Part shown: piece after piece, positions 1-60,475 of the stretch | Numbering within the stretch: the stretch's first letter is position 1 | Layout: every line of letters begins with the position of its first letter | Translations under genes and position numbers: made by a program | Origin: a virus | Lineage: Duplodnaviria; Caudoviricetes | Strand: one strand, 5' to 3' | Virus record (IMG/VR): IMGVR_UViG_3300025114_000001 | Coordinates: 1-60,475 of that record | Length of the DNA stretch: 60,475 bases | The notes under the pieces: generated by a model | Seen by the model: only the letters and a program-made list of their open reading frames with translations | Database searches by the model: none | Told to the model about the DNA's origin: nothing

Positions 1-1
1 C

Positions 2-1330
2 ACGACGCTTGGTGTTGGTACTGGCGACAGTCCACAGTTTACTGGTCTTACCTTGACTGGTGATTTGTTCGTCAGTGGATCAACAGTAACTGTTGATGCA
101 ACGACCATTAATATCTCCAGTTCGTTCACTTTCGAAGGCCCAGCAGACGCGCACGAAACAACATTTCATGCTGGCACACCAACAACAGATTTGACAGTTT
201 ATTTGCCGCAGTTTTCTGCATCAGCGGGTACACAGTCATTCTACCTTCCAGCTCTTATCGATGCTCCAACGGATGCATCTTCGAAGGTAACTGCGGCTGA
301 GTTTGCTCTCCTTGACGGTGACACAGCCCGCGGCGCCACCGCGGTTGCCGATGGCGACGGCATCCTTACCAACGATGGCGGAACTATGAGGCAGACGTCT
401 GTTCAAACGTTCCAGACTTATTTCGATGCCAACTCAGTTGGTGGTGGAAACATGGTCACCGTGGGCGCCTTAGACTCAGGTAGTATCACTAATGGATTTG
501 GTGGTATTAATATTGGAACCAGCGCACTTTCAGCAGGCGCCGGCACCCTCAGCTCACTTAGTGTCGGTGACGGCGACATCACGAATGTTGGAGACATCAG
601 TTGTGATAGTGTTAGTGTCGACGCCGCAGGTACAGGCCTCAACATCGATTTCAGCGGCGGCAATACTGCCACCAATGCAATCACTCTTGCCGACAACCTC
701 GCGAACGCGCTAGAAGTAGTCGAGGGTACCACTTCCTACTTGAAGTTTATCACCACCAATGGGAGCGAACAAGTTGTTTTCGGACAGAACTCTACCTTCG
801 CGTCGACAACGATTGCTGACTTGGGCACTGTTTCAGCAGCGACTTCAATAACTGCTACTGATTTAATTGGTACCAACATTGATGGTGTCATTGGCGGCGG
901 CACCCCTCGCGCTGGTACTTTCACCACACTTGATTGTACTGATCGCGCTTTCGCAGTTGTGAATCTCGACATCAGTGGCAGTACAGATATTGGCGCTGAT
1001 CTCGCAGATGCTGACCTCCTTGTTGTCGACGACGGTGCTGGTGGTACGAACAGGAAGTGTGCCATCAGCAGACTAAAGAAGTACATTGGTAGTGCCACTG
1101 TCGAAGACCGCTTCACCGGTACTGCAGTTGCAGCCAATGCAGAATTCGCGGCTGGATATTATTCATCCGAGACCCCTGCCTCCACCGGCTCCGTATCAGT
1201 CTACTTCAATGGTTTGATGCAGTCACAGGGCACTGACTATACGATTACCACCACGGGCGTGATTACACTGGCCAACGATAACTCGCTTAGTACAGAGGAC
1301 GAGGTTGTTCTCAAATATATTAAGCAGTAA
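2..1330 (+). CDS. Tail fibre/virion structural protein, 5'-truncated by the window edge
   Basis: The frame is open from base 2 (TTLGVGTGDSPQFTGLTLTG...). The protein is Gly/Thr/Ala/Asp-rich with beta-repeat character and ends in VYFNGLMQSQGTDYTI, typical of phage fibre/baseplate proteins. It lies just upstream of the sheath gene. Confidence 0.7.
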   Translation, partial: TTLGVGTGDSPQFTGLTLTGDLFVSGSTVTVDATTINISSSFTFEGPADAHETTFHAGTPTTDLTVYLPQFSASAGTQSFYLPALIDAPTDASSKVTAAEFALLDGDTARGATAVADGDGILTNDGGTMRQTSVQTFQTYFDANSVGGGNMVTVGALDSGSITNGFGGINIGTSALSAGAGTLSSLSVGDGDITNVGDISCDSVSVDAAGTGLNIDFSGGNTATNAITLADNLANALEVVEGTTSYLKFITTNGSEQVVFGQNSTFASTTIADLGTVSAATSITATDLIGTNIDGVIGGGTPRAGTFTTLDCTDRAFAVVNLDISGSTDIGADLADADLLVVDDGAGGTNRKCAISRLKKYIGSATVEDRFTGTAVAANAEFAAGYYSSETPASTGSVSVYFNGLMQSQGTDYTITTTGVITLANDNSLSTEDEVVLKYIKQ

Positions 1331-1368
1331 CATCCTTTCCCCCTAACTCTTTGAATTCCCACCAAATT

Positions 1369-1410
1369 GGTCCCGGCTTCGGCCGGGACCTTCTTTTCTT
1401 TCTTTTATTC
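1369..1410 (+). terminator. Rho-independent terminator
   Basis: Perfect hairpin GGTCCCGGC-TTCG-GCCGGGACC (cUUCGg tetraloop) followed by a T-rich tract. Confidence 0.9.
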
Positions 1411-1427
1411 TTTTGAAAAAATCTAAA

Positions 1428-1439
1428 ACTATTTATTAG
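1428..1439 (+). promoter_or_regulatory. Putative late promoter motif ACTATTTATTAG
   Basis: Upstream of the sheath gene with no -35 box; the same CTATTTA core recurs before other probable late genes. Confidence 0.6.
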
Positions 1440-1489
1440 AGTAATAATTTACTTTTTTAATAAAGCCTGAATCAAGGAGATTTGTTGAT

Positions 1490-4342
1490 ATGTCTGCAAA
1501 GAAATTTAAGTTTGTCTCACCCGGTGTCTTTCTCAGTGAGATTGATAATAGCCAGTTACCAAAGCAACCAGGGGGCGTCGGCCCAGTTGTTATTGGTCGT
1601 ACCCGCCGCGGCCCGGCACTAAAGCCAGTAAAAGTTAGCTCTTTTCAAGAATTTGTTGAGATCTTCGGAGAACCTGTCCCCGGTAATGAAGGGGAAGATC
1701 CATGGAGAGATGGAAATGGTCTATTGGCTCCTGCTTATGCCCCGTATGCGGCTCAAGCTTATTTGAAAGCAGATATAAATTCCCCAGTAACTGTTATTCG
1801 CTTGCTTGGTGTCCAGGGCGATGATGCTTCAGAGTCTGGCGGCGAACCCGGCTGGGCCCTAGATTCATCCGGTGCTGCCATCGGCCTGTTCGTCGCAGCC
1901 AGTGCATCTGCAATGACGGCCTCCTTGGCTGGTGTTGTTTACACCACCGAAGATGCTTTCGAAGTTGGCGTCAGAGGTACTGGATATACATCGAACACGA
2001 CAATCACACAAAATGCGACAGCGTCAGGCGCCGCAACCACAGTTGAACCAGTTAAAATTACAAATGATTCTTTCAAGCTGAGGCTCAAATCGAGCCTAGG
2101 CGAGCTAATAAAAACGGTCTCTTTTCAAGAAGGCGCAAAATATATAAGAGATGAGTTAAACACAAACCCTGTTGCAACCAACAGTTATATTATGACCCCT
2201 CCTTCCTCTTCCTTGGCTTCTAAATATTGGCTTGGAGAAACTTTTGAAGAGGAGTACGAAAGAGTAAAGAGAAAGTCAACAGCCGGCTCTCTTATCGTCT
2301 TTCCTGTGCGATTAGTAAACCTGATGGCCGATTTTAAAAGTAGTTCGCACGGCCTAGCAGCCGCATCATCAGGCTGGGCTATACCACAATATACTGATGA
2401 CTCGGCAAGTTTTAATCCTGCAGCTCTTGGAAAGCTCTTTAGATTCCACGCTATCCAAGAAGGGGAGCAGGGAATGGACTTGAATATAAAAATTGAGAAC
2501 ATAAAGATTGCAGATCCCGGTAACCCGTCACCTTATGGTCGCTTCGACGTTGTTATAGAACAGAAAAGAGGTGGCCGCATCTATCCGGTCGACAGTTACG
2601 AAAATCTTAATCTAAACCCCAACTCAAATGATTTTATTGCTCGAAGAATTGGAGATCAGTATTTTCAGTGGGATGGAATACAAAAGAGAAATAAAGTTTA
2701 TGGAAGTTACCCGAATCAATCCAATTATGTTCGAGTTGAAATGGACTCAGGGGTTGGGGAAAATGGTCCTTCAAATCCGAAGTTGGTGCCTTTTGGTTTT
2801 CTCGGCCCTATTGTCCCAGTTAGTTCCACCGGCTCCACGGCGGCAGGCATCTCCACCCATTCTACCTCCTGGGCAACTGGTTCAATCTCCGGTAGTGCTC
2901 TGACCGGCTTAAAACTGGCTTGGCCAGAATCACCGCATGTTATCACTGGCTCAACGGGAGTTGATCTTGCGGCAAAGTATATTATGGGAAGTACACAATA
3001 TAATAAAGACTCAGGGGGCACCCCCAACTTCTCATCTGCCAACAAAGGTATGAAAGACTATCTTCGAAGATATGGAAGTTTCGCTGGACTAGTTTCCTCC
3101 CAAGTATCTGGCCTCGCCACCGCCACCTCTACAAAACATTCTTACGTCTTTTCGTTGGACGACGTAATCATCACAGGTGCGACCACAGCAAATATAGGGG
3201 ATCTTTCAGAATATGCCCCCAGTGCTGTGGTATTTACAAGTGGCTCACATGCCGCCGGTACCGCATACACCTCCCTTTCCAGTGGCTCGGCCGCATCCTT
3301 GACTAGTCTTGTCAGTAGTTTCTCTATGCCTCTGGCTGCCGGCAGCGATGGAGTTGATATTACAGAAGCAGATCCATTTAATATGAGAGTCATCGGTACT
3401 GATTCTACTACTAAAAACAGCTATGCCCACGCTTCAGTCGACCGAGCCATTGAACTGATTCGCGACCCCGAAGCCTTAGAAATGAATCTTGCTGTTATGC
3501 CTGGTATTACGAAAGAGGCTCTGACAACTAAACTGATTCAGGTTTGTGAGGCCAGAGCCGACGCGCTCGCAATAATTGACCTTCCAAACATATATGTACC
3601 GCCAGCAGAAGCTATCTGCACCAACTTTCAAGACAGAGTTGATGGCACCAATCCGGAAAAGAGTGCTAAGGCACTCACAGCACGCCAGCTAAATTCAAGC
3701 TATGGTGCAGCTTACTACCCATGGGTAAAGGTTAGAGACACTGTTAATGATCGAGATGTCTGGGCTCCACCTTCTGTTATTGCCCTCGGCGTCATGGGAT
3801 ATACCGAACAGCGCGATGAAGTTTGGTTCGCCCCTGCTGGATTCAACCGCGGTGGCCTTAACGAAGGAAACGCAGGCCTCCCTGTTTTGCAGGCTTCAGA
3901 GCAATTGCTCTCTTCACAGCGGGATACTCTGTATGAAGCAAATATTAACCCAATCGCATCCTTTGTCTCAGAGGGTCTGGTTGTATTTGGTCAAAAGACG
4001 CTTCAGCTAACGCCTTCGGCTTTGGACAGGATTAACGTTCGTCGATTGCTAATCTTCGTGAAGAAAGAAGTATCTAGGATTGCAAATGGCTTGTTGTTCG
4101 ACCAGAATGTTCCAGCAACTTGGAACCGGTTCACTGGTCAAGTGGTGCCACTTCTTGAGAGCGTAAAAACTCGCCTAGGATTGTCTGACTTCAAGGTCGT
4201 ATTAGATAAGACGACTACAACACCTGACCTTATTGATAGAAATATCATGTATGCGAAGATTTTCTTGAAGCCAGCTCGCGCAATTGAGTTCATTGCAGTT
4301 GATTTTGTTATAACGAGAACCGGAGCTTCTTTTGACGACTAA
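1490..4342 (+). CDS. Contractile tail sheath protein (gp18-like)
   Basis: N-terminal FVSPGVFLSEID; C-terminal YYPWV, WFAPAGFNRG, LYEANINPI, FGQKTLQ, RINVRRL and KPARAIEFI sheath motifs. Confidence 0.95.
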   Translation: MSAKKFKFVSPGVFLSEIDNSQLPKQPGGVGPVVIGRTRRGPALKPVKVSSFQEFVEIFGEPVPGNEGEDPWRDGNGLLAPAYAPYAAQAYLKADINSPVTVIRLLGVQGDDASESGGEPGWALDSSGAAIGLFVAASASAMTASLAGVVYTTEDAFEVGVRGTGYTSNTTITQNATASGAATTVEPVKITNDSFKLRLKSSLGELIKTVSFQEGAKYIRDELNTNPVATNSYIMTPPSSSLASKYWLGETFEEEYERVKRKSTAGSLIVFPVRLVNLMADFKSSSHGLAAASSGWAIPQYTDDSASFNPAALGKLFRFHAIQEGEQGMDLNIKIENIKIADPGNPSPYGRFDVVIEQKRGGRIYPVDSYENLNLNPNSNDFIARRIGDQYFQWDGIQKRNKVYGSYPNQSNYVRVEMDSGVGENGPSNPKLVPFGFLGPIVPVSSTGSTAAGISTHSTSWATGSISGSALTGLKLAWPESPHVITGSTGVDLAAKYIMGSTQYNKDSGGTPNFSSANKGMKDYLRRYGSFAGLVSSQVSGLATATSTKHSYVFSLDDVIITGATTANIGDLSEYAPSAVVFTSGSHAAGTAYTSLSSGSAASLTSLVSSFSMPLAAGSDGVDITEADPFNMRVIGTDSTTKNSYAHASVDRAIELIRDPEALEMNLAVMPGITKEALTTKLIQVCEARADALAIIDLPNIYVPPAEAICTNFQDRVDGTNPEKSAKALTARQLNSSYGAAYYPWVKVRDTVNDRDVWAPPSVIALGVMGYTEQRDEVWFAPAGFNRGGLNEGNAGLPVLQASEQLLSSQRDTLYEANINPIASFVSEGLVVFGQKTLQLTPSALDRINVRRLLIFVKKEVSRIANGLLFDQNVPATWNRFTGQVVPLLESVKTRLGLSDFKVVLDKTTTTPDLIDRNIMYAKIFLKPARAIEFIAVDFVITRTGASFDD

Positions 4343-4395
4343 TAATCGTTAAAAACCGGTGCAGAATAATATATACTAATAGGAGATATAAAATA

Positions 4396-4959
4396 ATGGC
4401 ATTTTGGAGTGAAAAAACAGTCGAGCCAAAGAGGAAGTTTAGATGGCTTCTTTATTGGTCTGGAGTACCACAATTCGTGGTAAAGAGCGTAAAGAAGCCA
4501 GGATATGAAGTAGGTGTTACACCTCATCAGTTTTTGAATTATGAATTCAATTATCCAGGTCGAGTAAAGTGGAAGCCAATTGACATTGTAATTGTTGATC
4601 CAGTAAACCCCGACTCAACTAAAAGCCTTTATAAGATTTTAGAGAACTCTGGGTACGTAATCCCTAGTAACTACCAGCAGGCCGCTGCAGCCACTATTTC
4701 CAAGCAGGGAATGGTAGACGCTCTGGGCACAGAGATAAAGCTCACACAGCTTGATGCTGACGGTGTAAACGCCATTGAGACTTGGGTTATAAAGAATCCA
4801 TTGATAACTTCGGCAGAGTTTGACCAACTGGATTATAGCGCAGATGAGTTGTTGAATATTTCTGTTAGCATAACTTACGATTATGCGACACTAGAAGGCC
4901 TTGGCCAAGGACCGCACAATAACACTGGCGGAGACCTTTGGACCTTCAACAACAAATAG
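4396..4959 (+). CDS. Tail tube protein (gp19-like)
   Basis: Follows the sheath; EPKRKFRW, YPGRVKWKPI, DPVNPD and LDY...ITYDYA motifs. Confidence 0.9.
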   Translation: MAFWSEKTVEPKRKFRWLLYWSGVPQFVVKSVKKPGYEVGVTPHQFLNYEFNYPGRVKWKPIDIVIVDPVNPDSTKSLYKILENSGYVIPSNYQQAAAATISKQGMVDALGTEIKLTQLDADGVNAIETWVIKNPLITSAEFDQLDYSADELLNISVSITYDYATLEGLGQGPHNNTGGDLWTFNNK

Positions 4960-4982
4960 AAAAGTAAACAAAAAGAGGAAAA

Positions 4983-5876
4983 ATGTCAAGAAATTCTAGA
5001 AGAACACGGATACCTAAGTCTGTTGAACCCCCCGCGGCAAAACCCCAACCAAATGTCATCCCCCCTGCACAAAAAGAAAAGCCCAACCCATTCGGGCTTT
5101 CTTTTGCTGTGGAAACAGAGATAGTTCATCTCCCTAGCGGAGGAAACTTTTATGATGAGGGCAGCGCTTTAAACGGTATAGAAACCGTTGAGATAAAGGC
5201 CATGACGGCCAAAGAAGAGGATATTTTAATAAATGAAAGCTTTATTGAACAGGGTTCTATCTTTGACCGCCTAATAGATTCACTAATGATCACTCCCGGC
5301 ATCCAAGCCCAGGAGTTGTTAGACTGCGATAAAGTCGCTATACTAGTCTCAGCAAGAAAAACAGGCTATGGTAATACTCTGGAGGTAAGCCATGATTGTG
5401 AGGACTGCGGCAAAACAACTGATGTAAGCTTAGATTTGTCAAAAATGCTTGAAAACGCAAAGGAAGGCAAGTTTGAGATAGAGGATACTGAAGAGTGGCA
5501 GTATGATAGGACAAGCAAAACTTTCATGGTTAACCTCCCAGTAACTGAGATACAGGCAAGAATTAAACTTCTGACGCCTTCAGACGTGAAATATTTACAG
5601 CAAGCAAAGAAGCAAAAAGAAAAATTAAGTTTACCATATAACGAAACAATTGAATTTGTTAGGAAAGTGTTGGTCTCGGCAAACGACGTCGTTGATCCCG
5701 CGCTTCTTACTTCTTTACTAGACGTACTCCCTGCAGCCGATGCAAGGAGAATTAAATACGTACATAATGTAAACATCCCAGCCTTTGACACGAAGCAGGA
5801 GATCTCTTGCTCAAACTGTTCTGCAAGAGCGGAAAAGGAGGCGCCCTTCTCTGTGGGCTGGTTTTGGTCTATCTAA
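4983..5876 (+). CDS. Tail/baseplate hub assembly chaperone (gp26-like)
   Basis: LPSGG..Y, MTAKEEDIL, ARKTGYG, two CxxC pairs and C-terminal WFW; sits between tube and tape measure genes. Confidence 0.75.
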   Translation: MSRNSRRTRIPKSVEPPAAKPQPNVIPPAQKEKPNPFGLSFAVETEIVHLPSGGNFYDEGSALNGIETVEIKAMTAKEEDILINESFIEQGSIFDRLIDSLMITPGIQAQELLDCDKVAILVSARKTGYGNTLEVSHDCEDCGKTTDVSLDLSKMLENAKEGKFEIEDTEEWQYDRTSKTFMVNLPVTEIQARIKLLTPSDVKYLQQAKKQKEKLSLPYNETIEFVRKVLVSANDVVDPALLTSLLDVLPAADARRIKYVHNVNIPAFDTKQEISCSNCSARAEKEAPFSVGWFWSI

Positions 5877-6027
5877 AGAGTATCTTGAGAAGGGTACCTA
5901 CGAAGAAATCTACATCCTCATAAAGCATGGAAATTGGTCTTTTACTGAGTCTTATAGTTTGCCAATTCAATTAAGGCACTGGTTTGTCGAGAGGTTGGCT
6001 AAAGACCATACTGAGAAACCAGAATAA
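5863..6027 (+). CDS. Probable +1 frameshift extension of the tail chaperone (FGLSKEYLEK...WFVERL)
   Basis: Protein-like +1 frame with no RBS or start near its beginning; overlaps the TGG-TTT-TGG end of the upstream gene. Confidence 0.6.
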   Translation, partial: FGLSKEYLEKGTYEEIYILIKHGNWSFTESYSLPIQLRHWFVERLAKDHTEKPE

Positions 6028-6121
6028 TAAACCCACCATCCTACCTATTTAGATATGTAATCTAGTTGCATTTGCTCCCATTTATTGGAGCCGCGCATCT
6101 CATAACCCAAGAGGATTTGTC

Positions 6122-7708
6122 ATGGGGGACAATAAAAAACAGCTAGCTGCAGCGCGCGCCAAAGAGAAAAAGGCCGCCGCAGACAACAAAAAGCTTCTTG
6201 CCCGCGTCAAAAAGCTAGAACGCGGCACGTCGAAAACTGCCAAAGATGCAGCCGACGGGGCCAAGAAATCTATTAATACGCTAAGTGAAGCCATAGATGC
6301 CCTCGCTAAGCCAACAGAAGAAGTTCTGCAGGGATTCACGGCGCTGGTTGCGTCATCAGCCGAATTCCAAAAACAAAATCAAAAGTTTTTCCAAGCTGGT
6401 TACACTGGCCAGATGTTTAGCTTTTCTGATGCTATTAGCACAGCAAACAAGGCTAGCCTCGACTTAAACGGAAATCTTTCAGCAGGCGCCACCGTGGCTA
6501 CAGCATTTCGAGATAAGACTATGGCTGTGGCTGTGGCATCAAAAGGCTTAACTGATGCTCTGATGACATCCGGCGTTGCCCTGCAGGGCGCGGGGTTTGA
6601 CATGAATACCTTTGCTGAAATAGTAGATTCAGCAGCCTTCGCTTTTAATAAGAATGAGTCAGGAATAAAAGGCCTTACAGCTACCCTCATAAATGTTCAG
6701 AGAGAAATACCAGTTTCTGGTAGGGTTTTAGCAGATAATTTTCGTTTTGCGCAAAAGAATTTTGCTTATTCTTCCGGCAAGATGATGGACAACTTCATTG
6801 GGTTACAAAAGATGTCAGTTACGACAGGTGTCAGTTTTGAAGGACTCACCACCGCTTTTGGATCCAGTATGGACACTTTCCAGGGCTCTGCAGAAAAGGC
6901 CGGCAAGCTAAACCAGATTCTGGGCAAGTCAGCCTTCAACAGTATGGAGTTGCTGACCATGACAGAAACAGAGAGAGCAACAAAAATTAGATCTGCAATT
7001 ATGGAATCTGGTCGTTCAATTGAGGATATGGGTAAGTTCGAATTAATTGCGTTGCAGAAAACAATAGGTTTAGGTAGTATGGAAGACACAAGAAAGTTTC
7101 TTAGAGGCGATCTAAAAATAGATGAAAAGAAAGCGCTAAAGGAAATAGAAGCTAAAGATCCAACATCACTAAAAGGAAAGCAGCTAAATGCTACGCTGGA
7201 TGCTTTGCGCGCCGGCATAGACCGCACCCGCCCTGCAGCCGACCGTTTTCACATCGGACTTTCAAGAATGAGTGTTGCAGCTGCTCGGCAGGTCGTCAAC
7301 ACGGACGCTGCCACCGGGAAGCTTAAAAAACTCGGCCTGACTATCGACCAAATATTACCGGCTTTCTATGAACTTGGCCTAGGTGGTGCGACCATGGTCG
7401 CTGACCCTCATTCCGCCACTGGATTAAGCCGTAGAGACCATACTGCAATAGATAAGACAGTTAAAGCAATTGAAAAATCTTTTCCAAAAGCCCTGCAGCC
7501 TTATGCAAAGATCTTCGCTGCCGCTGGACTCTCAAATTCAAAAACCGCCCAGGGATTGTTGATAGCGACTAACAAATTTGTGGATGCATTCAGCATGGGA
7601 AACCTCGATAAGCTTGTTAAATCTGCCCAGGCCCAGGTCATTAACGTATACGTTGATGGCAAGCTAACCGATAGCAAAACAGTGACCACAAGGGCGGAAA
7701 CGAAATGA
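6122..7708 (+). CDS. Tape measure protein
   Basis: Ala/Lys-rich helical protein after the chaperone and before the baseplate genes; C-terminal INVYVDGK motif. Confidence 0.75.
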   Translation: MGDNKKQLAAARAKEKKAAADNKKLLARVKKLERGTSKTAKDAADGAKKSINTLSEAIDALAKPTEEVLQGFTALVASSAEFQKQNQKFFQAGYTGQMFSFSDAISTANKASLDLNGNLSAGATVATAFRDKTMAVAVASKGLTDALMTSGVALQGAGFDMNTFAEIVDSAAFAFNKNESGIKGLTATLINVQREIPVSGRVLADNFRFAQKNFAYSSGKMMDNFIGLQKMSVTTGVSFEGLTTAFGSSMDTFQGSAEKAGKLNQILGKSAFNSMELLTMTETERATKIRSAIMESGRSIEDMGKFELIALQKTIGLGSMEDTRKFLRGDLKIDEKKALKEIEAKDPTSLKGKQLNATLDALRAGIDRTRPAADRFHIGLSRMSVAAARQVVNTDAATGKLKKLGLTIDQILPAFYELGLGGATMVADPHSATGLSRRDHTAIDKTVKAIEKSFPKALQPYAKIFAAAGLSNSKTAQGLLIATNKFVDAFSMGNLDKLVKSAQAQVINVYVDGKLTDSKTVTTRAETK

Positions 7709-8385
7709 GCTTTACAGATTTTAATAAAATAGCAGAAAGCAAAAATCAAGTAGTAGTTATCAAACATGTCGCAACCGGCACTAGCGTAAGTTTTGCAGCC
7801 TTCTTAACAGAATATACTGACAATTACCAGGTCCAGTGGGGCAACGAGCAAGTTTTCGGCCGAAATGATCCAATAAAACCATACCAGTCAACCACGCGCC
7901 AAATGCAGATTGGCTTTGACGTTCTATCACATAATTTTGAAAATGCTAAAGAAAATCTTAACAAATTTCAAACTTTAGTTAAAATGCTCTATCCCGTATA
8001 CAGTGCCCCACTTAGTGGCGAAGGCGGCTCTGTTGGGAGAACAATTAAGGCACCACCACTTCTTTGGGTTAAGTTTGTCAACTTTGTTCAAGCAGCCAAC
8101 GGCCAGGACGCCTTACTTGGATGCATTGAAGGTCTCGATTTTAATCCTGCCAAGGAGGCTGGTTATTTTATCGAGAAATCAGGTGAAATTTTTCCAAAGC
8201 ATTTTAATATTAGTTTTAGATTTTCACCACAGCACGAGGATCCATTGGGCTGGGACGCGACCACAAAAGAGTTTATAACAGATACTTTCCCGTATTCTGC
8301 CGCGCCAACTGTCATTGAAAATACCAACAGCGGCGGACAAAATAAAAAATTAAATGATGCTGAAACTGCTCGGTCTCTAGAGTAG
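7705..8385 (+). CDS. Baseplate/tail tube initiator protein
   Basis: FGRNDPI..YQSTTR, LYPVY, IKAPPL and FPK motifs; directly follows the tape measure gene. Confidence 0.65.
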   Translation: MSFTDFNKIAESKNQVVVIKHVATGTSVSFAAFLTEYTDNYQVQWGNEQVFGRNDPIKPYQSTTRQMQIGFDVLSHNFENAKENLNKFQTLVKMLYPVYSAPLSGEGGSVGRTIKAPPLLWVKFVNFVQAANGQDALLGCIEGLDFNPAKEAGYFIEKSGEIFPKHFNISFRFSPQHEDPLGWDATTKEFITDTFPYSAAPTVIENTNSGGQNKKLNDAETARSLE

Positions 8386-8411
8386 GGCACAGTAAGAGAG
8401 GTTAACTTACT

Positions 8412-8759
8412 ATGGCAAATAGAAACATATACAGAGATTTTTTGATTACCGATTCGAAGCTAAGAGAAAACATTCATGACAGAAAGTTCACTGATGAAAT
8501 AACAATTTTATCACGAATGCTGCCAAGTGAGCCGACAGAAGAAGAATTAAAAAATGACTTGACACACGTCCAAAGAATTTATACAATGGGAGATAGGCTT
8601 TATAAATTCGCCTATGAATATTATGGTGACGTAGATTATTGGTGGGTTATCGCATGGTATAATAACAAGCCCACCGATGGCCATTTTGAAATTGGAGATG
8701 TAGTGTATATTCCCAGAGAACTCGACGTGGCCATCAGAATCGCGACAAGAGAAAGATAA
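8412..8759 (+). CDS. LysM-like baseplate wedge protein (gp53-like)
   Basis: GDRLYKFAYEYYGDVDYWWVIAWYN...GDVVYIP pattern. Confidence 0.8.
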   Translation: MANRNIYRDFLITDSKLRENIHDRKFTDEITILSRMLPSEPTEEELKNDLTHVQRIYTMGDRLYKFAYEYYGDVDYWWVIAWYNNKPTDGHFEIGDVVYIPRELDVAIRIATRER

Positions 8760-8760
8760 A

Positions 8761-11490
8761 ATGGCAGAGATCACCTTAAATTCGTTTCACCCACAAGCTT
8801 ATCTTATGTATCTGAACTTTTCATCAGCCAAATCCCTTAAGCTTAGTACATTGACACCCGCTAGCAAGACAACAGGTGTGCATCAGCTTAGAGGGTTATA
8901 CCAGCCCGAAGCTGTCATGTCAAAAGTATACAATGCGAAAGACTCAACAGGTAAGAAACTTATAAAAGCACATTTTTTCAACTTAGAAACACATAAGATA
9001 AGTGCATTGGTACCTGAACTTCGATTTTATAAGGCTCAAAATGGTACCCTTGAACCCTTCTTCTTTCCTGTGTCAACTATTGCAGATGAAGCGGCCACAA
9101 CCCTCGGACACAGTAGGACAAAGGGGTCTGGAATTAAATCCTTTAATGTGAAAACTGAGGGTAGTAATCCTTTTGAAGCTCCCAAATTCCTGTCAGCCGA
9201 CCTTGTCCTTTATGTTGACAATTTGGCAAACCTTTTTGACACCCAGCCTGGCTATGCCCCACTTGCAGACCTTTTTACGATTTCAATAGCCAGATCAGCC
9301 CAGAAAAGCTCAGTCGGCGGCGCAACACTAACTTCAGGTGATTTTGTCCGGCCAATTGAAGTCGCAGCAACTTTGGGTTATAGTATACCTGACACCTCCC
9401 TCTTCACGCAGGAAGAAATAAGAGAAATACAGGATTCAAACTTAGATATAAGGATGAATGTGTTCCACCACTCGATTGATATTAACCAGGACGGCTCCGC
9501 GAATATATCTATAAAATACACGGCAAGAATAAACAATACTGGTAGGGACCGTATATTTAGCGCAACCGACCATCCGGTTGACCTCCTGAAGAGGGCAAAT
9601 ATAAAGCAGTTATTTGCACCCCAGAAGAAGAAAATAAATAAGCTATTAAAAAAGAAAAAGATTTCTGCAGCCGAATCTTCCCGACGGAGCCAAGTTGAGA
9701 AGATGGCCGAAATTAGAAAAATATTAGAAATTCTTGAATCTGAAAAAAAGATCTTTTCTTTATATACCGTAGACACAAAACTAGCTCACTTTGCTCAGTT
9801 AGGGATCCCAGATAATGTAAAGGGATTCTCTAATACTGCTCGAGGGGCCGTCGCAGCCTCCGCGGGAATACTATCCGGCTTCGTCCCGCCACCATCGACA
9901 CCAGAAGAGAAATTGCTTGAAAAAGACGCAGAGACTTTCGAAAAAGGGTTAGCGAACCTTGATAACTCGAAAAGAAGAGTATATTATGTGGCTTTTGGAG
10001 ATTTAATTCAAGCTTTCTTTGAGAAAACTAGGATAGCTTTGGATGACGCTAAAAAGATATTGAGTAATGCGTCCAGTTATCTAAACCAGAATCGACCTAG
10101 CTTAGACGAATCTGAAATAAATGAAATTACTGAAATCGCAAAGAAATCTGCAGATGAGAGAACAAAAATAAGAAAAGTTCTCGAAGATGCGATTGGTAAG
10201 CTCAAGACATTTAGAGTGTACCTTCCAGATATTGAATATAAGTATTATAAGATTGATTCCAGCGGGGTTTCGGAAGATATCAAGAGAGTCAACTTGTCGG
10301 ATATCCCAATTTCTCTCGAAACCTATCAGGCTTTTATGTTTGATAAAGTGATGAACTCTCACAGAAATACTTATACGATTCCGCAATTTTTAAATGATTG
10401 TGTAACCGATTTGTTGCCATCTGCTTTTGGGCAAAAGTGGTCCAAAGTTGGTATTGCCCCAAGAGTTATATCTACTGCTCCAAAATTCACAACTGCTACT
10501 TTTTCTGGCCCACAACTGAGGGGATCACTATCTAGAAGTCCTGTAATTGACGCTGAGAAGACACCAAGTCCCCAAAAGAACTTTAGGAGTTCTAATATGG
10601 ACGATGCATGCGATTATTTTATAATATACCAAGAAGTAGATAGAGAGATGTCGAGTGACCGCTCAGGCGCTGAAGATCAAGATTCCAGGGACGGCATATA
10701 TCACTTTGAAATTGGCAAAAATAGAGGTCTAACAAAGAAGATTTCTTTTAAAAGATTTGAGGTCGAAGGCGCCCAAGAACAGCTGATGACAAACCAGGTG
10801 GGCCTTTATGACGAACTTAAACTGCCTTATAGTGCAGATATCAGTATGGTCGGAAATAACTTATTTATTCCAGGAAGCCAGATATATATTAATCCCAGTA
10901 ATATTGGGTTTGGTTCTCCGACAGATCATGAATCACCTGCCTTTAAAATAGGCCTGGGAGGTTATTACACTGTTTTAAAGATTGCAACCTCCTTTAATGA
11001 TGGCATTTTATCGACAGACTTGGAGTGTACTTTTGGATCCCACGCTTCATATACAGTCAATCTATCGGGAGAGAAAATAAAAGAAAAAAGAATAGACTCT
11101 CTAGACTCGCCAGAAGCCAGTAACGACGCTACACCGCAAGAGATCCCGGATTTAGATATCAACAATGTTCTTGTTGCGCAGAGTCACTACTTACAACAAC
11201 TACAACTGCTTAAAAATCCAACAACAGGAGAACAGGTATTGGACGCTCATACAGCGAAACAAATTTCAAATGATTATATTTTACACCAAGATTCTAATCT
11301 TGTCGCCATTCCTGGAGTATTGGGTAAATCAATTAACTCTCAATCTGGCGCCGTAAGATATAATTTAAGTACTGGCCAGTCTGTAGAAATCGACGACGGC
11401 GCCCACGCAGACGAGGCAGTAAAGTTAGTTAAAAGTTCGGTAACCACACTCAGTTCAGCTAATCCAACCTCAGCGAATACAGGCAGCTAG
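8761..11490 (+). CDS. Large baseplate hub-like structural protein
   Basis: Position in the baseplate block; C-terminal YSADISMVGNNLFIPG...GLGGYY resembles the end of gp27/VgrG-like hubs. Confidence 0.55.
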   Translation: MAEITLNSFHPQAYLMYLNFSSAKSLKLSTLTPASKTTGVHQLRGLYQPEAVMSKVYNAKDSTGKKLIKAHFFNLETHKISALVPELRFYKAQNGTLEPFFFPVSTIADEAATTLGHSRTKGSGIKSFNVKTEGSNPFEAPKFLSADLVLYVDNLANLFDTQPGYAPLADLFTISIARSAQKSSVGGATLTSGDFVRPIEVAATLGYSIPDTSLFTQEEIREIQDSNLDIRMNVFHHSIDINQDGSANISIKYTARINNTGRDRIFSATDHPVDLLKRANIKQLFAPQKKKINKLLKKKKISAAESSRRSQVEKMAEIRKILEILESEKKIFSLYTVDTKLAHFAQLGIPDNVKGFSNTARGAVAASAGILSGFVPPPSTPEEKLLEKDAETFEKGLANLDNSKRRVYYVAFGDLIQAFFEKTRIALDDAKKILSNASSYLNQNRPSLDESEINEITEIAKKSADERTKIRKVLEDAIGKLKTFRVYLPDIEYKYYKIDSSGVSEDIKRVNLSDIPISLETYQAFMFDKVMNSHRNTYTIPQFLNDCVTDLLPSAFGQKWSKVGIAPRVISTAPKFTTATFSGPQLRGSLSRSPVIDAEKTPSPQKNFRSSNMDDACDYFIIYQEVDREMSSDRSGAEDQDSRDGIYHFEIGKNRGLTKKISFKRFEVEGAQEQLMTNQVGLYDELKLPYSADISMVGNNLFIPGSQIYINPSNIGFGSPTDHESPAFKIGLGGYYTVLKIATSFNDGILSTDLECTFGSHASYTVNLSGEKIKEKRIDSLDSPEASNDATPQEIPDLDINNVLVAQSHYLQQLQLLKNPTTGEQVLDAHTAKQISNDYILHQDSNLVAIPGVLGKSINSQSGAVRYNLSTGQSVEIDDGAHADEAVKLVKSSVTTLSSANPTSANTGS

Positions 11491-11507
11491 GCTTAGGAGA
11501 GATTATC

Positions 11508-12686
11508 ATGGCTAAAGAAATAAGATTTTTGGGCGGTTCTACTCCGTTTTTAAGGACGGAGTTTGAGGAGCGGCTTAAATATAAAAACCTTATTAATCTC
11601 CCCGGAATGATAGACACATTATATGATCAACGTGCATATGGGCTAATTAACAAGAATTTTGAACCAGTTTATCTTGTTAACGATCAAGAAGTGCTGTCAA
11701 ACTTTCCGAATTTAGCTGATGGAGTATTTTGCTTGAACTTCGTCGCGGCCGCCTTTAAAAACTTTAGAAGAGACTACACCGGACGCATTTCCAATACAAA
11801 CCTAGGTTTTCCGCCTTTCTTAGACCAGGTCATCCCCACTGCTGGTCATGTACCCTTCGAGGAGGCCTATTCTGATTATTCGATTTATACTGGTGTAAAA
11901 TATTCTACTTTTTTGCAGAATGACACAAGAATAAACGATTATAATTGTTACTTGACCGCGATAAAAGAGACTTTCATGCAAAACTTAAAATCTTTTCCTA
12001 TTACGCGCAGCGGCTTTTTGCTTTCAAGGCATAGTAATATAAGAACTTCTGGGTTAGTGTTGGAGTTAGCAAATCTAGATTATAACCGAGACTTGGAAAA
12101 AGGACAAATAATACAAAGTCAAGAATTCCAGTGCTTTATTGACTATGCAAACGTTGCAGGGTTCTATGTTGATAAGTTTAATCCATGGCGCCTCTACGCA
12201 GATCTTAATAGTTCTGCCATGGCTTCACAAATCCGTAGAGCAGCACCCCCTGCAGCCGGAGAATATAATCAAAATAATGACACCGAAAAGGTCCTCAATT
12301 CAATCTACCGCCTCCGGTCTCAAGAGGATGACCTTTACGACTTGCAAGATTTCATAATAAAAACTTACAATGATATAAAGAAAAGGGTTCCATTTTATAC
12401 GAAAACAGTGTATAATAATACTAGCAATACAGCAAACAATAAGAGTATCTTCCGCCCGGACATAAATTTGCTGACAGCAGAAGAGTGGCTTGAAATGCTC
12501 TTAATGGTCCGCCTTCTAGAGCTGGGCAGATATACAGATCCGACTTTTAAGACTCTTAAAGGTTCGGTGTTGCAAAACTACAGAATTTATGGCACGAAAC
12601 AAGCCATTGGCAGAATTGGCCAAATATGTTCACAGATTATAAAAGAGAATTATGAAAAAGGAAATTCAGATACTTCAACCCCTTGA
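11508..12686 (+). CDS. Hypothetical protein (probably structural)
   Basis: 392-aa ORF with AGGAG RBS; GFYVDKFNPWRLYAD motif; no function recognised. Confidence 0.6.
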   Translation: MAKEIRFLGGSTPFLRTEFEERLKYKNLINLPGMIDTLYDQRAYGLINKNFEPVYLVNDQEVLSNFPNLADGVFCLNFVAAAFKNFRRDYTGRISNTNLGFPPFLDQVIPTAGHVPFEEAYSDYSIYTGVKYSTFLQNDTRINDYNCYLTAIKETFMQNLKSFPITRSGFLLSRHSNIRTSGLVLELANLDYNRDLEKGQIIQSQEFQCFIDYANVAGFYVDKFNPWRLYADLNSSAMASQIRRAAPPAAGEYNQNNDTEKVLNSIYRLRSQEDDLYDLQDFIIKTYNDIKKRVPFYTKTVYNNTSNTANNKSIFRPDINLLTAEEWLEMLLMVRLLELGRYTDPTFKTLKGSVLQNYRIYGTKQAIGRIGQICSQIIKENYEKGNSDTSTP

Positions 12687-13791
12687 CGTTGAAAACAATT
12701 GCATCGGAATCCACTATAAAAATAAACTTACATTTGAAGATTTCCAATCGGTCGCAAAAGAAGGCGACATCGCCTGGCAGCACTCTCACATTTTTGAAGA
12801 AGACCAAAAGTATACCTATCTTAATTTATTTATTAAAAACAAGGATTTAACACAATATTCGCAAGACCCTACAGCACTTAACTCATGCCAATCGCTTCTG
12901 GAGTCTCAAAAGCTAGCTGCAATAACGGCGCAGGTTGATTTTTCGGATCTCTGCTTCTTTGAGCTTCTTCCCGATCATTTACTTAAAAAATGGTTTTCCC
13001 TCCGAGAGCTTGCCATGCAAAATATCGCAATGAAAGTGGAGAGGCCACCTGATTACGAGATTCTTCATAGAATTCACGTACTTACGGCAAATGTAGCAAA
13101 GCAGGCCATCATCATCAACGGCCAAGAAGAAAAAATAAAATATGATATCTTCTCCTCCGCTACGGGCCGCTTATCGACCGCAAAAGGTTCATATCCTATA
13201 CTCAGTGTTAGTAAAGAAGAGAGAAGTAATGTGGTACCCCAGAACGATCTTTATTTAGAGATTGACCTTAATGGGGCTGAGATAAGGACACTGCTGGCTT
13301 TCTCAGGGATTGACCAACCACTCGAAGATATTCACATGTGGAATATGAGAGACCTGCCGCCTTGGATCACCCGCAAAGAAGCAAAAGAGGAATTTTTTGC
13401 ATGGCTCTATAATCCTGCATCCGAGAACAAGAATTATGAGAAATTTTATAATAAAAAAGCATACTTAGACCACTTCGACGGCACGTCTGTTACCACCCCT
13501 TTTGGAAGAAAGCTACCAGTCGATGAAAGAAAAGCATTAAATTACTTGCTTCAATCAACAACATCTGATATAGTATTATATAACACATACGAAATTATGA
13601 AGAAGTTGAAGAAAAAGAAAAGCTTCGTAGCTTTCACAATGCATGACTCTGTGGTTCTTGACTTCGCCAGAGAAGACTACGATTTGGTTTCAGAATTAAA
13701 AGATATTTTTGAAAAGAACATGTTCGGCAGGTTCTTATCAAGTGTTAGAATAGGAAAGGATTTCGGCACAATGAAGGAAATAGTAATTTGA
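12652..13791 (+). CDS. Compact family A DNA polymerase domain protein
   Basis: TGRLS, motif A (IDLNGAEIR), motif B (RKEAK...FAWLY), TPFGR, ALNYLLQSTTSD and motif C (MHDS). Confidence 0.85.
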   Translation: MKKEIQILQPLDVENNCIGIHYKNKLTFEDFQSVAKEGDIAWQHSHIFEEDQKYTYLNLFIKNKDLTQYSQDPTALNSCQSLLESQKLAAITAQVDFSDLCFFELLPDHLLKKWFSLRELAMQNIAMKVERPPDYEILHRIHVLTANVAKQAIIINGQEEKIKYDIFSSATGRLSTAKGSYPILSVSKEERSNVVPQNDLYLEIDLNGAEIRTLLAFSGIDQPLEDIHMWNMRDLPPWITRKEAKEEFFAWLYNPASENKNYEKFYNKKAYLDHFDGTSVTTPFGRKLPVDERKALNYLLQSTTSDIVLYNTYEIMKKLKKKKSFVAFTMHDSVVLDFAREDYDLVSELKDIFEKNMFGRFLSSVRIGKDFGTMKEIVI

Positions 13792-14645
13792 AGAATATAT
13801 TGGCTTTAGGTAATGCTGCATGCAATATAGTTAATGCCTTATCCAGATACAACGCCTACAACATTTATAGAATATGCAACGAAGATGCTGATCCAGGTAA
13901 GAACACTTACGTTATACCTGAATTAGCTCACGCAGAGGATTACGAGAACTTAAACATTCTGAGTAAAATTAAATTTCTGAAGAGCATTAAGGAAGAGGTA
14001 ACTTTTTTTGTCTGCGGGGCATCAAGGTCAAGCGCTCTCACCCTTAAGATACTGGAATCCTTACATAAAAAAGGCGTAAAGATAAAGGTGGTATATTTCC
14101 AACCAGAAATCGAATTCTTATCAGAAGAACAAATTCTGCAGGAACGCTTAACCAGAAACGTCTTGCAAGAGTACGCACGATCTGGCGTATTCCAAGACAT
14201 TACGCTGGTCGCGAACAAAGCACTAGAAAATTTTAGTGAATCTCTTAACGTTTTTGATTATTATAAACAAATTAATTCTATTTTTTGCGATTCTTATCAC
14301 ATGACTGAAGTCTTCAAGAACACCAAACCAGTTATGTCAACGTTTTCAAGGATTAAGGAATCGTGCAGAATAAAGTCTCTAGGGATAAGTACTGCGGCCT
14401 GCGAAGATAAATTATTTTCTCCTTTCAGTCAGGAGGTAGAGGTGTTATACTATTTTGGTATTAACGAAGAAAAGCTGAAAACTCAAGGAAACTTCTTCAG
14501 AGAGCTTACAACCAGTGTGAAAGGCAGAATGACCGAAGAAACCAAAGCATATTTTGGTATCTACCCCACGGACTACGAAGATGACTACATTTATGTAGAA
14601 TATTTTTCTCCAAAAATTCAACAAATAACTGTTGACACAGAATAA
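13788..14645 (+). CDS. Divergent tubulin/FtsZ-like protein
   Basis: N-terminal ILALGNAACNIV resembles the T1 loop; the T4 loop is degenerate (VCGASRSS); LVAN...YYKQIN corresponds to the DN/N region. Confidence 0.55.
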   Translation: MKNILALGNAACNIVNALSRYNAYNIYRICNEDADPGKNTYVIPELAHAEDYENLNILSKIKFLKSIKEEVTFFVCGASRSSALTLKILESLHKKGVKIKVVYFQPEIEFLSEEQILQERLTRNVLQEYARSGVFQDITLVANKALENFSESLNVFDYYKQINSIFCDSYHMTEVFKNTKPVMSTFSRIKESCRIKSLGISTAACEDKLFSPFSQEVEVLYYFGINEEKLKTQGNFFRELTTSVKGRMTEETKAYFGIYPTDYEDDYIYVEYFSPKIQQITVDTE

Positions 14646-14660
14646 AAAATATAGTATTAT
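14632..14660 (+). promoter_or_regulatory. Sigma70-type promoter
   Basis: TTGACA-17bp-TATTAT upstream of the SSB gene. Confidence 0.75.
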
Positions 14661-14740
14661 ATAAACAGTTGGTCAGGATATTTGCTGACCTGCTATAGCC
14701 AAACGTGCAAAAAACAACATACCATAGGAGGTAACATAAA

Positions 14741-15496
14741 ATGGCACTTAATTTAGACGCAATGAAAGCGAAGTTAGATAAACTAAACGGAAGGGGAGAT
14801 GGAAAGAACCAGTTCTGGCGACCTGACGACGGTGAGAGCAATATTCGTATTGTTTCTACATCTGATGGTGATCCCTTCAAGGAAAGAAGCTTCCACTACA
14901 ATGTAGGAACATCAGGGTTTCTCTGCCCAAAACGAAACTTCGGAGACGAATGCCCAGTCTGCAACTTTGCAAACAAGTTGTGGAATGAGGGTACAGAGGA
15001 GAGCAAGAAACAAGCAAAGGATCTCTTTGCAAAGCAACGCTTCTTCTCACCAGTTCTTGTCAGGGGAGAGGAAGACCTAGGTATCCGCATCTGGGGATAT
15101 GGGAAGATGGCTTATGAAAAGCTCCTGACCATTGTTCTTGATCCGGATTATGGAGATGTTACGGACCCTGAGAACGGCAACGACCTCAAGCTCATGTATG
15201 GAAAGCTGCCAGGTGCATCCTTCCCTAGAACTGACATTCGTCCACGACCCAGAAAGACCATCCTTTGTGATGACGCTGTTGGTGGAGATGAGCGATGTGC
15301 AGAGTTACTGGAAACTATTCCAGACTTTGACACACTCTTTGACCGTAAGAGCACCGAAGAGGTCCAATCTATTTTGGACCAATTCATGGCTTCCGACGCC
15401 GGAAGCAACGACCTTGAGAAGTATGGCGCCAGCACAAGCGCTGACAAGCCTGCAAGTTCTGTTGAAGCCGCCTTCAACGACCTTCTGAACTCGTAA
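14741..15496 (+). CDS. Single-stranded DNA-binding protein (gp32-like)
   Basis: FWRP, FHY, CP..FGDECPVC zinc site, YGDVTDPENGND and acidic C-terminal tail AFNDLLNS. Confidence 0.85.
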   Translation: MALNLDAMKAKLDKLNGRGDGKNQFWRPDDGESNIRIVSTSDGDPFKERSFHYNVGTSGFLCPKRNFGDECPVCNFANKLWNEGTEESKKQAKDLFAKQRFFSPVLVRGEEDLGIRIWGYGKMAYEKLLTIVLDPDYGDVTDPENGNDLKLMYGKLPGASFPRTDIRPRPRKTILCDDAVGGDERCAELLETIPDFDTLFDRKSTEEVQSILDQFMASDAGSNDLEKYGASTSADKPASSVEAAFNDLLNS

Positions 15497-15508
15497 AGGT
15501 GGTGCACT

Positions 15509-16639
15509 GTGGCTAAATCCAAAGTAACAAAGCTTAAAAAAGGCTCATTAGATATAGCAGCAGTCCGTAGCATTATCAATAAGAAAGCTGGCCGCCAAGT
15601 TGCTCATTCACTACACGATAACAATCCGACAGAAGTGAAAGAGTGGATCCCAACGGGATCCAGGTGGCTGGACTCTATTATTTGTAAGGGGAAGCTTGCT
15701 GGCATACCTGTCGCCAAAATATCTGAAATTGCAGGGTTGGAATCAACCGGCAAATCATTTTTGGCTGCGCAGGTTGCCGGTAATGCTCAAAAGATGGGAA
15801 TTGACGTGGTTTACTTTGATTCAGAGTCAGCCATTGACCCATCCTTCCTTGAACGTGCCGGCTGTGACCTCGACAGGCTTATGTATATCCAAGCAGAATC
15901 TGTAGAGTTTGTCCTCGAAACGATTGAAGAATTGCTCGGGACTGGAAATAAATGGCTGTTCATCTGGGACTCACTAGCCCTAACACCTTCTCTTTCAGAT
16001 GTCGCTGGAGATTTTAACCCTAACGCTGAAGTTGGCAAGAAAGCCAGAATTCTGTCTAAGGGGATGTCAAAACTTGTTGTACCAATTGCGAATGCCGATG
16101 CAACATTGCTGATTCTCAATCAGCTTAAAACTAACATTACGAGATCTCCATCAGAGGCAATGACAACACCTTATATGACCCCTGGCGGCAAGGCCCTTTC
16201 TTATTCTTATTCATTGAGAATATGGCTCACTGGCCGAAAAGCCAAAGCCTCATTCTTGGTGGACGATAATGGATACAGGATAGGGTCAGAAGTCAAGGTC
16301 AAACTTGAGAAATCTAGGTTTGGGTCCGCCGGCCGCACCTGCAACTTTAAGATCCTCTGGGGTGACGATGATATTGGTGTTCAAGACGAAGAAAGTTGGT
16401 TTGATGCAATCCAAGTATCACAGAGACTTTCGCAGTCTGGAGCATGGTTTGCTCTAGCTCAAAATGACGGCACTGAAGTTAAGTTTCAGCGCAAGCAATG
16501 GGCAGAGAAGCTTCAGGACCAAAATTTTAGAGAAAGTGTCTTGACAATCATCGACGAAGATGTTATTATTAAGTTCAAGAATAGAGAAGGTAAAGCTGAC
16601 GATTTCTACGATACGGATGACCCGGTCGAGAAGACTTAG
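15509..16639 (+). CDS. recA: RecA/UvsX recombinase
   Basis: IPTGS..LD, Walker A GLESTGKS, YFDSE, IWDSL, LNQL, TPGGKAL and KSRF. Confidence 0.95.
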   Translation: MAKSKVTKLKKGSLDIAAVRSIINKKAGRQVAHSLHDNNPTEVKEWIPTGSRWLDSIICKGKLAGIPVAKISEIAGLESTGKSFLAAQVAGNAQKMGIDVVYFDSESAIDPSFLERAGCDLDRLMYIQAESVEFVLETIEELLGTGNKWLFIWDSLALTPSLSDVAGDFNPNAEVGKKARILSKGMSKLVVPIANADATLLILNQLKTNITRSPSEAMTTPYMTPGGKALSYSYSLRIWLTGRKAKASFLVDDNGYRIGSEVKVKLEKSRFGSAGRTCNFKILWGDDDIGVQDEESWFDAIQVSQRLSQSGAWFALAQNDGTEVKFQRKQWAEKLQDQNFRESVLTIIDEDVIIKFKNREGKADDFYDTDDPVEKT

Positions 16640-16650
16640 CAGAAAAGCAT

Positions 16651-16680
16651 AAAGCCCGCCTCTTCTGGCGGGCTTTTTTT
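16651..16680 (+). terminator. Rho-independent terminator
   Basis: AAAGCCCGCC-TCTTCT-GGCGGGCTTT followed by a T run. Confidence 0.85.
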
Positions 16681-17658
16681 ATGGAGAAAATAATGAAAAG
16701 AGTAATGATCGTTGACGCATTCAATCAGTTCCTACGGGGATATATCGTCGACCCAAGCAAAAACCCCAATGGCCAGCCAATCGGTGGTATGAGAACGTTC
16801 ATCAATATAATGAACAAGATTACCAGAGAGATCGAACCTGATATGATTGTGGTTGTCTGGGATGGTCAAGGCGGTTCAAAGAAACGTCGAGCCATGAACA
16901 AAAACTATAAAGCTGGCAGAAAGCCTCTTAGGGTTAACTGGTCCTCAGACGAGATGACAGCTCAGGATACAGATAACAATAAGTTGTGGCAACAGCTGAG
17001 AGTAGTGGAATACCTGAACCAGACACCAATAATCCAGTTTATGGAAGCTGAAGTGGAAGCCGATGACGTAATCTCTTATGTTAAGTCTTCCTCGATGTTT
17101 GAAGACTGGCAAAAAGTAATTGTGTCCGCGGACAAGGACTTCATTCAATTATTGGATGATAAGACACTTCTTTTCCGGCCGATACAAAAGGAAGTTTTAA
17201 ATAAGAATTCAGTAATTGAAAAGTTTGGTATTCATCCTAGAAACTTTGCCCTCGCCCGAGCCATGGCCGGAGACCCAAGTGATAACCTGCCAGGCGTCCC
17301 TAGGGTCGGTATGGGTACAATAGCGAAACGCTTTTCATTTCTCAGTGAAGAAAAAGATTACTTTGTATCTGACCTTATTGAGGAGTGTCAAAATTCAGAA
17401 AACCAAAACCTAAAAATCTATACCAACGTTATAGAGTCGGAACAGCTGATAAAGGAGAATTATAATATTATGCAGCTCTCTTCCCCTCAGATATCCCCTC
17501 AGTCTAAAAATAGGATAGATGAAACGTTTGAAGGGTATAAGCCACACTATAACCAAACAGAAGTAAGAAAATTGATGATTCAGGACGGTGTTTTAACTGT
17601 AAACATGCAAGATCTAGAACAGAAATTTAATGATATTATTACTTCCTTTTCTGATTAG
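16681..17658 (+). CDS. 5'-3' exonuclease / flap endonuclease (PolI N-terminal domain or T4 RNase H-like)
   Basis: IVDAFN, VWDG, YKAGR, EADDVI, SADKDFIQL and GDPSDNLPGV. The true start may be ATG at 16693. Confidence 0.92.
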   Translation: MEKIMKRVMIVDAFNQFLRGYIVDPSKNPNGQPIGGMRTFINIMNKITREIEPDMIVVVWDGQGGSKKRRAMNKNYKAGRKPLRVNWSSDEMTAQDTDNNKLWQQLRVVEYLNQTPIIQFMEAEVEADDVISYVKSSSMFEDWQKVIVSADKDFIQLLDDKTLLFRPIQKEVLNKNSVIEKFGIHPRNFALARAMAGDPSDNLPGVPRVGMGTIAKRFSFLSEEKDYFVSDLIEECQNSENQNLKIYTNVIESEQLIKENYNIMQLSSPQISPQSKNRIDETFEGYKPHYNQTEVRKLMIQDGVLTVNMQDLEQKFNDIITSFSD

Positions 17659-17697
17659 AATCTGCTATAATATATATATATTACGTTAGGACACGGT

Positions 17698-19077
17698 ATG
17701 GAAACGGAAGTTAGTTTTTCAAAATTCGGGAAGTCATTCCAAGAGGATTTATGTCATCTTGTATTGAATGACAGGCCATTTGCAGATCAGATGTTTGAGG
17801 TTCTTGACCTCGGCTTCTTAGAATTAAAACATTTAAGAGTTTTTATTAATTGTATTGTAAAATACAGGAAGAAATACGGGGTACACCCCACTTCCAATAT
17901 TATGCACTCCATCATACGCACCGGCCTTGATGGGGAGGCAGAATCAGTAAAGGTTCGAATCCGCGAATATTACGCCCGAGTATTATCTAAGGGTCATATT
18001 CCTAAATCATCGGAATACATCAAAGATACTGCTTTAGACTTTTGTAAGAAACAAAAACTGAAAGAAGCACTGATTAAGTCTGTTGACCTGATTAAGTCTT
18101 CTTCTTTCGATGAAGTTTCCAAAGTTATAGACACAGCACTCAAGCTGGGTTCTGACAATTCTTTTGGATATGATTACCTTGCTGATTTTGAAGAACGTTT
18201 TCAGCTTAAAGCCCGTAACCCAGTTTCCACTGGCTGGACACTAATCGACGAAGTCGCCAAGGGAGGCCTAGGCAAAGGCGAATTAGGGGTTGTGGTGGCA
18301 CCTACTGGTGCGGGCAAGTCCATGGTGCTGGTACACTTAGGTGCCCAGGCCTTATTGCAGGGAAAGAACGTTCTACACTATACATTAGAACTTGGAGATA
18401 CTATTGTCGCGTCAAGATACGATTCCTGCATCACCGGAGTAGAATTGCGCAACCTGACAGTCTTTAAAGAAAAAATATATGATGAAATAAAAGATTTAAA
18501 GGGGAAGTTAATAGTAAAAGAATACCCAACAAGATCCGCTTCAATTCAGACAATCAAGAATCATATTGATAAGTTACGGAGGAGGGACTTTGTACCAGAT
18601 ATGATTATTTTGGATTACGGCGATCTGATCAAGCCAGAATCGTCAAAAAGAGACGAGAAAAGGCACCAATTGGAAACTATTTATGAAGAGCTTAGGGGCC
18701 TAGCCCAAGAGTCAAGATGTCCGGTCTGGACCGCCTCGCAAACAAACAGATCCGGACTGAATGCAGAAGTTATAACAATGGAGTCAATTTCAGAGGCTTT
18801 CAACAAATGTTTTGTAGCAGATCTTATCTTTACAGTTTCTCGGACAATAGAAGATAAAAGCACCAACACTGGCCGTATCTTTCTGGCAAAGAATCGAAAC
18901 GGCCCTGATGGATTAGTATTTCCTATTTTCATGGATACTAGTAATGTAAATATAAAAGTTCTAAGCCAAACAAACGAGTCGATCAGTGATATAATGGAGA
19001 AATCTTCAAAGGAACGATTGGATAATCTTAAACAAAAGTACGCATCATTTAAAAAGGAACAAAAGGGAGAAAAATAA
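17698..19077 (+). CDS. dnaB: Replicative DNA helicase (DnaB/gp41 family)
   Basis: Walker A APTGAGKS, YTLEL, ILDYGDL, WTASQTNR and KNRNG. Confidence 0.92.
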   Translation: METEVSFSKFGKSFQEDLCHLVLNDRPFADQMFEVLDLGFLELKHLRVFINCIVKYRKKYGVHPTSNIMHSIIRTGLDGEAESVKVRIREYYARVLSKGHIPKSSEYIKDTALDFCKKQKLKEALIKSVDLIKSSSFDEVSKVIDTALKLGSDNSFGYDYLADFEERFQLKARNPVSTGWTLIDEVAKGGLGKGELGVVVAPTGAGKSMVLVHLGAQALLQGKNVLHYTLELGDTIVASRYDSCITGVELRNLTVFKEKIYDEIKDLKGKLIVKEYPTRSASIQTIKNHIDKLRRRDFVPDMIILDYGDLIKPESSKRDEKRHQLETIYEELRGLAQESRCPVWTASQTNRSGLNAEVITMESISEAFNKCFVADLIFTVSRTIEDKSTNTGRIFLAKNRNGPDGLVFPIFMDTSNVNIKVLSQTNESISDIMEKSSKERLDNLKQKYASFKKEQKGEK

Positions 19078-20939
19078 TGGAAATATCAAACAAGATCTTA
19101 TCAGAAATAACAGTGCACATGAAATATGCTAGATACCTGGAAGAAGAAAAGCGAAGAGAAACATGGAAGGAATTAGTAGATCGTAATATGAAAATGCATC
19201 TTAAAAAGTTCCCTCAACTCGAACTCCAGATTATAAAAGCTTATAAAATGGTTATGGATAAGAAGATATTGCCATCAATGAGGTCGATGCAGTTTGGCGG
19301 CAAGCCAATTGAAGTCGCTCCTAATCGTATTTTTAACTGTGCGTTCATGCCAATCGACGACATCAGAGCATTTAGTGAAACAATGTTTCTTCTCCTCGGC
19401 GGCACCGGCGTAGGATATAGCGTACAGAAGCACCATGTTGAACAACTACCAGAAATTAGAAAGCCCAACTCTAAGCGCACACGACGTTATCTAATCGGCG
19501 ACTCAATCGAAGGCTGGGCTGATGCAATCAAGGCTCTTGTCCGGACCTATTTCCATGGGGGCTCACGCCTCCGCTTTGACTTCTCTGACATTCGCCCCAA
19601 GGGAGCCCTCTTGGTGACCTCTGGTGGCCAAGCTCCGGGCCCACAGCCCCTTCGGGAGTGCCTAGTGAAGCTGGAGGGCATGTTCTGTGAGAAAGAAGAC
19701 GGAGACAAGCTTGAACCAATTGAAGTTCACGATATGATTTGTCATATTGCGGATGCTGTCCTTGCAGGTGGAATTAGGAGAGCAGCCCTCATATCTTTAT
19801 TTTCAGCAGATGACCAAGAGATGATATCAGCGAAAGCCGGCGACTGGTGGGAGAAGAACCCTCAACGCGGCAGAGCGAATAACTCAGTTGTTTTGCTCCG
19901 TCACAAGATTGATAAAGAATATTTTATGAACCTTTGGGATAGAGTTAAAGCTTCCGGCGCCGGGGAACCTGGCTTTTATTTCTCGAACGATAAGGACTGG
20001 GGCACGAACCCGTGCTGCGAAATAGGGCTCCGTCCATTTCAGTTCTGCAATCTAACTGAAGTCAACGTTTCCAACGTCGAGAGCCAAGATGACCTCAACG
20101 AGCGAGTCCGATCAGCTACTTTTATTGCAACACTACAAGCTAGCTATACTGACTTTCATTATCTTCGCGATATCTGGAGAAGAAATACAGAGAAAGACGC
20201 CTTAATAGGCGTGTCCATGACTGGCATAGCTTCAGGAAAGGTATTAGAACTTGATCTCTCTTCGTCAGCCTTAGAAGTGAAGAAGGAAAATAGAAGAGTT
20301 GCTAATCAGATCGGCATCCGCCCTGCAGCAAGAACTACATGTGTTAAGCCCGCTGGCACAACTAGCTTAGTCCTGGGGACATCTTCAGGAATTCATGCTT
20401 GGCATAGCGATTATTATATCCGCCGCGTCAGGGTCGGCAAAAACGAAGCAATATATGATTATTTGCATTGGACCCATCCAAACCTGGTGGAAGATGAATA
20501 TTTTAGCCCACATTCAACAGCTGTTATTTCTCTGCCTCAGAAGGCGCCTGAAGGCTCGACACTTCGAACTGAATCAGCACTGCAGCTCTTGAAGCGAGTA
20601 CAAAACGTCTCAGAGAACTGGGTCAAGCCTGGCTTTCAAAAAGGGCAGAATACACACAATGTTTCAGCAACAATCTCTATCAAAGAAGCAGAGTGGGCAG
20701 ACGTCGGAGAATGGATGTGGGAAAACCGATCCTCTTATAACGGCTTATCCGTTCTTCCGTTCGACGGAGGAAATTATACACAAGCACCATTTGAGGACTG
20801 TTCAAAAGAGACCTACGAAGCAATGCTGGCTTCACTTAGCAACATTGATCTAACTAATATTACAGAAGAAGAAGACAATACAGACTTAAAGGGCGAATTG
20901 GCCTGCGCAGGCGGCTCCTGTGAACTTAAATTTATTTAA
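19077..20939 (+). CDS. nrdJ: Class II adenosylcobalamin-dependent ribonucleotide reductase
   Basis: RRETW, LPSMR, FNCAF, GGIRRAA, TNPCCEI, FCNLTE, VKPAGTTS and C-terminal ACAGGSCE. Confidence 0.93.
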   Translation: MEISNKILSEITVHMKYARYLEEEKRRETWKELVDRNMKMHLKKFPQLELQIIKAYKMVMDKKILPSMRSMQFGGKPIEVAPNRIFNCAFMPIDDIRAFSETMFLLLGGTGVGYSVQKHHVEQLPEIRKPNSKRTRRYLIGDSIEGWADAIKALVRTYFHGGSRLRFDFSDIRPKGALLVTSGGQAPGPQPLRECLVKLEGMFCEKEDGDKLEPIEVHDMICHIADAVLAGGIRRAALISLFSADDQEMISAKAGDWWEKNPQRGRANNSVVLLRHKIDKEYFMNLWDRVKASGAGEPGFYFSNDKDWGTNPCCEIGLRPFQFCNLTEVNVSNVESQDDLNERVRSATFIATLQASYTDFHYLRDIWRRNTEKDALIGVSMTGIASGKVLELDLSSSALEVKKENRRVANQIGIRPAARTTCVKPAGTTSLVLGTSSGIHAWHSDYYIRRVRVGKNEAIYDYLHWTHPNLVEDEYFSPHSTAVISLPQKAPEGSTLRTESALQLLKRVQNVSENWVKPGFQKGQNTHNVSATISIKEAEWADVGEWMWENRSSYNGLSVLPFDGGNYTQAPFEDCSKETYEAMLASLSNIDLTNITEEEDNTDLKGELACAGGSCELKFI

Positions 20940-20947
20940 AAAAGTAT

Positions 20948-20975
20948 TTGACATTTTAGCTGAATATGATATAAT
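20948..20975 (+). promoter_or_regulatory. Sigma70-type promoter with extended -10
   Basis: TTGACA-16bp-TATAAT with TG upstream of the -10; would drive the ParB-like gene and the tRNA-like RNA. Confidence 0.75.
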
Positions 20976-21027
20976 GAGATCATGTTGTTGAGAGAACAGC
21001 AAAACTTAAATTGAAAAGGAAACGAAA

Positions 21028-22221
21028 TTGACATCAGCACAGTTAAGACAGATAGCCTCCTCTGGCTACTCTCATTTGAACACAAACCAAAGAATTCAGG
21101 CAGCATGCGCCGAGCATACGAACTTTATAAAATCAAACTTTGTCTTGGGTGGGGACCTTCATATCCTTAAGACTAAGGACATAGTGTTTGACTATAAAGG
21201 AATGGCCCATCAACCTCGCCTAGGCAACCTGGATCCTACAACTGTAAGGAAATATAGCGCTCAAGCAAAAAACGGAGTAAATGGGGTTTTCGGGATCCGA
21301 AAGCCAATTACTGTCTATTGGAGCACAGTTCAGCAAAGTTTCATTGGTATCAAGGGTCATCATAGGTATTCGGCCGCAAGGGAAATAGGATATAATTATA
21401 TCATAGCTCACATTGATGATATCTTTCCAAGCCTATCGAAGCAAGAACAAATTGATTGTCTGATGAGCGATAATGCATTTGCTGATAATGGCATGCAAAG
21501 TTGTACTCGCAGTATTGCAGAGGCATTAAAAGCGACCCTACAGGACGAAACATTCATGCGCGCTGAGAGAAAGATGCAACAGCAATTGCAGGAAAAACTT
21601 AAATCTTGCAACGAAGAATCTAGAAGAAAAGAGATTGAAAAGAACATCAAGGAAATTAGTAAGAAAATTCGTGGACCACTTGATATTCTGGCCCAAAAGT
21701 GGAATCCATCGACGGCTAGTTCGTCTAATAAGACATTAGTTACAAGAGCTTTAAATAACTACCAGGCGAAGCACTTGGTCCAGGTTTTTAACCATACGAC
21801 TAAGCAAAGAAAAGCATATATTTCACATGCTGTCAACACGTTGGGAAATGATGATCTTTATTTTGATTGGGGCCAAGCGGTAACAAACAATAACGTGCAA
21901 ATTAACTTGCCAACTGCCGAATTTCTCGCTAAGGTAAGAGAGTATAAGAAAGCGAATAATAGCGGAAAGTTGCCTTCTTCTTTTACTTTTTTTACTTGTA
22001 TTCCAGGTGGAGTAAAAGATTATCAACACCTTTTTCAATTGCGCAGCCGTATAGAAGAGAGTATTATAGATAGAGTGGCAGATGTTTACCCATCCGTTCC
22101 TCGTCACTTTAAATTCTTAGGTCAGGTCCTTAATCAAAACTCTCCCTGTGCAGAAGACCCTAAGAAACTATATGATTCGTCCTATGTTACCAGCTATATT
22201 AAGCAGAGCAAAAAGAATTAA
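21028..22221 (+). CDS. ParB/Srx N-terminal domain protein
   Basis: HQPR...KPITV...GHHRYSAA...DN matches the ParB-like GxxR motif. Confidence 0.6.
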   Translation: MTSAQLRQIASSGYSHLNTNQRIQAACAEHTNFIKSNFVLGGDLHILKTKDIVFDYKGMAHQPRLGNLDPTTVRKYSAQAKNGVNGVFGIRKPITVYWSTVQQSFIGIKGHHRYSAAREIGYNYIIAHIDDIFPSLSKQEQIDCLMSDNAFADNGMQSCTRSIAEALKATLQDETFMRAERKMQQQLQEKLKSCNEESRRKEIEKNIKEISKKIRGPLDILAQKWNPSTASSSNKTLVTRALNNYQAKHLVQVFNHTTKQRKAYISHAVNTLGNDDLYFDWGQAVTNNNVQINLPTAEFLAKVREYKKANNSGKLPSSFTFFTCIPGGVKDYQHLFQLRSRIEESIIDRVADVYPSVPRHFKFLGQVLNQNSPCAEDPKKLYDSSYVTSYIKQSKKN

Positions 22222-22231
22222 AAAGATATTA

Positions 22232-22305
22232 GCCCAAGAGACCCTATAGGAATGGGTGCCTCACCCCCAGTGAGGAAGCTGCAGGTTCGACTCCTGCCTT
22301 GGGCT
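22232..22305 (+). tRNA. Non-canonical tRNA-Gly(CCC)-like RNA
   Basis: Cloverleaf: acceptor GCCCAAG/CTTGGGC, D stem ACCC/GGGT, anticodon stem CCTCA/TGAGG with loop CCCCCAG, T arm GCAGG-TTCGACT-CCTGC, discriminator U. CCA is not encoded. Atypical A8, U14 and C33. Confidence 0.8.
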
Positions 22306-22350
22306 CAACCCTTTCCCCCCTGCTTTCTCCTCATAGTGCGGAGATAGTAC

Positions 22351-22379
22351 TTGACAATCTCCCCAAAAAAGTGTAATAT
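22351..22379 (+). promoter_or_regulatory. Sigma70-type promoter
   Basis: TTGACA-17bp-TAATAT upstream of the Mom-like gene. Confidence 0.7.
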
Positions 22380-22414
22380 AAATATATAAACAATCATATT
22401 AATGAGGACTACAA

Positions 22415-23587
22415 ATGATTAGTGAAAAAAAACCAGATTACTCCGACCGTACAAAATATTGTAAAAAGGTTTCATATGAAATTAAAGAGATCGATAAAAT
22501 AAAAGCAATAGAGTTAGTTCAAGAAAATCATTACTCGCCAGTGATGCCGACACTAACAAAGCATTTTCTGGGTGTCCACAAGGATCAAGATCTGGTTGGA
22601 GTAATCACACTCGGCTGGGGGACGAAGCCGATGCATACTATCCAAAAAGTTATAAACAAAGAGATGACGTCTAAAGACTATTATGAGATAGGCAAGATGT
22701 GCATGCTAGACGAAGAGTTAGGTAATTCAGAGACGCAGATGCTCTCGCAAGTTGTTCGCTGGCTTAAGAGCAATCATCCGGACGTTAAGTACTTATACAC
22801 TCTCGCAGACGGCATCATGGGAAAATGCGGAAGCGTTTATCAGTCAGCAAACTTTTATTATGGAGGTGAGTATTGGACTGACAGCTATATGTCAGCCAAG
22901 GGAGAAAAAGTACACCCAAGAACAACGCGGCAGCTTTGCTTTGATAACTGGGAGTGGCATTACAATTCTAAATCACCAGGCCATATTCCAGAGTTCAAGA
23001 AAACTCATGATGTAAAAGCTGCAGCAAAACGCCAGAGTTATACAGAAGCTCTCGAGTCCCTGATACACAATATTCCACCAGAGTTAAGCGAAGAAAAGGC
23101 CTCTCAAATCCGCCAATTTTCAGCTGACTTTTATGAGTCCCGAAGCAAATATATTCGGGCATACGACGAATTCGTCAGTTCAAAGGCCGCATTCAGTCAA
23201 CGACCAGTAGAGAAGTCTTTCTTGCCAAGTGTTCCAAAGGGCCTATCAGAATACCTCTCTAATCCGAAGAAAGATTATATTAAGAAACAGCAAGTATTTT
23301 GGCTAACCCCTGAGTACATGAAACATATCGGTCTTCGCAAGATTAAGGGTAAAATGTTTAGATATATTTATCCTCTAAGCAAGAGTGCAAAAAAGCTCCT
23401 GAAAAAGAGTGAACAGATTGAGTGGAAGATCGGTTCCGGCGTATACCCAAAGGAAAATAACGGTGTATTGCAATGGAAAGAGATGATGGGAAGAAACGAT
23501 TATCAAATTCTAGAAGAGATGCCAGCATGGGACTTGCAAGTCACTGAACACAACGAGAAAAATGTAAATGCACATAAAAGCAAATAA
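22415..23587 (+). CDS. Mom-family (GNAT-fold) DNA adenine modification enzyme
   Basis: NHYS, LVGVITLG, YEIGKMC, NSETQMLS and YTLADG..GKCGSVYQSANFYYGG, later KMFRYIYPL: the HYS / AD-G-G-YQA-NF-Y-G pattern of Mu Mom-like proteins. Confidence 0.75.
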   Translation: MISEKKPDYSDRTKYCKKVSYEIKEIDKIKAIELVQENHYSPVMPTLTKHFLGVHKDQDLVGVITLGWGTKPMHTIQKVINKEMTSKDYYEIGKMCMLDEELGNSETQMLSQVVRWLKSNHPDVKYLYTLADGIMGKCGSVYQSANFYYGGEYWTDSYMSAKGEKVHPRTTRQLCFDNWEWHYNSKSPGHIPEFKKTHDVKAAAKRQSYTEALESLIHNIPPELSEEKASQIRQFSADFYESRSKYIRAYDEFVSSKAAFSQRPVEKSFLPSVPKGLSEYLSNPKKDYIKKQQVFWLTPEYMKHIGLRKIKGKMFRYIYPLSKSAKKLLKKSEQIEWKIGSGVYPKENNGVLQWKEMMGRNDYQILEEMPAWDLQVTEHNEKNVNAHKSK

Positions 23588-23591
23588 ATGC

Positions 23592-23620
23592 TTGACTTTT
23601 AGCAAAAAATATATTATTAT
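23592..23620 (+). promoter_or_regulatory. Sigma70-type promoter
   Basis: TTGACT-17bp-TATTAT. Confidence 0.7.
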
Positions 23621-23653
23621 AATTAAAGAAACAATCAACAAAAGGAAAAACTC

Positions 23654-23926
23654 ATGAGTTTCAACGAAGACAATAAAATTTTAACAGAAGAGGAGCACCT
23701 CTCTAACTACGTCAAAGAGTTCGCAGCAATTGAAGACGCGATGGAACCTTATAAGGAACAACGTCGAGATCTAAGAGAATCATATGATGAAAACGGTTGG
23801 CTCTCAAAGGAAGAGATGCGCCTTGCAGTGAAGGCATATAGGCTGGTTAAATCAGACACTGATATGGAACAGCTGACAGAGTATTTCAACAGGCTGAAAA
23901 GAACAGTGAGGAGTATCAATGTCTAG
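23654..23926 (+). CDS. Small dsDNA-binding protein (GapR / T4 DsbA-like)
   Basis: 90-aa helical protein, IEDAMEPYKEQRRDLRESY...MRLAVKAYR. Confidence 0.55.
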   Translation: MSFNEDNKILTEEEHLSNYVKEFAAIEDAMEPYKEQRRDLRESYDENGWLSKEEMRLAVKAYRLVKSDTDMEQLTEYFNRLKRTVRSINV

Positions 23927-24242
23927 AATTCCACCTGTGCTCAAGCCGGTCAATAGGCACTTAACAATTGTCCCACATGTTCAGAAAAATGAAACATCAA
24001 CAGGAGTACTTCTTCCAGATGGTTTTGAACCAGAGGAAGATAAATATATTACAGCAACGGTCATAGACATCGCTAGCGACTGCTCCCCCGCGTTGAGAGA
24101 GCTGCGAGGCTCTAACAGTCGAAACAAGGTTATTGTCATTGACCGGAGCATGATGGAAGAAATAAAAGTAAGAGACAAATCATACTTTACCATTTTAGAG
24201 AACTATGTTATCGGGATGCTAAGAGGGCTTAATGAAAATTGA
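23919..24242 (+). CDS. groES: GroES-like co-chaperonin
   Basis: LKPVNRHL..., TSTGVLLP mobile loop and C-terminal ILENYVIG. Confidence 0.75.
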   Translation: MSRIPPVLKPVNRHLTIVPHVQKNETSTGVLLPDGFEPEEDKYITATVIDIASDCSPALRELRGSNSRNKVIVIDRSMMEEIKVRDKSYFTILENYVIGMLRGLNEN

Positions 24243-24936
24243 TCTTTTCGGCGATGACATCGGATCTGTTGAGTACATCACTCATATGGGTAACGATCTG
24301 AGTGTTGTGAACGCCGCCCGCGTTTCATTCGGCGCAGAAAAAGAAGAGCTGGATGAGAAAGATATTAAGCTTATTAAATATCTCATGAAACACAACCACA
24401 CTAGCCCTTTTGAGCATTGCACAATCACTTTTCGATTTGTAGTACCATTGTTCGTTAGGAGTCAACATCACCGCCCTAGGACATGGGCATTTTCGCTCAT
24501 CAGCCGCAGATATACCTCAACTGATATGCAGTTTTATAATCCGGCCGCATTTCGAAGTCAACATGAATCAAACAGGCAAGCTAGTAATGAAGATGTGATT
24601 GACCCAACGTTAAACTCTTCTTACATGGGAATCGGCTTTGAGAAAGCATCTAATGCTGTAAAGATGCACAGCTCTAGAAGTTTGAGCTTATACAACGCCC
24701 TATTAGACGCAGGGATTTGTAGGGAGCAAGCTAGAGGTGTGCTTCCTCAAAACCTCTATACCCAATACTATGGCACAACAAATCTTCATAATTTGTTAAA
24801 GTTTATTAGCTTGAGAATACACGAAGGTGCTCAATGGGAAATACAACAAGTAGCCAAAGCATGCTTAAATGTCGCCCTTATCCATTACCCTGTTGTGACA
24901 GAGACTTACATTCAAAAATATATATCGGAGAAATGA
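24232..24936 (+). CDS. thyX: Flavin-dependent thymidylate synthase with altered signature motif
   Basis: VVNAARVSF, HTSPFEH, SRRY, REQARGVLP and NL..FISLR...AQWEI are present; the RHR signature reads RPR. Confidence 0.88.
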   Translation: MKIDLFGDDIGSVEYITHMGNDLSVVNAARVSFGAEKEELDEKDIKLIKYLMKHNHTSPFEHCTITFRFVVPLFVRSQHHRPRTWAFSLISRRYTSTDMQFYNPAAFRSQHESNRQASNEDVIDPTLNSSYMGIGFEKASNAVKMHSSRSLSLYNALLDAGICREQARGVLPQNLYTQYYGTTNLHNLLKFISLRIHEGAQWEIQQVAKACLNVALIHYPVVTETYIQKYISEK

Positions 24937-24937
24937 C

Positions 24938-27127
24938 GTGAAAAAGTTATTATTATTTTCAGTTTTAACATTGGCCTGTTCCGCGGAAACAATATCATTT
25001 ACGGAACCCCCACGAGATGGCGCTATTTCGGTACCACAAGATTCACAGGCACCCGACTATCATGTTATTGATTCTTCCGTTCGGCCGCCAATTATTGATG
25101 CATCACCCCCGGTGCTTCCATGCCAAAATTTGGATGTTTCGGATCATGAAAAGTACTGCTTGTGTCTCCCTCAATGTTGTGAAACACAAGAGTGGTATTG
25201 TCCTCCTACCCCAGACCAGACGATTCAATCTATGCAGGTTGTCCTAGAGGTGTGCGATGAAGAGGAGGTATCTTGTGTTTTCGGTGAGGATGAAGACTGC
25301 CCACCACCACAAATAATCCATAGGAGTCCGTGCCAGGTTACTCATGAATGTCCCCCCGGTTCGACGAGAGATTTTTTACGCTGGTTTGAGTGCCAACTGG
25401 AAGACGGCACATTCGGCCGTCAACGCGTCTTATGTGATAAGGGGGTGGTTGTCCATGGTCCTTGTACTTCTTGTGACCCAGAAGTCTGTGATGGCATCGA
25501 CAACGATTGTGATGACCGTATCGATGAAGACCCAATCCTCTGTGAGGACGAATGTGGCCCCGGAGTCGGCCTTTGCCAGAATGGGGTGTTGGTGGAATGT
25601 GTTAACAGGGATCCAGAAGAAGAAATTTGTAATTTTATCGATGATGACTGCGACGGAGAGATAGATGAAGATCAACGGAATGACTGCGATGGTTGTGGGG
25701 AACTCCCTTTGGAAGTTTGCGACAGCGTCGATAACGATTGTGACGGAAGGACTGATGAGTCTCTTTTACGAGAGTGCGAGACACAATGTAACCGCGGCCT
25801 TGAAACGTGTATCAACGGTCGATGGGGTTCCTGTACCGCACGTCAGCCAGTTCAAGAAATATGCGACGGCTTAGACAATGACTGTGATGGCATCCCAGAT
25901 GAAGGCATTAACTGTCTATGCACAATAGACCAAGTTGGGGTACTCATCCCCTGCGCTGAGCCGCCTTTATTCTGTGGGATGGGCTTTAAAACTTGTCAAT
26001 GCCGCGACGTGGACTGTCAAATAATCGAGCTAACTCCCTGTCTGGCACTCTGTGTTTATCTCCCTGAGCGTGAGGGGGAAGAATGTCATCCTGGCATTGG
26101 TCGTCCCGTGGAGCCTGAAATATGTAATAATTTTGACGAAGACTGCGACAACCTGGTTGATGAACAGCTCACTCAAGCATGCTATACGGGTCCCCCTGGC
26201 ACTATAAATGTGGGGATTTGCCTACCTGGAGAGCAGTCTTGCGTCGAGGGACAGTGGGGTGGCCCCAACGGAGACGGCCGTTGGACTGAAAATATTTGCA
26301 GCGGCGAAATTATACCAGCCGAAGAAGTCTGCGATGGTGCTGATAACGATTGCGACGGCGAGAACGATTACGGAGAGGACTTGCACCCAACCGATATCCT
26401 GTTAATTATTGACACTAGCGGTTCAATGAGTGGTGAAATTAGAGCAGTTACTGCAGCTCTATCCCGTTTCGGCCAGCATTTCGCCGCAGAAGATGCAATC
26501 CATTGGGGCCTCATCATCGGCCCAACACGAGCACCCAATCCGGACTTTCCAGGCTCAGACCATGAGGTTCTAACACGCGTGTCGGATATCGCACCATTTC
26601 AGCAGTTCTTTGACGCATTTGTAAATTTGGACCCTTTGACTTTTGATGGGGGTTTCGAGATGCTCATGGACGCAGTAATGTTATCTTTGAGAAACCTTAG
26701 CCCACTGCATGTTGACCTCGCCGCACGCAATTGGATCAGGGGAGTAGTATCGGTCCCTGAAAAGGATAATTTTATTATTAACTGGCGTCGGAATACGGAC
26801 CGAATCATTATCGTCTTTACTGACGAGAATGAGCAGTCTTATTTCAACCCGCCGTTTCATCGTAACGACCTTACTAACGCGCTCGCTGCGGCACCAAACA
26901 CAAAATTATACACTTTCGCTTTGGCCTTCTATTTCTGGGATGAGTTCGCGATTGCCACTGGCGGTAGAAATTTTGACCTTACTTCTCGTGCTGACCAAAT
27001 GTACGATAATTTAATGTCGATTATAGATGAAATATGTCTGCCACAACCGGGAGAACAAGCTGGTTTTAGGAGGATTCCGCAGAGTGTAGTGAAATACCAG
27101 TTTGCTTCTGAATTGATGTGTTTTTAG
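24938..27127 (+). CDS. Cys-rich lipoprotein with MopE-like repeats and a C-terminal vWA domain
   Basis: Signal peptide ending LTLAC; six E-x-C-D/N-x-x-D-N/D/E-D-C-D-x-x-x-D-E/Y-type repeats; MIDAS motif DTSGSM and VFTDENEQS. Confidence 0.85.
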   Translation: MKKLLLFSVLTLACSAETISFTEPPRDGAISVPQDSQAPDYHVIDSSVRPPIIDASPPVLPCQNLDVSDHEKYCLCLPQCCETQEWYCPPTPDQTIQSMQVVLEVCDEEEVSCVFGEDEDCPPPQIIHRSPCQVTHECPPGSTRDFLRWFECQLEDGTFGRQRVLCDKGVVVHGPCTSCDPEVCDGIDNDCDDRIDEDPILCEDECGPGVGLCQNGVLVECVNRDPEEEICNFIDDDCDGEIDEDQRNDCDGCGELPLEVCDSVDNDCDGRTDESLLRECETQCNRGLETCINGRWGSCTARQPVQEICDGLDNDCDGIPDEGINCLCTIDQVGVLIPCAEPPLFCGMGFKTCQCRDVDCQIIELTPCLALCVYLPEREGEECHPGIGRPVEPEICNNFDEDCDNLVDEQLTQACYTGPPGTINVGICLPGEQSCVEGQWGGPNGDGRWTENICSGEIIPAEEVCDGADNDCDGENDYGEDLHPTDILLIIDTSGSMSGEIRAVTAALSRFGQHFAAEDAIHWGLIIGPTRAPNPDFPGSDHEVLTRVSDIAPFQQFFDAFVNLDPLTFDGGFEMLMDAVMLSLRNLSPLHVDLAARNWIRGVVSVPEKDNFIINWRRNTDRIIIVFTDENEQSYFNPPFHRNDLTNALAAAPNTKLYTFALAFYFWDEFAIATGGRNFDLTSRADQMYDNLMSIIDEICLPQPGEQAGFRRIPQSVVKYQFASELMCF

Positions 27128-27903
27128 AGAAGGTTGTTATTGGGCACACCCCAGAATCTGTGGCATATGCTTATCTTAACGGGTGTTACCACATACAGAG
27201 TACAAGTTTCCAGCCTCTCTTCTTCGAAGAATATAAAGATTTCTCTTTTTTTGGCACAAAAAACAAAAGCCAGATCTGGCAGAAGTTTAAACTGTGGCTT
27301 GGTTTGCTAGCTAAGAATATAGATTATCCAGATTTGGAGCGAATTCGCCTGCAGGACAATAAGGTGAGATTGTTTGGCGATAGCCTATTGGCGGAGTTTG
27401 AATTCGAAAAATGTTATATATTTGAAAGCTTAAATGTGACACACGAAAATAAGATACAAGAAACCAAACCTCAAGTTTATAAGGTCATCGACGATTTTAC
27501 CATTTCGCGAATAGGGAAAGACGTCACACATATAGATCCAGTGTATACGAAGGACAGTCTCTTGAGGGAATCGTACTTCTACAACTCTTTAAGGGTTGAC
27601 GGAGCAAAATTTGTGACGGATGCGGTGACAGCCTCTTATCTTACAAAGAAGCAGCTTTATGATTTTGAATATTCAGACACAATGGCTAACTTCAAACTCA
27701 AGAGCCAGCTGAATTCCAGGGGCTATATCGGCCGCAAAGAGAAGGGCAAGTATAAGAATGGGACAGACATCTATAAAAAGTTTATAATAAAACATATTAA
27801 GCGATATGTGTTGGAACAAGATTCATGCAAATATTTGGATACACAAAACATAAAGTTTTTAACCGCAAGCATGCAGGATCTCTTTAATGCAGCCGGCTCC
27901 TAA
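27118..27903 (+). CDS. Hypothetical protein with a degenerate Rossmann-like N-terminus
   Basis: KVVIGHTPESVAYAY resembles an FAD-binding beta-alpha start lacking GxGxxG. Confidence 0.45.
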   Translation: MFLEKVVIGHTPESVAYAYLNGCYHIQSTSFQPLFFEEYKDFSFFGTKNKSQIWQKFKLWLGLLAKNIDYPDLERIRLQDNKVRLFGDSLLAEFEFEKCYIFESLNVTHENKIQETKPQVYKVIDDFTISRIGKDVTHIDPVYTKDSLLRESYFYNSLRVDGAKFVTDAVTASYLTKKQLYDFEYSDTMANFKLKSQLNSRGYIGRKEKGKYKNGTDIYKKFIIKHIKRYVLEQDSCKYLDTQNIKFLTASMQDLFNAAGS

Positions 27904-28720
27904 AAGTCGAATCCTGGCTGGCATAATACCCATCACAGGTCGAGAAAATACTCTTGGCCTTCCATGGGATGACTGCTTGCAGCCGCTCTCTTATGAAGTT
28001 ACAGCATTAGAGCGTTCAGTATACGAGTGTGCTGTTATGAATTGTGATTCCATCTGGATTATATGCAATGATGATACAGCCCCACTGATAAAGAAAAGAA
28101 TAGGAGATTATGTCTTAAACCCAAACATATATGATGATTGGAGATTTAAGAAATATCCGAAAGCACAAAAGAAATATATTCCAGTTTTTTATACGCCGGT
28201 ATTGCAGAAGGATCGAAACAGGAAGGATACCTTGGGCTGGTCGATTATCCATGGTGCACTGACTGCTTTTATTGTATCAAAGAAGATATCCAAATGGGTC
28301 GCTCCAACAAATTACTATGTTTCTTTTCCATACGGCATATATGATGTCAGGGCTCTTAAGAGCGCCAGAGCAGATATAAGATCAGGGAAAAGCTATTACG
28401 GCTCGTATCAAGGGAAGACAGTGAGAGATAATCTGTATTTGCCATTTAGCTTTACCCCAGAAGACTGGTTAGAGCTTCGCAGAGGAGTCAATGAAAAGAA
28501 TACAGGAGGGAGTAGAGATCTCTCTATAGAAGAACGCTGGTCTGCAAAGAATTTTACACTTGACAAAATCTTTAATAATGATAGAATAGATATAGATAAG
28601 AAAATAGAGATAGAAGAATATTACACACTTGATTCCTGGGCAGAGTTAAGAGAATATTATAAATCAGATTTAATAATTAAGAAAATGCCAAAGTCTATGG
28701 CAAAACCATTCACCTTATAG
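27887..28720 (+). CDS. Nucleotidyltransferase-like (GT-A fold) protein
   Basis: LAGIIPITG...CLQPL...LERSVYEC...IWII resembles the N-terminus of sugar-phosphate nucleotidyltransferases. Confidence 0.5.
   Translation: MQPAPKSRILAGIIPITGRENTLGLPWDDCLQPLSYEVTALERSVYECAVMNCDSIWIICNDDTAPLIKKRIGDYVLNPNIYDDWRFKKYPKAQKKYIPVFYTPVLQKDRNRKDTLGWSIIHGALTAFIVSKKISKWVAPTNYYVSFPYGIYDVRALKSARADIRSGKSYYGSYQGKTVRDNLYLPFSFTPEDWLELRRGVNEKNTGGSRDLSIEERWSAKNFTLDKIFNNDRIDIDKKIEIEEYYTLDSWAELREYYKSDLIIKKMPKSMAKPFTL
28560..28587 (+). promoter_or_regulatory. Internal sigma70-type promoter
   Basis: TTGACA-16bp-TAGAAT with extended TG, inside the upstream CDS. Confidence 0.55.
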
Positions 28721-28732
28721 GAATACAATACA

Positions 28733-28945
28733 ATGAAAGAAAATAAAAGTTTATCAATCGAAGAACGCTATAACGATTTGTCAGATTTGACAAAGGAAGA
28801 TATCGGCTTCCCTTCCACATATTTATGCTTGACAAATGCTCAAGAGTCGTTTATACTGGATATATTAAGTGGTCATGAGAAAGCCATCAAAGAAGAATTA
28901 TCCTCACTTTTAGGGGAAATGAAAGAATTAGTAGATGACATCTAG
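28733..28945 (+). CDS. Hypothetical protein
   Basis: 70-aa ORF with RBS; overlaps the dnaE start. Confidence 0.55.
   Translation: MKENKSLSIEERYNDLSDLTKEDIGFPSTYLCLTNAQESFILDILSGHEKAIKEELSSLLGEMKELVDDI
28829..28857 (+). promoter_or_regulatory. Sigma70-type promoter for dnaE
   Basis: TTGACA-17bp-TATACT. Confidence 0.7.
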
Positions 28946-31900
28946 AACAAAATCAAACATCCCATTCGTGGGACTTCACGCGCACTCTGTCGCAGGCTCG
29001 CCATTCGACGCGCTAGGGTACCCAGCAGAGCATATGGACTTTGCCTACAAAAATGGTATGAATGCTCTGGCTTTGACTGACCATGGTAATGCCAACGGCC
29101 TTGCTGGCCAAGTGCTTCACGCCAAGAAAATGTTAAAGGATGGCAAAGACTTCAAGCCAATCTTCGGTGTCGAAGCTTACTTCATTCCTTCCGTCGCGAA
29201 ATGGAAGGAAGAATATGAAAATATCAAAGCTGCAGCCAAAAATAAATCAGAATATGAAGCTGGCAAATCTGGTACCACAATCGAGAACGAGGCCTCAAAA
29301 AAGAAGATGAAGTCTGTGCTGAACCGAAGACGACATATGATTCTTCTTGCGCAGAACCAAGAAGGCCTCCAAAACATATTTAAAATGATCTCTTCTTCTT
29401 ATGCGGGCAACAACTTTTACCGGTTTCCCCGTGTGGACTATGCGCTCCTTAGAAAATATAATAAGGGTGTCATTGCAGCTAGTGCTTGCCTAGGTGGCGT
29501 GTATGCTGGAAACTACTGGGAAAATAGGGATGAAGGAGCTGACGCCATTCTCGATGCAATGAGAGAAACAACCCAGAAGATGCAATCCATCTTTGGCGAC
29601 CGTTGGTACGGAGAACTGCAATGGAACAGCATCCCTGAGCAGCACGAGTTAAACCAATATATAATTCAGATGCATCATGAGTTTGGCATTGAGTTAATTT
29701 CAACGGCCGATTCACATTATTATGATCCGGATGCCTGGAAGGACCGCGAGCTGTATAAGCGGCTCGGTTGGCTTGGAAGGGGCAAACCAGATTATTTATC
29801 TGACGAACTGCCAAATTCTGTTGAAGAAATCGGATATGAGTTATACCCAAAGAATGGTGACCAAATGTGGGAATCCTACCAGAGGTATGCCAAAGGGGCC
29901 AAGGCTGAATACAATGATAAAATAGTGCGTGACTCGATTGAGAGAACGTATAACATCGCTCATGAGCGCATCGAAACCTTTCTACCAGACAACAAGGTAA
30001 GGCTTCCCAGCTTCGTCGTGCCAGAAGGCTCTACAGCAGGCCAAACCTTGGCTGCGCTCTGCGTAGAGGGCGCACGAACCCTAGGGCTAGGGGAGAACAA
30101 AGAATACACGGAGAGGCTTGAATACGAGGTCGCAATCATTGAATCCCGCGGCTTCTCAAAATACTTTCTGACGATGAAAGCAATTGCGGATATTGCTGTA
30201 GGGCGACAACTTGTCGGTCCAGGTAGAGGCAGCGCTGCTGGCTCCTTGGTTTCTTATATCTTAGGAATCACACAAGTCGACCCGATTAAATATGGCCTAC
30301 AGTTTGAACGCTTCCTGACAAAGGGAGGCACAGGCTATCCGGACATTGATTATGATGTCTCTGAGCCTATGCTTCTCAAAGAGTATTTAATTGAAGAGTG
30401 GGGTGATGATACTGTTGTCCCAATCACAAACTGGAATACGCTGCAACTTAGATCTCTGATAAAAGACATATCAAAGTTTTATGGAATTGAATTTACAGAG
30501 GTGAATAATGTAACCAGCAAGATGGTTTATGAGGCCACCCCGTTAGCGAAGAAAGCACATGGCATTACAGCAGGAGTATATGCCCCGACCTTTGAAGAGC
30601 TGATGCTATATTCAGAGACACTTCAGGCCTTCCTGAAGAAATACCCACACATCAAAACCCATGTAGAGAAGTTATACGGGCAGACTAGATCAGCCAGCCG
30701 ACATGCTGGTGGAGTTGTGGTGGGAGAACGATTAAACGAATGGATGCCACTTATTAATAGTGGAGGCGTCCGCCAAACACCTTGGAGTGAGGGACAAAAT
30801 GTTAGACATCTGGAACCAATGGGCTTTATTAAGTTTGATATACTGGGACTGGCTTCTTTGCGAATGGTTGAGGGTGCTATAGAGCGCATACTTCAAAGGC
30901 ATCATGATGTCGAAAATCCAACGTTTGAGCAAGTGAGAGCTTTTTATGATGAACACTTGCACCCAGACAAGATTGATTTAAGTGATAGTGAAGTCTGGAA
31001 GAATGTTTTCCACAAAGGAAAGTGGGCTGGTATTTTCCAGTTTACTGAAACAGGCGCACAATCATTCTGTAAGAACGCCAAGCCAGATAATATTACTGAC
31101 TTGGCAGCTATCACTAGCATATACCGACCAGGACCTCTATCGGCCGGCGCGGATAAGATGTTCATCGGCGCCAAACGTTCACCCGAAGATGTAGAATATT
31201 TGAATGATACAGTGAAAAGAGAGACAGAGGAAACTTATGGTTTCTTAATCTTCCAAGAGCAGATAGCAATGCTTGCGCATAAGTTGGGTAAAGATCTATC
31301 CCTAGATGAAGGAAATAAACTTCGTAAACTTTTAACGAAAAAGGGCACTGGCTCGGTTCAAGAGCAGAAGGATAAAATCTTTGATAAGTTTCACAAGGGT
31401 TGTCTTGAAAAAGGTATCGCATCTCATGACGCAAGAGAGCTATGGAACAAATTTGAGTATTTCTCAGGCTATGGTTTTAATAAGTCCCATGCAGTTTCAT
31501 ACTGTATACTCTCTTTCCAATGTGCCTGGCTTTTAAATTATTACCCGACTGAGTGGCTTGCAGCCTTTTTAGATAAGGAGCCCGAGACAAGAAAAGAAAG
31601 GGCAATCTCAACTGCAAAGTCTTTTGGCTATAATGTTGAAGCACTAAATGTTAACACTTCTGGTGTGACTTGGGAGATAAAAGATGACGGTAGGACACTT
31701 GTCCAGCCACTGACTTCAATTAAAGGTTTAGGTAGTGTGGCCATTCAGCAGATTATTAAACATAGACCATTCAATACTATCGAAGAGTTCTTGTTTCATG
31801 ATGAAGTAAAATACTCTAAACTGAATAAGAAAGCACTTGATGCTCTATGCCGGGCCCAAGCCCTCAATGATTTGGTCGACGACCGTTTCACCGGTCTGAA

Positions 31901-32366
31901 GCATTTTTGGCAGGCGGCCGTTACTGATCGGCCAAGAAAGTTAAAGAATCTGGAAGAAAATATTGTAACGTATGCTGCAGAAGGGGACTTCACAGAAGAG
32001 GAGAAATTGGAATATTTAGTTAACCTCACTGGAGTGTTCCCGATAAACTCAGTTATTACTGATGTAGTGAGGAACAAACTTGACGAGCTTTATATCCCTC
32101 CAATTTCTGAGTATGATGCAGAGTTAGGTGTGACTTGGTTTATTCCAAGAGAATGCAAACTAAAGAAATCAAAAAATGGTAAGAATTTCTATGTCGTCAA
32201 AGTTATTGACGACAACAACGAAACCAATACAATCAGATGTTGGGCAGTAGATCCGAAGAGGGATGTTGTCCACATCAATCGTCCATATATGGCAAGACTT
32301 AACTATGACCCAAACTGGGGGTTCTCAACCTTCAGCGTAAGAAGAATGTTTAAACTATTAGCATAA
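28935..32366 (+). CDS. dnaE: DNA polymerase III alpha subunit (family C)
   Basis: PHP domain (LHAHS, ALTDHG, GVEAY, DSHY), GPGRGSAAGSLV, FERFL, PDIDYD, HAGGVV, KFDILGL and YGFNKSHAV. Confidence 0.97.
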   Translation: MTSRTKSNIPFVGLHAHSVAGSPFDALGYPAEHMDFAYKNGMNALALTDHGNANGLAGQVLHAKKMLKDGKDFKPIFGVEAYFIPSVAKWKEEYENIKAAAKNKSEYEAGKSGTTIENEASKKKMKSVLNRRRHMILLAQNQEGLQNIFKMISSSYAGNNFYRFPRVDYALLRKYNKGVIAASACLGGVYAGNYWENRDEGADAILDAMRETTQKMQSIFGDRWYGELQWNSIPEQHELNQYIIQMHHEFGIELISTADSHYYDPDAWKDRELYKRLGWLGRGKPDYLSDELPNSVEEIGYELYPKNGDQMWESYQRYAKGAKAEYNDKIVRDSIERTYNIAHERIETFLPDNKVRLPSFVVPEGSTAGQTLAALCVEGARTLGLGENKEYTERLEYEVAIIESRGFSKYFLTMKAIADIAVGRQLVGPGRGSAAGSLVSYILGITQVDPIKYGLQFERFLTKGGTGYPDIDYDVSEPMLLKEYLIEEWGDDTVVPITNWNTLQLRSLIKDISKFYGIEFTEVNNVTSKMVYEATPLAKKAHGITAGVYAPTFEELMLYSETLQAFLKKYPHIKTHVEKLYGQTRSASRHAGGVVVGERLNEWMPLINSGGVRQTPWSEGQNVRHLEPMGFIKFDILGLASLRMVEGAIERILQRHHDVENPTFEQVRAFYDEHLHPDKIDLSDSEVWKNVFHKGKWAGIFQFTETGAQSFCKNAKPDNITDLAAITSIYRPGPLSAGADKMFIGAKRSPEDVEYLNDTVKRETEETYGFLIFQEQIAMLAHKLGKDLSLDEGNKLRKLLTKKGTGSVQEQKDKIFDKFHKGCLEKGIASHDARELWNKFEYFSGYGFNKSHAVSYCILSFQCAWLLNYYPTEWLAAFLDKEPETRKERAISTAKSFGYNVEALNVNTSGVTWEIKDDGRTLVQPLTSIKGLGSVAIQQIIKHRPFNTIEEFLFHDEVKYSKLNKKALDALCRAQALNDLVDDRFTGLKHFWQAAVTDRPRKLKNLEENIVTYAAEGDFTEEEKLEYLVNLTGVFPINSVITDVVRNKLDELYIPPISEYDAELGVTWFIPRECKLKKSKNGKNFYVVKVIDDNNETNTIRCWAVDPKRDVVHINRPYMARLNYDPNWGFSTFSVRRMFKLLA

Positions 32367-32376
32367 GGAATAAAAT

Positions 32377-32697
32377 ATGACAGATTTACCAAAGTTAGTG
32401 AGAGACAACATCCCCGGTATTATAATGGCCACAGGCCGTCGTTGTCGGTCTCATATTGCAGCTGCTCCGGAATTTGAGCAAAGGCTAAAAGAGAAGATGT
32501 ATGAAGAGACCGAAGAGCTATATGAATCTCCATCGCTTTCAGAAGCCGCAGATGTTTATGAAGTGTTTTTGGCGATGTTAAAACAATTTAAACTGAAACT
32601 TTCAGATGTTATAACGATATCTGAGCAAAAGAATTCAATAAATGGGGGCTTTTTTCAAGGGGTCATCCTTGACGAGGTTATAGAGAAAAGTGATTAA
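32377..32697 (+). CDS. MazG-like / PRA-PH NTP pyrophosphohydrolase
   Basis: KLVRDNIP...EETEEL...EAADVYEV...GGF. Confidence 0.8.
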   Translation: MTDLPKLVRDNIPGIIMATGRRCRSHIAAAPEFEQRLKEKMYEETEELYESPSLSEAADVYEVFLAMLKQFKLKLSDVITISEQKNSINGGFFQGVILDEVIEKSD

Positions 32698-32721
32698 ACT
32701 ATTAACACAAGGACTAGAATA

Positions 32722-33177
32722 ATGTTAGAAGAAAAAGTAAAAGTATATAAAATAAGAAAGAATGCCAAGCTGCCAGACAGGGCACATGCGACGGATGCAG
32801 GAATGGATTTGTTCTTCGCTCCGGAGAATGGGGAAAATGTGGTGGTTCAGCCCGGACAGTCCCTCATCCTAGGCACTGGCCTTAAGATTGCTGTGCCAAT
32901 TGGGCACATGCTGCAGATTATGAACAAGTCCGGAGTCGCAACAAAGAGACAGCTCGTCACAGGAGCATGTGTGGTTGATAGGGGTTACAACGGAGAGATC
33001 TTCATAAACCTTCAGAATATTGGCCGACACCCGCAAACAATCCTACCAGGCACCAAATTAGCACAGGGAGTGTTTATTCCCGTCTCTATGCCGATTATGG
33101 TTGAAACTGCGGAGGATAAAGTGTATAGTAGTGTTACAGAGAGAGGCTCAGGTGCGCTTGGATCAACAGGAGAATAA
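32722..33177 (+). CDS. dut: Trimeric dUTPase
   Basis: DAGMDL, KSG, VVDRGYNGE, KLAQ and RGSGALGSTG. Confidence 0.93.
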   Translation: MLEEKVKVYKIRKNAKLPDRAHATDAGMDLFFAPENGENVVVQPGQSLILGTGLKIAVPIGHMLQIMNKSGVATKRQLVTGACVVDRGYNGEIFINLQNIGRHPQTILPGTKLAQGVFIPVSMPIMVETAEDKVYSSVTERGSGALGSTGE

Positions 33178-33179
33178 TA

Positions 33180-33416
33180 ATGGGATTAGCTAGAAAAATC
33201 AAAAGAAAACAGCAAGGTATTTTTATGAAAGAATTCAAGAAGAAAATGAAACATTTCAAGAAAATGGTAAAGTGCTCCAACTGTGGAAAAGTGCCTACTG
33301 AAGATGAAAACATTGACGATTGGAAAATCAACAAGAGTAGTGAAAACCTTGATTTGCTGTGTTTGGATTGTTTCCATCCCGCTGACGAGAAAATAGAGAT
33401 ACAAAATGAAGATTAA
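33180..33416 (+). CDS. Small zinc-finger protein
   Basis: CSNC...CLDC with a basic N-terminus. Confidence 0.6.
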   Translation: MGLARKIKRKQQGIFMKEFKKKMKHFKKMVKCSNCGKVPTEDENIDDWKINKSSENLDLLCLDCFHPADEKIEIQNED

Positions 33417-34440
33417 ACCATCTCACTCTTTCGATGATGTTCTTCTTGTTCCATCAAAAAGTTCAATCGAATCCAGACAAGAGATTGATCTTACAACTTC
33501 TTTAGGAGATTCTAGTTTCCGGCTGCCGATTATTTCCAGTCCCATGGATACCGTTACTGAGCTTGAGATGATGCTAACTCTTTTGCGCCATGGCGGCCTA
33601 GGTGTAATTCATCGCTACAACAGCATTTCTCAGCAGGCCAATATGTGTGCTATAGCCCGGGACAGACTGGAAGAGTCGAGCGACAACGCAACTAATATTG
33701 CTGCGGCCCTGGGAGTTTCATCGGATATACAGGACCGGTCCACATCTTTGTATGACGCTGGAGCGCGCATATTTTGTATCGACATCGCCCATGGACATCA
33801 TATATATATGGAACGGGCCCTCAAAACTCTACGTGATATCTTTGGTAAAAGCATAACCATAATAGCTGGCAACATAGCTACTCCAGACGCATATCGCGAT
33901 TTATCAGATTGGGGAGCTGATGCAGTACGCATCGGCATCGGAGGCGGCTCCATCTGTTCCACTAGGATTCAGACTGGCCATGGCATGCCTACTTTCCAAT
34001 CAGTCTTAGACTGCAGCTTTATGCCCGGCGCCTCAATAATCGCAGACGGTGGTATAAAAAACTCTGGAGACATTGTTAAAGCACTTGCTGCCGGCGCAGA
34101 TATGGTTATGCTAGGTTCTCTTTTGGCAGGGACAGATGAAAGCCCTGGAGAGGTCTTCTCCACCGCCACCGGAAGTAAATATAAGGTTTATCGTGGCATG
34201 GCATCAGTCGAAGCTCAGGTTGATTGGCGCGGCCATGCAAGGTCACTGGAGGGTGTTTCCACGACGATCCCATATAAGGGTAGCGTGAAAAATATCCTAA
34301 ATAATTTAGAGCAGAACATTAAGTCTGGTTTATCTTATACCGGTGCTAGAACGATTGCGGAGTTTCAAGCAAAGGCGCGCTTTATACAACAGACACATGC
34401 AGGTCAGCTAGAGAGTAGCACTCATATCCTAAGAAAATGA
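33406..34440 (+). CDS. guaB: IMP dehydrogenase / GMP reductase family protein (no CBS domains)
   Basis: [35 protein letters not shown] (catalytic Cys), [14 protein letters not shown] and YRGMAS. Confidence 0.9.
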
Positions 34441-34748
34441 CCACAAAGAAAGTATTTTTTGAGGAAGATGATAATCAGCATGCCAGAATGCTGATCCGAC
34501 TCCGATATGATAGGTTGACACAGGGCAAATTTTTCCGAGGCCTTGTGGAGATGTATGTGAAAAATGATTTAGATATGATAAAAGTGATTGAAAAAATTAA
34601 AATAGAAAAAAGCACAATGGGTCGCCTCAAGCGCGAAAAATCTGTGAAAGAAATAGAAAAAGGAGAGAATATGATGCAAGACCTAGGTCTATCAAAAAAC
34701 GAAAAGAATTTTATATATGATTTAATAGAGGAAGATTTTGAAGAATAA
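34437..34748 (+). CDS. Hypothetical protein
   Basis: 103-aa ORF translationally coupled on both sides. Confidence 0.6.
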   Translation: MTTKKVFFEEDDNQHARMLIRLRYDRLTQGKFFRGLVEMYVKNDLDMIKVIEKIKIEKSTMGRLKREKSVKEIEKGENMMQDLGLSKNEKNFIYDLIEEDFEE

Positions 34749-34950
34749 AGAAAACAAAGAGTGCTCAGAAGAAAATTGCAGATGCTGGATTGACTACCCA
34801 GAAGACGATAATTGCATATACGAGGCAATACGAAAACACGGAAATATGACTTTGGATGAAACGTCTAAGAGGTTAGGTATATCTTTGGTGAGGGTATCTC
34901 AGATTGAGAAGCAAGCTCTGAAGAAGCTTTCGAAGAGAATAAAAAAATGA
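34738..34950 (+). CDS. Stand-alone sigma70 region 4 HTH protein with Cys-rich N-terminus
   Basis: MTLDETSKRLGISLVRVSQIEKQALKKL matches the sigma region 4.2 consensus TLxEIGxxxxxSRERVRQIExxALxKL. Confidence 0.75.
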   Translation: MKNKENKECSEENCRCWIDYPEDDNCIYEAIRKHGNMTLDETSKRLGISLVRVSQIEKQALKKLSKRIKK

Positions 34951-34967
34951 GTTTGTTGCGTATGGAG

Positions 34968-34977
34968 ACTATTTATT
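34968..34977 (+). promoter_or_regulatory. Putative late promoter motif ACTATTTATT
   Basis: Same motif as before the sheath gene. Confidence 0.55.
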
Positions 34978-35021
34978 TATGTATTTTACACCATTTTTGT
35001 ATACAAAAGGAGATTTTTTAA

Positions 35022-35525
35022 ATGAGTGAGAAGAAACTACTTAACGAAAACACCATTCGTCGTTTTATGAAGCTAGCAAATGTGGGTCCATTGACCAACA
35101 ATTTCATTGCTGAGAATTATGAGGAAGAGGTTGTCGAAGAGGCAGCTGAGGAAGAAATGCCTGAGGACGAAGAGATGCCTGAGGACGAAGAGATACCTGA
35201 GGACGAAGAGATACCTGAGGACGAAGAGCTTGAGATGGAGCTTGGAGATGAAGATGGGGAGGTCATGGGCGAAGCCGATATCAGCCTTACAGAAGAAGAG
35301 GCCCAACTCCTTATCGATCTAGGCGATCGCCTTCGCGATGCCATGGGCCCAGAAGAGCCTGAGATGGAAGAGCCTGAGATGGAAGAGCCAGAGACGGAAG
35401 AGCCAGAGACGGAAGAGCCAATAGGAGCGGAAGAGCCAGAGCCAGAAGCTCCTGAGGACGACCTCATACAGGAAGTTCTTCGTAGAGTGACCAAACGTTT
35501 GATCCGCGAAAGAACACGCCGCTAA
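35022..35525 (+). CDS. Highly acidic protein, probable head/scaffold component
   Basis: LLNENTIRRFMKLA N-terminus, EEMPED and EEPEM repeats, late motif upstream. Confidence 0.6.
   Translation: MSEKKLLNENTIRRFMKLANVGPLTNNFIAENYEEEVVEEAAEEEMPEDEEMPEDEEIPEDEEIPEDEELEMELGDEDGEVMGEADISLTEEEAQLLIDLGDRLRDAMGPEEPEMEEPEMEEPETEEPETEEPIGAEEPEPEAPEDDLIQEVLRRVTKRLIRERTRR
35151..35222 (+). repeat. 18-bp tandem repeat x4 (GAAGARATRCCTGAGGAC)
   Basis: Read directly; encodes EE(M/I)PED. Confidence 0.9.
35352..35420 (+). repeat. 15-bp tandem repeat x4+ (GAAGAGCCWGAGAYG)
   Basis: Read directly; encodes EEPE(M/T). Confidence 0.9.
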
Positions 35526-35558
35526 TAATACAAAACCTTTACACTCATTTAGGTTTCC

Positions 35559-35600
35559 AAATATCCCTCAAATTTTTTAAAATCTTTGGGGGATTTTTAT
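35559..35600 (+). terminator. Possible terminator hairpin
   Basis: ATCCCTCAAA...TTTGGGGGAT followed by TTTT. Confidence 0.45.
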
Positions 35601-35661
35601 ATACATACCAAAACTTTTCTGATATAATAGTTATAACATACACGAGCCACAAAAGAGGAGA

Positions 35662-35928
35662 GTGCTTGTTATGGCCAAAAACGTAGAAGGAGTTTATTGG
35701 GAAACGGATCAAAACGAATACAACGTTCAGATACATCACAAGTATGATGAGACGGCCACCATCAGCAGAATTTTTCATGATTGGGAACTCACTGCAACAG
35801 GGGCTTACACAAAAGAAGACCAAAAGATTTCAATTTTTAGAAAAAAGTTCACCCATCGCATGGAACTTAAAATAGCAGTGCGAGATATAAAATATAAAAA
35901 TAACATTACCTTGAAAGAGATTAAATGA
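35662..35928 (+). CDS. Hypothetical protein
   Basis: 88-aa ORF with GAGGAG RBS. Confidence 0.6.
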   Translation: MLVMAKNVEGVYWETDQNEYNVQIHHKYDETATISRIFHDWELTATGAYTKEDQKISIFRKKFTHRMELKIAVRDIKYKNNITLKEIK

Positions 35929-36650
35929 CTACTGAAACAAAAAAGAATAAGAAAACCAAGAAAACCAAGAAGAATAAAAAGAAGGACGTCACAGCTGTAA
36001 GCCCTCCAATGCAGATGATGGAAACTCCAGATGGAAAGCAGATTGTTATAGTTAACAACCTGCAGCCACCAGTCGACCCTGTCCCTGAACTAAGGACAAT
36101 AAACCTATATGGTGACATTACAGAGCAGAGAGGCTCAGAAGTTGTCGCAGCGCTTTTGTATCTTGAAAATTCAGCCCTGACTCAGATGCTTAAAGACCCT
36201 TCTGACCCCATGTCAAAGATCGTCACCGTCGCCAAATCAATAAATATGTATGTCTCGACTCATGGAGGAATTGCAAGCGATATGTTTTCAATTCTGGATG
36301 TAATGGATATGGTTAAGAAAAAGACTTGTGATATTTATACCTATGGTGTTGGAAAAGTGATGTCAGCGGGCGTCCCCATTCTTGCCGCAGGAACTCCAGG
36401 CAAGCGAAAGGTAGGTCGTAACTGCCGAATCATGCTCCACAGCGTCCTTGCTGGTGCCGGCGGCACGATCTCTTCTATGGAAAACGAACTAGAAGAGATC
36501 AAGTGGGTCCAAGATAGCTACATAGAAACCCTTGCTGGCTATACAAAAATGACTAAGGCCAAAATTAAAAAGATGCTCAAAACTCAAAGAGATGTTTATA
36601 TCTCAGCCGAAGAGGCAATAAAATTGGGAATTGCAGACGAAATAATCTAA
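35925..36650 (+). CDS. clpP: ClpP-family protease
   Basis: INLYGDI, INMYVSTHGG, GKVMSAG (Ser), IMLH (His), RDVYISAEEAIKLGIADEI. Confidence 0.9.
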   Translation: MTTETKKNKKTKKTKKNKKKDVTAVSPPMQMMETPDGKQIVIVNNLQPPVDPVPELRTINLYGDITEQRGSEVVAALLYLENSALTQMLKDPSDPMSKIVTVAKSINMYVSTHGGIASDMFSILDVMDMVKKKTCDIYTYGVGKVMSAGVPILAAGTPGKRKVGRNCRIMLHSVLAGAGGTISSMENELEEIKWVQDSYIETLAGYTKMTKAKIKKMLKTQRDVYISAEEAIKLGIADEII

Positions 36651-36670
36651 TTATATAGAGGTATTATATT

Positions 36671-38590
36671 ATGACTTGGCACAAAGAATTTCTATCAGAG
36701 AATCAAAACAAAACCCAAACGTTATCAACACTTGGGGGCCTTTTTAGCCTTATTGAAGAGGTCTATGAAGTAGAGAAGGGCAAACTTTTTTCACTTAAAA
36801 AATCGGAGAACGAATTACTAAGAGAGCAGTTTGTTAATGAGAGAAAAGAAGTCTCCATGACTCTGCAAGCAATCCCCGAAATTGCAGTTTCAGAGCTTGG
36901 CTGGACAAACCTGACAGGCGAAGGAGATACTGCAGTCTCAGGCCCAGAGAGGGCAAAGCTCGAACAATTCCTTTCTAAGATTCAAGGTGACAGTTTTCAG
37001 ACAAAAGTTGCGTCTCTTGCGAATTTTTATGACAACCCGGACGCAGCACTCCAAGAGATGTTTCCAGAGGGTAATAATTCAATGCCAAAACAAATTGCCG
37101 CGGCACTTGGGTACCTAACCTTCTTCAAAACACTTACAAAGGTCATCTCCAATTTCAATGCAGCATCGGCTGGGTTTAACTTCGAGGCTTTCCTGGCGGT
37201 TCTTGTATCTGGTTATCAAGTAAAAGCAAATACGGGCACTATCGCTGACTTTGTTTCACGAGCAGATGGGACGAACACTCCCATCTCTCTAAAGCTTTAT
37301 CAAGAAGGTAAGCTTCACGTCGGCGGCTCCTTTACTGATTTGGCGAACGACCTTAGAGAGCAGAAAGACGCCTTTGATTATCCGTTTATGCGTTATCTTG
37401 CTGTCACAAAAGAGTTCGAAGGCGGACAAAAAGAAGGACTAGACATCAATGGAATCTTGCGTTGGTACCAATTCGACTTCACACTTGAAAATGTTTTCGA
37501 CCTTCTAGCGCGCTCCTCAACAAAATCTCAGAAGTGTATTCAGTTACCAAGAGTTTTCATCTCGGGTGAAACTCAGGACTATGCTTCAACACTACCAGGC
37601 TCGGCTATTCCATCACCAGAGCAACTTGAGAATGTATTTTTAAATGCATTCAGAAAAGAGATGGCAGCCCACAACGATCTTTCAGTCTCCAATGGTGACG
37701 AACAACGCCAGGTAGATGAAGATTTGTTCAGTATGATTACGGCAGCAATCAATTGGTCCACGGAAGATACTTACTTTACTCTTTATAGCCCAGATAAAGA
37801 ATATCTGGCCAAGCTTGAAAAGAAGGGCCTTGAACCACCAGAAGACTTCGAAGTCCGCCCTGCCTTTGTTTCGAGAGGTGACTCACCGATGGCAGGTAAA
37901 GGACCAAAATGGCAAGCTTTACAGGATGTTATCAAGGGAGCTTTAGGTCAGGCTCAGAACGCTGGCCACCCTGCTGTTGAAGGCCTTGACGACCGAGGCT
38001 TCAAGGTTATGGCTAAGAACATAGCAACCCGAGCTAAGTTAGCCAATAACGGCGGAAAGGGCACAGCCTCTGCAGAAGATAGCGTCCTCTCAGTTTATTC
38101 TAAATCAAAGCTAAAAGACAGGCGCCTCGGCATCCTGCGAAAAGCTAACGGGCCATCAGATGAGTTCGCCTCTATCGAAGAATCTCTAAAATGGTACAAC
38201 GACGAAGCTCGAACTGACGACGAAAAGAAAGCGGCGCTTACTCAGTGTTACGGATACCTAACAACGGAGCAGTTCAATCTAAATCAATCAATAGTCGCAA
38301 AGGTACACACTTTGACTGACAAAAGAACTCTTCCAGAGGGACAGTCGGAGCCTAAATTTGCAGAGCTTTCAGTCGGAATGCAAAACACACAAAACATGCT
38401 GAACAAGATGACCAGCCTCATTAACGATGCTATCTTTGGTATCTTCTTGAGCGTAAAGAATGTTCAGGATAATACCTACGCTTATATGGCGGGAGGCATG
38501 CAAGAAGAAGAGAAGGCTGATGCAGCAATCGACGCTTCTAACGATATCATTCAGAGAACGAAAGACCTTAAGCAGTCCGGAACTGAATAA
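36671..38590 (+). CDS. Hypothetical protein (probable virion protein)
   Basis: 639 aa; preceded by the variant motif CTAATTATA; AGFNFEAFLA...IAD...ISLK could be a PD-(D/E)xK-like core. Confidence 0.55.
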   Translation: MTWHKEFLSENQNKTQTLSTLGGLFSLIEEVYEVEKGKLFSLKKSENELLREQFVNERKEVSMTLQAIPEIAVSELGWTNLTGEGDTAVSGPERAKLEQFLSKIQGDSFQTKVASLANFYDNPDAALQEMFPEGNNSMPKQIAAALGYLTFFKTLTKVISNFNAASAGFNFEAFLAVLVSGYQVKANTGTIADFVSRADGTNTPISLKLYQEGKLHVGGSFTDLANDLREQKDAFDYPFMRYLAVTKEFEGGQKEGLDINGILRWYQFDFTLENVFDLLARSSTKSQKCIQLPRVFISGETQDYASTLPGSAIPSPEQLENVFLNAFRKEMAAHNDLSVSNGDEQRQVDEDLFSMITAAINWSTEDTYFTLYSPDKEYLAKLEKKGLEPPEDFEVRPAFVSRGDSPMAGKGPKWQALQDVIKGALGQAQNAGHPAVEGLDDRGFKVMAKNIATRAKLANNGGKGTASAEDSVLSVYSKSKLKDRRLGILRKANGPSDEFASIEESLKWYNDEARTDDEKKAALTQCYGYLTTEQFNLNQSIVAKVHTLTDKRTLPEGQSEPKFAELSVGMQNTQNMLNKMTSLINDAIFGIFLSVKNVQDNTYAYMAGGMQEEEKADAAIDASNDIIQRTKDLKQSGTE

Positions 38591-38606
38591 AAACCAAATA
38601 AACCCC

Positions 38607-38635
38607 TTGACATTTCCCTCAAAATACACTATAAT
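38607..38635 (+). promoter_or_regulatory. Consensus sigma70 promoter
   Basis: TTGACA-17bp-TATAAT upstream of groEL. Confidence 0.85.
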
Positions 38636-38662
38636 AGTAGCATAACAATAAAGTGAGGTTCC

Positions 38663-40231
38663 ATGACTACCAAATTAGAGAACGGCTCGGTCTTACGCAA
38701 CAAGATCCTTGAAGGCGTTAATGCCCTAGCTGACTACGTTGCCACAACCCTAGGCCCAAAAGGCCAAAACGTTCTAATCCAACAGAAAGGCAAAAGACCT
38801 TTTATTACAAAAGACGGTGTGACCGTTGCACAAAGTATGTCTTTTGAAGACCCGTTTGTCAATGCTGGAGCAGAAGTTGTAAAACAGGTTTCTGCTATGA
38901 CCAACGCCGAAGCTGGCGATGGTACAACTACAAGCACCATTCTGGCGCGAGAAATCCTGCGTCAAGCCCACAAACACATTGAGTCGGGTGTAAGCCCGAT
39001 TGAGATTAAAAGGGGCTTAGAGAGGTGTTCTACTGCCATATGCGAGGGCATAGCTGATTTAGCAAAACCAATATCATCCGTCGAAGACATCCGGCATATT
39101 GCAACCATTTCTGCAAATAACGATCCAATTATTGGTGACTTAATCGCAAATGCAGTCGACAAGATAGGAAAGAACGGTTCAATCTCTGTGGAAGATGCAA
39201 AATCGCATGAGACGACACTAGAACTTGTGGAGGGTTTCAAATTCCGTTCAGGTTATGCTGCCAGAGCATTTATCACTGATGAACGCCGCGGCCTGTGCAA
39301 GTATGATGATCCAATGTTTTTGATTACTGATAGTAAGATTGAGCAAGTTGGCGATATTCTTCCTTCTCTAGAGATTGCCGCACGAGAAGGTCGACCATTT
39401 GTAATCATTGCAGATGAAATTGAGGGGCAAGCCTTGGCCGCCCTCATCATGAATACAATCCGCGGCTCTATGAAGGTTGTAGCAATCAAGGGCCCATCCT
39501 ATGGGGAAGACCGCCGCGGAATCATGAGCGACTTGGCAACTGCTACAGGAGCAAAATTCTTCCAGCAATCCCTCGGCCATAAGGTGACAGAAGTATCTTT
39601 ATTAGATTTTGGCCAAGCAAAAGCAGTTGAAATCAGCAAGGCCACCACGACAATCGTCGACGGCGAAGGAGCATGCGACCTCGTGGAGACACGAATTGAC
39701 GAGATCAAGAATGAGATTAATGACACTGATGACCTACATGCCGCCCAACGTTTGCAAGATAGGATAACTAGACTTTCGTCTGGAGTAGCCATCATTAGGG
39801 TCGGAGCAAGTTCAGAAGTCGAGTTAATAGAGAAGAAGCACCGCATAGAAGACGCCCTAGAGGCTGTAAACTCTGCTCAGGAGGAAGGAATCGTATTGGG
39901 AGGTGGAATGACCCTCGCCAAGATTTCAGACGCCTTAGACATCCAATTTGAGAATGACGAACAATCTGTTGCTTTATCAATTATAAAGAAATCCTTACAA
40001 GCACCTTTCGATATTATGGCTGCCAATGCGGGGCACAATCCAGAAGTGCTTCGACTCACACTCGGAGAGTGTGGCGAAATGGAAGGATACAACTTTTTGA
40101 CCTCAAAAAAAGAAAATCTTTTTGTATCTGGCATCATCGACCCAGCGAAGGTCACGCGCTGCGCACTTAAGAATGCTGTCTCTGTGGCTGGCACTCTTTT
40201 GCTGACAAATCATGGTGTTGTTTATGTTTAG
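38663..40231 (+). CDS. groEL: GroEL chaperonin
   Basis: TLGPKG, ITKDGVTVA, AGDGTTT, IATISAN, EKKHRIEDAL, GGG and GIIDPAKVTR. Confidence 0.96.
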   Translation: MTTKLENGSVLRNKILEGVNALADYVATTLGPKGQNVLIQQKGKRPFITKDGVTVAQSMSFEDPFVNAGAEVVKQVSAMTNAEAGDGTTTSTILAREILRQAHKHIESGVSPIEIKRGLERCSTAICEGIADLAKPISSVEDIRHIATISANNDPIIGDLIANAVDKIGKNGSISVEDAKSHETTLELVEGFKFRSGYAARAFITDERRGLCKYDDPMFLITDSKIEQVGDILPSLEIAAREGRPFVIIADEIEGQALAALIMNTIRGSMKVVAIKGPSYGEDRRGIMSDLATATGAKFFQQSLGHKVTEVSLLDFGQAKAVEISKATTTIVDGEGACDLVETRIDEIKNEINDTDDLHAAQRLQDRITRLSSGVAIIRVGASSEVELIEKKHRIEDALEAVNSAQEEGIVLGGGMTLAKISDALDIQFENDEQSVALSIIKKSLQAPFDIMAANAGHNPEVLRLTLGECGEMEGYNFLTSKKENLFVSGIIDPAKVTRCALKNAVSVAGTLLLTNHGVVYV

Positions 40232-40260
40232 AACACTATATATTATGAGGAGGACCCTTT

Positions 40261-40533
40261 GTGATGATAGAAGGCAGCGAACATCTTATGGAGTTTCAAA
40301 GTAAGTTAGATAAGGTTTGCTCAGGTATAGATATGGTCCAGAACAAGCAGGACGAAATGTCAGAAGACATCTCCAAAATTAAAGATGCAGTATACGATCC
40401 GGACCAGGGTTTGTATGCAAGGTTGAGGGAACTGGAGTCTTGGAAACACACTTCTTCTCGAATGATTTGGACCCTTTTTACAACCGTCATCGGCCTTATC
40501 GGAGCGTTTGTAGTTAAGAGTATCGGAAGTTAA
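40261..40533 (+). CDS. Coiled-coil protein with C-terminal TM helix (holin/lysis-like?)
   Basis: Coiled coil, DPDQGLYARLRELE, then one TM helix; late-like motif ACTATATATT upstream. Confidence 0.5.
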   Translation: MMIEGSEHLMEFQSKLDKVCSGIDMVQNKQDEMSEDISKIKDAVYDPDQGLYARLRELESWKHTSSRMIWTLFTTVIGLIGAFVVKSIGS

Positions 40534-40549
40534 AAGTCAGGAGTAGGAA

Positions 40550-40834
40550 ATGTTAATAAAAGTAAAACAACTCATTGTAGAAAATAATGGTTATAAGAGA
40601 GATATAACATTTAAGAACATTTATATAAACAGTACTAGTATCATTTCCATTGCTGACTACGACGGTGTCAGAGAATTTTTGTTGCAAGAGGACCCTCGTC
40701 TTGGACATACCGCATACTCCTTGATTAAAGTAAGTCAAGGAAATCGAGCAGAAGACATTATAGCGTTTGGAACGGCTGACTCAATTTATTCTGAGTTAAA
40801 TAAGCCCGTTGGTTCCAAACTACTAAATGATTGA
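40550..40834 (+). CDS. Hypothetical protein
   Basis: 94-aa ORF with AGGAG RBS. Confidence 0.6.
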   Translation: MLIKVKQLIVENNGYKRDITFKNIYINSTSIISIADYDGVREFLLQEDPRLGHTAYSLIKVSQGNRAEDIIAFGTADSIYSELNKPVGSKLLND

Positions 40835-41090
40835 AGATCGTTATATCATCATCGGCCGCTCCTCCTGCCCCTTCTGCACTCATGCTATAGATTATTGCCG
40901 CGCGCGCCTATTCCAATACATTTTTCTGGACTATGAAGAAGACAGAGAATCTTTAGAAGATTATAAAGAATTCCATGCCCAAGAAACGGTACCGATTATT
41001 CTTGCAAATAACATAGAAACAGGGTATACTAAGAAGATAGGCGGCTACAGAGAATTTGTAGATCTCGTGACAGAAAAGTTTAGGAAGTAA
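40827..41090 (+). CDS. Glutaredoxin
   Basis: CPFC, TVPII and IGGY. Confidence 0.88.
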   Translation: MIEDRYIIIGRSSCPFCTHAIDYCRARLFQYIFLDYEEDRESLEDYKEFHAQETVPIILANNIETGYTKKIGGYREFVDLVTEKFRK

Positions 41091-41091
41091 A

Positions 41092-41439
41092 GTGGAAAAC
41101 CCAGAAGATGATAAGACAGTAAAACTAAGTGTAAAAGGTATAGGATTAATTAGAAAACCCGCAGAATCTTACATATATAAAATCGACGCACTATTAAGAG
41201 ATCATTATAACACCAACAATCTTTTGTGCGCTGAAGACCTTGTAACTCTCATGGAGCTTAGGATTTCATCTCAGGTTTTAGTTTCCTATCTCAGTGAATT
41301 GTGCTTCCAAGCTGAAGAGGCGGAAGTATCTTATCTTCACTTATACCCTGAAGAAGTAACAATGATAGCGAAGCTCGCTAAAGGCCTTTATGCCGCAGTT
41401 AATACTCAAATGGGAAATTTAAATTTGAGGGATCATTAA
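41092..41439 (+). CDS. Hypothetical protein
   Basis: 115-aa ORF within the operon. Confidence 0.55.
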   Translation: MENPEDDKTVKLSVKGIGLIRKPAESYIYKIDALLRDHYNTNNLLCAEDLVTLMELRISSQVLVSYLSELCFQAEEAEVSYLHLYPEEVTMIAKLAKGLYAAVNTQMGNLNLRDH

Positions 41440-41777
41440 TGAAACTATGGCTTGGGATAGCCATTTTTACACTCGGTCAAACTATGGGTTGGTATCAGCT
41501 AAACTTGCAAAAAATGTTTGTTTGGTGGAAAGATAAGCCAATACTCTCAGCTATACTGGTGGGCATACCAACAAGTATCTCTTTCTGGTATGCTTGGAGA
41601 ATAATTTCAGAAGAGACTAGTTCAGTTTGGACAGCAAGGTTTATTGGATCCAGCACTGGTTTCGTCGTCTTTCCAATCCTAACATGGTTTATGCTGGGCG
41701 AAAGTATGTTTACAACAAAAACAATACTTTGCCTATCTCTTTCAGTATTGATTATTTTAATACAGATTTTTTATTAA
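41439..41777 (+). CDS. Small 4-TM membrane protein (DMT/SMR-like)
   Basis: Four hydrophobic helices; WFMLGES motif typical of the DMT fold. Confidence 0.6.
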   Translation: MKLWLGIAIFTLGQTMGWYQLNLQKMFVWWKDKPILSAILVGIPTSISFWYAWRIISEETSSVWTARFIGSSTGFVVFPILTWFMLGESMFTTKTILCLSLSVLIILIQIFY

Positions 41778-41793
41778 ACACTATATTAAAGTA

Positions 41794-41803
41794 ACTATTT
41801 AGT
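41794..41803 (+). promoter_or_regulatory. Putative late promoter motif ACTATTTAGT
   Basis: CTATTTA core immediately upstream of the 1329-aa gene. Confidence 0.55.
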
Positions 41804-41811
41804 ATAAAAAG

Positions 41812-44800
41812 GTGGTTTGTTTGATGCAATTTTATCAAAAATGGAAACAATATGTTAATGAGGCGAAAAAGGACGCCAAAGTCCTTCGCAATATCAATAT
41901 AGATTTTCTAAAAAAAGAGATAGATAAAGATCCGGAAGAAGAAATAAGAGACTATTTTGCTCGCCTTCAAAAACTAGAAAGAGAAGAGCCCCCTGTATTT
42001 CCTGTAGAGTTGGTAAATTGGATTGAATCATTGGATGATAGATATTTTCCAAGAGAGGGCCGCAAAAGATTCGCAAAATGGCTTGGCAATGCGATTTCCT
42101 TCGAAGAGACAAATGGTCCGAACCAGCGTCCCGCGGCCGGCCAATTTCAGACTCTTGAACTTTATAATAATGACGTAAGATATATAGTAGATTACCTAAA
42201 TGGCGAAGATCCCCGCGAGATTCCATCCAATTTGTGGGATTCTGAATTCTCTGAAGTGATGGAACTTGGCCGGCATTGGCATGAAAGACTTGCTGCCGGT
42301 ATCATAAATCTTGACGATCTACCTTCTGGTAAATTAAATTATGTTGGCAAGAAAGCGGTTTTTAGATTTGAGAACGGCTACTCTATCGTGCTCGTCGACC
42401 CAACCGCCGGCAGTAGAGAATATACTCGCGAGGAAGGTCTTCGTTGTGGGTGGGTCCACGACGAAGAGGAATTGCAGGCGTTCAGAGAATATTATAAAGA
42501 AAAGGGTAAGGACCCGCCTCGCTTCACCATCAGAAACGAAGTTAATGATTTAGACATCGAAGGCTGTGTAATGGGTCATTGTGTCGGCGGCTATTGTGAC
42601 CAAGTCTCTAGCGGCGCCATTGCAATTTACTCTCTGAGGAGTCCCAAAAACTACCCACATGTAACCATCGAAGTAAAGGCGGGAAAAAAATATACATTGG
42701 GCGACGATGCCCCAGGGGTAGTTCTGCAAATAAAAGGATTCGGAAATGAGCCTCCGAAAGAAGAATACAGACCGATGATAAAACAGTGGCTGAAAAGTAC
42801 CAATTTTGAGTATCGTGACACCTGGGACTACTTGAACATATTATCCGAAGAAGAAATAATGTCGATGGTCACCTCAGGAGAAGCATCTGACCGCACTATT
42901 AACGATCTTGCTAGAAGCACAAAAAGTCCTCGAATTCTAGATTTTTTTGTTAATGCAATCGCAGAACCCAGCCAAGAAGCCATAAAAGCCATGAACAATG
43001 CCAACCGCGGTTCCTTGATGGTTTCACTGGCGAATTCCAAAAATTTGTCAGAGGCTCAAGTTCTAAGGATTGTCGAAACTGATCTTGAAATTGGAGTACT
43101 AACAACAAACCATTCGGTGGAAACGCTCTTTCATGCAACACACCCAGAATTTGAGGAAACGCGACCAGACGGCCCAGTACTTTCGGCGGCGATTTGGAAG
43201 AACTTCCGCGAAAAACTTACACAAAATGTGAATGAAATTAAGCTGGGATATTTGTCAGCTATTGTAAAATATTCTGATAACGAGCCCACAAGCAAAGAGA
43301 TAGTAAATCTCTTATTAAATGATGAAGTTCTCGACGCACTGGTAAAACCCAGGGAAGACGCCTTCGTCGCCGGCCAACCGGTCGGCCGATCATCTGATCT
43401 TTATACTGATTTATTACAAAACTATTTACTGCAAAATAAAAATTCAGATAGAGAAACTCTTGTAAGAATATATAAGTTTACACGAACTTTAAAAGGAGAA
43501 ATCATGGCGCCATCGGTCAGGATGGACACTTACATAGCAAAATCACTTTCTATTTCGCCTGATGTAGTAGAAGACATGCTTTCCGATAAACTCGACCCCC
43601 CGGCGCTTAGCACAAAAAAGAATCTAATTCTAAACCCTTCTGTGGAAGAGAAACATAAGTATGGTCTTATAACGAAGATGATGGCAAGAGGTGGTCGCGC
43701 CACCGGGCACCCGATTGTTAAGCAGCTGGGTCGCATTATATGGAGAGAAAAGCACTCTGTAGATGTGGATCATTTCAAAGCCATGCCTCGAATATTTAGT
43801 AAGAAATTTTTGCTTTGGTGTCTGGATGCCGGTGTTTTTGACGGTGTTATTCAAGATCAACCAGCCGTGGCCCCAGCGGGATTTGAACGGTACGCTGAAT
43901 CTAGAGAGCAAGTAAAAAGAGAGATATTGAACCTATTTAGAGAACCGACGGAGGAAAATTCTTTGGATGAGCAAGTTAAGAAATATTTTTCTAGGCAGAG
44001 CCCAGTGGGGTCTTTTTACAAGAAAGAACTATTATGGGAAGTCCGTTATCCAAATACCTTACTAGAAGCCAGAGTAAAGGATATAAAGGCCAAGTATCCC
44101 GTTCTAACAGATGTCGGCTGGATAACTTGGGCCCAAGACCAGATAACTCGTGAACTCGGGCCCAAAGGCGCATCGAAATATTTATTCTATTGGGCTAGAG
44201 AAATGGACAGGCAGTTTGTCGGGGACACCGCCGAAGATTTCCGAGAGGGGCAACAAGATGCTCTCGATGAGGCCAGGAACGTTCTTGACCTCATCATGCA
44301 CTTTCACGAAAACCAGCATAAACTCGAAGAGAAAGACATATATAAGTATAGTATAGGAGAACTTCAAAAGTCTATGGATGACCTTGGAGTCACCGCTTCC
44401 GCTATCGCTGCAACTGCTAAAGCATCAAAAGAAATGGCGGAAAGGGATTCGGAAGTAGTGTACACTGATCATGGTATCACCGCTGTTCGACCACTCACAA
44501 CCCAAGCGTCATGCTATTTTGGCCACAATCCCAGGCTCACTAAGTGGTGTATCTCGGAGAAAGAAAAGAGAAACTATTTTAAGCAGTATACAGAACGCGA
44601 AGGCAAGGCTTTTGTTATTACTAGATTTTTTGGTATACCAGAAGGTGAGGATAATCACATAATAGCTCTAGAGTTTGACGGGGAAGGCGACCTGACTATG
44701 TTTCACGATGCTCCGAACGAACCCCAAAATCCGGACGACTTGTGGGATGTTATATTGGCCCACCTACAGGGGATGAAAGAATACCAAGACACTGAAGAAG

Positions 44801-45801
44801 AGAAACTAAAGCTCTTACGCCGAAAAGTCCACTCCAATCTTCTTCGCGAGTCTAAAAAATTGATCCTCGCTAACCCGCCGGCTAGCCCGTATGATGCAGC
44901 TGTTAAAGAGTGTGCGGAAATAGAGCGTCAGGCCAACGACAGCTTTAGAAACTATATTGAAGTGAATCACGAAGTGGAGCCCGACAGCGCATTTTCCGAC
45001 GGTCGAGCCTCGGTTGTATACGGCGCAAACATAGAAATGTTGTTCGACCCCACAGAAAAAGAATATGCTAACCTTCAGAACCTTTCATACGAGGAAGCCC
45101 GCAACATCGAAGGAGCCTTGAGGGAAAGGTTTCAAGACGGTGGTATAGGTGACGTCGCGAGCGTTTCCTTTGAATTCGATCCGGACAATCTTATAAGGCT
45201 AAGGCTCCGAGTATATGACGAAGAAGCCGATTTTGATGTAGAAGGGTTTAGACATTTTTGTGCGTTCACCATGGCAGTGCTAGATAGGGATCACGATAGT
45301 TTAGAAGGGGTAATAGAGACTTACTTCCTAGAGAAGGGTTACAAACAAAAGCCAGACGACGCAGAACCTGCAGAAATAGAAGAGCAGGTTAATGCGTATT
45401 TCAAAAAAAGTATTACTAATAAAGAGGCCTTTTATAAAGAGACAGAAAAATCTTTGGTCAATGAAGAGAAGGGAAGGTCGCGCCAGCGCGGGATCTACAA
45501 ATATTACTGTATGCTCTCTTACGGTTTGACTATCGAAAAAGAGAAAACCAGAGGCCTTGATGACATTTTAGCAGACCTCCGGGCCTTGCCCAACGTGACA
45601 ATCGTGACAGTTGTGGTGAAAAACCAGAAAATTGCACCAGGTCGTTATATTGCTGGACTCTCAATAAAGTTTATCCCCTCCATTCCCGGCCAATTTAGAT
45701 CACCAGAGGATGTAAAATCCAGAATCTTGAGAGACATCAGAAGACTAACCAACGTTCAAAACATTTTTAAAGTTTCAGCAGGGCTTGAAAGGCTAGAATA
45801 G
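41812..45801 (+). CDS. Large multidomain protein with PcfJ-like domain(s)
   Basis: EGCVMGHCVGGY...IYSLR...PHVTIEV...QIKGFGN is PcfJ-like; a second module reads ASCYFG...TKWCIS. The true start is probably ATG at 41824. Confidence 0.65.
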   Translation: MVCLMQFYQKWKQYVNEAKKDAKVLRNINIDFLKKEIDKDPEEEIRDYFARLQKLEREEPPVFPVELVNWIESLDDRYFPREGRKRFAKWLGNAISFEETNGPNQRPAAGQFQTLELYNNDVRYIVDYLNGEDPREIPSNLWDSEFSEVMELGRHWHERLAAGIINLDDLPSGKLNYVGKKAVFRFENGYSIVLVDPTAGSREYTREEGLRCGWVHDEEELQAFREYYKEKGKDPPRFTIRNEVNDLDIEGCVMGHCVGGYCDQVSSGAIAIYSLRSPKNYPHVTIEVKAGKKYTLGDDAPGVVLQIKGFGNEPPKEEYRPMIKQWLKSTNFEYRDTWDYLNILSEEEIMSMVTSGEASDRTINDLARSTKSPRILDFFVNAIAEPSQEAIKAMNNANRGSLMVSLANSKNLSEAQVLRIVETDLEIGVLTTNHSVETLFHATHPEFEETRPDGPVLSAAIWKNFREKLTQNVNEIKLGYLSAIVKYSDNEPTSKEIVNLLLNDEVLDALVKPREDAFVAGQPVGRSSDLYTDLLQNYLLQNKNSDRETLVRIYKFTRTLKGEIMAPSVRMDTYIAKSLSISPDVVEDMLSDKLDPPALSTKKNLILNPSVEEKHKYGLITKMMARGGRATGHPIVKQLGRIIWREKHSVDVDHFKAMPRIFSKKFLLWCLDAGVFDGVIQDQPAVAPAGFERYAESREQVKREILNLFREPTEENSLDEQVKKYFSRQSPVGSFYKKELLWEVRYPNTLLEARVKDIKAKYPVLTDVGWITWAQDQITRELGPKGASKYLFYWAREMDRQFVGDTAEDFREGQQDALDEARNVLDLIMHFHENQHKLEEKDIYKYSIGELQKSMDDLGVTASAIAATAKASKEMAERDSEVVYTDHGITAVRPLTTQASCYFGHNPRLTKWCISEKEKRNYFKQYTEREGKAFVITRFFGIPEGEDNHIIALEFDGEGDLTMFHDAPNEPQNPDDLWDVILAHLQGMKEYQDTEEEKLKLLRRKVHSNLLRESKKLILANPPASPYDAAVKECAEIERQANDSFRNYIEVNHEVEPDSAFSDGRASVVYGANIEMLFDPTEKEYANLQNLSYEEARNIEGALRERFQDGGIGDVASVSFEFDPDNLIRLRLRVYDEEADFDVEGFRHFCAFTMAVLDRDHDSLEGVIETYFLEKGYKQKPDDAEPAEIEEQVNAYFKKSITNKEAFYKETEKSLVNEEKGRSRQRGIYKYYCMLSYGLTIEKEKTRGLDDILADLRALPNVTIVTVVVKNQKIAPGRYIAGLSIKFIPSIPGQFRSPEDVKSRILRDIRRLTNVQNIFKVSAGLERLE

Positions 45802-46394
45802 TGAAAACCCCAGAAGATTTCCGCCGCGAAAACGTAAAAGAAATCTTTAAAAAAAGATTAAAAGATAAAACAATAAAACTTAACCCCTTATCAATAAAAA
45901 TTGAAGAATCAAACCTTACCGATGAAACTAGTGTTGATTTTTCATTTGAAAGACATGTCGGAAAGAGGAAAAAAATCTATTCTTTTCAAGAAAAAAAAGG
46001 TTCAGGTTTTGTTGACGCCGTGTTCACAACGTGCTATAATAGTTTTATAGAAGAATATAAATCGTTAAGAAATCTTAGTTTGGTGGATTTGATAGTTAAA
46101 CCAATATTTTCAGTGTCCAGAGATTCAAAAGGCTCAGATGCTAAGACCGATATAATATTCAGACTAGAGACTAAAGATCATGGCAGGGCCGAATTTTCAT
46201 CTAGGTCAAGGTCAATAGTATATTCTAGTTACACTGTAACCTTGGAAGCTTTTCAATTTTATATGAATTGTGATAAGACTTACCGAAAATTAAAGGATGT
46301 TCTTGAAGACGCCCAAGGAAGAAATCGGCCAGACATCGCAGCCCATTGCATTTCTGACCTCTCGACCTTAGCTGAAATAAATACTTATGTTTAG
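45801..46394 (+). CDS. Stand-alone LeuA (2-isopropylmalate synthase) regulatory-domain-like protein
   Basis: GSGFVDA...LVDLIV...GSDA...SRSIVYSS resembles the G-GPVDA...L-DY-V...G-DA...S-DIV-AS pattern. Confidence 0.5.
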   Translation: MKTPEDFRRENVKEIFKKRLKDKTIKLNPLSIKIEESNLTDETSVDFSFERHVGKRKKIYSFQEKKGSGFVDAVFTTCYNSFIEEYKSLRNLSLVDLIVKPIFSVSRDSKGSDAKTDIIFRLETKDHGRAEFSSRSRSIVYSSYTVTLEAFQFYMNCDKTYRKLKDVLEDAQGRNRPDIAAHCISDLSTLAEINTYV

Positions 46395-46538
46395 ACCACC
46401 GCGACCGCATATAACTGTAATTGCTCTACTTTTATCTGTGGCACTCAATCTTTATGTTCGATATTTTAAATAAAATAAGAATAATAATGGTGATTCTATG
46501 GATCGCGTGCTTAGTTACTCTAGGAGTAGTAGCTTATT

Positions 46539-46832
46539 ATGCACAAGAAGACATCGACAGTCAGAGAAATCAAAGTAGGAGATCTAGTGTATCACCTTCT
46601 CCACGGTAAAGAGTGGGTCGGAGTCCTATTGGAAATTATCGACGTTCATAATATGGACGGAAACAACAACAAACATATATTACACAGAGAGTTGGGATTA
46701 GTAAAAATGCAACCAGGCACAAAACACGAAAACTTTTTTGCAAAAATGGTGTCAAAAAATAACAGAATATCAGATTCATTGGGCTTTGTCTCGACTAACT
46801 GGTTATTCAAACTAGAAGAAAGAAAGAAATAG
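46539..46832 (+). CDS. Small SH3/KOW-like protein (KVGDLV family)
   Basis: IKVGDLVY...WVGVLLEI. Confidence 0.55.
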   Translation: MHKKTSTVREIKVGDLVYHLLHGKEWVGVLLEIIDVHNMDGNNNKHILHRELGLVKMQPGTKHENFFAKMVSKNNRISDSLGFVSTNWLFKLEERKK

Positions 46833-46833
46833 A

Positions 46834-47256
46834 ATGGAAGGATACAAGCTCAGAAAGGGCGATCTCATAGCAGCTCGCGGCAAGTCAGGACTTATCACAA
46901 AAATAACTCAAAGATATATATATTATTTTCTTGAACAACGCATATGCCGAGTTAAAAAGTCTGCAGTTTGGGAGGCTTATGACACAAGGCCAAATGTGAC
47001 GCTAAGCTATGGCTCACTTAAAAGGAGAAGGTTACAAAGAAAAATGAGAACCCTAGACCTACATGGAGTCACACATACTGAAGCTGAAGAAAAGATAAGA
47101 GTATTTTTCAATTTCGTAGAGATACCCTGCAAAGTCATCACCGGCAAATCAGAAAAAATGAAAGAAATCGTAAAAGGTATCGCGGATCAGTATGAATGGC
47201 ACTGTCACGAAGAGAGCGGGTGGAACACTGGAACACTAGTGGTGACAGAAAAATGA
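46834..47256 (+). CDS. SH3-like plus Smr (small MutS-related) domain protein
   Basis: TLDLHGV..EAEE...KVITGKS...NTGTLVV. Confidence 0.8.
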   Translation: MEGYKLRKGDLIAARGKSGLITKITQRYIYYFLEQRICRVKKSAVWEAYDTRPNVTLSYGSLKRRRLQRKMRTLDLHGVTHTEAEEKIRVFFNFVEIPCKVITGKSEKMKEIVKGIADQYEWHCHEESGWNTGTLVVTEK

Positions 47257-47335
47257 AAGACCACTGGTAATGGCAGAAAACCTACTTTAGTACACCTTTT
47301 ACAAAAAGAAGTTTATTAAAATGAGATAGATACAG

Positions 47336-47345
47336 ACTATTTAAA
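47336..47345 (+). promoter_or_regulatory. Putative late promoter motif ACTATTTAAA
   Basis: CTATTTA core upstream of the lipoprotein gene. Confidence 0.45.
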
Positions 47346-47390
47346 GTGTAGGCCTAGATTTCCTTGGCTTAAACATGTGTAGCTTAAGAG

Positions 47391-47669
47391 ATGTTTAGAG
47401 TAGTAATTTTTTGTTTGTTTCTTACCTCATGCGCTCAAGAAGAAGTGCCAGAGCACAATGCCTGCGACTCATCCCTGTTATCCTCCCAAGAAAATTATTT
47501 GATATGTTACAGTCCAAACTCCCCAGAGCATGGAAGTCTTTGTTCTGAGATTTGTTTGGCTTCTTCAAGCGATCCTGCCCCATATTGCTGGTCGATCACA
47601 AAAGAAGATTGCGAAGGAAAGCTTGACTTTGCTTGGCAACAAGAAAACTGTCATTTTTTTGAAAAATAG
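47391..47669 (+). CDS. Cys-rich lipoprotein
   Basis: Lipobox FLTSC followed by seven further Cys. Confidence 0.65.
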   Translation: MFRVVIFCLFLTSCAQEEVPEHNACDSSLLSSQENYLICYSPNSPEHGSLCSEICLASSSDPAPYCWSITKEDCEGKLDFAWQQENCHFFEK

Positions 47670-47739
47670 TCTTTACTTTTCCTAGAAAATATTGTAATAT
47701 AGAGTATATAACAAATTCAAAAAAAAGATTGCTGCGCTA

Positions 47740-48294
47740 ATGCCCAAGACCCCTGAACTCATAATATATACCGGACCCATGTTCGGGGGAAAAACAACCA
47801 AACTCTTGGCAGCATTGGAAAGATACCAATACCAGAATAAGAGAACGGCTCTTTTTAAACCGAACGCAGAAACCAGATACTCAAAGAGCCGCGTCGTTAC
47901 CCACAAGGGCCAGCAACATAAATCAGTGCTTGTCAAGACGGGCGCAGATATTACAAAGAATGCACTACATGCCGATGTGATCGCGGTAGATGAGATGTTT
48001 ATGATTCCAGGTTCTGCGGCCGCACTCCTCGGCCTTTTTAGTGAAGGTAAAACGGTACTGGTTTCTACCTTGCAGCTATCTTCACACCCGTCAGTCTTAG
48101 AGGAGGTTTCTAAAATAATGCCTTGGGCTACAAATATCGAAATATGCCCCGCCGTGTGCTCTAAATGCGACAAGGATGCTTATTACACTCGAAGGCTATC
48201 CTCCGGTGGCAATTTGGTAGAAGTCGGTGGCCCAGGGGCCTATGAGCCATTATGTTTCCACCATTATTCAGAATTAGAAAATATAAAATTTTGA
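47740..48294 (+). CDS. tdk: Thymidine kinase
   Basis: GPMFGGKTT, FKP, VDE, CSKC zinc site and VEVGG..YEPLCFHH. Confidence 0.92.
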   Translation: MPKTPELIIYTGPMFGGKTTKLLAALERYQYQNKRTALFKPNAETRYSKSRVVTHKGQQHKSVLVKTGADITKNALHADVIAVDEMFMIPGSAAALLGLFSEGKTVLVSTLQLSSHPSVLEEVSKIMPWATNIEICPAVCSKCDKDAYYTRRLSSGGNLVEVGGPGAYEPLCFHHYSELENIKF

Positions 48295-48304
48295 TATTTT
48301 ATTG

Positions 48305-48333
48305 TTGACTTTTAGTCAAAAATGATATATTAT
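48305..48333 (+). promoter_or_regulatory. Sigma70 promoter with palindromic -35 (TTGACT-TTT-AGTCAA)
   Basis: TTGACT-17bp-TATTAT; the -35 box is one arm of a perfect inverted repeat. Confidence 0.7.
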
Positions 48334-48354
48334 ATATAAAGAAATTAAATACTT

Positions 48355-48852
48355 ATGTTCAAAACAAAAGGAGAAACAATGAGTAACATTAATAAAATCC
48401 CTGGAAATGACGAAACAGTCGTAGTCTTATCATATCAGGATCATCACGAAGGCTGGCACTGTACTGGAGATCTCGAAGAGTCAGCAGTATCAGAAACCTG
48501 TACAGCTTCCCAAGTTGCTGGCGTCATTATCAATAACGACCTGAAAGCGACAACTAGTTGGGGCGACGACCTAGCAATTGATGTCTTGAGAGGGCAAGAC
48601 ATGCTAGATAGTTATGAGAGGGGCGAAGAAGATTTTGAATATTTTGTAACCGCCGCCATTAAAGAGAATTTCTGGGAACTTGATGCTATTATCGAGTGTA
48701 ACACTGAGCAATACGATCACAAGAGAGGGCGGTGCACCGTATCCTCGGAGGTCAAGGTGACTTTGGGGAACCTGAAAAAAGCAAGCCACGCTGTATCGGG
48801 CTGGACTGCTAGTGTTGAACATAACGATGGAACATTTTCAATCGACCTATGA
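48355..48852 (+). CDS. Hypothetical protein
   Basis: Acidic ORF with EQYDHKRG motif; probable start at ATG 48379 after an AGGAG RBS. Confidence 0.6.
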   Translation: MFKTKGETMSNINKIPGNDETVVVLSYQDHHEGWHCTGDLEESAVSETCTASQVAGVIINNDLKATTSWGDDLAIDVLRGQDMLDSYERGEEDFEYFVTAAIKENFWELDAIIECNTEQYDHKRGRCTVSSEVKVTLGNLKKASHAVSGWTASVEHNDGTFSIDL

Positions 48853-48909
48853 TTCCCCTCCAATAGATCCCCAAAAATAACAATCTGATTTTCCATACTA
48901 TTTATTAGT

Positions 48910-49110
48910 ATGGAGTTTCAGAAGGGAGACGAAGTCTGGATACTAGACTTTCCTTTTGGCAGGCCCCTGAATGTTAAGGGTGTTGTCATCGGAAAATCAG
49001 GTGATGAGCACTATAATATTTTGATTCAAACGGGAATGCTCGAAGGCGACGTTGTAAAATATAAATATTGGAAGCTTTTTTCCCTTGACGGGGAGAGCGA
49101 TTTAGTGTAA
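48910..49110 (+). CDS. Small SH3/KOW-like protein
   Basis: FQKGDEV...GVVIG; preceded closely by ACTATTTATTAG at 48897. Confidence 0.55.
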   Translation: MEFQKGDEVWILDFPFGRPLNVKGVVIGKSGDEHYNILIQTGMLEGDVVKYKYWKLFSLDGESDLV

Positions 49111-49131
49111 TATTATTATATACTTACTGGA

Positions 49132-49338
49132 TTGGGAATATTGAGTTTTAGCAAAAAACAGTTTTATTTGAACACCCCTGACGGTGATCTAATATTAGCA
49201 GAAATTTTTCAAGAAGAAAAAGCAATTACAATCCTCCTAGGAGGTGAGTATAGAATTGACCTAGATACAGAGTCGGCTCTAGAATTAGCCGACACACTTT
49301 TACTTTTAACAGATGATGAGGGAACTTACGATGAATAA
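49132..49338 (+). CDS. Hypothetical protein
   Basis: Downstream of TTGACG-17bp-TAATAT (49085-49113). Confidence 0.5.
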   Translation: MGILSFSKKQFYLNTPDGDLILAEIFQEEKAITILLGGEYRIDLDTESALELADTLLLLTDDEGTYDE

Positions 49339-49600
49339 CGTTAGAAAAGGAAAAGGCTATGCGTGGAAAGAAAAAACTCCAGGCCCCATGGGCTCGACGC
49401 GCGAGTTGGCTGGCTTCACAGTAGACAACCTAGACAAAAAAGAGATTCTTGAAACAATAAATAACTATGAAAAGATTTTTGTTTTAATAAGAAAAGAACT
49501 TGAAAGAAGTGCGTCCTCCTGTATGGAGGTAGAAGAAGAACGGCTGCAATGCTGCCAAGCTATCACCGACGCGCTCAAAAAGGGAAAACTGATTAGATGA
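49313..49600 (+). CDS. Hypothetical protein
   Basis: Coupled ORF in the accessory operon. Confidence 0.5.
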   Translation: MMRELTMNNVRKGKGYAWKEKTPGPMGSTRELAGFTVDNLDKKEILETINNYEKIFVLIRKELERSASSCMEVEEERLQCCQAITDALKKGKLIR

Positions 49601-49851
49601 TCCGCGGCGAAGAAGTGATGGTTATAGCTGACTATGACTTATTCGACCTGAATATCAAGGGCGAAAAAGGGGCCTATCTTAAGACTGATGAACGATCAGG
49701 AAAACACTTAGTCTATTTCCCTATCTACGGCGAGTGGGCAGAGTTGCCAGATAGCTCAATAAAACAGACGAAGCCTGGAAAAGTATCAAGAAAGAATAAA
49801 AAGTTTATTAGTTTCATAAAAGAAATGCCTATAACCTATGGTACGGATTGA
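49597..49851 (+). CDS. Small SH3-like hypothetical protein
   Basis: IRGEEV...GEKG; coupled ORF. Confidence 0.5.
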   Translation: MIRGEEVMVIADYDLFDLNIKGEKGAYLKTDERSGKHLVYFPIYGEWAELPDSSIKQTKPGKVSRKNKKFISFIKEMPITYGTD

Positions 49852-50036
49852 AGAAAGAACAGCTCAAGAAAAATACAATATTTTATTCAACCAGATTTAA
49901 CTGCTTTGGGCAGTGTCTGGGAGTAAAAGATTTTATGGGCTTCATGATATGGTCTAAGCCCACCGCCCCCATGGGCTGGTATCCCAGCTCAGAATTAATA
50001 TATGATATGTCTGAAATAAAAGATAATATCTCTTGA
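49848..50036 (+). CDS. Hypothetical protein
   Basis: Coupled 62-aa ORF. Confidence 0.45.
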   Translation: MKKEQLKKNTIFYSTRFNCFGQCLGVKDFMGFMIWSKPTAPMGWYPSSELIYDMSEIKDNIS

Positions 50037-50089
50037 CTTTTCCACAAAAATGTAGTAATATAAAGTAGATAAACAATTCGGAAAGAACA

Positions 50090-50260
50090 ATGAAACAAGG
50101 CGATTTAGTTGTTAGCAGAAAAAACATCCCAGGTATTGTAATTAATGCCTTTATTAAAACCATCTTCAATGAAACAGACGCAGTCATGTCTGTCCTCTGG
50201 ACAGGGGAGCAGAAACCAAAGCTGACTCTTGCATCACTGGTAAAAAAGGTGAACTCTTGA
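50090..50260 (+). CDS. Small SH3/KOW-like protein (not in the ORF track)
   Basis: MKQGDLVVSRKNIPGIVI..., 56 aa, downstream of TTGACT-17bp-TAATAT (50033-50061). Confidence 0.6.
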   Translation: MKQGDLVVSRKNIPGIVINAFIKTIFNETDAVMSVLWTGEQKPKLTLASLVKKVNS

Positions 50261-50934
50261 GCCCTTTTGAACAAAAATATGATCAGAAAGATATAGACAG
50301 GTTTATTAGTAGAGCCCATAAATACTTTACTGATAGGGAACATGCCTTTTTGCAATCAATCAGGCAGCAGCTTGAAAAAAATCATCAACTATCTTACAGT
50401 CAAGAAAAGTGGATAGGGGCGATTATGTCTAAATATAGCAAATCCGCCCTCAAGATCGAGTCTGATTGGGCAGCTAATTTTTCATCTCAACACCGAGCCA
50501 TCGCGATTCAAGTTGCAAACTACTATAATGCCAACCCTCCTTACTACGGAAACATCGCGATGGATGTGTTAGCATCGCCGGAAACATTTGTGCTTTCAAA
50601 ATCCACATGGGATAAATTTTGTGAAAATAAGTATGCTCTGAAAATTAGAGATATGTATCTTGCACCTTTGAAATTCTCCGCATCCGACTGTATTAAAATA
50701 CGCTCGACCAACAGAATCGACCTGGCTAACGCATGGGACCCAAAATACTCCAATCGGCGCGCCTGCCGGCTTGAAGCAGGCAAGATAGGGTTTATATTAG
50801 AAACTGATGTAAAACCCGTTACAAGGGCAGCAAAGGGGTCTAGAGTGTATAAGATACTACTTACTGGTGAAACCAAACCAATTTTCGCCCATGAATCGGA
50901 TTTAAAGAGAAATAGACAATGCCCACAAAAATAA
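50257..50934 (+). CDS. Hypothetical protein
   Basis: 225 aa; FLQSIRQQL...LS..Q N-terminus and SH3-like C-terminus (AAKGSRVY...HESDLK). Confidence 0.65.
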   Translation: MSPFEQKYDQKDIDRFISRAHKYFTDREHAFLQSIRQQLEKNHQLSYSQEKWIGAIMSKYSKSALKIESDWAANFSSQHRAIAIQVANYYNANPPYYGNIAMDVLASPETFVLSKSTWDKFCENKYALKIRDMYLAPLKFSASDCIKIRSTNRIDLANAWDPKYSNRRACRLEAGKIGFILETDVKPVTRAAKGSRVYKILLTGETKPIFAHESDLKRNRQCPQK

Positions 50935-51290
50935 AGCATATCTCATTTTTTTATAATGATGAGAGACATATCGTGATGCCAAATTCTAGTGGCTATTTTA
51001 TCATGAAAAGATCTTATGTTAGAAAATCGTCAAGAGCCGTACTGGGTCCCATGAGTGCCCATCAGCTCATGAGGTCACCGATTGTGAGAAATGGTGATCC
51101 TGTCATAACTCTACTTTCTGGAGAGAAAATAAGAATATATCAAGGAGGAGATCCAGCTGGTATACTTACCCGACCAAGGGCAATCCTAGAAGCCCATGAC
51201 GCTGTTCTTAAAAAGAGAAAAGGACATATTTTCAAGACTAAATTGCCATTTCCTGGAGAAGAGTTTTTTAAGGATTTTCCGGAATGGTAG
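50919..51290 (+). CDS. Hypothetical protein
   Basis: Overlapping operon ORF. Confidence 0.5.
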   Translation: MPTKIKHISFFYNDERHIVMPNSSGYFIMKRSYVRKSSRAVLGPMSAHQLMRSPIVRNGDPVITLLSGEKIRIYQGGDPAGILTRPRAILEAHDAVLKKRKGHIFKTKLPFPGEEFFKDFPEW

Positions 51291-51475
51291 GGGTAGGTGA
51301 TTTGGTCTATATTGTTGCCTCAAAACAGTTGCAACCTTTGCCCAACTCAACAAAGGGCATCGTTTTTTCACAAATAGATGAAGATTGGTTTCGAGTTTAT
51401 GTGTCGTGGGACATAAGCACAAGGGTTCAAGATTTCCCGCGGTGGATGCTACAAAAGGTAGGAGAGAAAACATGA
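51284..51475 (+). CDS. Small SH3/KOW-like protein
   Basis: VGVGDLVY...GIVF. Confidence 0.55.
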   Translation: MVGVGDLVYIVASKQLQPLPNSTKGIVFSQIDEDWFRVYVSWDISTRVQDFPRWMLQKVGEKT

Positions 51476-51681
51476 AATTAGGTGACTTGGTCGAACTTTC
51501 GGCCTATGGAAGCAAAAGACAGTATAATGATTCCATAAAACATAGGGATAAATTCGGCCTGGTTGTTCAAAAAGGAAATCATGTTTTGGGTTGGTGGCGA
51601 ATCCGCTGGTTTCCTTCTAACAGACTAGTCAACCACTATCGAAATGAAGTAAAAATTGTTAAATTGAAAAAAAAGCCTTGA
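51472..51681 (+). CDS. Small SH3/KOW-like protein
   Basis: MKLGDLVELSAYG...GLVV; real start probably ATG 51472 after AGGAG. Confidence 0.6.
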   Translation: MKLGDLVELSAYGSKRQYNDSIKHRDKFGLVVQKGNHVLGWWRIRWFPSNRLVNHYRNEVKIVKLKKKP

Positions 51682-51712
51682 CATTGTTTTATTAATATGG
51701 TATAAATAAAGA

Positions 51713-51937
51713 ATGAGACAAAAATTTGACATCGGAGATCTTGTGCAAGTGACTCACCCCGAAGGCCGGTCAGGCATTATCTTAGAGGCCAGATTAATAA
51801 ACGCGCATATGATTGACCCAGAGAAACAATTCTGGCACCCTGAAGAATACAACTGTAAGGTGCAGTTTTTACACGATTCCAAATCTTCTTGGGTCCGAGC
51901 AAAATGGCTTAAACATTTATCTAAAATAAGTGAATAA
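51713..51937 (+). CDS. Small SH3/KOW-like protein
   Basis: FDIGDLV...GIIL; promoter TTGACA-17bp-TATAAA at 51678-51706. Confidence 0.6.
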   Translation: MRQKFDIGDLVQVTHPEGRSGIILEARLINAHMIDPEKQFWHPEEYNCKVQFLHDSKSSWVRAKWLKHLSKISE

Positions 51938-52006
51938 AATCATTGACTTACACCCCTAATCGTGATATAGTATATATACACAATAACAATTGAAAGAAAA
52001 TTTATT

Positions 52007-52876
52007 ATGAGCTGGAACGGAACAGTCCATTGTGGCTACTGCGGAACCCGAGGTCACAACAGAACTAGCTGCCTTGAGCGTAAGAGATACGTCCGTGAGC
52101 AACCGGATTCATTCGAGGCGAAGATGTATGAACGAGAACAAGCGCGGCGTGAGGCGATGATTATTCATCGAGCGTGCTCCTACTGCAAGCAGACCAATCA
52201 TAACAGGCGCAGCTGCAAAGTTTTGAAAGAGGATAAGAACCTCATTTCCAAAAGGCAACAAGCTTACCGTGACGAGTTTTTGTTAGCAATGACTTCTGCC
52301 GGCTTCGGCATCGGGTCGCTGGTAAAGGTCCCGAGAGGTTCCAGCCGCCTTCATCCACCCGACCGCGCATTAGAGTCAGCCTGGGAAAGAGGAACCGTGG
52401 AGATGGTGGTCGATATTAGTTGGCACGAGATCGACTTTACACTGAAGGATACGAATACCACCAACAATCATATCAAGCGCGACCGCAGGATCGTTAAAAC
52501 TAGAATTGTTGGTCTTTTCGGCTACGCTGTAGACGACTCGTCGCAATATAACCCAAAACAGAATGATCGTTCTTCGCTGTCCATGGCGCAGTTGGTCAAT
52601 ATTCTTGAACCTGTATTTAGTCCGGAGTGGCTCGACGGTCGAGCCACCGCCCACGAAAAAATATGGACAGCCCTTCTCATCGGCCCAGTTAAGACTATAC
52701 CAGCACCGCCGGCACATGTGCCACTCATCACTTCTGCACTTAATCGGGATTTTAATTTGAACCCGCGGCGACGAGCCGACGACTGGGAAAAACGCCGCAC
52801 ACCACTTGACGACCATAAGTGGAGTATGGTTAGAAAATCTGAATATGAAAAAGCAAGGTTAGAATATCACAGATGA
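52007..52876 (+). CDS. Double CCHC zinc-knuckle protein
   Basis: CGYCGTRGHNRTSC and CSYCKQTNHNRRSC; promoter TTGACT-17bp-TATAGT at 51943-51971. Confidence 0.75.
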   Translation: MSWNGTVHCGYCGTRGHNRTSCLERKRYVREQPDSFEAKMYEREQARREAMIIHRACSYCKQTNHNRRSCKVLKEDKNLISKRQQAYRDEFLLAMTSAGFGIGSLVKVPRGSSRLHPPDRALESAWERGTVEMVVDISWHEIDFTLKDTNTTNNHIKRDRRIVKTRIVGLFGYAVDDSSQYNPKQNDRSSLSMAQLVNILEPVFSPEWLDGRATAHEKIWTALLIGPVKTIPAPPAHVPLITSALNRDFNLNPRRRADDWEKRRTPLDDHKWSMVRKSEYEKARLEYHR

Positions 52877-53076
52877 AGTTAGACCCCTTTGAACTCCACC
52901 CTGATGTTGAGCCACAAGAAAAAAAACCCAATAATATCTTGACTTTAGAGCAGATTTGTGATATTATAGATATAGAAATTAAAGAAGTCGAGGGCCTACC
53001 CCCTAATCCTTGGGGGTTCACTCGCGACGATATTATAGAAGCACTAGAAAAAGTTAAAGAGAAAATAGAAAAGTAA
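52873..53076 (+). CDS. Hypothetical protein
   Basis: Coupled 67-aa ORF. Confidence 0.5.
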   Translation: MKLDPFELHPDVEPQEKKPNNILTLEQICDIIDIEIKEVEGLPPNPWGFTRDDIIEALEKVKEKIEK

Positions 53077-53670
53077 ATGTCAAAAGTATTAGCAAACAAT
53101 GTCTATAAGATGAGGAACGAAGAACTTATCGGCCTCGCCAAGAACAGGTTTCTGCCGGCAAATGTGCAACTTGCAATCGCCAAGTTTGGCTACCGCCGCG
53201 CTCATGAATATTTAACATACAATCTAGGTCTGGACAAGAAAGTCAGAGACTACCTGTGGTCTGATGAGTGCAACAAGGGATACGTCCTTAAGACTTCTCT
53301 GCTTGCTTATGGGCACTACAAGGACGACCCATCAAAATACTGGGATCTCTATACTCGCTATCCTTCCGCTTGGGGTCGATCGCCCTGGAGAATGAGCCAA
53401 GCTTTATTTGGGGGCTATCTTTATGCCCGCGCCCGCGGGTCCGCTGCTCCATCTGACCTCCTAAACAAGATTTATGATGATAACTTCGATGACCGCGGCC
53501 CTAAACTCCATGGAGAAGTAATGCATTATTGGGGACCAACGAAGTATCAACTAAGCAGATTAGCTCAGAATCCAAATGTAGATTTGGTTTTAGCAATCAA
53601 ACTATCGCAGCGACCCGAAGAAAATATCAAACGTCTCGGCTTCGCAAAAATCGTAGAACTTTCAAAATAA
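53077..53670 (+). CDS. Helical-repeat (LRV/HEAT-like) protein
   Basis: LAKNRFLP and LAQNPNV..LAIKLS repeats. Confidence 0.5.
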   Translation: MSKVLANNVYKMRNEELIGLAKNRFLPANVQLAIAKFGYRRAHEYLTYNLGLDKKVRDYLWSDECNKGYVLKTSLLAYGHYKDDPSKYWDLYTRYPSAWGRSPWRMSQALFGGYLYARARGSAAPSDLLNKIYDDNFDDRGPKLHGEVMHYWGPTKYQLSRLAQNPNVDLVLAIKLSQRPEENIKRLGFAKIVELSK

Positions 53671-53686
53671 AAAGATTAAAAAGGTA

Positions 53687-53715
53687 TTGACACTCAGACT
53701 GAGTTGTGCTATACT
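53687..53715 (+). promoter_or_regulatory. Sigma70 promoter with inverted repeat in the spacer
   Basis: TTGACA-17bp-TATACT with extended TG; ACTCAG-A-CTGAGT at 53692-53704. Confidence 0.75.
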
Positions 53716-53774
53716 ATTTATATACAGTAGAAGAGTAACTAACCAATAACTGCTAACAACTAAGGAGACCCCCA

Positions 53775-54839
53775 ATGGCAGTTGATTTTAAGACATTCTC
53801 AAGTATCGTTGACCACGTAACCGCAGTCCGCAAGCCAGTCTTGCTCCGCGGAAGGCATGGCATCGGCAAATCCACCGTTGTCTACCAATACGCTAATAGT
53901 ATTGGAATGCCCGTTGTCGAACGACGAGCATCACAAATGACAGAAGGCGACCTAGTCGGTCTTCCAGTCATTGAAGGCAACAGTACCAAGTTTAATCCAC
54001 CAGACTGGTTCAAGACTGCCTGTGACAATCCCGTCATTCTTTTCTTGGACGAGGTAGACAGGGCAACCCTTGAGGTCCGACAGGGCATTTTCGAGCTAAC
54101 AGACAGCCGCAAATTGAACGGGCACCGTTTACACGAGGACACCTTAGTCTTTGCAGCCGTCAACGGCGGCGAGCATGGCTCTCAATACCAGGTCGGCGAA
54201 ATGGACCCTGCCGAGCTTGACCGTTGGACAGTATTTGATCTTGAACCTAGCGTCGAGGATTGGCTAACTTGGGCCAAGGATGAAGGTATTTCGGAAACTA
54301 CGTGGGACTTCATCAATCAGAACCGTGTTCACTTAGAGCACTCCGATGACTTCGAGCCCAACAAGGTTTATCCAAGCCGCCGCAGCTGGGAACGCCTAGA
54401 CGTCTGTCTGGCAAAAGCTAGTCTTCTTGAAGAGGCCAGCCCCACACTATACAGCTTGACATCGGCCTTCGTCGGATTTGAAGCCGCCGTCGCCTTTAAC
54501 GATTTCGTAGCAAACTATGATAGGCAAGTTACTGTTGAGGATATTTTGGTACACGGAAACTTCTCCAAGGTTTCGGACTTCGGTATTAACGACCACACTG
54601 CACTTATTGATAAGTTCGAGGCAGCAGACTGCTTCAAGGAAGAGCTGGACCAGGATAGGGTAGACAATCTTGCCAGATATTTCATCATGCTCCCTTCAGA
54701 GGTCGCAATGAAACTTTGGTCAGTCATGGGCAATGGAAATCTCAACAACACGATTAAGTTACACCAGGCTGATGTCAACGGCGATTCAGTTTCGGATTAC
54801 CTCGTAAAGATCCTCGCAGGGGATAACAACGGAGAATAA
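53775..54839 (+). CDS. MoxR-like AAA+ ATPase
   Basis: Walker A GRHGIGKS, Walker B LFLDEVDR, AAVN and MDPAELDRW. Confidence 0.9.
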   Translation: MAVDFKTFSSIVDHVTAVRKPVLLRGRHGIGKSTVVYQYANSIGMPVVERRASQMTEGDLVGLPVIEGNSTKFNPPDWFKTACDNPVILFLDEVDRATLEVRQGIFELTDSRKLNGHRLHEDTLVFAAVNGGEHGSQYQVGEMDPAELDRWTVFDLEPSVEDWLTWAKDEGISETTWDFINQNRVHLEHSDDFEPNKVYPSRRSWERLDVCLAKASLLEEASPTLYSLTSAFVGFEAAVAFNDFVANYDRQVTVEDILVHGNFSKVSDFGINDHTALIDKFEAADCFKEELDQDRVDNLARYFIMLPSEVAMKLWSVMGNGNLNNTIKLHQADVNGDSVSDYLVKILAGDNNGE

Positions 54840-54842
54840 GTC

Positions 54843-56081
54843 ATGGCTGACTTCGACCTAAACATTCACACGGCTCGTCTTCTTATGGACGAACCTTTCT
54901 TCGCTGCCATTTCCAGGAGGATTGACAAGAGAGCCAGCCACGCAATTCCCACAGCCGGTGTTATGGTTAACCCAGACACCGCGCAGTTTGAAATGCTTTA
55001 TAACCCTGACTTTTTTGAAAAGCTGACCGACCTTGAACGCGCTGATGTGCTCAAACACGAGTTTTATCATATCACCTTTCTACACGTAACTGACAGGATG
55101 CCAGAAGGTGTAAAGCCACAACTATGGAATATTGCAGCAGATTTAGCAATAAACTCTCACCTTTCCAACTTGCCAGAACGCGGCCTGATTCCAGGTGAAG
55201 GCCCATTCAAAGATCTCCCACGCGGCAAAAGTGCCGAGTGGTACTTAGCACAAATGCCAGGGGTCAAACCCGGCCCTGACGAGGGTGAAGAGGGTGAAGA
55301 GGGTGAAAAGGGCGAGCCAGGACAAGCAGGAGCACCAGGGCAAGAAGGTAAAGGCAAGGGAAAGAGTATGTCCGACCTTGCAGAAGAAGATATGCCCGAC
55401 ACCCTCGATGATCATTCCGGCTGGGGCAAGTGCAGCCAGGAGATGAAGGATATGGCGAAGGAGCGGCTGAAAGATATTATTCGCAAAGCCGGCGAGGATT
55501 GTGCCAAGAACAATAGTTGGGGTTCTGTATCCGCCGATTGTAAAAGGAAAATTATGAAGGTTCTGGATACAAAAGTCGATTGGAAAAAGGTTCTTCGTTA
55601 CTTTGTAAAAACCAGCCAAAGAGCAAACAGGTCCAGTTCGATCAAGCGCATCAATCGTAGATATGCTTATATCCACCCTGGAAAGCGTTCTAATCGAGTT
55701 GCTCGCGTTGCAATTTCCATTGACCAGTCTGGTTCCGTCAGTGACCAGTTACTTTCAAGGTTTTTTGCAGAGCTTAATAAGCTGTCAGAGATAGCAGAAT
55801 TTGTTGTAATACCTTTTGATACTCATGTTGAAGAGAGCCTGGTTTATACTTGGAAGAGGGGCCAGACAAAAGCTACCGAACGTGTATTACACGGCGGCAC
55901 TTGTTTCGACGCACCGACTGATTATGTAAATAAGAACAACTTCGATGGCCACATTATCCTCACTGATATGTGTGCCCCGAAGCCACAGTCGAGCAAGTGT
56001 CAGCGTATGTGGATGACCACAACAGAGTTTGCCACCAGGCCATATTTTGAGACAAAAGAAAGAGTAGTCGTGGTTGACTAA
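54843..56081 (+). CDS. Metallopeptidase plus VWA domain protein (DUF2201-like)
   Basis: IPTAGV, LKHEFYH (HExxH), WNIAADLAIN, MIDAS DQSGSV, GGTCF and LTD. Confidence 0.88.
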   Translation: MADFDLNIHTARLLMDEPFFAAISRRIDKRASHAIPTAGVMVNPDTAQFEMLYNPDFFEKLTDLERADVLKHEFYHITFLHVTDRMPEGVKPQLWNIAADLAINSHLSNLPERGLIPGEGPFKDLPRGKSAEWYLAQMPGVKPGPDEGEEGEEGEKGEPGQAGAPGQEGKGKGKSMSDLAEEDMPDTLDDHSGWGKCSQEMKDMAKERLKDIIRKAGEDCAKNNSWGSVSADCKRKIMKVLDTKVDWKKVLRYFVKTSQRANRSSSIKRINRRYAYIHPGKRSNRVARVAISIDQSGSVSDQLLSRFFAELNKLSEIAEFVVIPFDTHVEESLVYTWKRGQTKATERVLHGGTCFDAPTDYVNKNNFDGHIILTDMCAPKPQSSKCQRMWMTTTEFATRPYFETKERVVVVD

Positions 56082-56100
56082 GGCAGCCACATTGTAAAAC

Positions 56101-56340
56101 CCATGGGTTGTTAGCCTATGGTGCTGTCTGGTCAACATTGGTAATACAAGGTTTCTAAGATTTCGCTTTGTATTGCCACCAGGCAGCGGATCCATCAGCG
56201 AACTAAGTAATGAAGGCGCGATTGCCTATACACGCGCTCAACGGCCCGGTTTGGTATAACTAAGCCGGAGAAGAAAATAAAATTAGACATAGGCTGGCGA
56301 GGGCAAGGCGGCAAGGACAGCCTCCCTGATGGGTTCTCAT
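56101..56340 (+). ncRNA. Unclassified structured RNA (multibranched, possible pseudoknot)
   Basis: Seven helices, most with G-U wobbles consistent with the + strand, in a non-coding gap; see findings. Confidence 0.6.
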
Positions 56341-56356
56341 TTTCTGGAGTTTATTG

Positions 56357-56455
56357 ATGTTATCTTCACTAGCTTGGCAATTGATATGGAAATCAGCCGC
56401 TGGTTTGGTGCTTGCTTTTGTTTTTTTTCTGGTTATTTATAGCACCTACGAATAA
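56357..56455 (+). CDS. 32-aa single-TM peptide (not in the ORF track)
   Basis: GGAG RBS, then MLSSLAWQLIWKSAAGLVLAFVFFLVIYSTYE. Confidence 0.5.
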   Translation: MLSSLAWQLIWKSAAGLVLAFVFFLVIYSTYE

Positions 56456-56490
56456 GTATTATATACCACCATATTGAGGAGGAAGTCACT

Positions 56491-56870
56491 TTGGGGTAAT
56501 CACTGGAATTGCACTCGGGTTTCTATACGCTAACTTCCTTGATTGGTCAGTGCATATCCTCCTCCATAAGCCTAAAGGCAAATCGCGCTTTCGATTTCAT
56601 TATTGGAAGCATCACGCAATCTCAAGAAAAAATGGAAACCATGATGAAGACTATTCAGAAAAGATTTTTCATAATGAGACTTGGTTAACACTTTTAGGCG
56701 CAGCTGCCCACCTTCCTTTGTTGTGGGTTTGGTTTCCGTTTGCAGCAACAGCCATCATCTACGCATTGGTGTGTGGTCTGCCCTTTGATGGACCATCTAG
56801 CAGGTACAAGGGAAAAATATTTAAACTAAACATAGTTACAACACTATGGAAGTTAAACAAGGTGATCTAG
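56491..56870 (+). pseudogene. Fatty acid hydroxylase/sterol desaturase-family remnant
   Basis: His boxes (DWSVHILLH; FHYWKHH) and TM segments are present. The RBS-linked TTG is out of frame (TTG GGG TAA) and the downstream His boxes are missing. Confidence 0.55.
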
Positions 56871-57070
56871 TAGCTTGCTATATAACAAATACTAGCGAGT
56901 GGAGGGTGTTGGTGACCTGGGGGCTTGTGCTAGAAGTCAAGCCCCTTTTGGGAGATATTTTTGTTTTAGACAATGATGGCCACTCAGCATGGTGGCCACA
57001 CAGAAGATGGAAAGTTGTTTCTGCAAAAAAAGATATAAAACATCTTGACTTAGACATCGAAATAGTGTAA
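56846..57070 (+). CDS. Small SH3/KOW-like protein
   Basis: VKQGDLV...WGLVLEV. Confidence 0.55.
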   Translation: MEVKQGDLVACYITNTSEWRVLVTWGLVLEVKPLLGDIFVLDNDGHSAWWPHRRWKVVSAKKDIKHLDLDIEIV

Positions 57071-57106
57071 TATAGTAATAGAAGAATTAAAAAAAAGGCA
57101 TTAAAA

Positions 57107-57304
57107 GTGATCAAAACTGGAGACTTAGTAAAATATACTTGGTCAGATACCGTCGGCCTCGTGGTAAAGGTCAATAGAGAATCCCTGTCTGGGGAAATCA
57201 TGGTGAAGGTACAATGGCCAGATTACTTCGCCAAAAAGAATAACGCCGGCTCGAATACTTGGTTTACTCGACTCGACAGATGGCTAATGAAAGTAGAAAA
57301 ATAA
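57107..57304 (+). CDS. Small SH3/KOW-like protein
   Basis: IKTGDLV...VGLVVKV...KVQW; promoter TTGACT-17bp-TAATAT at 57045-57073. Confidence 0.6.
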   Translation: MIKTGDLVKYTWSDTVGLVVKVNRESLSGEIMVKVQWPDYFAKKNNAGSNTWFTRLDRWLMKVEK

Positions 57305-57654
57305 TGGGATATAGATCAGAAGTCGCGCTCTCGGTAACAACTGACGCAGCCTTCCTTCTTAAAGAACTTTGTGAACACAACACCGACTTGAAAGAAATTA
57401 TAGAGGAAGGCCTGAACGGCATGGGTTGGAATTCCGAAACAATCAGGAATGGTCATGAAATTACCTTCTACTGGGCGGATATAAAATGGTATGATAGTTA
57501 CCCAGGAATTGTTCAGATTCAAGCCTTTATGGATAATTACAACTCCGATGAATGGCGTTTTATACGAATTGGAGAAGACATTGATGATAACATTGAAGAC
57601 GGTTATTTTTATGATTCTGGAATATATATAAATAGGTCAATAGAGGGTCAGTGA
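57304..57654 (+). CDS. Conserved phage hypothetical protein
   Basis: MGYRSEV...IKWY...FIRIGEDIDD; start overlaps the upstream stop (TAATG). Confidence 0.65.
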   Translation: MGYRSEVALSVTTDAAFLLKELCEHNTDLKEIIEEGLNGMGWNSETIRNGHEITFYWADIKWYDSYPGIVQIQAFMDNYNSDEWRFIRIGEDIDDNIEDGYFYDSGIYINRSIEGQ

Positions 57655-57655
57655 T

Positions 57656-57946
57656 ATGATAAAATTTCAGATAGGTGATTCTGTTCTGGCCTATAAAGGC
57701 AGCTCGAATACTAAGCTAGTTGGTATAATTTTTAAGTCGAGTAATGTTTCTGGTTCAGACTATCCTGATAGGTGTGTTTTCTCAGTGAGATTCCAGGATA
57801 TGCCAGCTAACCATGCAACTTTTGTGTATACCGGCTCGTCGCGAGGATATGATCCAACAATTTGGTACCTCCCCGGAACAGATTTGCTCACAGAAGCAAG
57901 TATTATTGAAGTCCATAGAGGAACAGAAGTGATATGGACGGGGTAA
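57656..57946 (+). CDS. Small SH3/KOW-like protein
   Basis: FQIGDSV...VGII. Confidence 0.5.
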   Translation: MIKFQIGDSVLAYKGSSNTKLVGIIFKSSNVSGSDYPDRCVFSVRFQDMPANHATFVYTGSSRGYDPTIWYLPGTDLLTEASIIEVHRGTEVIWTG

Positions 57947-58113
57947 TTTTTGCCTGTGCATCAATCTGGATACTGACCTTTCTAGTGTCTAGGATTGTAC
58001 GCTCCCACGAGCGAGATAGAGAATTAAAAAAGTATGTGGTTGAACAGTTAATCAAAGCACACGTACAAAAAAAGAAAATTGACCGGCTTTACGGTCGAGA
58101 TGGAGAAGAATAA
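57934..58113 (+). CDS. Small membrane-anchored protein (not in the ORF track)
   Basis: MDGVIFACASIWILTFLVSRIV..., 59 aa. Confidence 0.45.
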   Translation: MDGVIFACASIWILTFLVSRIVRSHERDRELKKYVVEQLIKAHVQKKKIDRLYGRDGEE

Positions 58114-58182
58114 AATGATTGATTTTTTTATAAATGTTAGTGGCTTGGCCCTAGCAATATTCACTGCCTCTGTTGTCTATGA

Positions 58183-58440
58183 TTGGTGGAGGAAGAGAAG
58201 TTTGTGATAGAGAGAATCAAAAGATTAATAATGGAGTCGCTCCCTTATGAGCCGGGAAAACAAACAACTTACGAGGCTGTGTATACTGACGTTGGCAGCT
58301 ATTGTACTGATCTGGGTATCCAGATAGAGGAAAACTCCTTTAATAGAGCTTTACATTTCTTACACACTGAGCAGTGTTTGGTATACTTCGATCCCACGAA
58401 TATTAAGCCAACTCAGTATGGATTAAATAAATATAAATAG
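58183..58440 (+). CDS. Hypothetical protein (possible winged helix)
   Basis: FNRALHFL...IKPTQYG; the start may be GTG 58204. Confidence 0.5.
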   Translation: MVEEEKFVIERIKRLIMESLPYEPGKQTTYEAVYTDVGSYCTDLGIQIEENSFNRALHFLHTEQCLVYFDPTNIKPTQYGLNKYK

Positions 58441-58452
58441 TTCAGTAAGTGC

Positions 58453-58481
58453 TTGACTTTACTAAGGAAAAGTGTTATACT
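58453..58481 (+). promoter_or_regulatory. Sigma70 promoter
   Basis: TTGACT-17bp-TATACT with extended TG. Confidence 0.75.
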
Positions 58482-58507
58482 ATATATAGACAATTAAGGA
58501 ATATCAA

Positions 58508-58801
58508 ATGTTTCATCAAGACGAAATTAGTTTTACTGACGCCAAGAAAAATGTGAATAAGCAAGGGTTGCATATTCTACACGACATCGTCTCTGCCTTT
58601 CAAAAAGGTGTTTTTGACGACCCTTCCCAATCTGCACTTTATTGTAATATGTTAGCATGTATCTGCGAAGGGAAGATTGAAGGAAAGATGGATGAAGAAT
58701 CTATGGACGTTTTCTGGTCTTTAACTCCCGCCTACCAAGAACAGCTCGACTCCCTCAAGGAAGCTCTAGCTAGCAAGAATGTAGTTGCCGGCCCCTGGTA
58801 A
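58508..58801 (+). CDS. Hypothetical protein
   Basis: 97-aa ORF with AAGGA RBS. Confidence 0.6.
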   Translation: MFHQDEISFTDAKKNVNKQGLHILHDIVSAFQKGVFDDPSQSALYCNMLACICEGKIEGKMDEESMDVFWSLTPAYQEQLDSLKEALASKNVVAGPW

Positions 58802-58840
58802 TAGCTAAAAGTAAAACATTCTGAAGATAAGGAAATAAAA

Positions 58841-59038
58841 ATGAAAATGGAATTATTCTGCTTTTTTGTGGGATTAATAATGGGCCTTGCTGTGACCATT
58901 ACGCTCAACAAGGACGATACGAAGCCAGGCCCATTTTGTGATCTCACTGAGCACACCCGACTAAAGATAGTGTTAGATGAATGCTCCGCAGCTGCAATGT
59001 CTTGCGCTTGGAAGGACTCAGAATATGAAATACAGTGA
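58841..59038 (+). CDS. Small membrane/secreted protein
   Basis: N-terminal hydrophobic helix. Confidence 0.5.
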   Translation: MKMELFCFFVGLIMGLAVTITLNKDDTKPGPFCDLTEHTRLKIVLDECSAAAMSCAWKDSEYEIQ

Positions 59039-59204
59039 CTATATTAAACCTGGCGATTATATCATGTATCGCTTCGACGACAGTCATGGTGTCGTGTTAT
59101 CTAATAACCTGGAAGGTGGGACATTGGTGATTTACGATACAGAAGACGGTATTGCTCGCTGTGTGGTGACTAGCCAATGTGAGATAATCAGTGAAAGTCG
59201 GTGA
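59025..59204 (+). CDS. Small SH3-like cassette protein ending ISESR
   Basis: MKYSDYIKPGDYI...HGVVL...EIISESR. Confidence 0.55.
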   Translation: MKYSDYIKPGDYIMYRFDDSHGVVLSNNLEGGTLVIYDTEDGIARCVVTSQCEIISESR

Positions 59205-59379
59205 TTTAGTGCTGTCCGGTCGTGGGGTTGTAGGTATTGTAACGGGAATCGGCTACCACGGCGGGAGTCCGAGTTACGAGAAATGCCCCTTTGAGAACCC
59301 AGACATCCATGTTATGACTACGAGTGGCCACTGTGTATGGAGCTATCATGCCCTGGAGTTAATCAGTGAAAGTAGGTGA
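59191..59379 (+). CDS. MKVGDLV...ISESR cassette protein
   Basis: GTG start within repeat 1 and stop within repeat 2. Confidence 0.7.
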   Translation: MKVGDLVLSGRGVVGIVTGIGYHGGSPSYEKCPFENPDIHVMTTSGHCVWSYHALELISESR

Positions 59380-59569
59380 CTTGGTGCGCTGGATCGCAGG
59401 ATATATCGGCACCGGCTCTGTTGGCTTAATTATTTCCGTTGGATACGGCGAAGAGTATACAGACACTGAGCAAAGTTGTGATCTGCATCCTGATATTTGG
59501 GTATTGGTTAACGGACACAAAGAACGATGGAACGAACGATATTTGGAGCTAATCAGTGAAAGTCGGTGA
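59366..59569 (+). CDS. MKVGDLV...ISESR cassette protein
   Basis: Start within repeat 2 and stop within repeat 3. Confidence 0.7.
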   Translation: MKVGDLVRWIAGYIGTGSVGLIISVGYGEEYTDTEQSCDLHPDIWVLVNGHKERWNERYLELISESR

Positions 59570-59735
59570 TCTGGTGCAATGGTATACCGAGTATGCTGAT
59601 TGTATTACGGTAGACATCGGCCTCGTTCAACAAGTTGCATCTAATCACGTCTTCATCATATGGCAAACCGGAGATGGCAATGGCTGGTTTTGTCCAGGAC
59701 ACCCAAGCATAGGAGTTATCAGTGAAAGTCGGTGA
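59556..59735 (+). CDS. MKVGDLV...ISESR cassette protein (not in the ORF track)
   Basis: MKVGDLVQWYTEYADC...IGVISESR, 59 aa, running from repeat 3 to repeat 4. Confidence 0.7.
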   Translation: MKVGDLVQWYTEYADCITVDIGLVQQVASNHVFIIWQTGDGNGWFCPGHPSIGVISESR

Positions 59736-59738
59736 AAA

Positions 59739-59969
59739 GTGATTCGCTCGCGAGCAGAAAAACCAATCAGAGGAATAGAAATAGACCTTAATGGCCCCGA
59801 AGGAAACGCGTTTTCGCTAATGAAACAAGTTGCAGTCCTTGGTCGCGACCTTGGTTATTCACAACAAAGGATAACTGCAATCAGAAAAGTAATGATGATG
59901 GGCGACTATGATGGTTTGGTTAAAATGTTTGACAGAGAATTTGGACATATTGTGACGCTATGGAAATAA
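59739..59969 (+). CDS. Conserved phage hypothetical protein
   Basis: IEIDLNGPEGNAFSLM...GDYDGLV..FD motif. Confidence 0.65.
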   Translation: MIRSRAEKPIRGIEIDLNGPEGNAFSLMKQVAVLGRDLGYSQQRITAIRKVMMMGDYDGLVKMFDREFGHIVTLWK

Positions 59970-60154
59970 AGGTTGGTGATCTGGTAATACACATCTTCAA
60001 AGAACGAGTAGGCCTTGTTTACAAGTTAGCCGATGATCCATTAGCTCGCAAGAATGATTCTTTCGATGTTTTGTGGCTTGATGGAGCCGTCAGCTACAGC
60101 GTTTGGGATTATGATCTGTTGCCGGCCAATGAAAGCCGATGCGCCAACCAATGA
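59960..60154 (+). CDS. KVGDLV family SH3-like protein
   Basis: IKVGDLV...VGLV...VLW; ends ...NESRCANQ. Confidence 0.6.
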   Translation: MEIKVGDLVIHIFKERVGLVYKLADDPLARKNDSFDVLWLDGAVSYSVWDYDLLPANESRCANQ

Positions 60155-60333
60155 AAGTTGGCGACTTAGTAAGATGTATTTCAGCTGAAAGCATCATCGG
60201 CCTGATTGTCAGTATCAAGCCAAATGTGTATGATGCTGTAACTAAACGATCTATTTTTAATGTGTTGCTTAGTGGTGAGATTTATCCATTCCGCTCTGAT
60301 ATGTTGGAGGTAATCAGTAAAAATAAGTCTTGA
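60151..60333 (+). CDS. KVGDLV family SH3-like protein
   Basis: MKVGDLVRC...IGLIV...LEVISK. Confidence 0.6.
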   Translation: MKVGDLVRCISAESIIGLIVSIKPNVYDAVTKRSIFNVLLSGEIYPFRSDMLEVISKNKS

Positions 60334-60358
60334 CTTTTGGCTAAGTATCTGATATTAT
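60330..60358 (+). promoter_or_regulatory. Sigma70 promoter
   Basis: TTGACT-17bp-TATTAT. Confidence 0.7.
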
Positions 60359-60385
60359 TATAATATAAACAATCGGAGAAGTCAA

Positions 60386-60475
60386 ATGAAAGTCGGTGAC
60401 TTGGTGGATTTTGAATTTGAAGATATATATACTGGCTTGGTTGTTTCGATGGACGGTGTACATATAAAGGTGTTG
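60386..60475 (+). CDS. KVGDLV family protein, truncated by the window end
   Basis: MKVGDLVDFEFEDIYTGLVV..., GGAG RBS. Confidence 0.6.
   Translation, partial: MKVGDLVDFEFEDIYTGLVVSMDGVHIKVL

Follow-up and report, generated by a model that had tools for sequence, protein, structure and literature searches.

A tRNA-Gly-like gene beside a Mom-family gene in uncultured marine phages and its putative role as a glycine carrier

The locus and its genes

The window, that is, the whole stretch of 60,475 bases analysed here (IMG/VR record IMGVR_UViG_3300025114_000001), is a fragment of a large myovirus, in which genes for tail sheath, T4-type baseplate, gp32-like SSB, UvsX/RecA, DnaB, class II RNR, ThyX and PolIII alpha were found, as well as those for GroEL/GroES, ClpP and thymidine kinase. 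Since the PolIII alpha shares less than 30% identity with that of any cultured phage, no host could be inferred. No match to cultured phages was obtained by blastn with window positions 22100-23700, and neither a GlyRS nor a CCA-adding enzyme was recognised by Pfam in the window. The gene of interest is a tRNA-Gly-like gene, whose neighbours are all on the + strand, and the features of the locus are as follows.

22232..22305 (+): tRNA-Gly(CCC)-like gene, positions 1-73, based on ARAGORN, Rfam RF00005, the cloverleaf fold and covariation in 19 relatives
22306..22350 (+): spacer after the tRNA, based on an eight-locus alignment and the sequence; the relatives have a short T-run only
22351..22379 (+): candidate sigma-70-like promoter of the Mom-like gene (TTGACA, 17 nt, TAATAT), based on a consensus scan (10/12) and conservation, putative in function
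22415..23587 (+): Mom-family GNAT of 390 aa, the proposed user of the charged tRNA, based on PF25680, phrog_1384, phmmer, AF2 and Foldseek

The sole tRNA called by ARAGORN in the window is a tRNA-Gly with anticodon ccc at 22232-22306 (+), and the score of 22232-22305 against the general Rfam model RF00005 is 45.4 bits (gathering score 29, E 1.7e-6), which places it in the tRNA family. A preliminary description, made from the letters alone, had pointed out intact stems together with the loss of several positions typical of translation, and its account of the structure agrees with the sequence and the Rfam alignment. The four stems of 7, 4, 5 and 5 pairs contain standard pairs only; G18 G19, the TTCGA T loop and A15 with U48 are kept; and the acceptor end has G1-C72, C2-G71, C3-G70 and U73, accompanied by C35 C36 in the anticodon. 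The swapped core (A8, U14 and U21) is likewise present, and so is the T-stem pair A51-U63, within the T stem G49-C65/C50-G64/A51-U63. The anticodon loop reads C32 C33 C34 C35 C36 A37 G38, where C33 stands in place of the U33 that an elongator combines with a 7-nt loop, and C32 could pair with G38. In addition, A10-U25 and C3-G70 are unusual for tRNAGly.

Folding by minimum free energy gives the cloverleaf, in which C32-G38 is closed (-33.3 kcal/mol, z -3.16), and none of 200 shuffled sequences folds as well. Judged by this fold and by the compensatory changes kept in 19 distinct relatives, the structure is more than a chance resemblance. Among the family members listed, the Rfam scores range from 45.4 to 66.3 bits, the window being the lowest and the members with canonical loops lying around 66 bits, and the copy of locus L001 is absent from the Rfam matches at the gathering threshold. 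The absence of an encoded CCA had also been remarked upon. The trailer is indeed CAA and CCA is not encoded, but this is ordinary, as most other tRNAs of these phages are without CCA; it was rejected as a special signal, and the family members of L103 and L087 do encode CCA.

Directly after the tRNA and the T-run, all of the seven aligned relatives share a TTTACA/TTGACA box, 17 nt and TGTATAAT. The spacer of the window contains about 34 extra nt (22320-22353), absent from the seven relatives, and this insertion carries one arm of an inverted repeat, GGAGAT...ATCTCC, which reaches into the candidate promoter and overlaps its -35 box.

Some other genes of the window deserve mention. The ORF at 21028-22221 (+), 397 aa, lies between RNR and the tRNA, belongs to no Pfam family and has a weak ParB-like PHROG match (E 7e-4). 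Its slot is variable, as certain relatives have the ORF and others have a different gene or nothing in its place, and it was rejected as a part of the module because only six linked loci besides the window have it (L001, L005, L094, L104, L107, partly others). A protein of 729 aa is encoded at 24938-27127 (+), and relatives conserve it at the same place after ThyX; it shows four putative metal-binding repeats of the MopE type (PF11617, E 1.3e-16) in addition to a weak VWA match. The window further encodes a protein of the GMP reductase/IMPDH family (33406-34440, E 3e-104), a ClpP-like protease (35925-36650), GroEL (38663-40231) and GroES (23919-24242).

The Mom-family gene, which is missing from the preliminary description, starts 109 nt after the tRNA on the same strand. 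Its product matches PF25680 (E 5.1e-49), phrog_1384 (E 9e-32) and, by phmmer, Mu Mom 8bv8 (E 1.3e-13). The AF2 model of the protein (pLDDT 88.5) has 8bv8 as its top Foldseek match (E 5.8e-12, TM 0.65-0.75 normalised to target), so that the HMM match and the GNAT fold with a Mom-type insertion, which together define the Mom family, are both found. In the model, a clade-specific insertion of about residues 176-290 is added to the GNAT core at the place of the essential HTH-like insertion of Mu Mom, and is much larger than the latter; it comprises two long helices, 192-218 and 226-256, and gave no informative Foldseek match. Residues H58, Y59, D149 and Y159 of Mu Mom are kept, whereas R111, S124 and R151 are replaced by K, T and I, respectively, and the K and I are common to all 59 marine homologues. 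It is reported that R111, S124, D149 and R151, plus H58, Y59 and Y159, are essential in Mu Mom, and that R111K is strongly impaired (PMC13219725). Therefore, as two residues essential in Mu are K and I here, the activity and chemistry of the enzyme may differ.

In one relative, L087, the Mom protein (3707-5134, -) carries an N-terminal PD-(D/E)XK nuclease domain (PF20472, E 2.5e-5, 24.5 bits, cut-off 23.7) and so belongs with the modification-restriction fusions reported from jumbo phages (PMC7824862).

Conserved and variable positions in the tRNA family

The family contains 19 distinct tRNA sequences, all from uncultured marine phages. In their alignment, standard pairs occupy 98.9% of cells and both sides have changed in 10 of 24 pairs, a level that none of 500 shuffles reaches and that collapses in slid registers; it should be noted that the metagenome set was retrieved by a pattern from the tRNA 3' half, so that the conservation of this half is partly by construction. 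The double-changed pairs are all five of the anticodon stem, two of the D stem, 4-69, 8-14 and 32-38. Covariation in related phages, which the preliminary description had suggested looking for, is thus found, and there is no decay: all stems are kept and none is randomly broken across the 19 sequences. In a diverged natural variant, seen on one contig at a depth of 3.5, the tRNA is identical, whereas the 33 nt that precede it differ at 12 positions. The sequencing runs found for the window include no RNA run, which speaks neither for nor against expression.

What is kept and what varies differ in kind. The GlyRS identity elements that had been noted in the window tRNA, G1-C72, C2-G71, U73, C35 and C36, are invariant in 19/19, and so is A37. 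Pair 15-48 is A-U throughout (19/19); pair 8-14 is U-A in 11 members, A-U in six and A/A in two; and pair 32-38 is pairable in every case (C-G in 10, U-G in eight, U-A in one). Position 33 is U in five members, G in seven and C in one, the other six having 8-nt loops, and position 34 is U in 11, C in five and A in three. This free variation at 33 and 34, the positions that serve decoding only, supports the loss of translation-type invariants claimed earlier for the single tRNA. The other tRNAs of the same phage loci served as a control, and U33 is found in 15/15 of them. For example, a complete relative of 185.6 kb (CheckV 100%) encodes Lys UUU, Arg UCU, Ile UAU and Thr UGU tRNAs with canonical loops, located 24-37 kb from its Mom-linked tRNA, whose loop is U32 G33 A34 CC A G. 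Other anticodon registers for the G33 loops (GCC, GUC, GAC) were rejected by eye, only C35 C36 A37 G38 being constant.

Could the gene act merely as a tRNA-shaped element of the transcript? An RNase P/Z site or a transcript end that sets mom expression would need no aminoacylation, and the position of the gene between the upstream operon and a conserved promoter, the T-run after it and the hairpins just upstream in several relatives are in keeping with such a function. However, an acceptor/T minihelix would suffice for it, whereas the D arm, 8-14, 15-48, G18 G19 and C35 C36 A37 are all conserved or covarying, and we consider a processing or termination element very unlikely. Even less credible, to the point of being extremely improbable, is that programmed recoding employs the 8-nt-loop members as quadruplet (+1 frameshift) decoders. 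ARAGORN does report 4-base anticodons (atcc, aacc) in six distinct members, but the loop of the window has 7 nt, and close relatives alternate between 7- and 8-nt loops and among G33, C33 and U33, which relaxed constraint fits better than conserved recoding.

Some members retain ordinary loops. The nearest relatives of the window tRNA, in L089/L100, have U33 and differ from it at positions 33 and 59 only; L105 has the fully canonical loop UUUCCAA (65.9 bits); and L101/L102 have two copies in tandem, of which the one has U33 and the other G33. The family appears to be derived from a decoding phage tRNA-Gly(UCC), of which canonical copies survive in some relatives. The exact tRNA 3' half has no match in 185,579 species genomes. 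Among the matches listed for the acceptor stem GCCCAAG/CTTGGGC with U73 in cellular genomes, 80/80 are tRNA-Thr and none is tRNA-Gly, and this looser pattern gave no host tRNAGly source among them. The 80 tRNA-Thr listed (GGU 73, CGU 5, UGU 2; loci L110-L189) are mostly from Acidobacteriota and Chloroflexota. From this similarity, the acceptor stem of the phage family may have been inherited from a tRNA of the Thr type or have come to resemble one by convergence.

Two tRNA types can be distinguished, A8-U14-U21 with the T stem GCAGG and U8-A14-A21 with the T stem GUAGG. They are discordant with the Mom tree, as the Mom proteins of L002 and L003 are near-identical and their tRNA types different. 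The copy at L106:211-285 (-) is a hybrid of both types, which suggests recombination within the tRNA.

Linkage to one clade of Mom-like proteins

The linkage was examined from both sides. Starting from the protein, 329 Mom relatives were found in IMG/VR and the best 80 loci were examined with ARAGORN. In the six closest loci (L001-L006), a tRNA-Gly-like gene precedes the Mom gene by 60-110 nt on the same strand, whereas the other 74 of the best 80 of 329 have no tRNA-Gly of the family within about 4 kb, and a covariance model of the family detected nothing further in L007-L080. Among the same best 80, L043 has a tRNA-Ile. At L007:6850-6924 (+), an unrelated tRNA-Gly(ACC) lies 3 kb downstream of a Mom gene of the tRNA-less clade; it has U33, an encoded CCA and 71.3 bits, and is otherwise canonical.

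Starting from the tRNA, a Mom homologue was found directly downstream in 5/5 viral matches and 21/22 metagenome matches, the 22nd contig ending about 210 nt after the tRNA; the two collections share some contigs. Most linked loci are syntenic, so that many of these co-occurrences are inherited from one lineage and only about two contexts are independent. Every testable tRNA copy adjoins, directly upstream, a gene of one Mom clade, and two anticodon-arm patterns revealed no copies beyond the known contigs. A Mom tree was built with 59 rows from 102 loci, after incomplete ORFs, proteins shorter than 240 aa and duplicates had been dropped. Its 20 tRNA-linked rows, each a distinct and complete Mom protein, all fall on the same side of a branch with 100/100 support and a length of 0.96, with no other row among them. 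The insertion between window residues 175 and 291 amounts to 34-117 aa in the tRNA-linked clade alone and 9-20 aa elsewhere, and the position of Mu S124 is T in 18/20 tRNA-linked rows and S in 38/39 tRNA-less rows.

The usual gene order, seen at most linked loci, is DnaB-RNR-(variable)-tRNA-mom-orf-GroES-ThyX. A second context is provided by L101/L102, L103 and L105, where the tRNA-mom pair lies inside tRNA clusters with different neighbours. As for cultured phages with Mom homologues, no tRNA-Gly is annotated within 4-6 kb in Melnitz, Edwardsiella ET-ABTNL-9, Synechococcus DSL-LC03, Aeromonas PX29 and Pantoea Phynn. The linkage is therefore not a property of the Mom family at large.

This linkage bears on another explanation, proposed in part by the preliminary description as a decoy for anticodon nucleases: the gene could be a decoy, or a nuclease-resistant replacement, directed against a host defence that cleaves or acetylates tRNAGly. 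Phage tRNAs countering tRNA-targeting defences are known, and an arms race could have produced an anticodon loop that varies while the shape of the tRNA is otherwise kept. Some GNAT toxins are also directed at Gly-tRNAGly (TacT, cited in PMC13219725). However, the strict adjacency to one Mom clade would be left unexplained, U33 would be expected in a replacement tRNA, and a decoy for anticodon nucleases need not hold U73, G1-C72 and C2-G71 invariant. As it accounts neither for the Mom linkage nor for the kept identity elements of the acceptor end, we regard a decoy or replacement as quite improbable.

Our literature searches returned no phage tRNA-Gly gene beside mom, and the main texts of PMC13219725 and of bioRxiv 10.1101/2023.03.24.534169, where searched, make no mention of a phage tRNA gene in this position; the supplements of PMC13219725, which list mined homologues, might bear on this point.

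A possible private carrier of glycine

Could the tRNA be charged, and would it enter translation? G3-C70 is a contributing GlyRS element in E. coli, whereas C3-G70 is found in 19/19 members, and C3-G70 and A10-U25 might weaken GlyRS recognition. The reported GlyRS determinants of bacterial tRNAGly, namely G1-C72, C2-G71, U73, C35 and C36 (PMC7826273), are all present in the window tRNA. EF-Tu affinity was calculated by the additive T-stem model of Schrader and Uhlenbeck (Tables 1-4 of PMC3239215, with a reference of -10.1 kcal/mol back-calculated from Table 3). This model, which failed for four of the five single-copy outliers tested in the same paper, predicts -9.6 kcal/mol for the T stem G49-C65/C50-G64/A51-U63 (6/19 members including the window) and -9.0 kcal/mol for the T stem G-C/U-G/A-U (13/19). 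The class means given there for tRNAGly are -11.0 (CCC, sd 0.34), -11.0 (GCC) and -10.8 (UCC) kcal/mol, with an outlier threshold of 1.3. By this prediction, the window tRNA does not have the class-tuned T stem of elongators; the weak T stem also occurs in the canonical-loop members of the family.

Silva et al. (Nat Commun 2026; PMC13219725) showed that Gly-tRNAGly supplies the glycine which Mu Mom attaches to N6 of adenine in dsDNA. According to the same article, Mu Mom requires the terminal riboadenosine, accepts all three E. coli tRNAGly isoacceptors and refuses tRNAAla mischarged with glycine; as glycyl-tRNAAla is rejected, Mu Mom reads the tRNA body. Mu uses host tRNAGly and encodes no tRNA, whereas here a private tRNA-Gly-like gene is attached to the gene of a Mom-family enzyme. 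EF-Tu sequesters proteogenic Gly-tRNAGly and so inhibits FmhB (Rietmeyer et al., PMC7826273), which is the kind of problem that a private carrier would solve.

We propose that the tRNA is a phage-encoded, largely non-decoding glycyl carrier, i.e., a glycine-accepting tRNA mainly or only for the downstream Mom-like DNA-modifying enzyme, and we assign to this reading a probability of roughly 0.6. The transcript would be processed, with CCA added by a host enzyme, and host GlyRS would charge the tRNA via U73, G1-C72, C2-G71, C35 and C36. The weak T stem and the non-canonical anticodon loop would then keep it largely from EF-Tu and the ribosome, and so create a private pool of Gly-tRNA for the Mom-like enzyme, which would glycylate bases in the phage dsDNA as Mu Mom does. 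Such base glycylation would shield the genome from host nucleases without draining translation. Against a private carrier stand the 74 of the best 80 of 329 Mom loci without such a tRNA; since, in addition, Mu Mom uses all three host isoacceptors, the family does not depend on a private tRNA. The canonical U33 in 5/19 members, including L089/L100, also counts against it, and C33 of the window could have arisen recently and be tolerated, with the tRNA continuing to decode.

In that case, the gene would encode an ordinary tRNA-Gly, which decodes, adds to the host pool and stays beside mom through shared inheritance in one phage lineage only. The five members with U33 and a normal 7-nt loop, among them L105 with its canonical loop, are what this explanation predicts, one substitution separates C33 of the window from the U33 of L089/L100, the gene lies within a tRNA cluster in L101-L105, and the linked loci are mostly syntenic. 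Substitutions of U33 reduce decoding in vitro and do not abolish it. However, U33 is missing in 14/19 members, with 8-nt loops in six and A34 in three, whereas the other tRNAs of these phages are canonical in 15/15. Furthermore, GGG, the only codon read well by a CCC anticodon, is the rarest Gly codon of the window (132/1147, 11.5%), the T stem is predicted to be 1.4-2.0 kcal/mol weaker than the tRNAGly class means, and the tRNA-mom pair persists across two gene contexts. An ordinary decoding tRNA is consequently unlikely in our view.

The Mom-linked tRNA can be compared with the phage tRNAs that serve codon supply or counter-defence. It is likewise a tRNA gene of a large lytic phage, and its relatives carry Lys, Arg, Ile, Thr and other tRNAs. 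Those tRNAs, however, have canonical loops in 15/15 cases and anticodons for A/U-ending codons, whereas the Mom-linked tRNA is without U33, variable at position 34 and tied to one enzyme gene.

A parallel to the proposed carrier is the non-proteogenic tRNAGly of staphylococci, which has lost G18 G19, whereas both are kept in the phage tRNA. The staphylococcal tRNAs, donors for FmhB/FemA/FemB (PMC7826273, PMC3239215), resemble it in that the GlyRS determinants are kept and EF-Tu binding is weak (predicted -9.6 or -9.0 kcal/mol for the phage tRNA; -9.5 calculated and -9.6/-9.7 measured for the staphylococcal cell-wall tRNAGly, PMC3239215), and the phage tRNA, too, is proposed to feed a GNAT-fold aminoacyl-tRNA transferase and not the ribosome. 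On the other hand, the phage tRNA is virus-encoded, its proposed acceptor is DNA and not a peptidoglycan precursor, its sequence is unrelated, and the anticodon loop of its family is degenerate (no U33, 8-nt loops, A34). The staphylococcal lineage is reported to be restricted to staphylococci (PMC7826273), whereas the tRNA described here is phage-borne and marine, and its 3' half is absent from the 185,579 species genomes. By analogy, the phage tRNA would be one that works like the staphylococcal non-proteogenic tRNAGly, outside that lineage.

As to its evolution, we see about even odds that the tRNA has left translation altogether to serve as an aminoacyl cofactor only, having arisen from tRNA-Gly(UCC) by duplication, as is visible in L101/L102, and loss of U33, and having co-evolved with the Mom variant that bears the helical insertion.

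As far as our literature searches reach, a virus-borne tRNA that appears tied to a DNA-modifying aminoacyl transferase is not in print. If the tRNA has indeed left translation altogether, it would be without precedent, both as a non-translational tRNA encoded by a virus and as a tRNA dedicated to the modification of nucleic acids; the proof that Mom modifies DNA in a tRNA-dependent manner came only in 2023-2026 and is confined to host tRNA. Viruses could then split a tRNA from translation for counter-defence chemistry, in parallel with what staphylococci do for cell-wall synthesis. The series from canonical to degenerate loops would offer a natural set for asking what GlyRS, EF-Tu, the ribosome and a Mom-type enzyme need, and the enzyme-tRNA pair could become an orthogonal tool for site-directed DNA aminoacylation. 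When genomes are annotated, genes of this kind should be kept out of the count of codon-supply tRNAs.

A further RNA gene was observed in L103, where a full-length phage tmRNA (4384-4911, -; RF00023, 107.5 bits) adjoins the tRNA cluster that contains the tRNA-Gly/mom pair.

Follow-up and report, generated by a model that had tools for sequence, protein, structure and literature searches.

A gap between genes of an uncultured marine myovirus encodes a structured RNA of about 240 nt that is read from the + strand and whose core, about 150 nt long, is closed by a long-range stem. The + strand fold is under selection, and the RNA is a family of its own, whose core was recovered as 64 distinct sequences on marine contigs, both viral and metagenomic. 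The window that was analyzed, by which we mean the whole stretch of DNA that holds the RNA (60,475 bases), is a virus fragment from IMG/VR that is estimated to be 33% complete and that encodes a tail sheath, a DnaB-like helicase, a ribonucleotide reductase (RNR), a DnaE-like polymerase, and a GroEL-like chaperonin. No close cultured relative was found when the DUF2201 protein encoded next to the RNA and the DnaE-like polymerase were searched against phages, as relatives were at most 30% identical over their full length; a single fragment of 118 residues reached 37.7% identity. The RNA was found in one lineage only, that of uncultured marine myoviruses with genomes of about 160 to 190 kb.

Two co-oriented genes precede the RNA, which sits in the gap after both of them. 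One (53775-54839, + strand) encodes a MoxR-type AAA+ ATPase of the AAA_5 family (PF07728, E = 1.4e-09), and the other (54843-56081, + strand) encodes a protein that joins DUF2201_N, a putative metallopeptidase, to a vWA-like DUF2201 domain (PF13203, E = 1.8e-22; PF09967, E = 2e-11). The start of the RNA lies no more than about 20 nt past the DUF2201 stop codon, and a DUF2201 homologue was found directly upstream on the same strand in all 54 of the distinct members for which 200 nt or more of upstream sequence was at hand. Translation past the DUF2201 stop codon was considered and rejected, as the frame ends after 10 codons. A consensus scan of positions 53000 to 58000 indicated a putative sigma-70-like promoter upstream of the AAA_5 gene (53687-53715, + strand; TTGACA, a 17-nt spacer, TATACT, and TG before the second hexamer; 11 of 12 matches), which was the best promoter-like site of the region and the sole strong one, in a scan that scores consensus matches only and that returned 8 sites where 7.6 were expected. 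The same scan found no promoter-like site in the stretch that separates the RNA from the DUF2201 stop codon.

The wider surroundings gave three further observations. By our own tally, 7 of the 15 related contigs that reach 180 kb or more (L003, L018, L032, L046, L078, L079, and L081) had the AAA_5/DUF2201 locus no farther than about 10 kb from one end, where about 10% was expected; a few kilobases beyond the operon there may be a genome terminus or a break in the assembly. ARAGORN identified a tRNA-Gly(CCC) gene in the window at 22232-22306, far from the RNA. One related locus, L004, carries a cluster of three tRNA genes (6700-6928) about 2.3 kb downstream of its RNA.

To judge the fold, the + strand at 56082-56360 was compared with shuffled sequences. 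Its minimum free energy was -97.2 kcal/mol, against -80.5 +/- 5.0 kcal/mol for the shuffles (z = -3.35), and none of 200 shuffles was as good. The minus strand was unremarkable (z = -0.86; 38 of 200 shuffles as good). A sequence-only reading of this stretch had proposed seven stems, six of which stood when checked base by base, every pair being standard; we define these as P1, P2, P2a, P3, P4, and P5. The seventh, AGGCTG/CAGCCT (56291-56296/56318-56323), was given up because its GGC is taken by a better-supported pairing, here called PK1, and because, by our own reading of alignment A2, GACUG faces CAGCC or CAGCU in 14 members, which leaves an A-C without compensation. The same reading had described a multibranch fold with a possible loop-loop pseudoknot between TTGCC and GGCAA. 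A pseudoknot does exist, namely PK1, but the pairing proposed for it was wrong: TTGCC lies in the 3′ strand of P2a and not in a loop, P2a itself varies as an insert among relatives, and most members have GGUGA or GGCGA in place of the second GGCAA.

The 5′ part of the RNA forms a peripheral domain that stands outside the closing stem P3. It begins with the P1 hairpin (CCAUGGGU/GCCUAUGG; 56101-56108/56114-56121, + strand), and a P1-like hairpin ended no more than 5 nt from P2 in 40 of 54 distinct upstream sequences, with stem sequences that differed among members. P2 (56123-56132/56178-56187, + strand) encloses the conserved GGUCAA (56130-56135) and P2a (56140-56151/56166-56177, + strand), an insert that varies in relatives. 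With at least 6 of 8 pairs as the threshold, P2 was present in 56 of 61 distinct upstream sequences as 26 different sequence pairs, the GGTCA within it being nearly invariant, and it was missing in L005, L124, L101, and L013. We conclude that most members have the peripheral 5′ domain, made up of P1 together with P2 and its GGUCAA, and that some can do without it. A recurring UACGGGCAUCGAAAG-like block with UACG and GAAA tetraloop-like turns was seen in the P2 insert of 13 of 63 members (for example, L014, L098, L104, and L105), and a similar block occurs in P5 of L006 and upstream in L013; that its position differs between members points to a structural insert that can move.

The core is closed by P3 (56188-56198/56326-56336, + strand), the strands of which are GAUCCAUCAG/CUGAUGGGUU in the window. 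An unaided scan for complementarity found P3 in every member as a complementary 8- to 10-mer, with varied sequences such as GGAUUCUUGG/CCAAGAAUCU, AUCCACCAGG/CCUGGUGGAU, and CUCGUUAG/CUAACGAG. Within P3 lies the P4 hairpin (GGCGCG/CGCGCU; 56215-56220/56233-56238, + strand), whose 12-nt loop contains the 5′ strand of PK1 (GCCUAU, 56224-56229, + strand); the 3′ strand of PK1 (AUAGGC, 56289-56294, + strand), some 60 nt farther downstream, is reached through P5 and an A-rich single strand. P5 (CCGGUUUGGU/ACUAAGCCGG; 56246-56255/56259-56268, + strand) is a variable arm, the region of which folded at -8 kcal/mol or below in 52 of 56 distinct sequences that were unrelated in sequence and length. The A-rich strand (56269-56288, + strand) is conserved, holds most of the invariant or near-invariant A columns, and leads into PK1. 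After PK1 come UGGCGA, the short helix P6′, and a conserved loop ending in GGACAGCC (together 56295-56325, + strand). P6′ (56301-56303/56323-56325, + strand) is GGG/UCC in the window and GUCA/UGAC in most relatives; it abuts the 3′ strand of P3, and its purine-rich loop has letters that are invariant or nearly so. A short T-tract (56340-56343, + strand) lies just past P3. We conclude that P4 and PK1 form an H-type pseudoknot with P5 and the A-rich strand in its long third loop. The A-rich strand would presumably run along P4 as part of that loop, and PK1 may form either within one molecule or between molecules, as the covariation fits both arrangements.

To gather relatives, 163 relatives of the DUF2201 protein were found in viral contigs and the best 80 of the 163 were taken for study of their loci. 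By nhmmer and blastn, the RNA was present just after the DUF2201 gene in 12 of these best 80 loci, and two diverged copies, L012 and L013, were recognized by eye. A degenerate pattern made from the most conserved 3′ part matched 85 metagenome stretches, 65 of which had the wider motif; the other 20 were false positives, and the ones inspected were GC-rich coding sequence. In genome_contigs the pattern gave five matches, among them a single true and full match (L182) and one that was a 19-nt fragment (L183). The full match lies at 7124-7304 of an 84.5-kb contig labeled as a Legionellales metagenome-assembled genome and scores 149.5 bits, with a 3′ part that, as read, matches that of L011; the contig is probably phage DNA binned into that assembly, or else a hint to the host. 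A looser pattern gave 107 matches in viral sequence, and a filter for A-richness kept 10 of the returned loci. Five of these carried the family RNA (L191, L223, L260, L279, and L282), two were duplicates (L233 of L191 and L232 of L223), and the remaining three were GC-rich coding sequence.

A covariance model, R1, was built with 165 positions, 20 pairs, and an effective sequence number of 3.12. R1 scored the window at 112 bits (E = 4.9e-29), the twelve viral loci at 121 to 161 bits, and the diverged copies L013 and L012 at 29.5 and 24.7 bits, respectively; no other convincing match was found among the 80 loci. The features of the R1 definition were all found in the window RNA: the P3-closed core, P4, PK1, the A-rich run, CUGG, and a P6′ loop ending in GGACAGC. 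Moreover, R1 matched all 70 sources supplied to it, which had been chosen for carrying the motif, and the matches yielded alignment A3 with 64 distinct rows. The RNA was present in one copy per genome in all five records searched, two of which are 100% complete at about 190 kb; second R1 matches in three records (G003, G004, and G005) were coding or unrelated sequence on reading. The same was true of weak matches in L040 (21 bits), L017, L043, L177:1188, and L183. No match to the RNA was found by blastn in 50,697 phage records.

Two loci carry a mini-variant of about 125 nt, one of them seen four times (L070, L073, L191, and L233) and the other twice (L223 and L232). The mini-variant scored 13.5 bits with R1 and retains the plan of the family, with a closing stem, a hairpin whose loop pairs with a strand that follows an A-rich run, CUGG, and then a loop that contains GCGACGAGGACAGC. 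The two versions differ in PK1, which is GACUC/GAGUC in one and GAUGC/GCAUC in the other, and in the closing stem P3, which is rebuilt. We tentatively assign the mini-variants, two distinct sequences, to a wider family.

Covariation was examined on two alignments. Alignment A2, made by MAFFT from 58 sequences and fitted to no structure, was 91.7% paired over P3, P4, PK1, and P6′, a value that fell to 23 to 45% when the partners were slid by 1 to 3 columns. In the model-fitted A3 (64 distinct sequences), which leans toward the modeled helices except that the PK1 pairs are outside R1, 97.5% of the cells were paired and 18 of 26 pairs changed on both sides. Double-change cells numbered 178 where 38 were expected, and none of 500 shuffles reached any of five measures; this control ignores relatedness in a family that is narrow by its effective sequence number of 3.12, and part of the covariation may reflect a few inherited events.

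Each helix of the core contributed. All 10 modeled pairs of P3 changed on both sides in A3, with 97.4% paired. P4 was 98.9 to 100% paired, with double-sided changes in 4 of 6 pairs on A3 and in 3 of 6 on A2, and the pair that closes its loop was G-C in 51 sequences and C-G in 12. PK1, joining 56224-56229 in the P4 loop to 56289-56294, was 99.7% paired across the 64 sequences; one of its positions was U-G in 37, U-A in 14, and C-G in 12 sequences but never C-A, and a second was U-A in 48, C-G in 11, and U-G in 3. P6′ was 91.8% paired on A3, and 2 of its 4 pairs changed on both sides. A scan of all column pairs gave one more candidate contact, CUGG-Y-G with GGCG-R (C-G in 53, U-A in 9, and U-G in 1). 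Three further pairings were considered and discarded: one between the 5′ leader and the P3 strands, whose partners differ by subtype and which was judged by eye to be due to chance; a GGC-GAAA-GUC mini-hairpin, which is not conserved; and GGUCA with UGACC, as the window type has GGUCA without UGACC. Finally, G-U or U-G occupied 158 of 1,602 paired cells by our own tally of the A3 pair table, where the other strand would read A-C. We conclude that the evidence from pairing identifies an RNA and that the RNA is on the + strand.

Comparison with known RNAs was made with Rfam 15, the 4,227 models of which include riboswitches, ribozymes, RNase P, tmRNA, 6S, SRP, Y RNA, pRNA, GOLLD/ROOL/HEARO, and group I and II introns. 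At the gathering score, the sole match in the whole window was the tRNA at 22232-22305. At E of 10 or less, positions 55900 to 56600 gave two chance-level matches alone, PK-IAV outside the RNA (15.3 bits; gathering score, 47) and sR52, the best on the RNA (12.6 bits; gathering score, 50). A permissive scan of the L004, L012, L013, L014, L070, and L223 loci likewise gave nothing on the RNA, and ARAGORN found no tRNA or tmRNA on it, its only call being the tRNA-Gly(CCC). These results bear out much of what the sequence-only reading had held besides its stems: that G-U pairs point to the + strand, that no tRNA, tmRNA, RNase P, or hammerhead is present, and that the element is a new phage noncoding RNA, ribozyme, or cis-regulator, this third point being upheld by the lack of an Rfam match, by strong covariation, and by a + strand fold that beats shuffled sequence. 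Three of the checks it had suggested agreed as well, as the Infernal search against Rfam left the novelty standing, the folding energy was exceptional on the + strand only, and the homologues, once gathered, covaried. Full-text searches of the literature found no description of this RNA. A prediction of 8,495 novel candidate structured RNAs of 29 to 151 nt from IMG/VR (PMC10690425) contains, in the portion of the article available to us, no mention of DUF2201, vWA, or such a context, and its supplementary tables may list a fragment of the RNA as an unnamed candidate.

What follows the RNA differs among members. In the window it is a 32-amino-acid hydrophobic peptide ORF (56357-56455, + strand) with GGAG at 56346-56349, 8 nt upstream. 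Hydrophobic ORFs of 27 to 33 amino acids were found 3 to 36 nt past the RNA in 29 of 62 distinct members, and by our own reading most share LWKG...FFLVI...DE. Among the 80 DUF2201 loci, clear matches to the peptide (E of 1.2e-6 or less) occurred in 6 RNA-bearing loci and a marginal one occurred in L006 (E = 0.12, same position); none was found at the corresponding position in the RNA-less loci. In 28 of the 62 members, a T-tract about 3 nt after P3 is followed by a gene of about 74 amino acids with its ATG at a fixed 31 to 32 nt, and a run of at least 4 T's lies within 22 nt of the RNA end in 34 of the 62. The T-tract may mark the 3′ end of the transcript. Canonical Shine-Dalgarno sequences lie outside P3 in most peptide-bearing members, with no conserved anti-Shine-Dalgarno sequence detected by eye; in L004, L092, L107, L126, L140, L147, and L169, AUG comes a few nucleotides after P3, and the sole Shine-Dalgarno-like sequence, GGUGGA, is inside the 3′ strand of P3. 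Of the mini-variants, one has a promoter-like site after it and the other an unrelated ORF of 103 amino acids.

Some features of the downstream genes were noted in passing. The gene of about 74 amino acids is also present in the window (56846-57070, + strand), where it has a start with PGD[LF]VACY, no Pfam family, and no visible Shine-Dalgarno sequence; in L008, L010, L046, and others it lies about 31 nt after the RNA. It is preceded by a conserved A/T-rich block, CATAKTTA...TATG, the last ATG of which is the start codon. As a general promoter, CATAKTTA-N4-TATG was rejected, as the window holds 13 copies against 11.7 expected, which is no enrichment. After the peptide, an ORF at 56503-56870 (+ strand) encodes a membrane-like protein with histidine-rich HxxxH-like motifs recognized by eye, and a similar one occurs in L005; no Pfam family was found in the part searched, 56550-56870.

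The reading that we favor, with a probability of about 0.45, is that the RNA is an autonomous folded phage noncoding RNA at the tail of an early AAA_5/DUF2201 operon and not a switch for a single gene. The RNA gene would be read from the + strand, as one family within one uncultured marine myovirus lineage. Apparently lacking a promoter of its own, the RNA would be the 3′ part of an AAA_5/DUF2201 transcript begun at 53687-53715, and it would either remain attached to that transcript as a structured 3′ terminus or be released. It would act by its fold, presumably with its invariant unpaired segments as the contact for a protein or a small partner, and it would not be dedicated to one downstream gene. 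Co-transcription was favored by the short distance from the DUF2201 stop codon and by the sole strong promoter-like site being upstream of AAA_5. Autonomy was favored because the RNA is kept whatever gene follows, its 3′ neighbor changing between peptide ORF (29 of 62) and T-tract with the gene of about 74 amino acids (28 of 62), and to a promoter or an unrelated ORF after the mini-variants, while the RNA is conserved; because the closing stem leaves out a 5′ domain that is conserved; and because no alternative pairing was found. The single copy per genome in the five records searched was counted for it as well. Counted against it were the ORF found only beside the RNA and the GGUGGA in P3 of L004-like members, and both of these speak for the main rival, less probable than the preferred reading: a riboswitch-like cis-regulator, in which the P3-closed core would be the sensor and P3, forming close to the T-tract or the ribosome-binding site, would control whether the peptide is translated or the next gene is reached by read-through. 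Such a switch would account for a GGUGGA that is held within a helix with AUG a few nucleotides on, and the T-tract about 3 nt past P3 in 28 of 62 members might combine with P3 to terminate transcription. An aptamer-like build, with a variable closing stem around an invariant interior that contains a pseudoknot, also suits it, and the Downstream-peptide motif is a precedent. Against a switch, about half of the members lack the peptide and yet keep the RNA intact, most peptide-bearing members have their canonical Shine-Dalgarno sequence outside P3, and one mini-variant is followed by a promoter rather than by a co-transcribed ORF. Moreover, the P1-P2 domain extends beyond the closing stem, there is no anti-terminator pairing to be found, and a 10-bp stem around 150 nt, set off from the T-run by a 3-nt spacer, does not make a canonical intrinsic terminator.

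Two other explanations fit the data less well. One is that the RNA is self-cleaving or otherwise catalytic and would process a polycistronic early transcript at the junction of DUF2201 and the downstream gene, which we consider improbable. The compact pseudoknotted core with its invariant unpaired nucleotides and the position between cistrons of an operon are what a ribozyme might show. Small ribozymes are known to reside between the genes of phages; a preprint exists on the theta ribozyme. Nonetheless, no Rfam 15 ribozyme family matched even at E of 10 or less, no cleavage site could be deduced, and the size and peripheral domain are unlike those of most self-cleavers. The other explanation, that there is no functional RNA and that the conserved element is a DNA-level signal (a protein-binding, replication, or packaging site) or an unrecognized coding region, is very improbable. 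The closeness of the locus to a contig end (10 kb or less in 7 of the 15 related contigs that reach 180 kb) makes a terminus-related DNA element conceivable. Against it, G-U is tolerated and A-C avoided on one strand only, four helices and a pseudoknot show compensatory changes, arms of variable length alternate with invariant blocks, and no conserved ORF spans the RNA. Cutting across these alternatives, the RNA might represent a new class of sensing or catalytic RNA whose fold has no kinship with known classes, either a riboswitch that gates the peptide or the RNA subunit of a particle with the MoxR-type ATPase and the vWA/metallopeptidase protein, akin to Ro60/Y RNA in plan with unrelated parts; we entertain this tentatively and hold it to be unlikely. 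The preferred reading remains the autonomous noncoding RNA of the AAA_5/DUF2201 operon.

Few folded RNAs of 150 to 250 nt combine several helices with a covarying pseudoknot, and earlier ones proved to be ribozymes, riboswitches, or components of machines built from RNA and protein. The source phages are marine viruses of about 160 to 190 kb that are abundant yet uncultured, and the operon, seemingly transcribed by the host polymerase, offers three candidate partners in the MoxR ATPase, the vWA protein, and a tiny membrane peptide to which the RNA is often joined. Because model R1 and the 64-sequence alignment A3 exist, the family can now be searched for, probed, and expressed. Even with a modest role, the RNA would fill a gap in Rfam for marine viral RNAs.

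Among known systems, the RNA resembles several in part. GOLLD and ROOL are RNAs of about 580 to 800 nt. Like them, the window RNA is encoded in phage or prophage DNA, has many helices and pseudoknots, was found by covariation, and has no known biochemical job; it differs in its length (about 240 nt, with a core of 150 nt), in being tied to a DUF2201 gene where GOLLD and ROOL are tied to tRNA clusters, and in that their Rfam 15 models do not match it. According to the preprint "Naturally ornate RNA-only complexes revealed by cryo-EM" (10.1101/2024.12.08.627333), GOLLD/ROOL-like RNAs form RNA-only assemblies. With the SAM-II/SAM-V and preQ1-II aptamers, the window RNA shares a hairpin loop that pairs with a downstream strand, an A-rich connector, and marine settings. 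Those aptamers are about 50 to 70 nt long, and the glutamine-binding Downstream-peptide motif is a marine riboswitch with a short conserved ORF just 3′ of the RNA. In contrast to these H-type aptamers and to the Downstream-peptide motif, the connecting loop of the window RNA holds a whole arm, and two more helices and a 5′ domain are present; none of their Rfam models matches, and a downstream peptide is missing from half of the members.

Likeness to the phi29-type pRNA lies in a folded phage RNA of similar size that is encoded next to an ATPase gene and, judging by contig ends, near a genome terminus. The window RNA differs from pRNA in having no Rfam match to it, in an ATPase that is of the MoxR type and not a packaging ATPase, and in its source, a myovirus of about 190 kb; moreover, TTGCC and GGCAA are neither in loops nor conserved, which speaks against membership. 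In rsr-yrlA, a noncoding RNA comes directly after, and is co-oriented with, the gene of a vWA-domain protein, Ro60. The window RNA likewise directly follows a co-oriented vWA-type gene. A phage homologue of Ro60 is reported in PMC12135203. The neighbors here are instead AAA_5 and DUF2201_N with the vWA-like DUF2201, with no TROVE domain reported. YrlA (RF02553) did not match the RNA, and its weak match of 25 bits, against a gathering score of 69, falls on the L004 tRNAs; with no TROVE gene among the neighbors and no tRNA-like module detected on the RNA by ARAGORN, the RNA does not belong with the Y RNAs. We conclude that, as judged by sequence comparison, the RNA is a new family that stands outside all families of Rfam 15.
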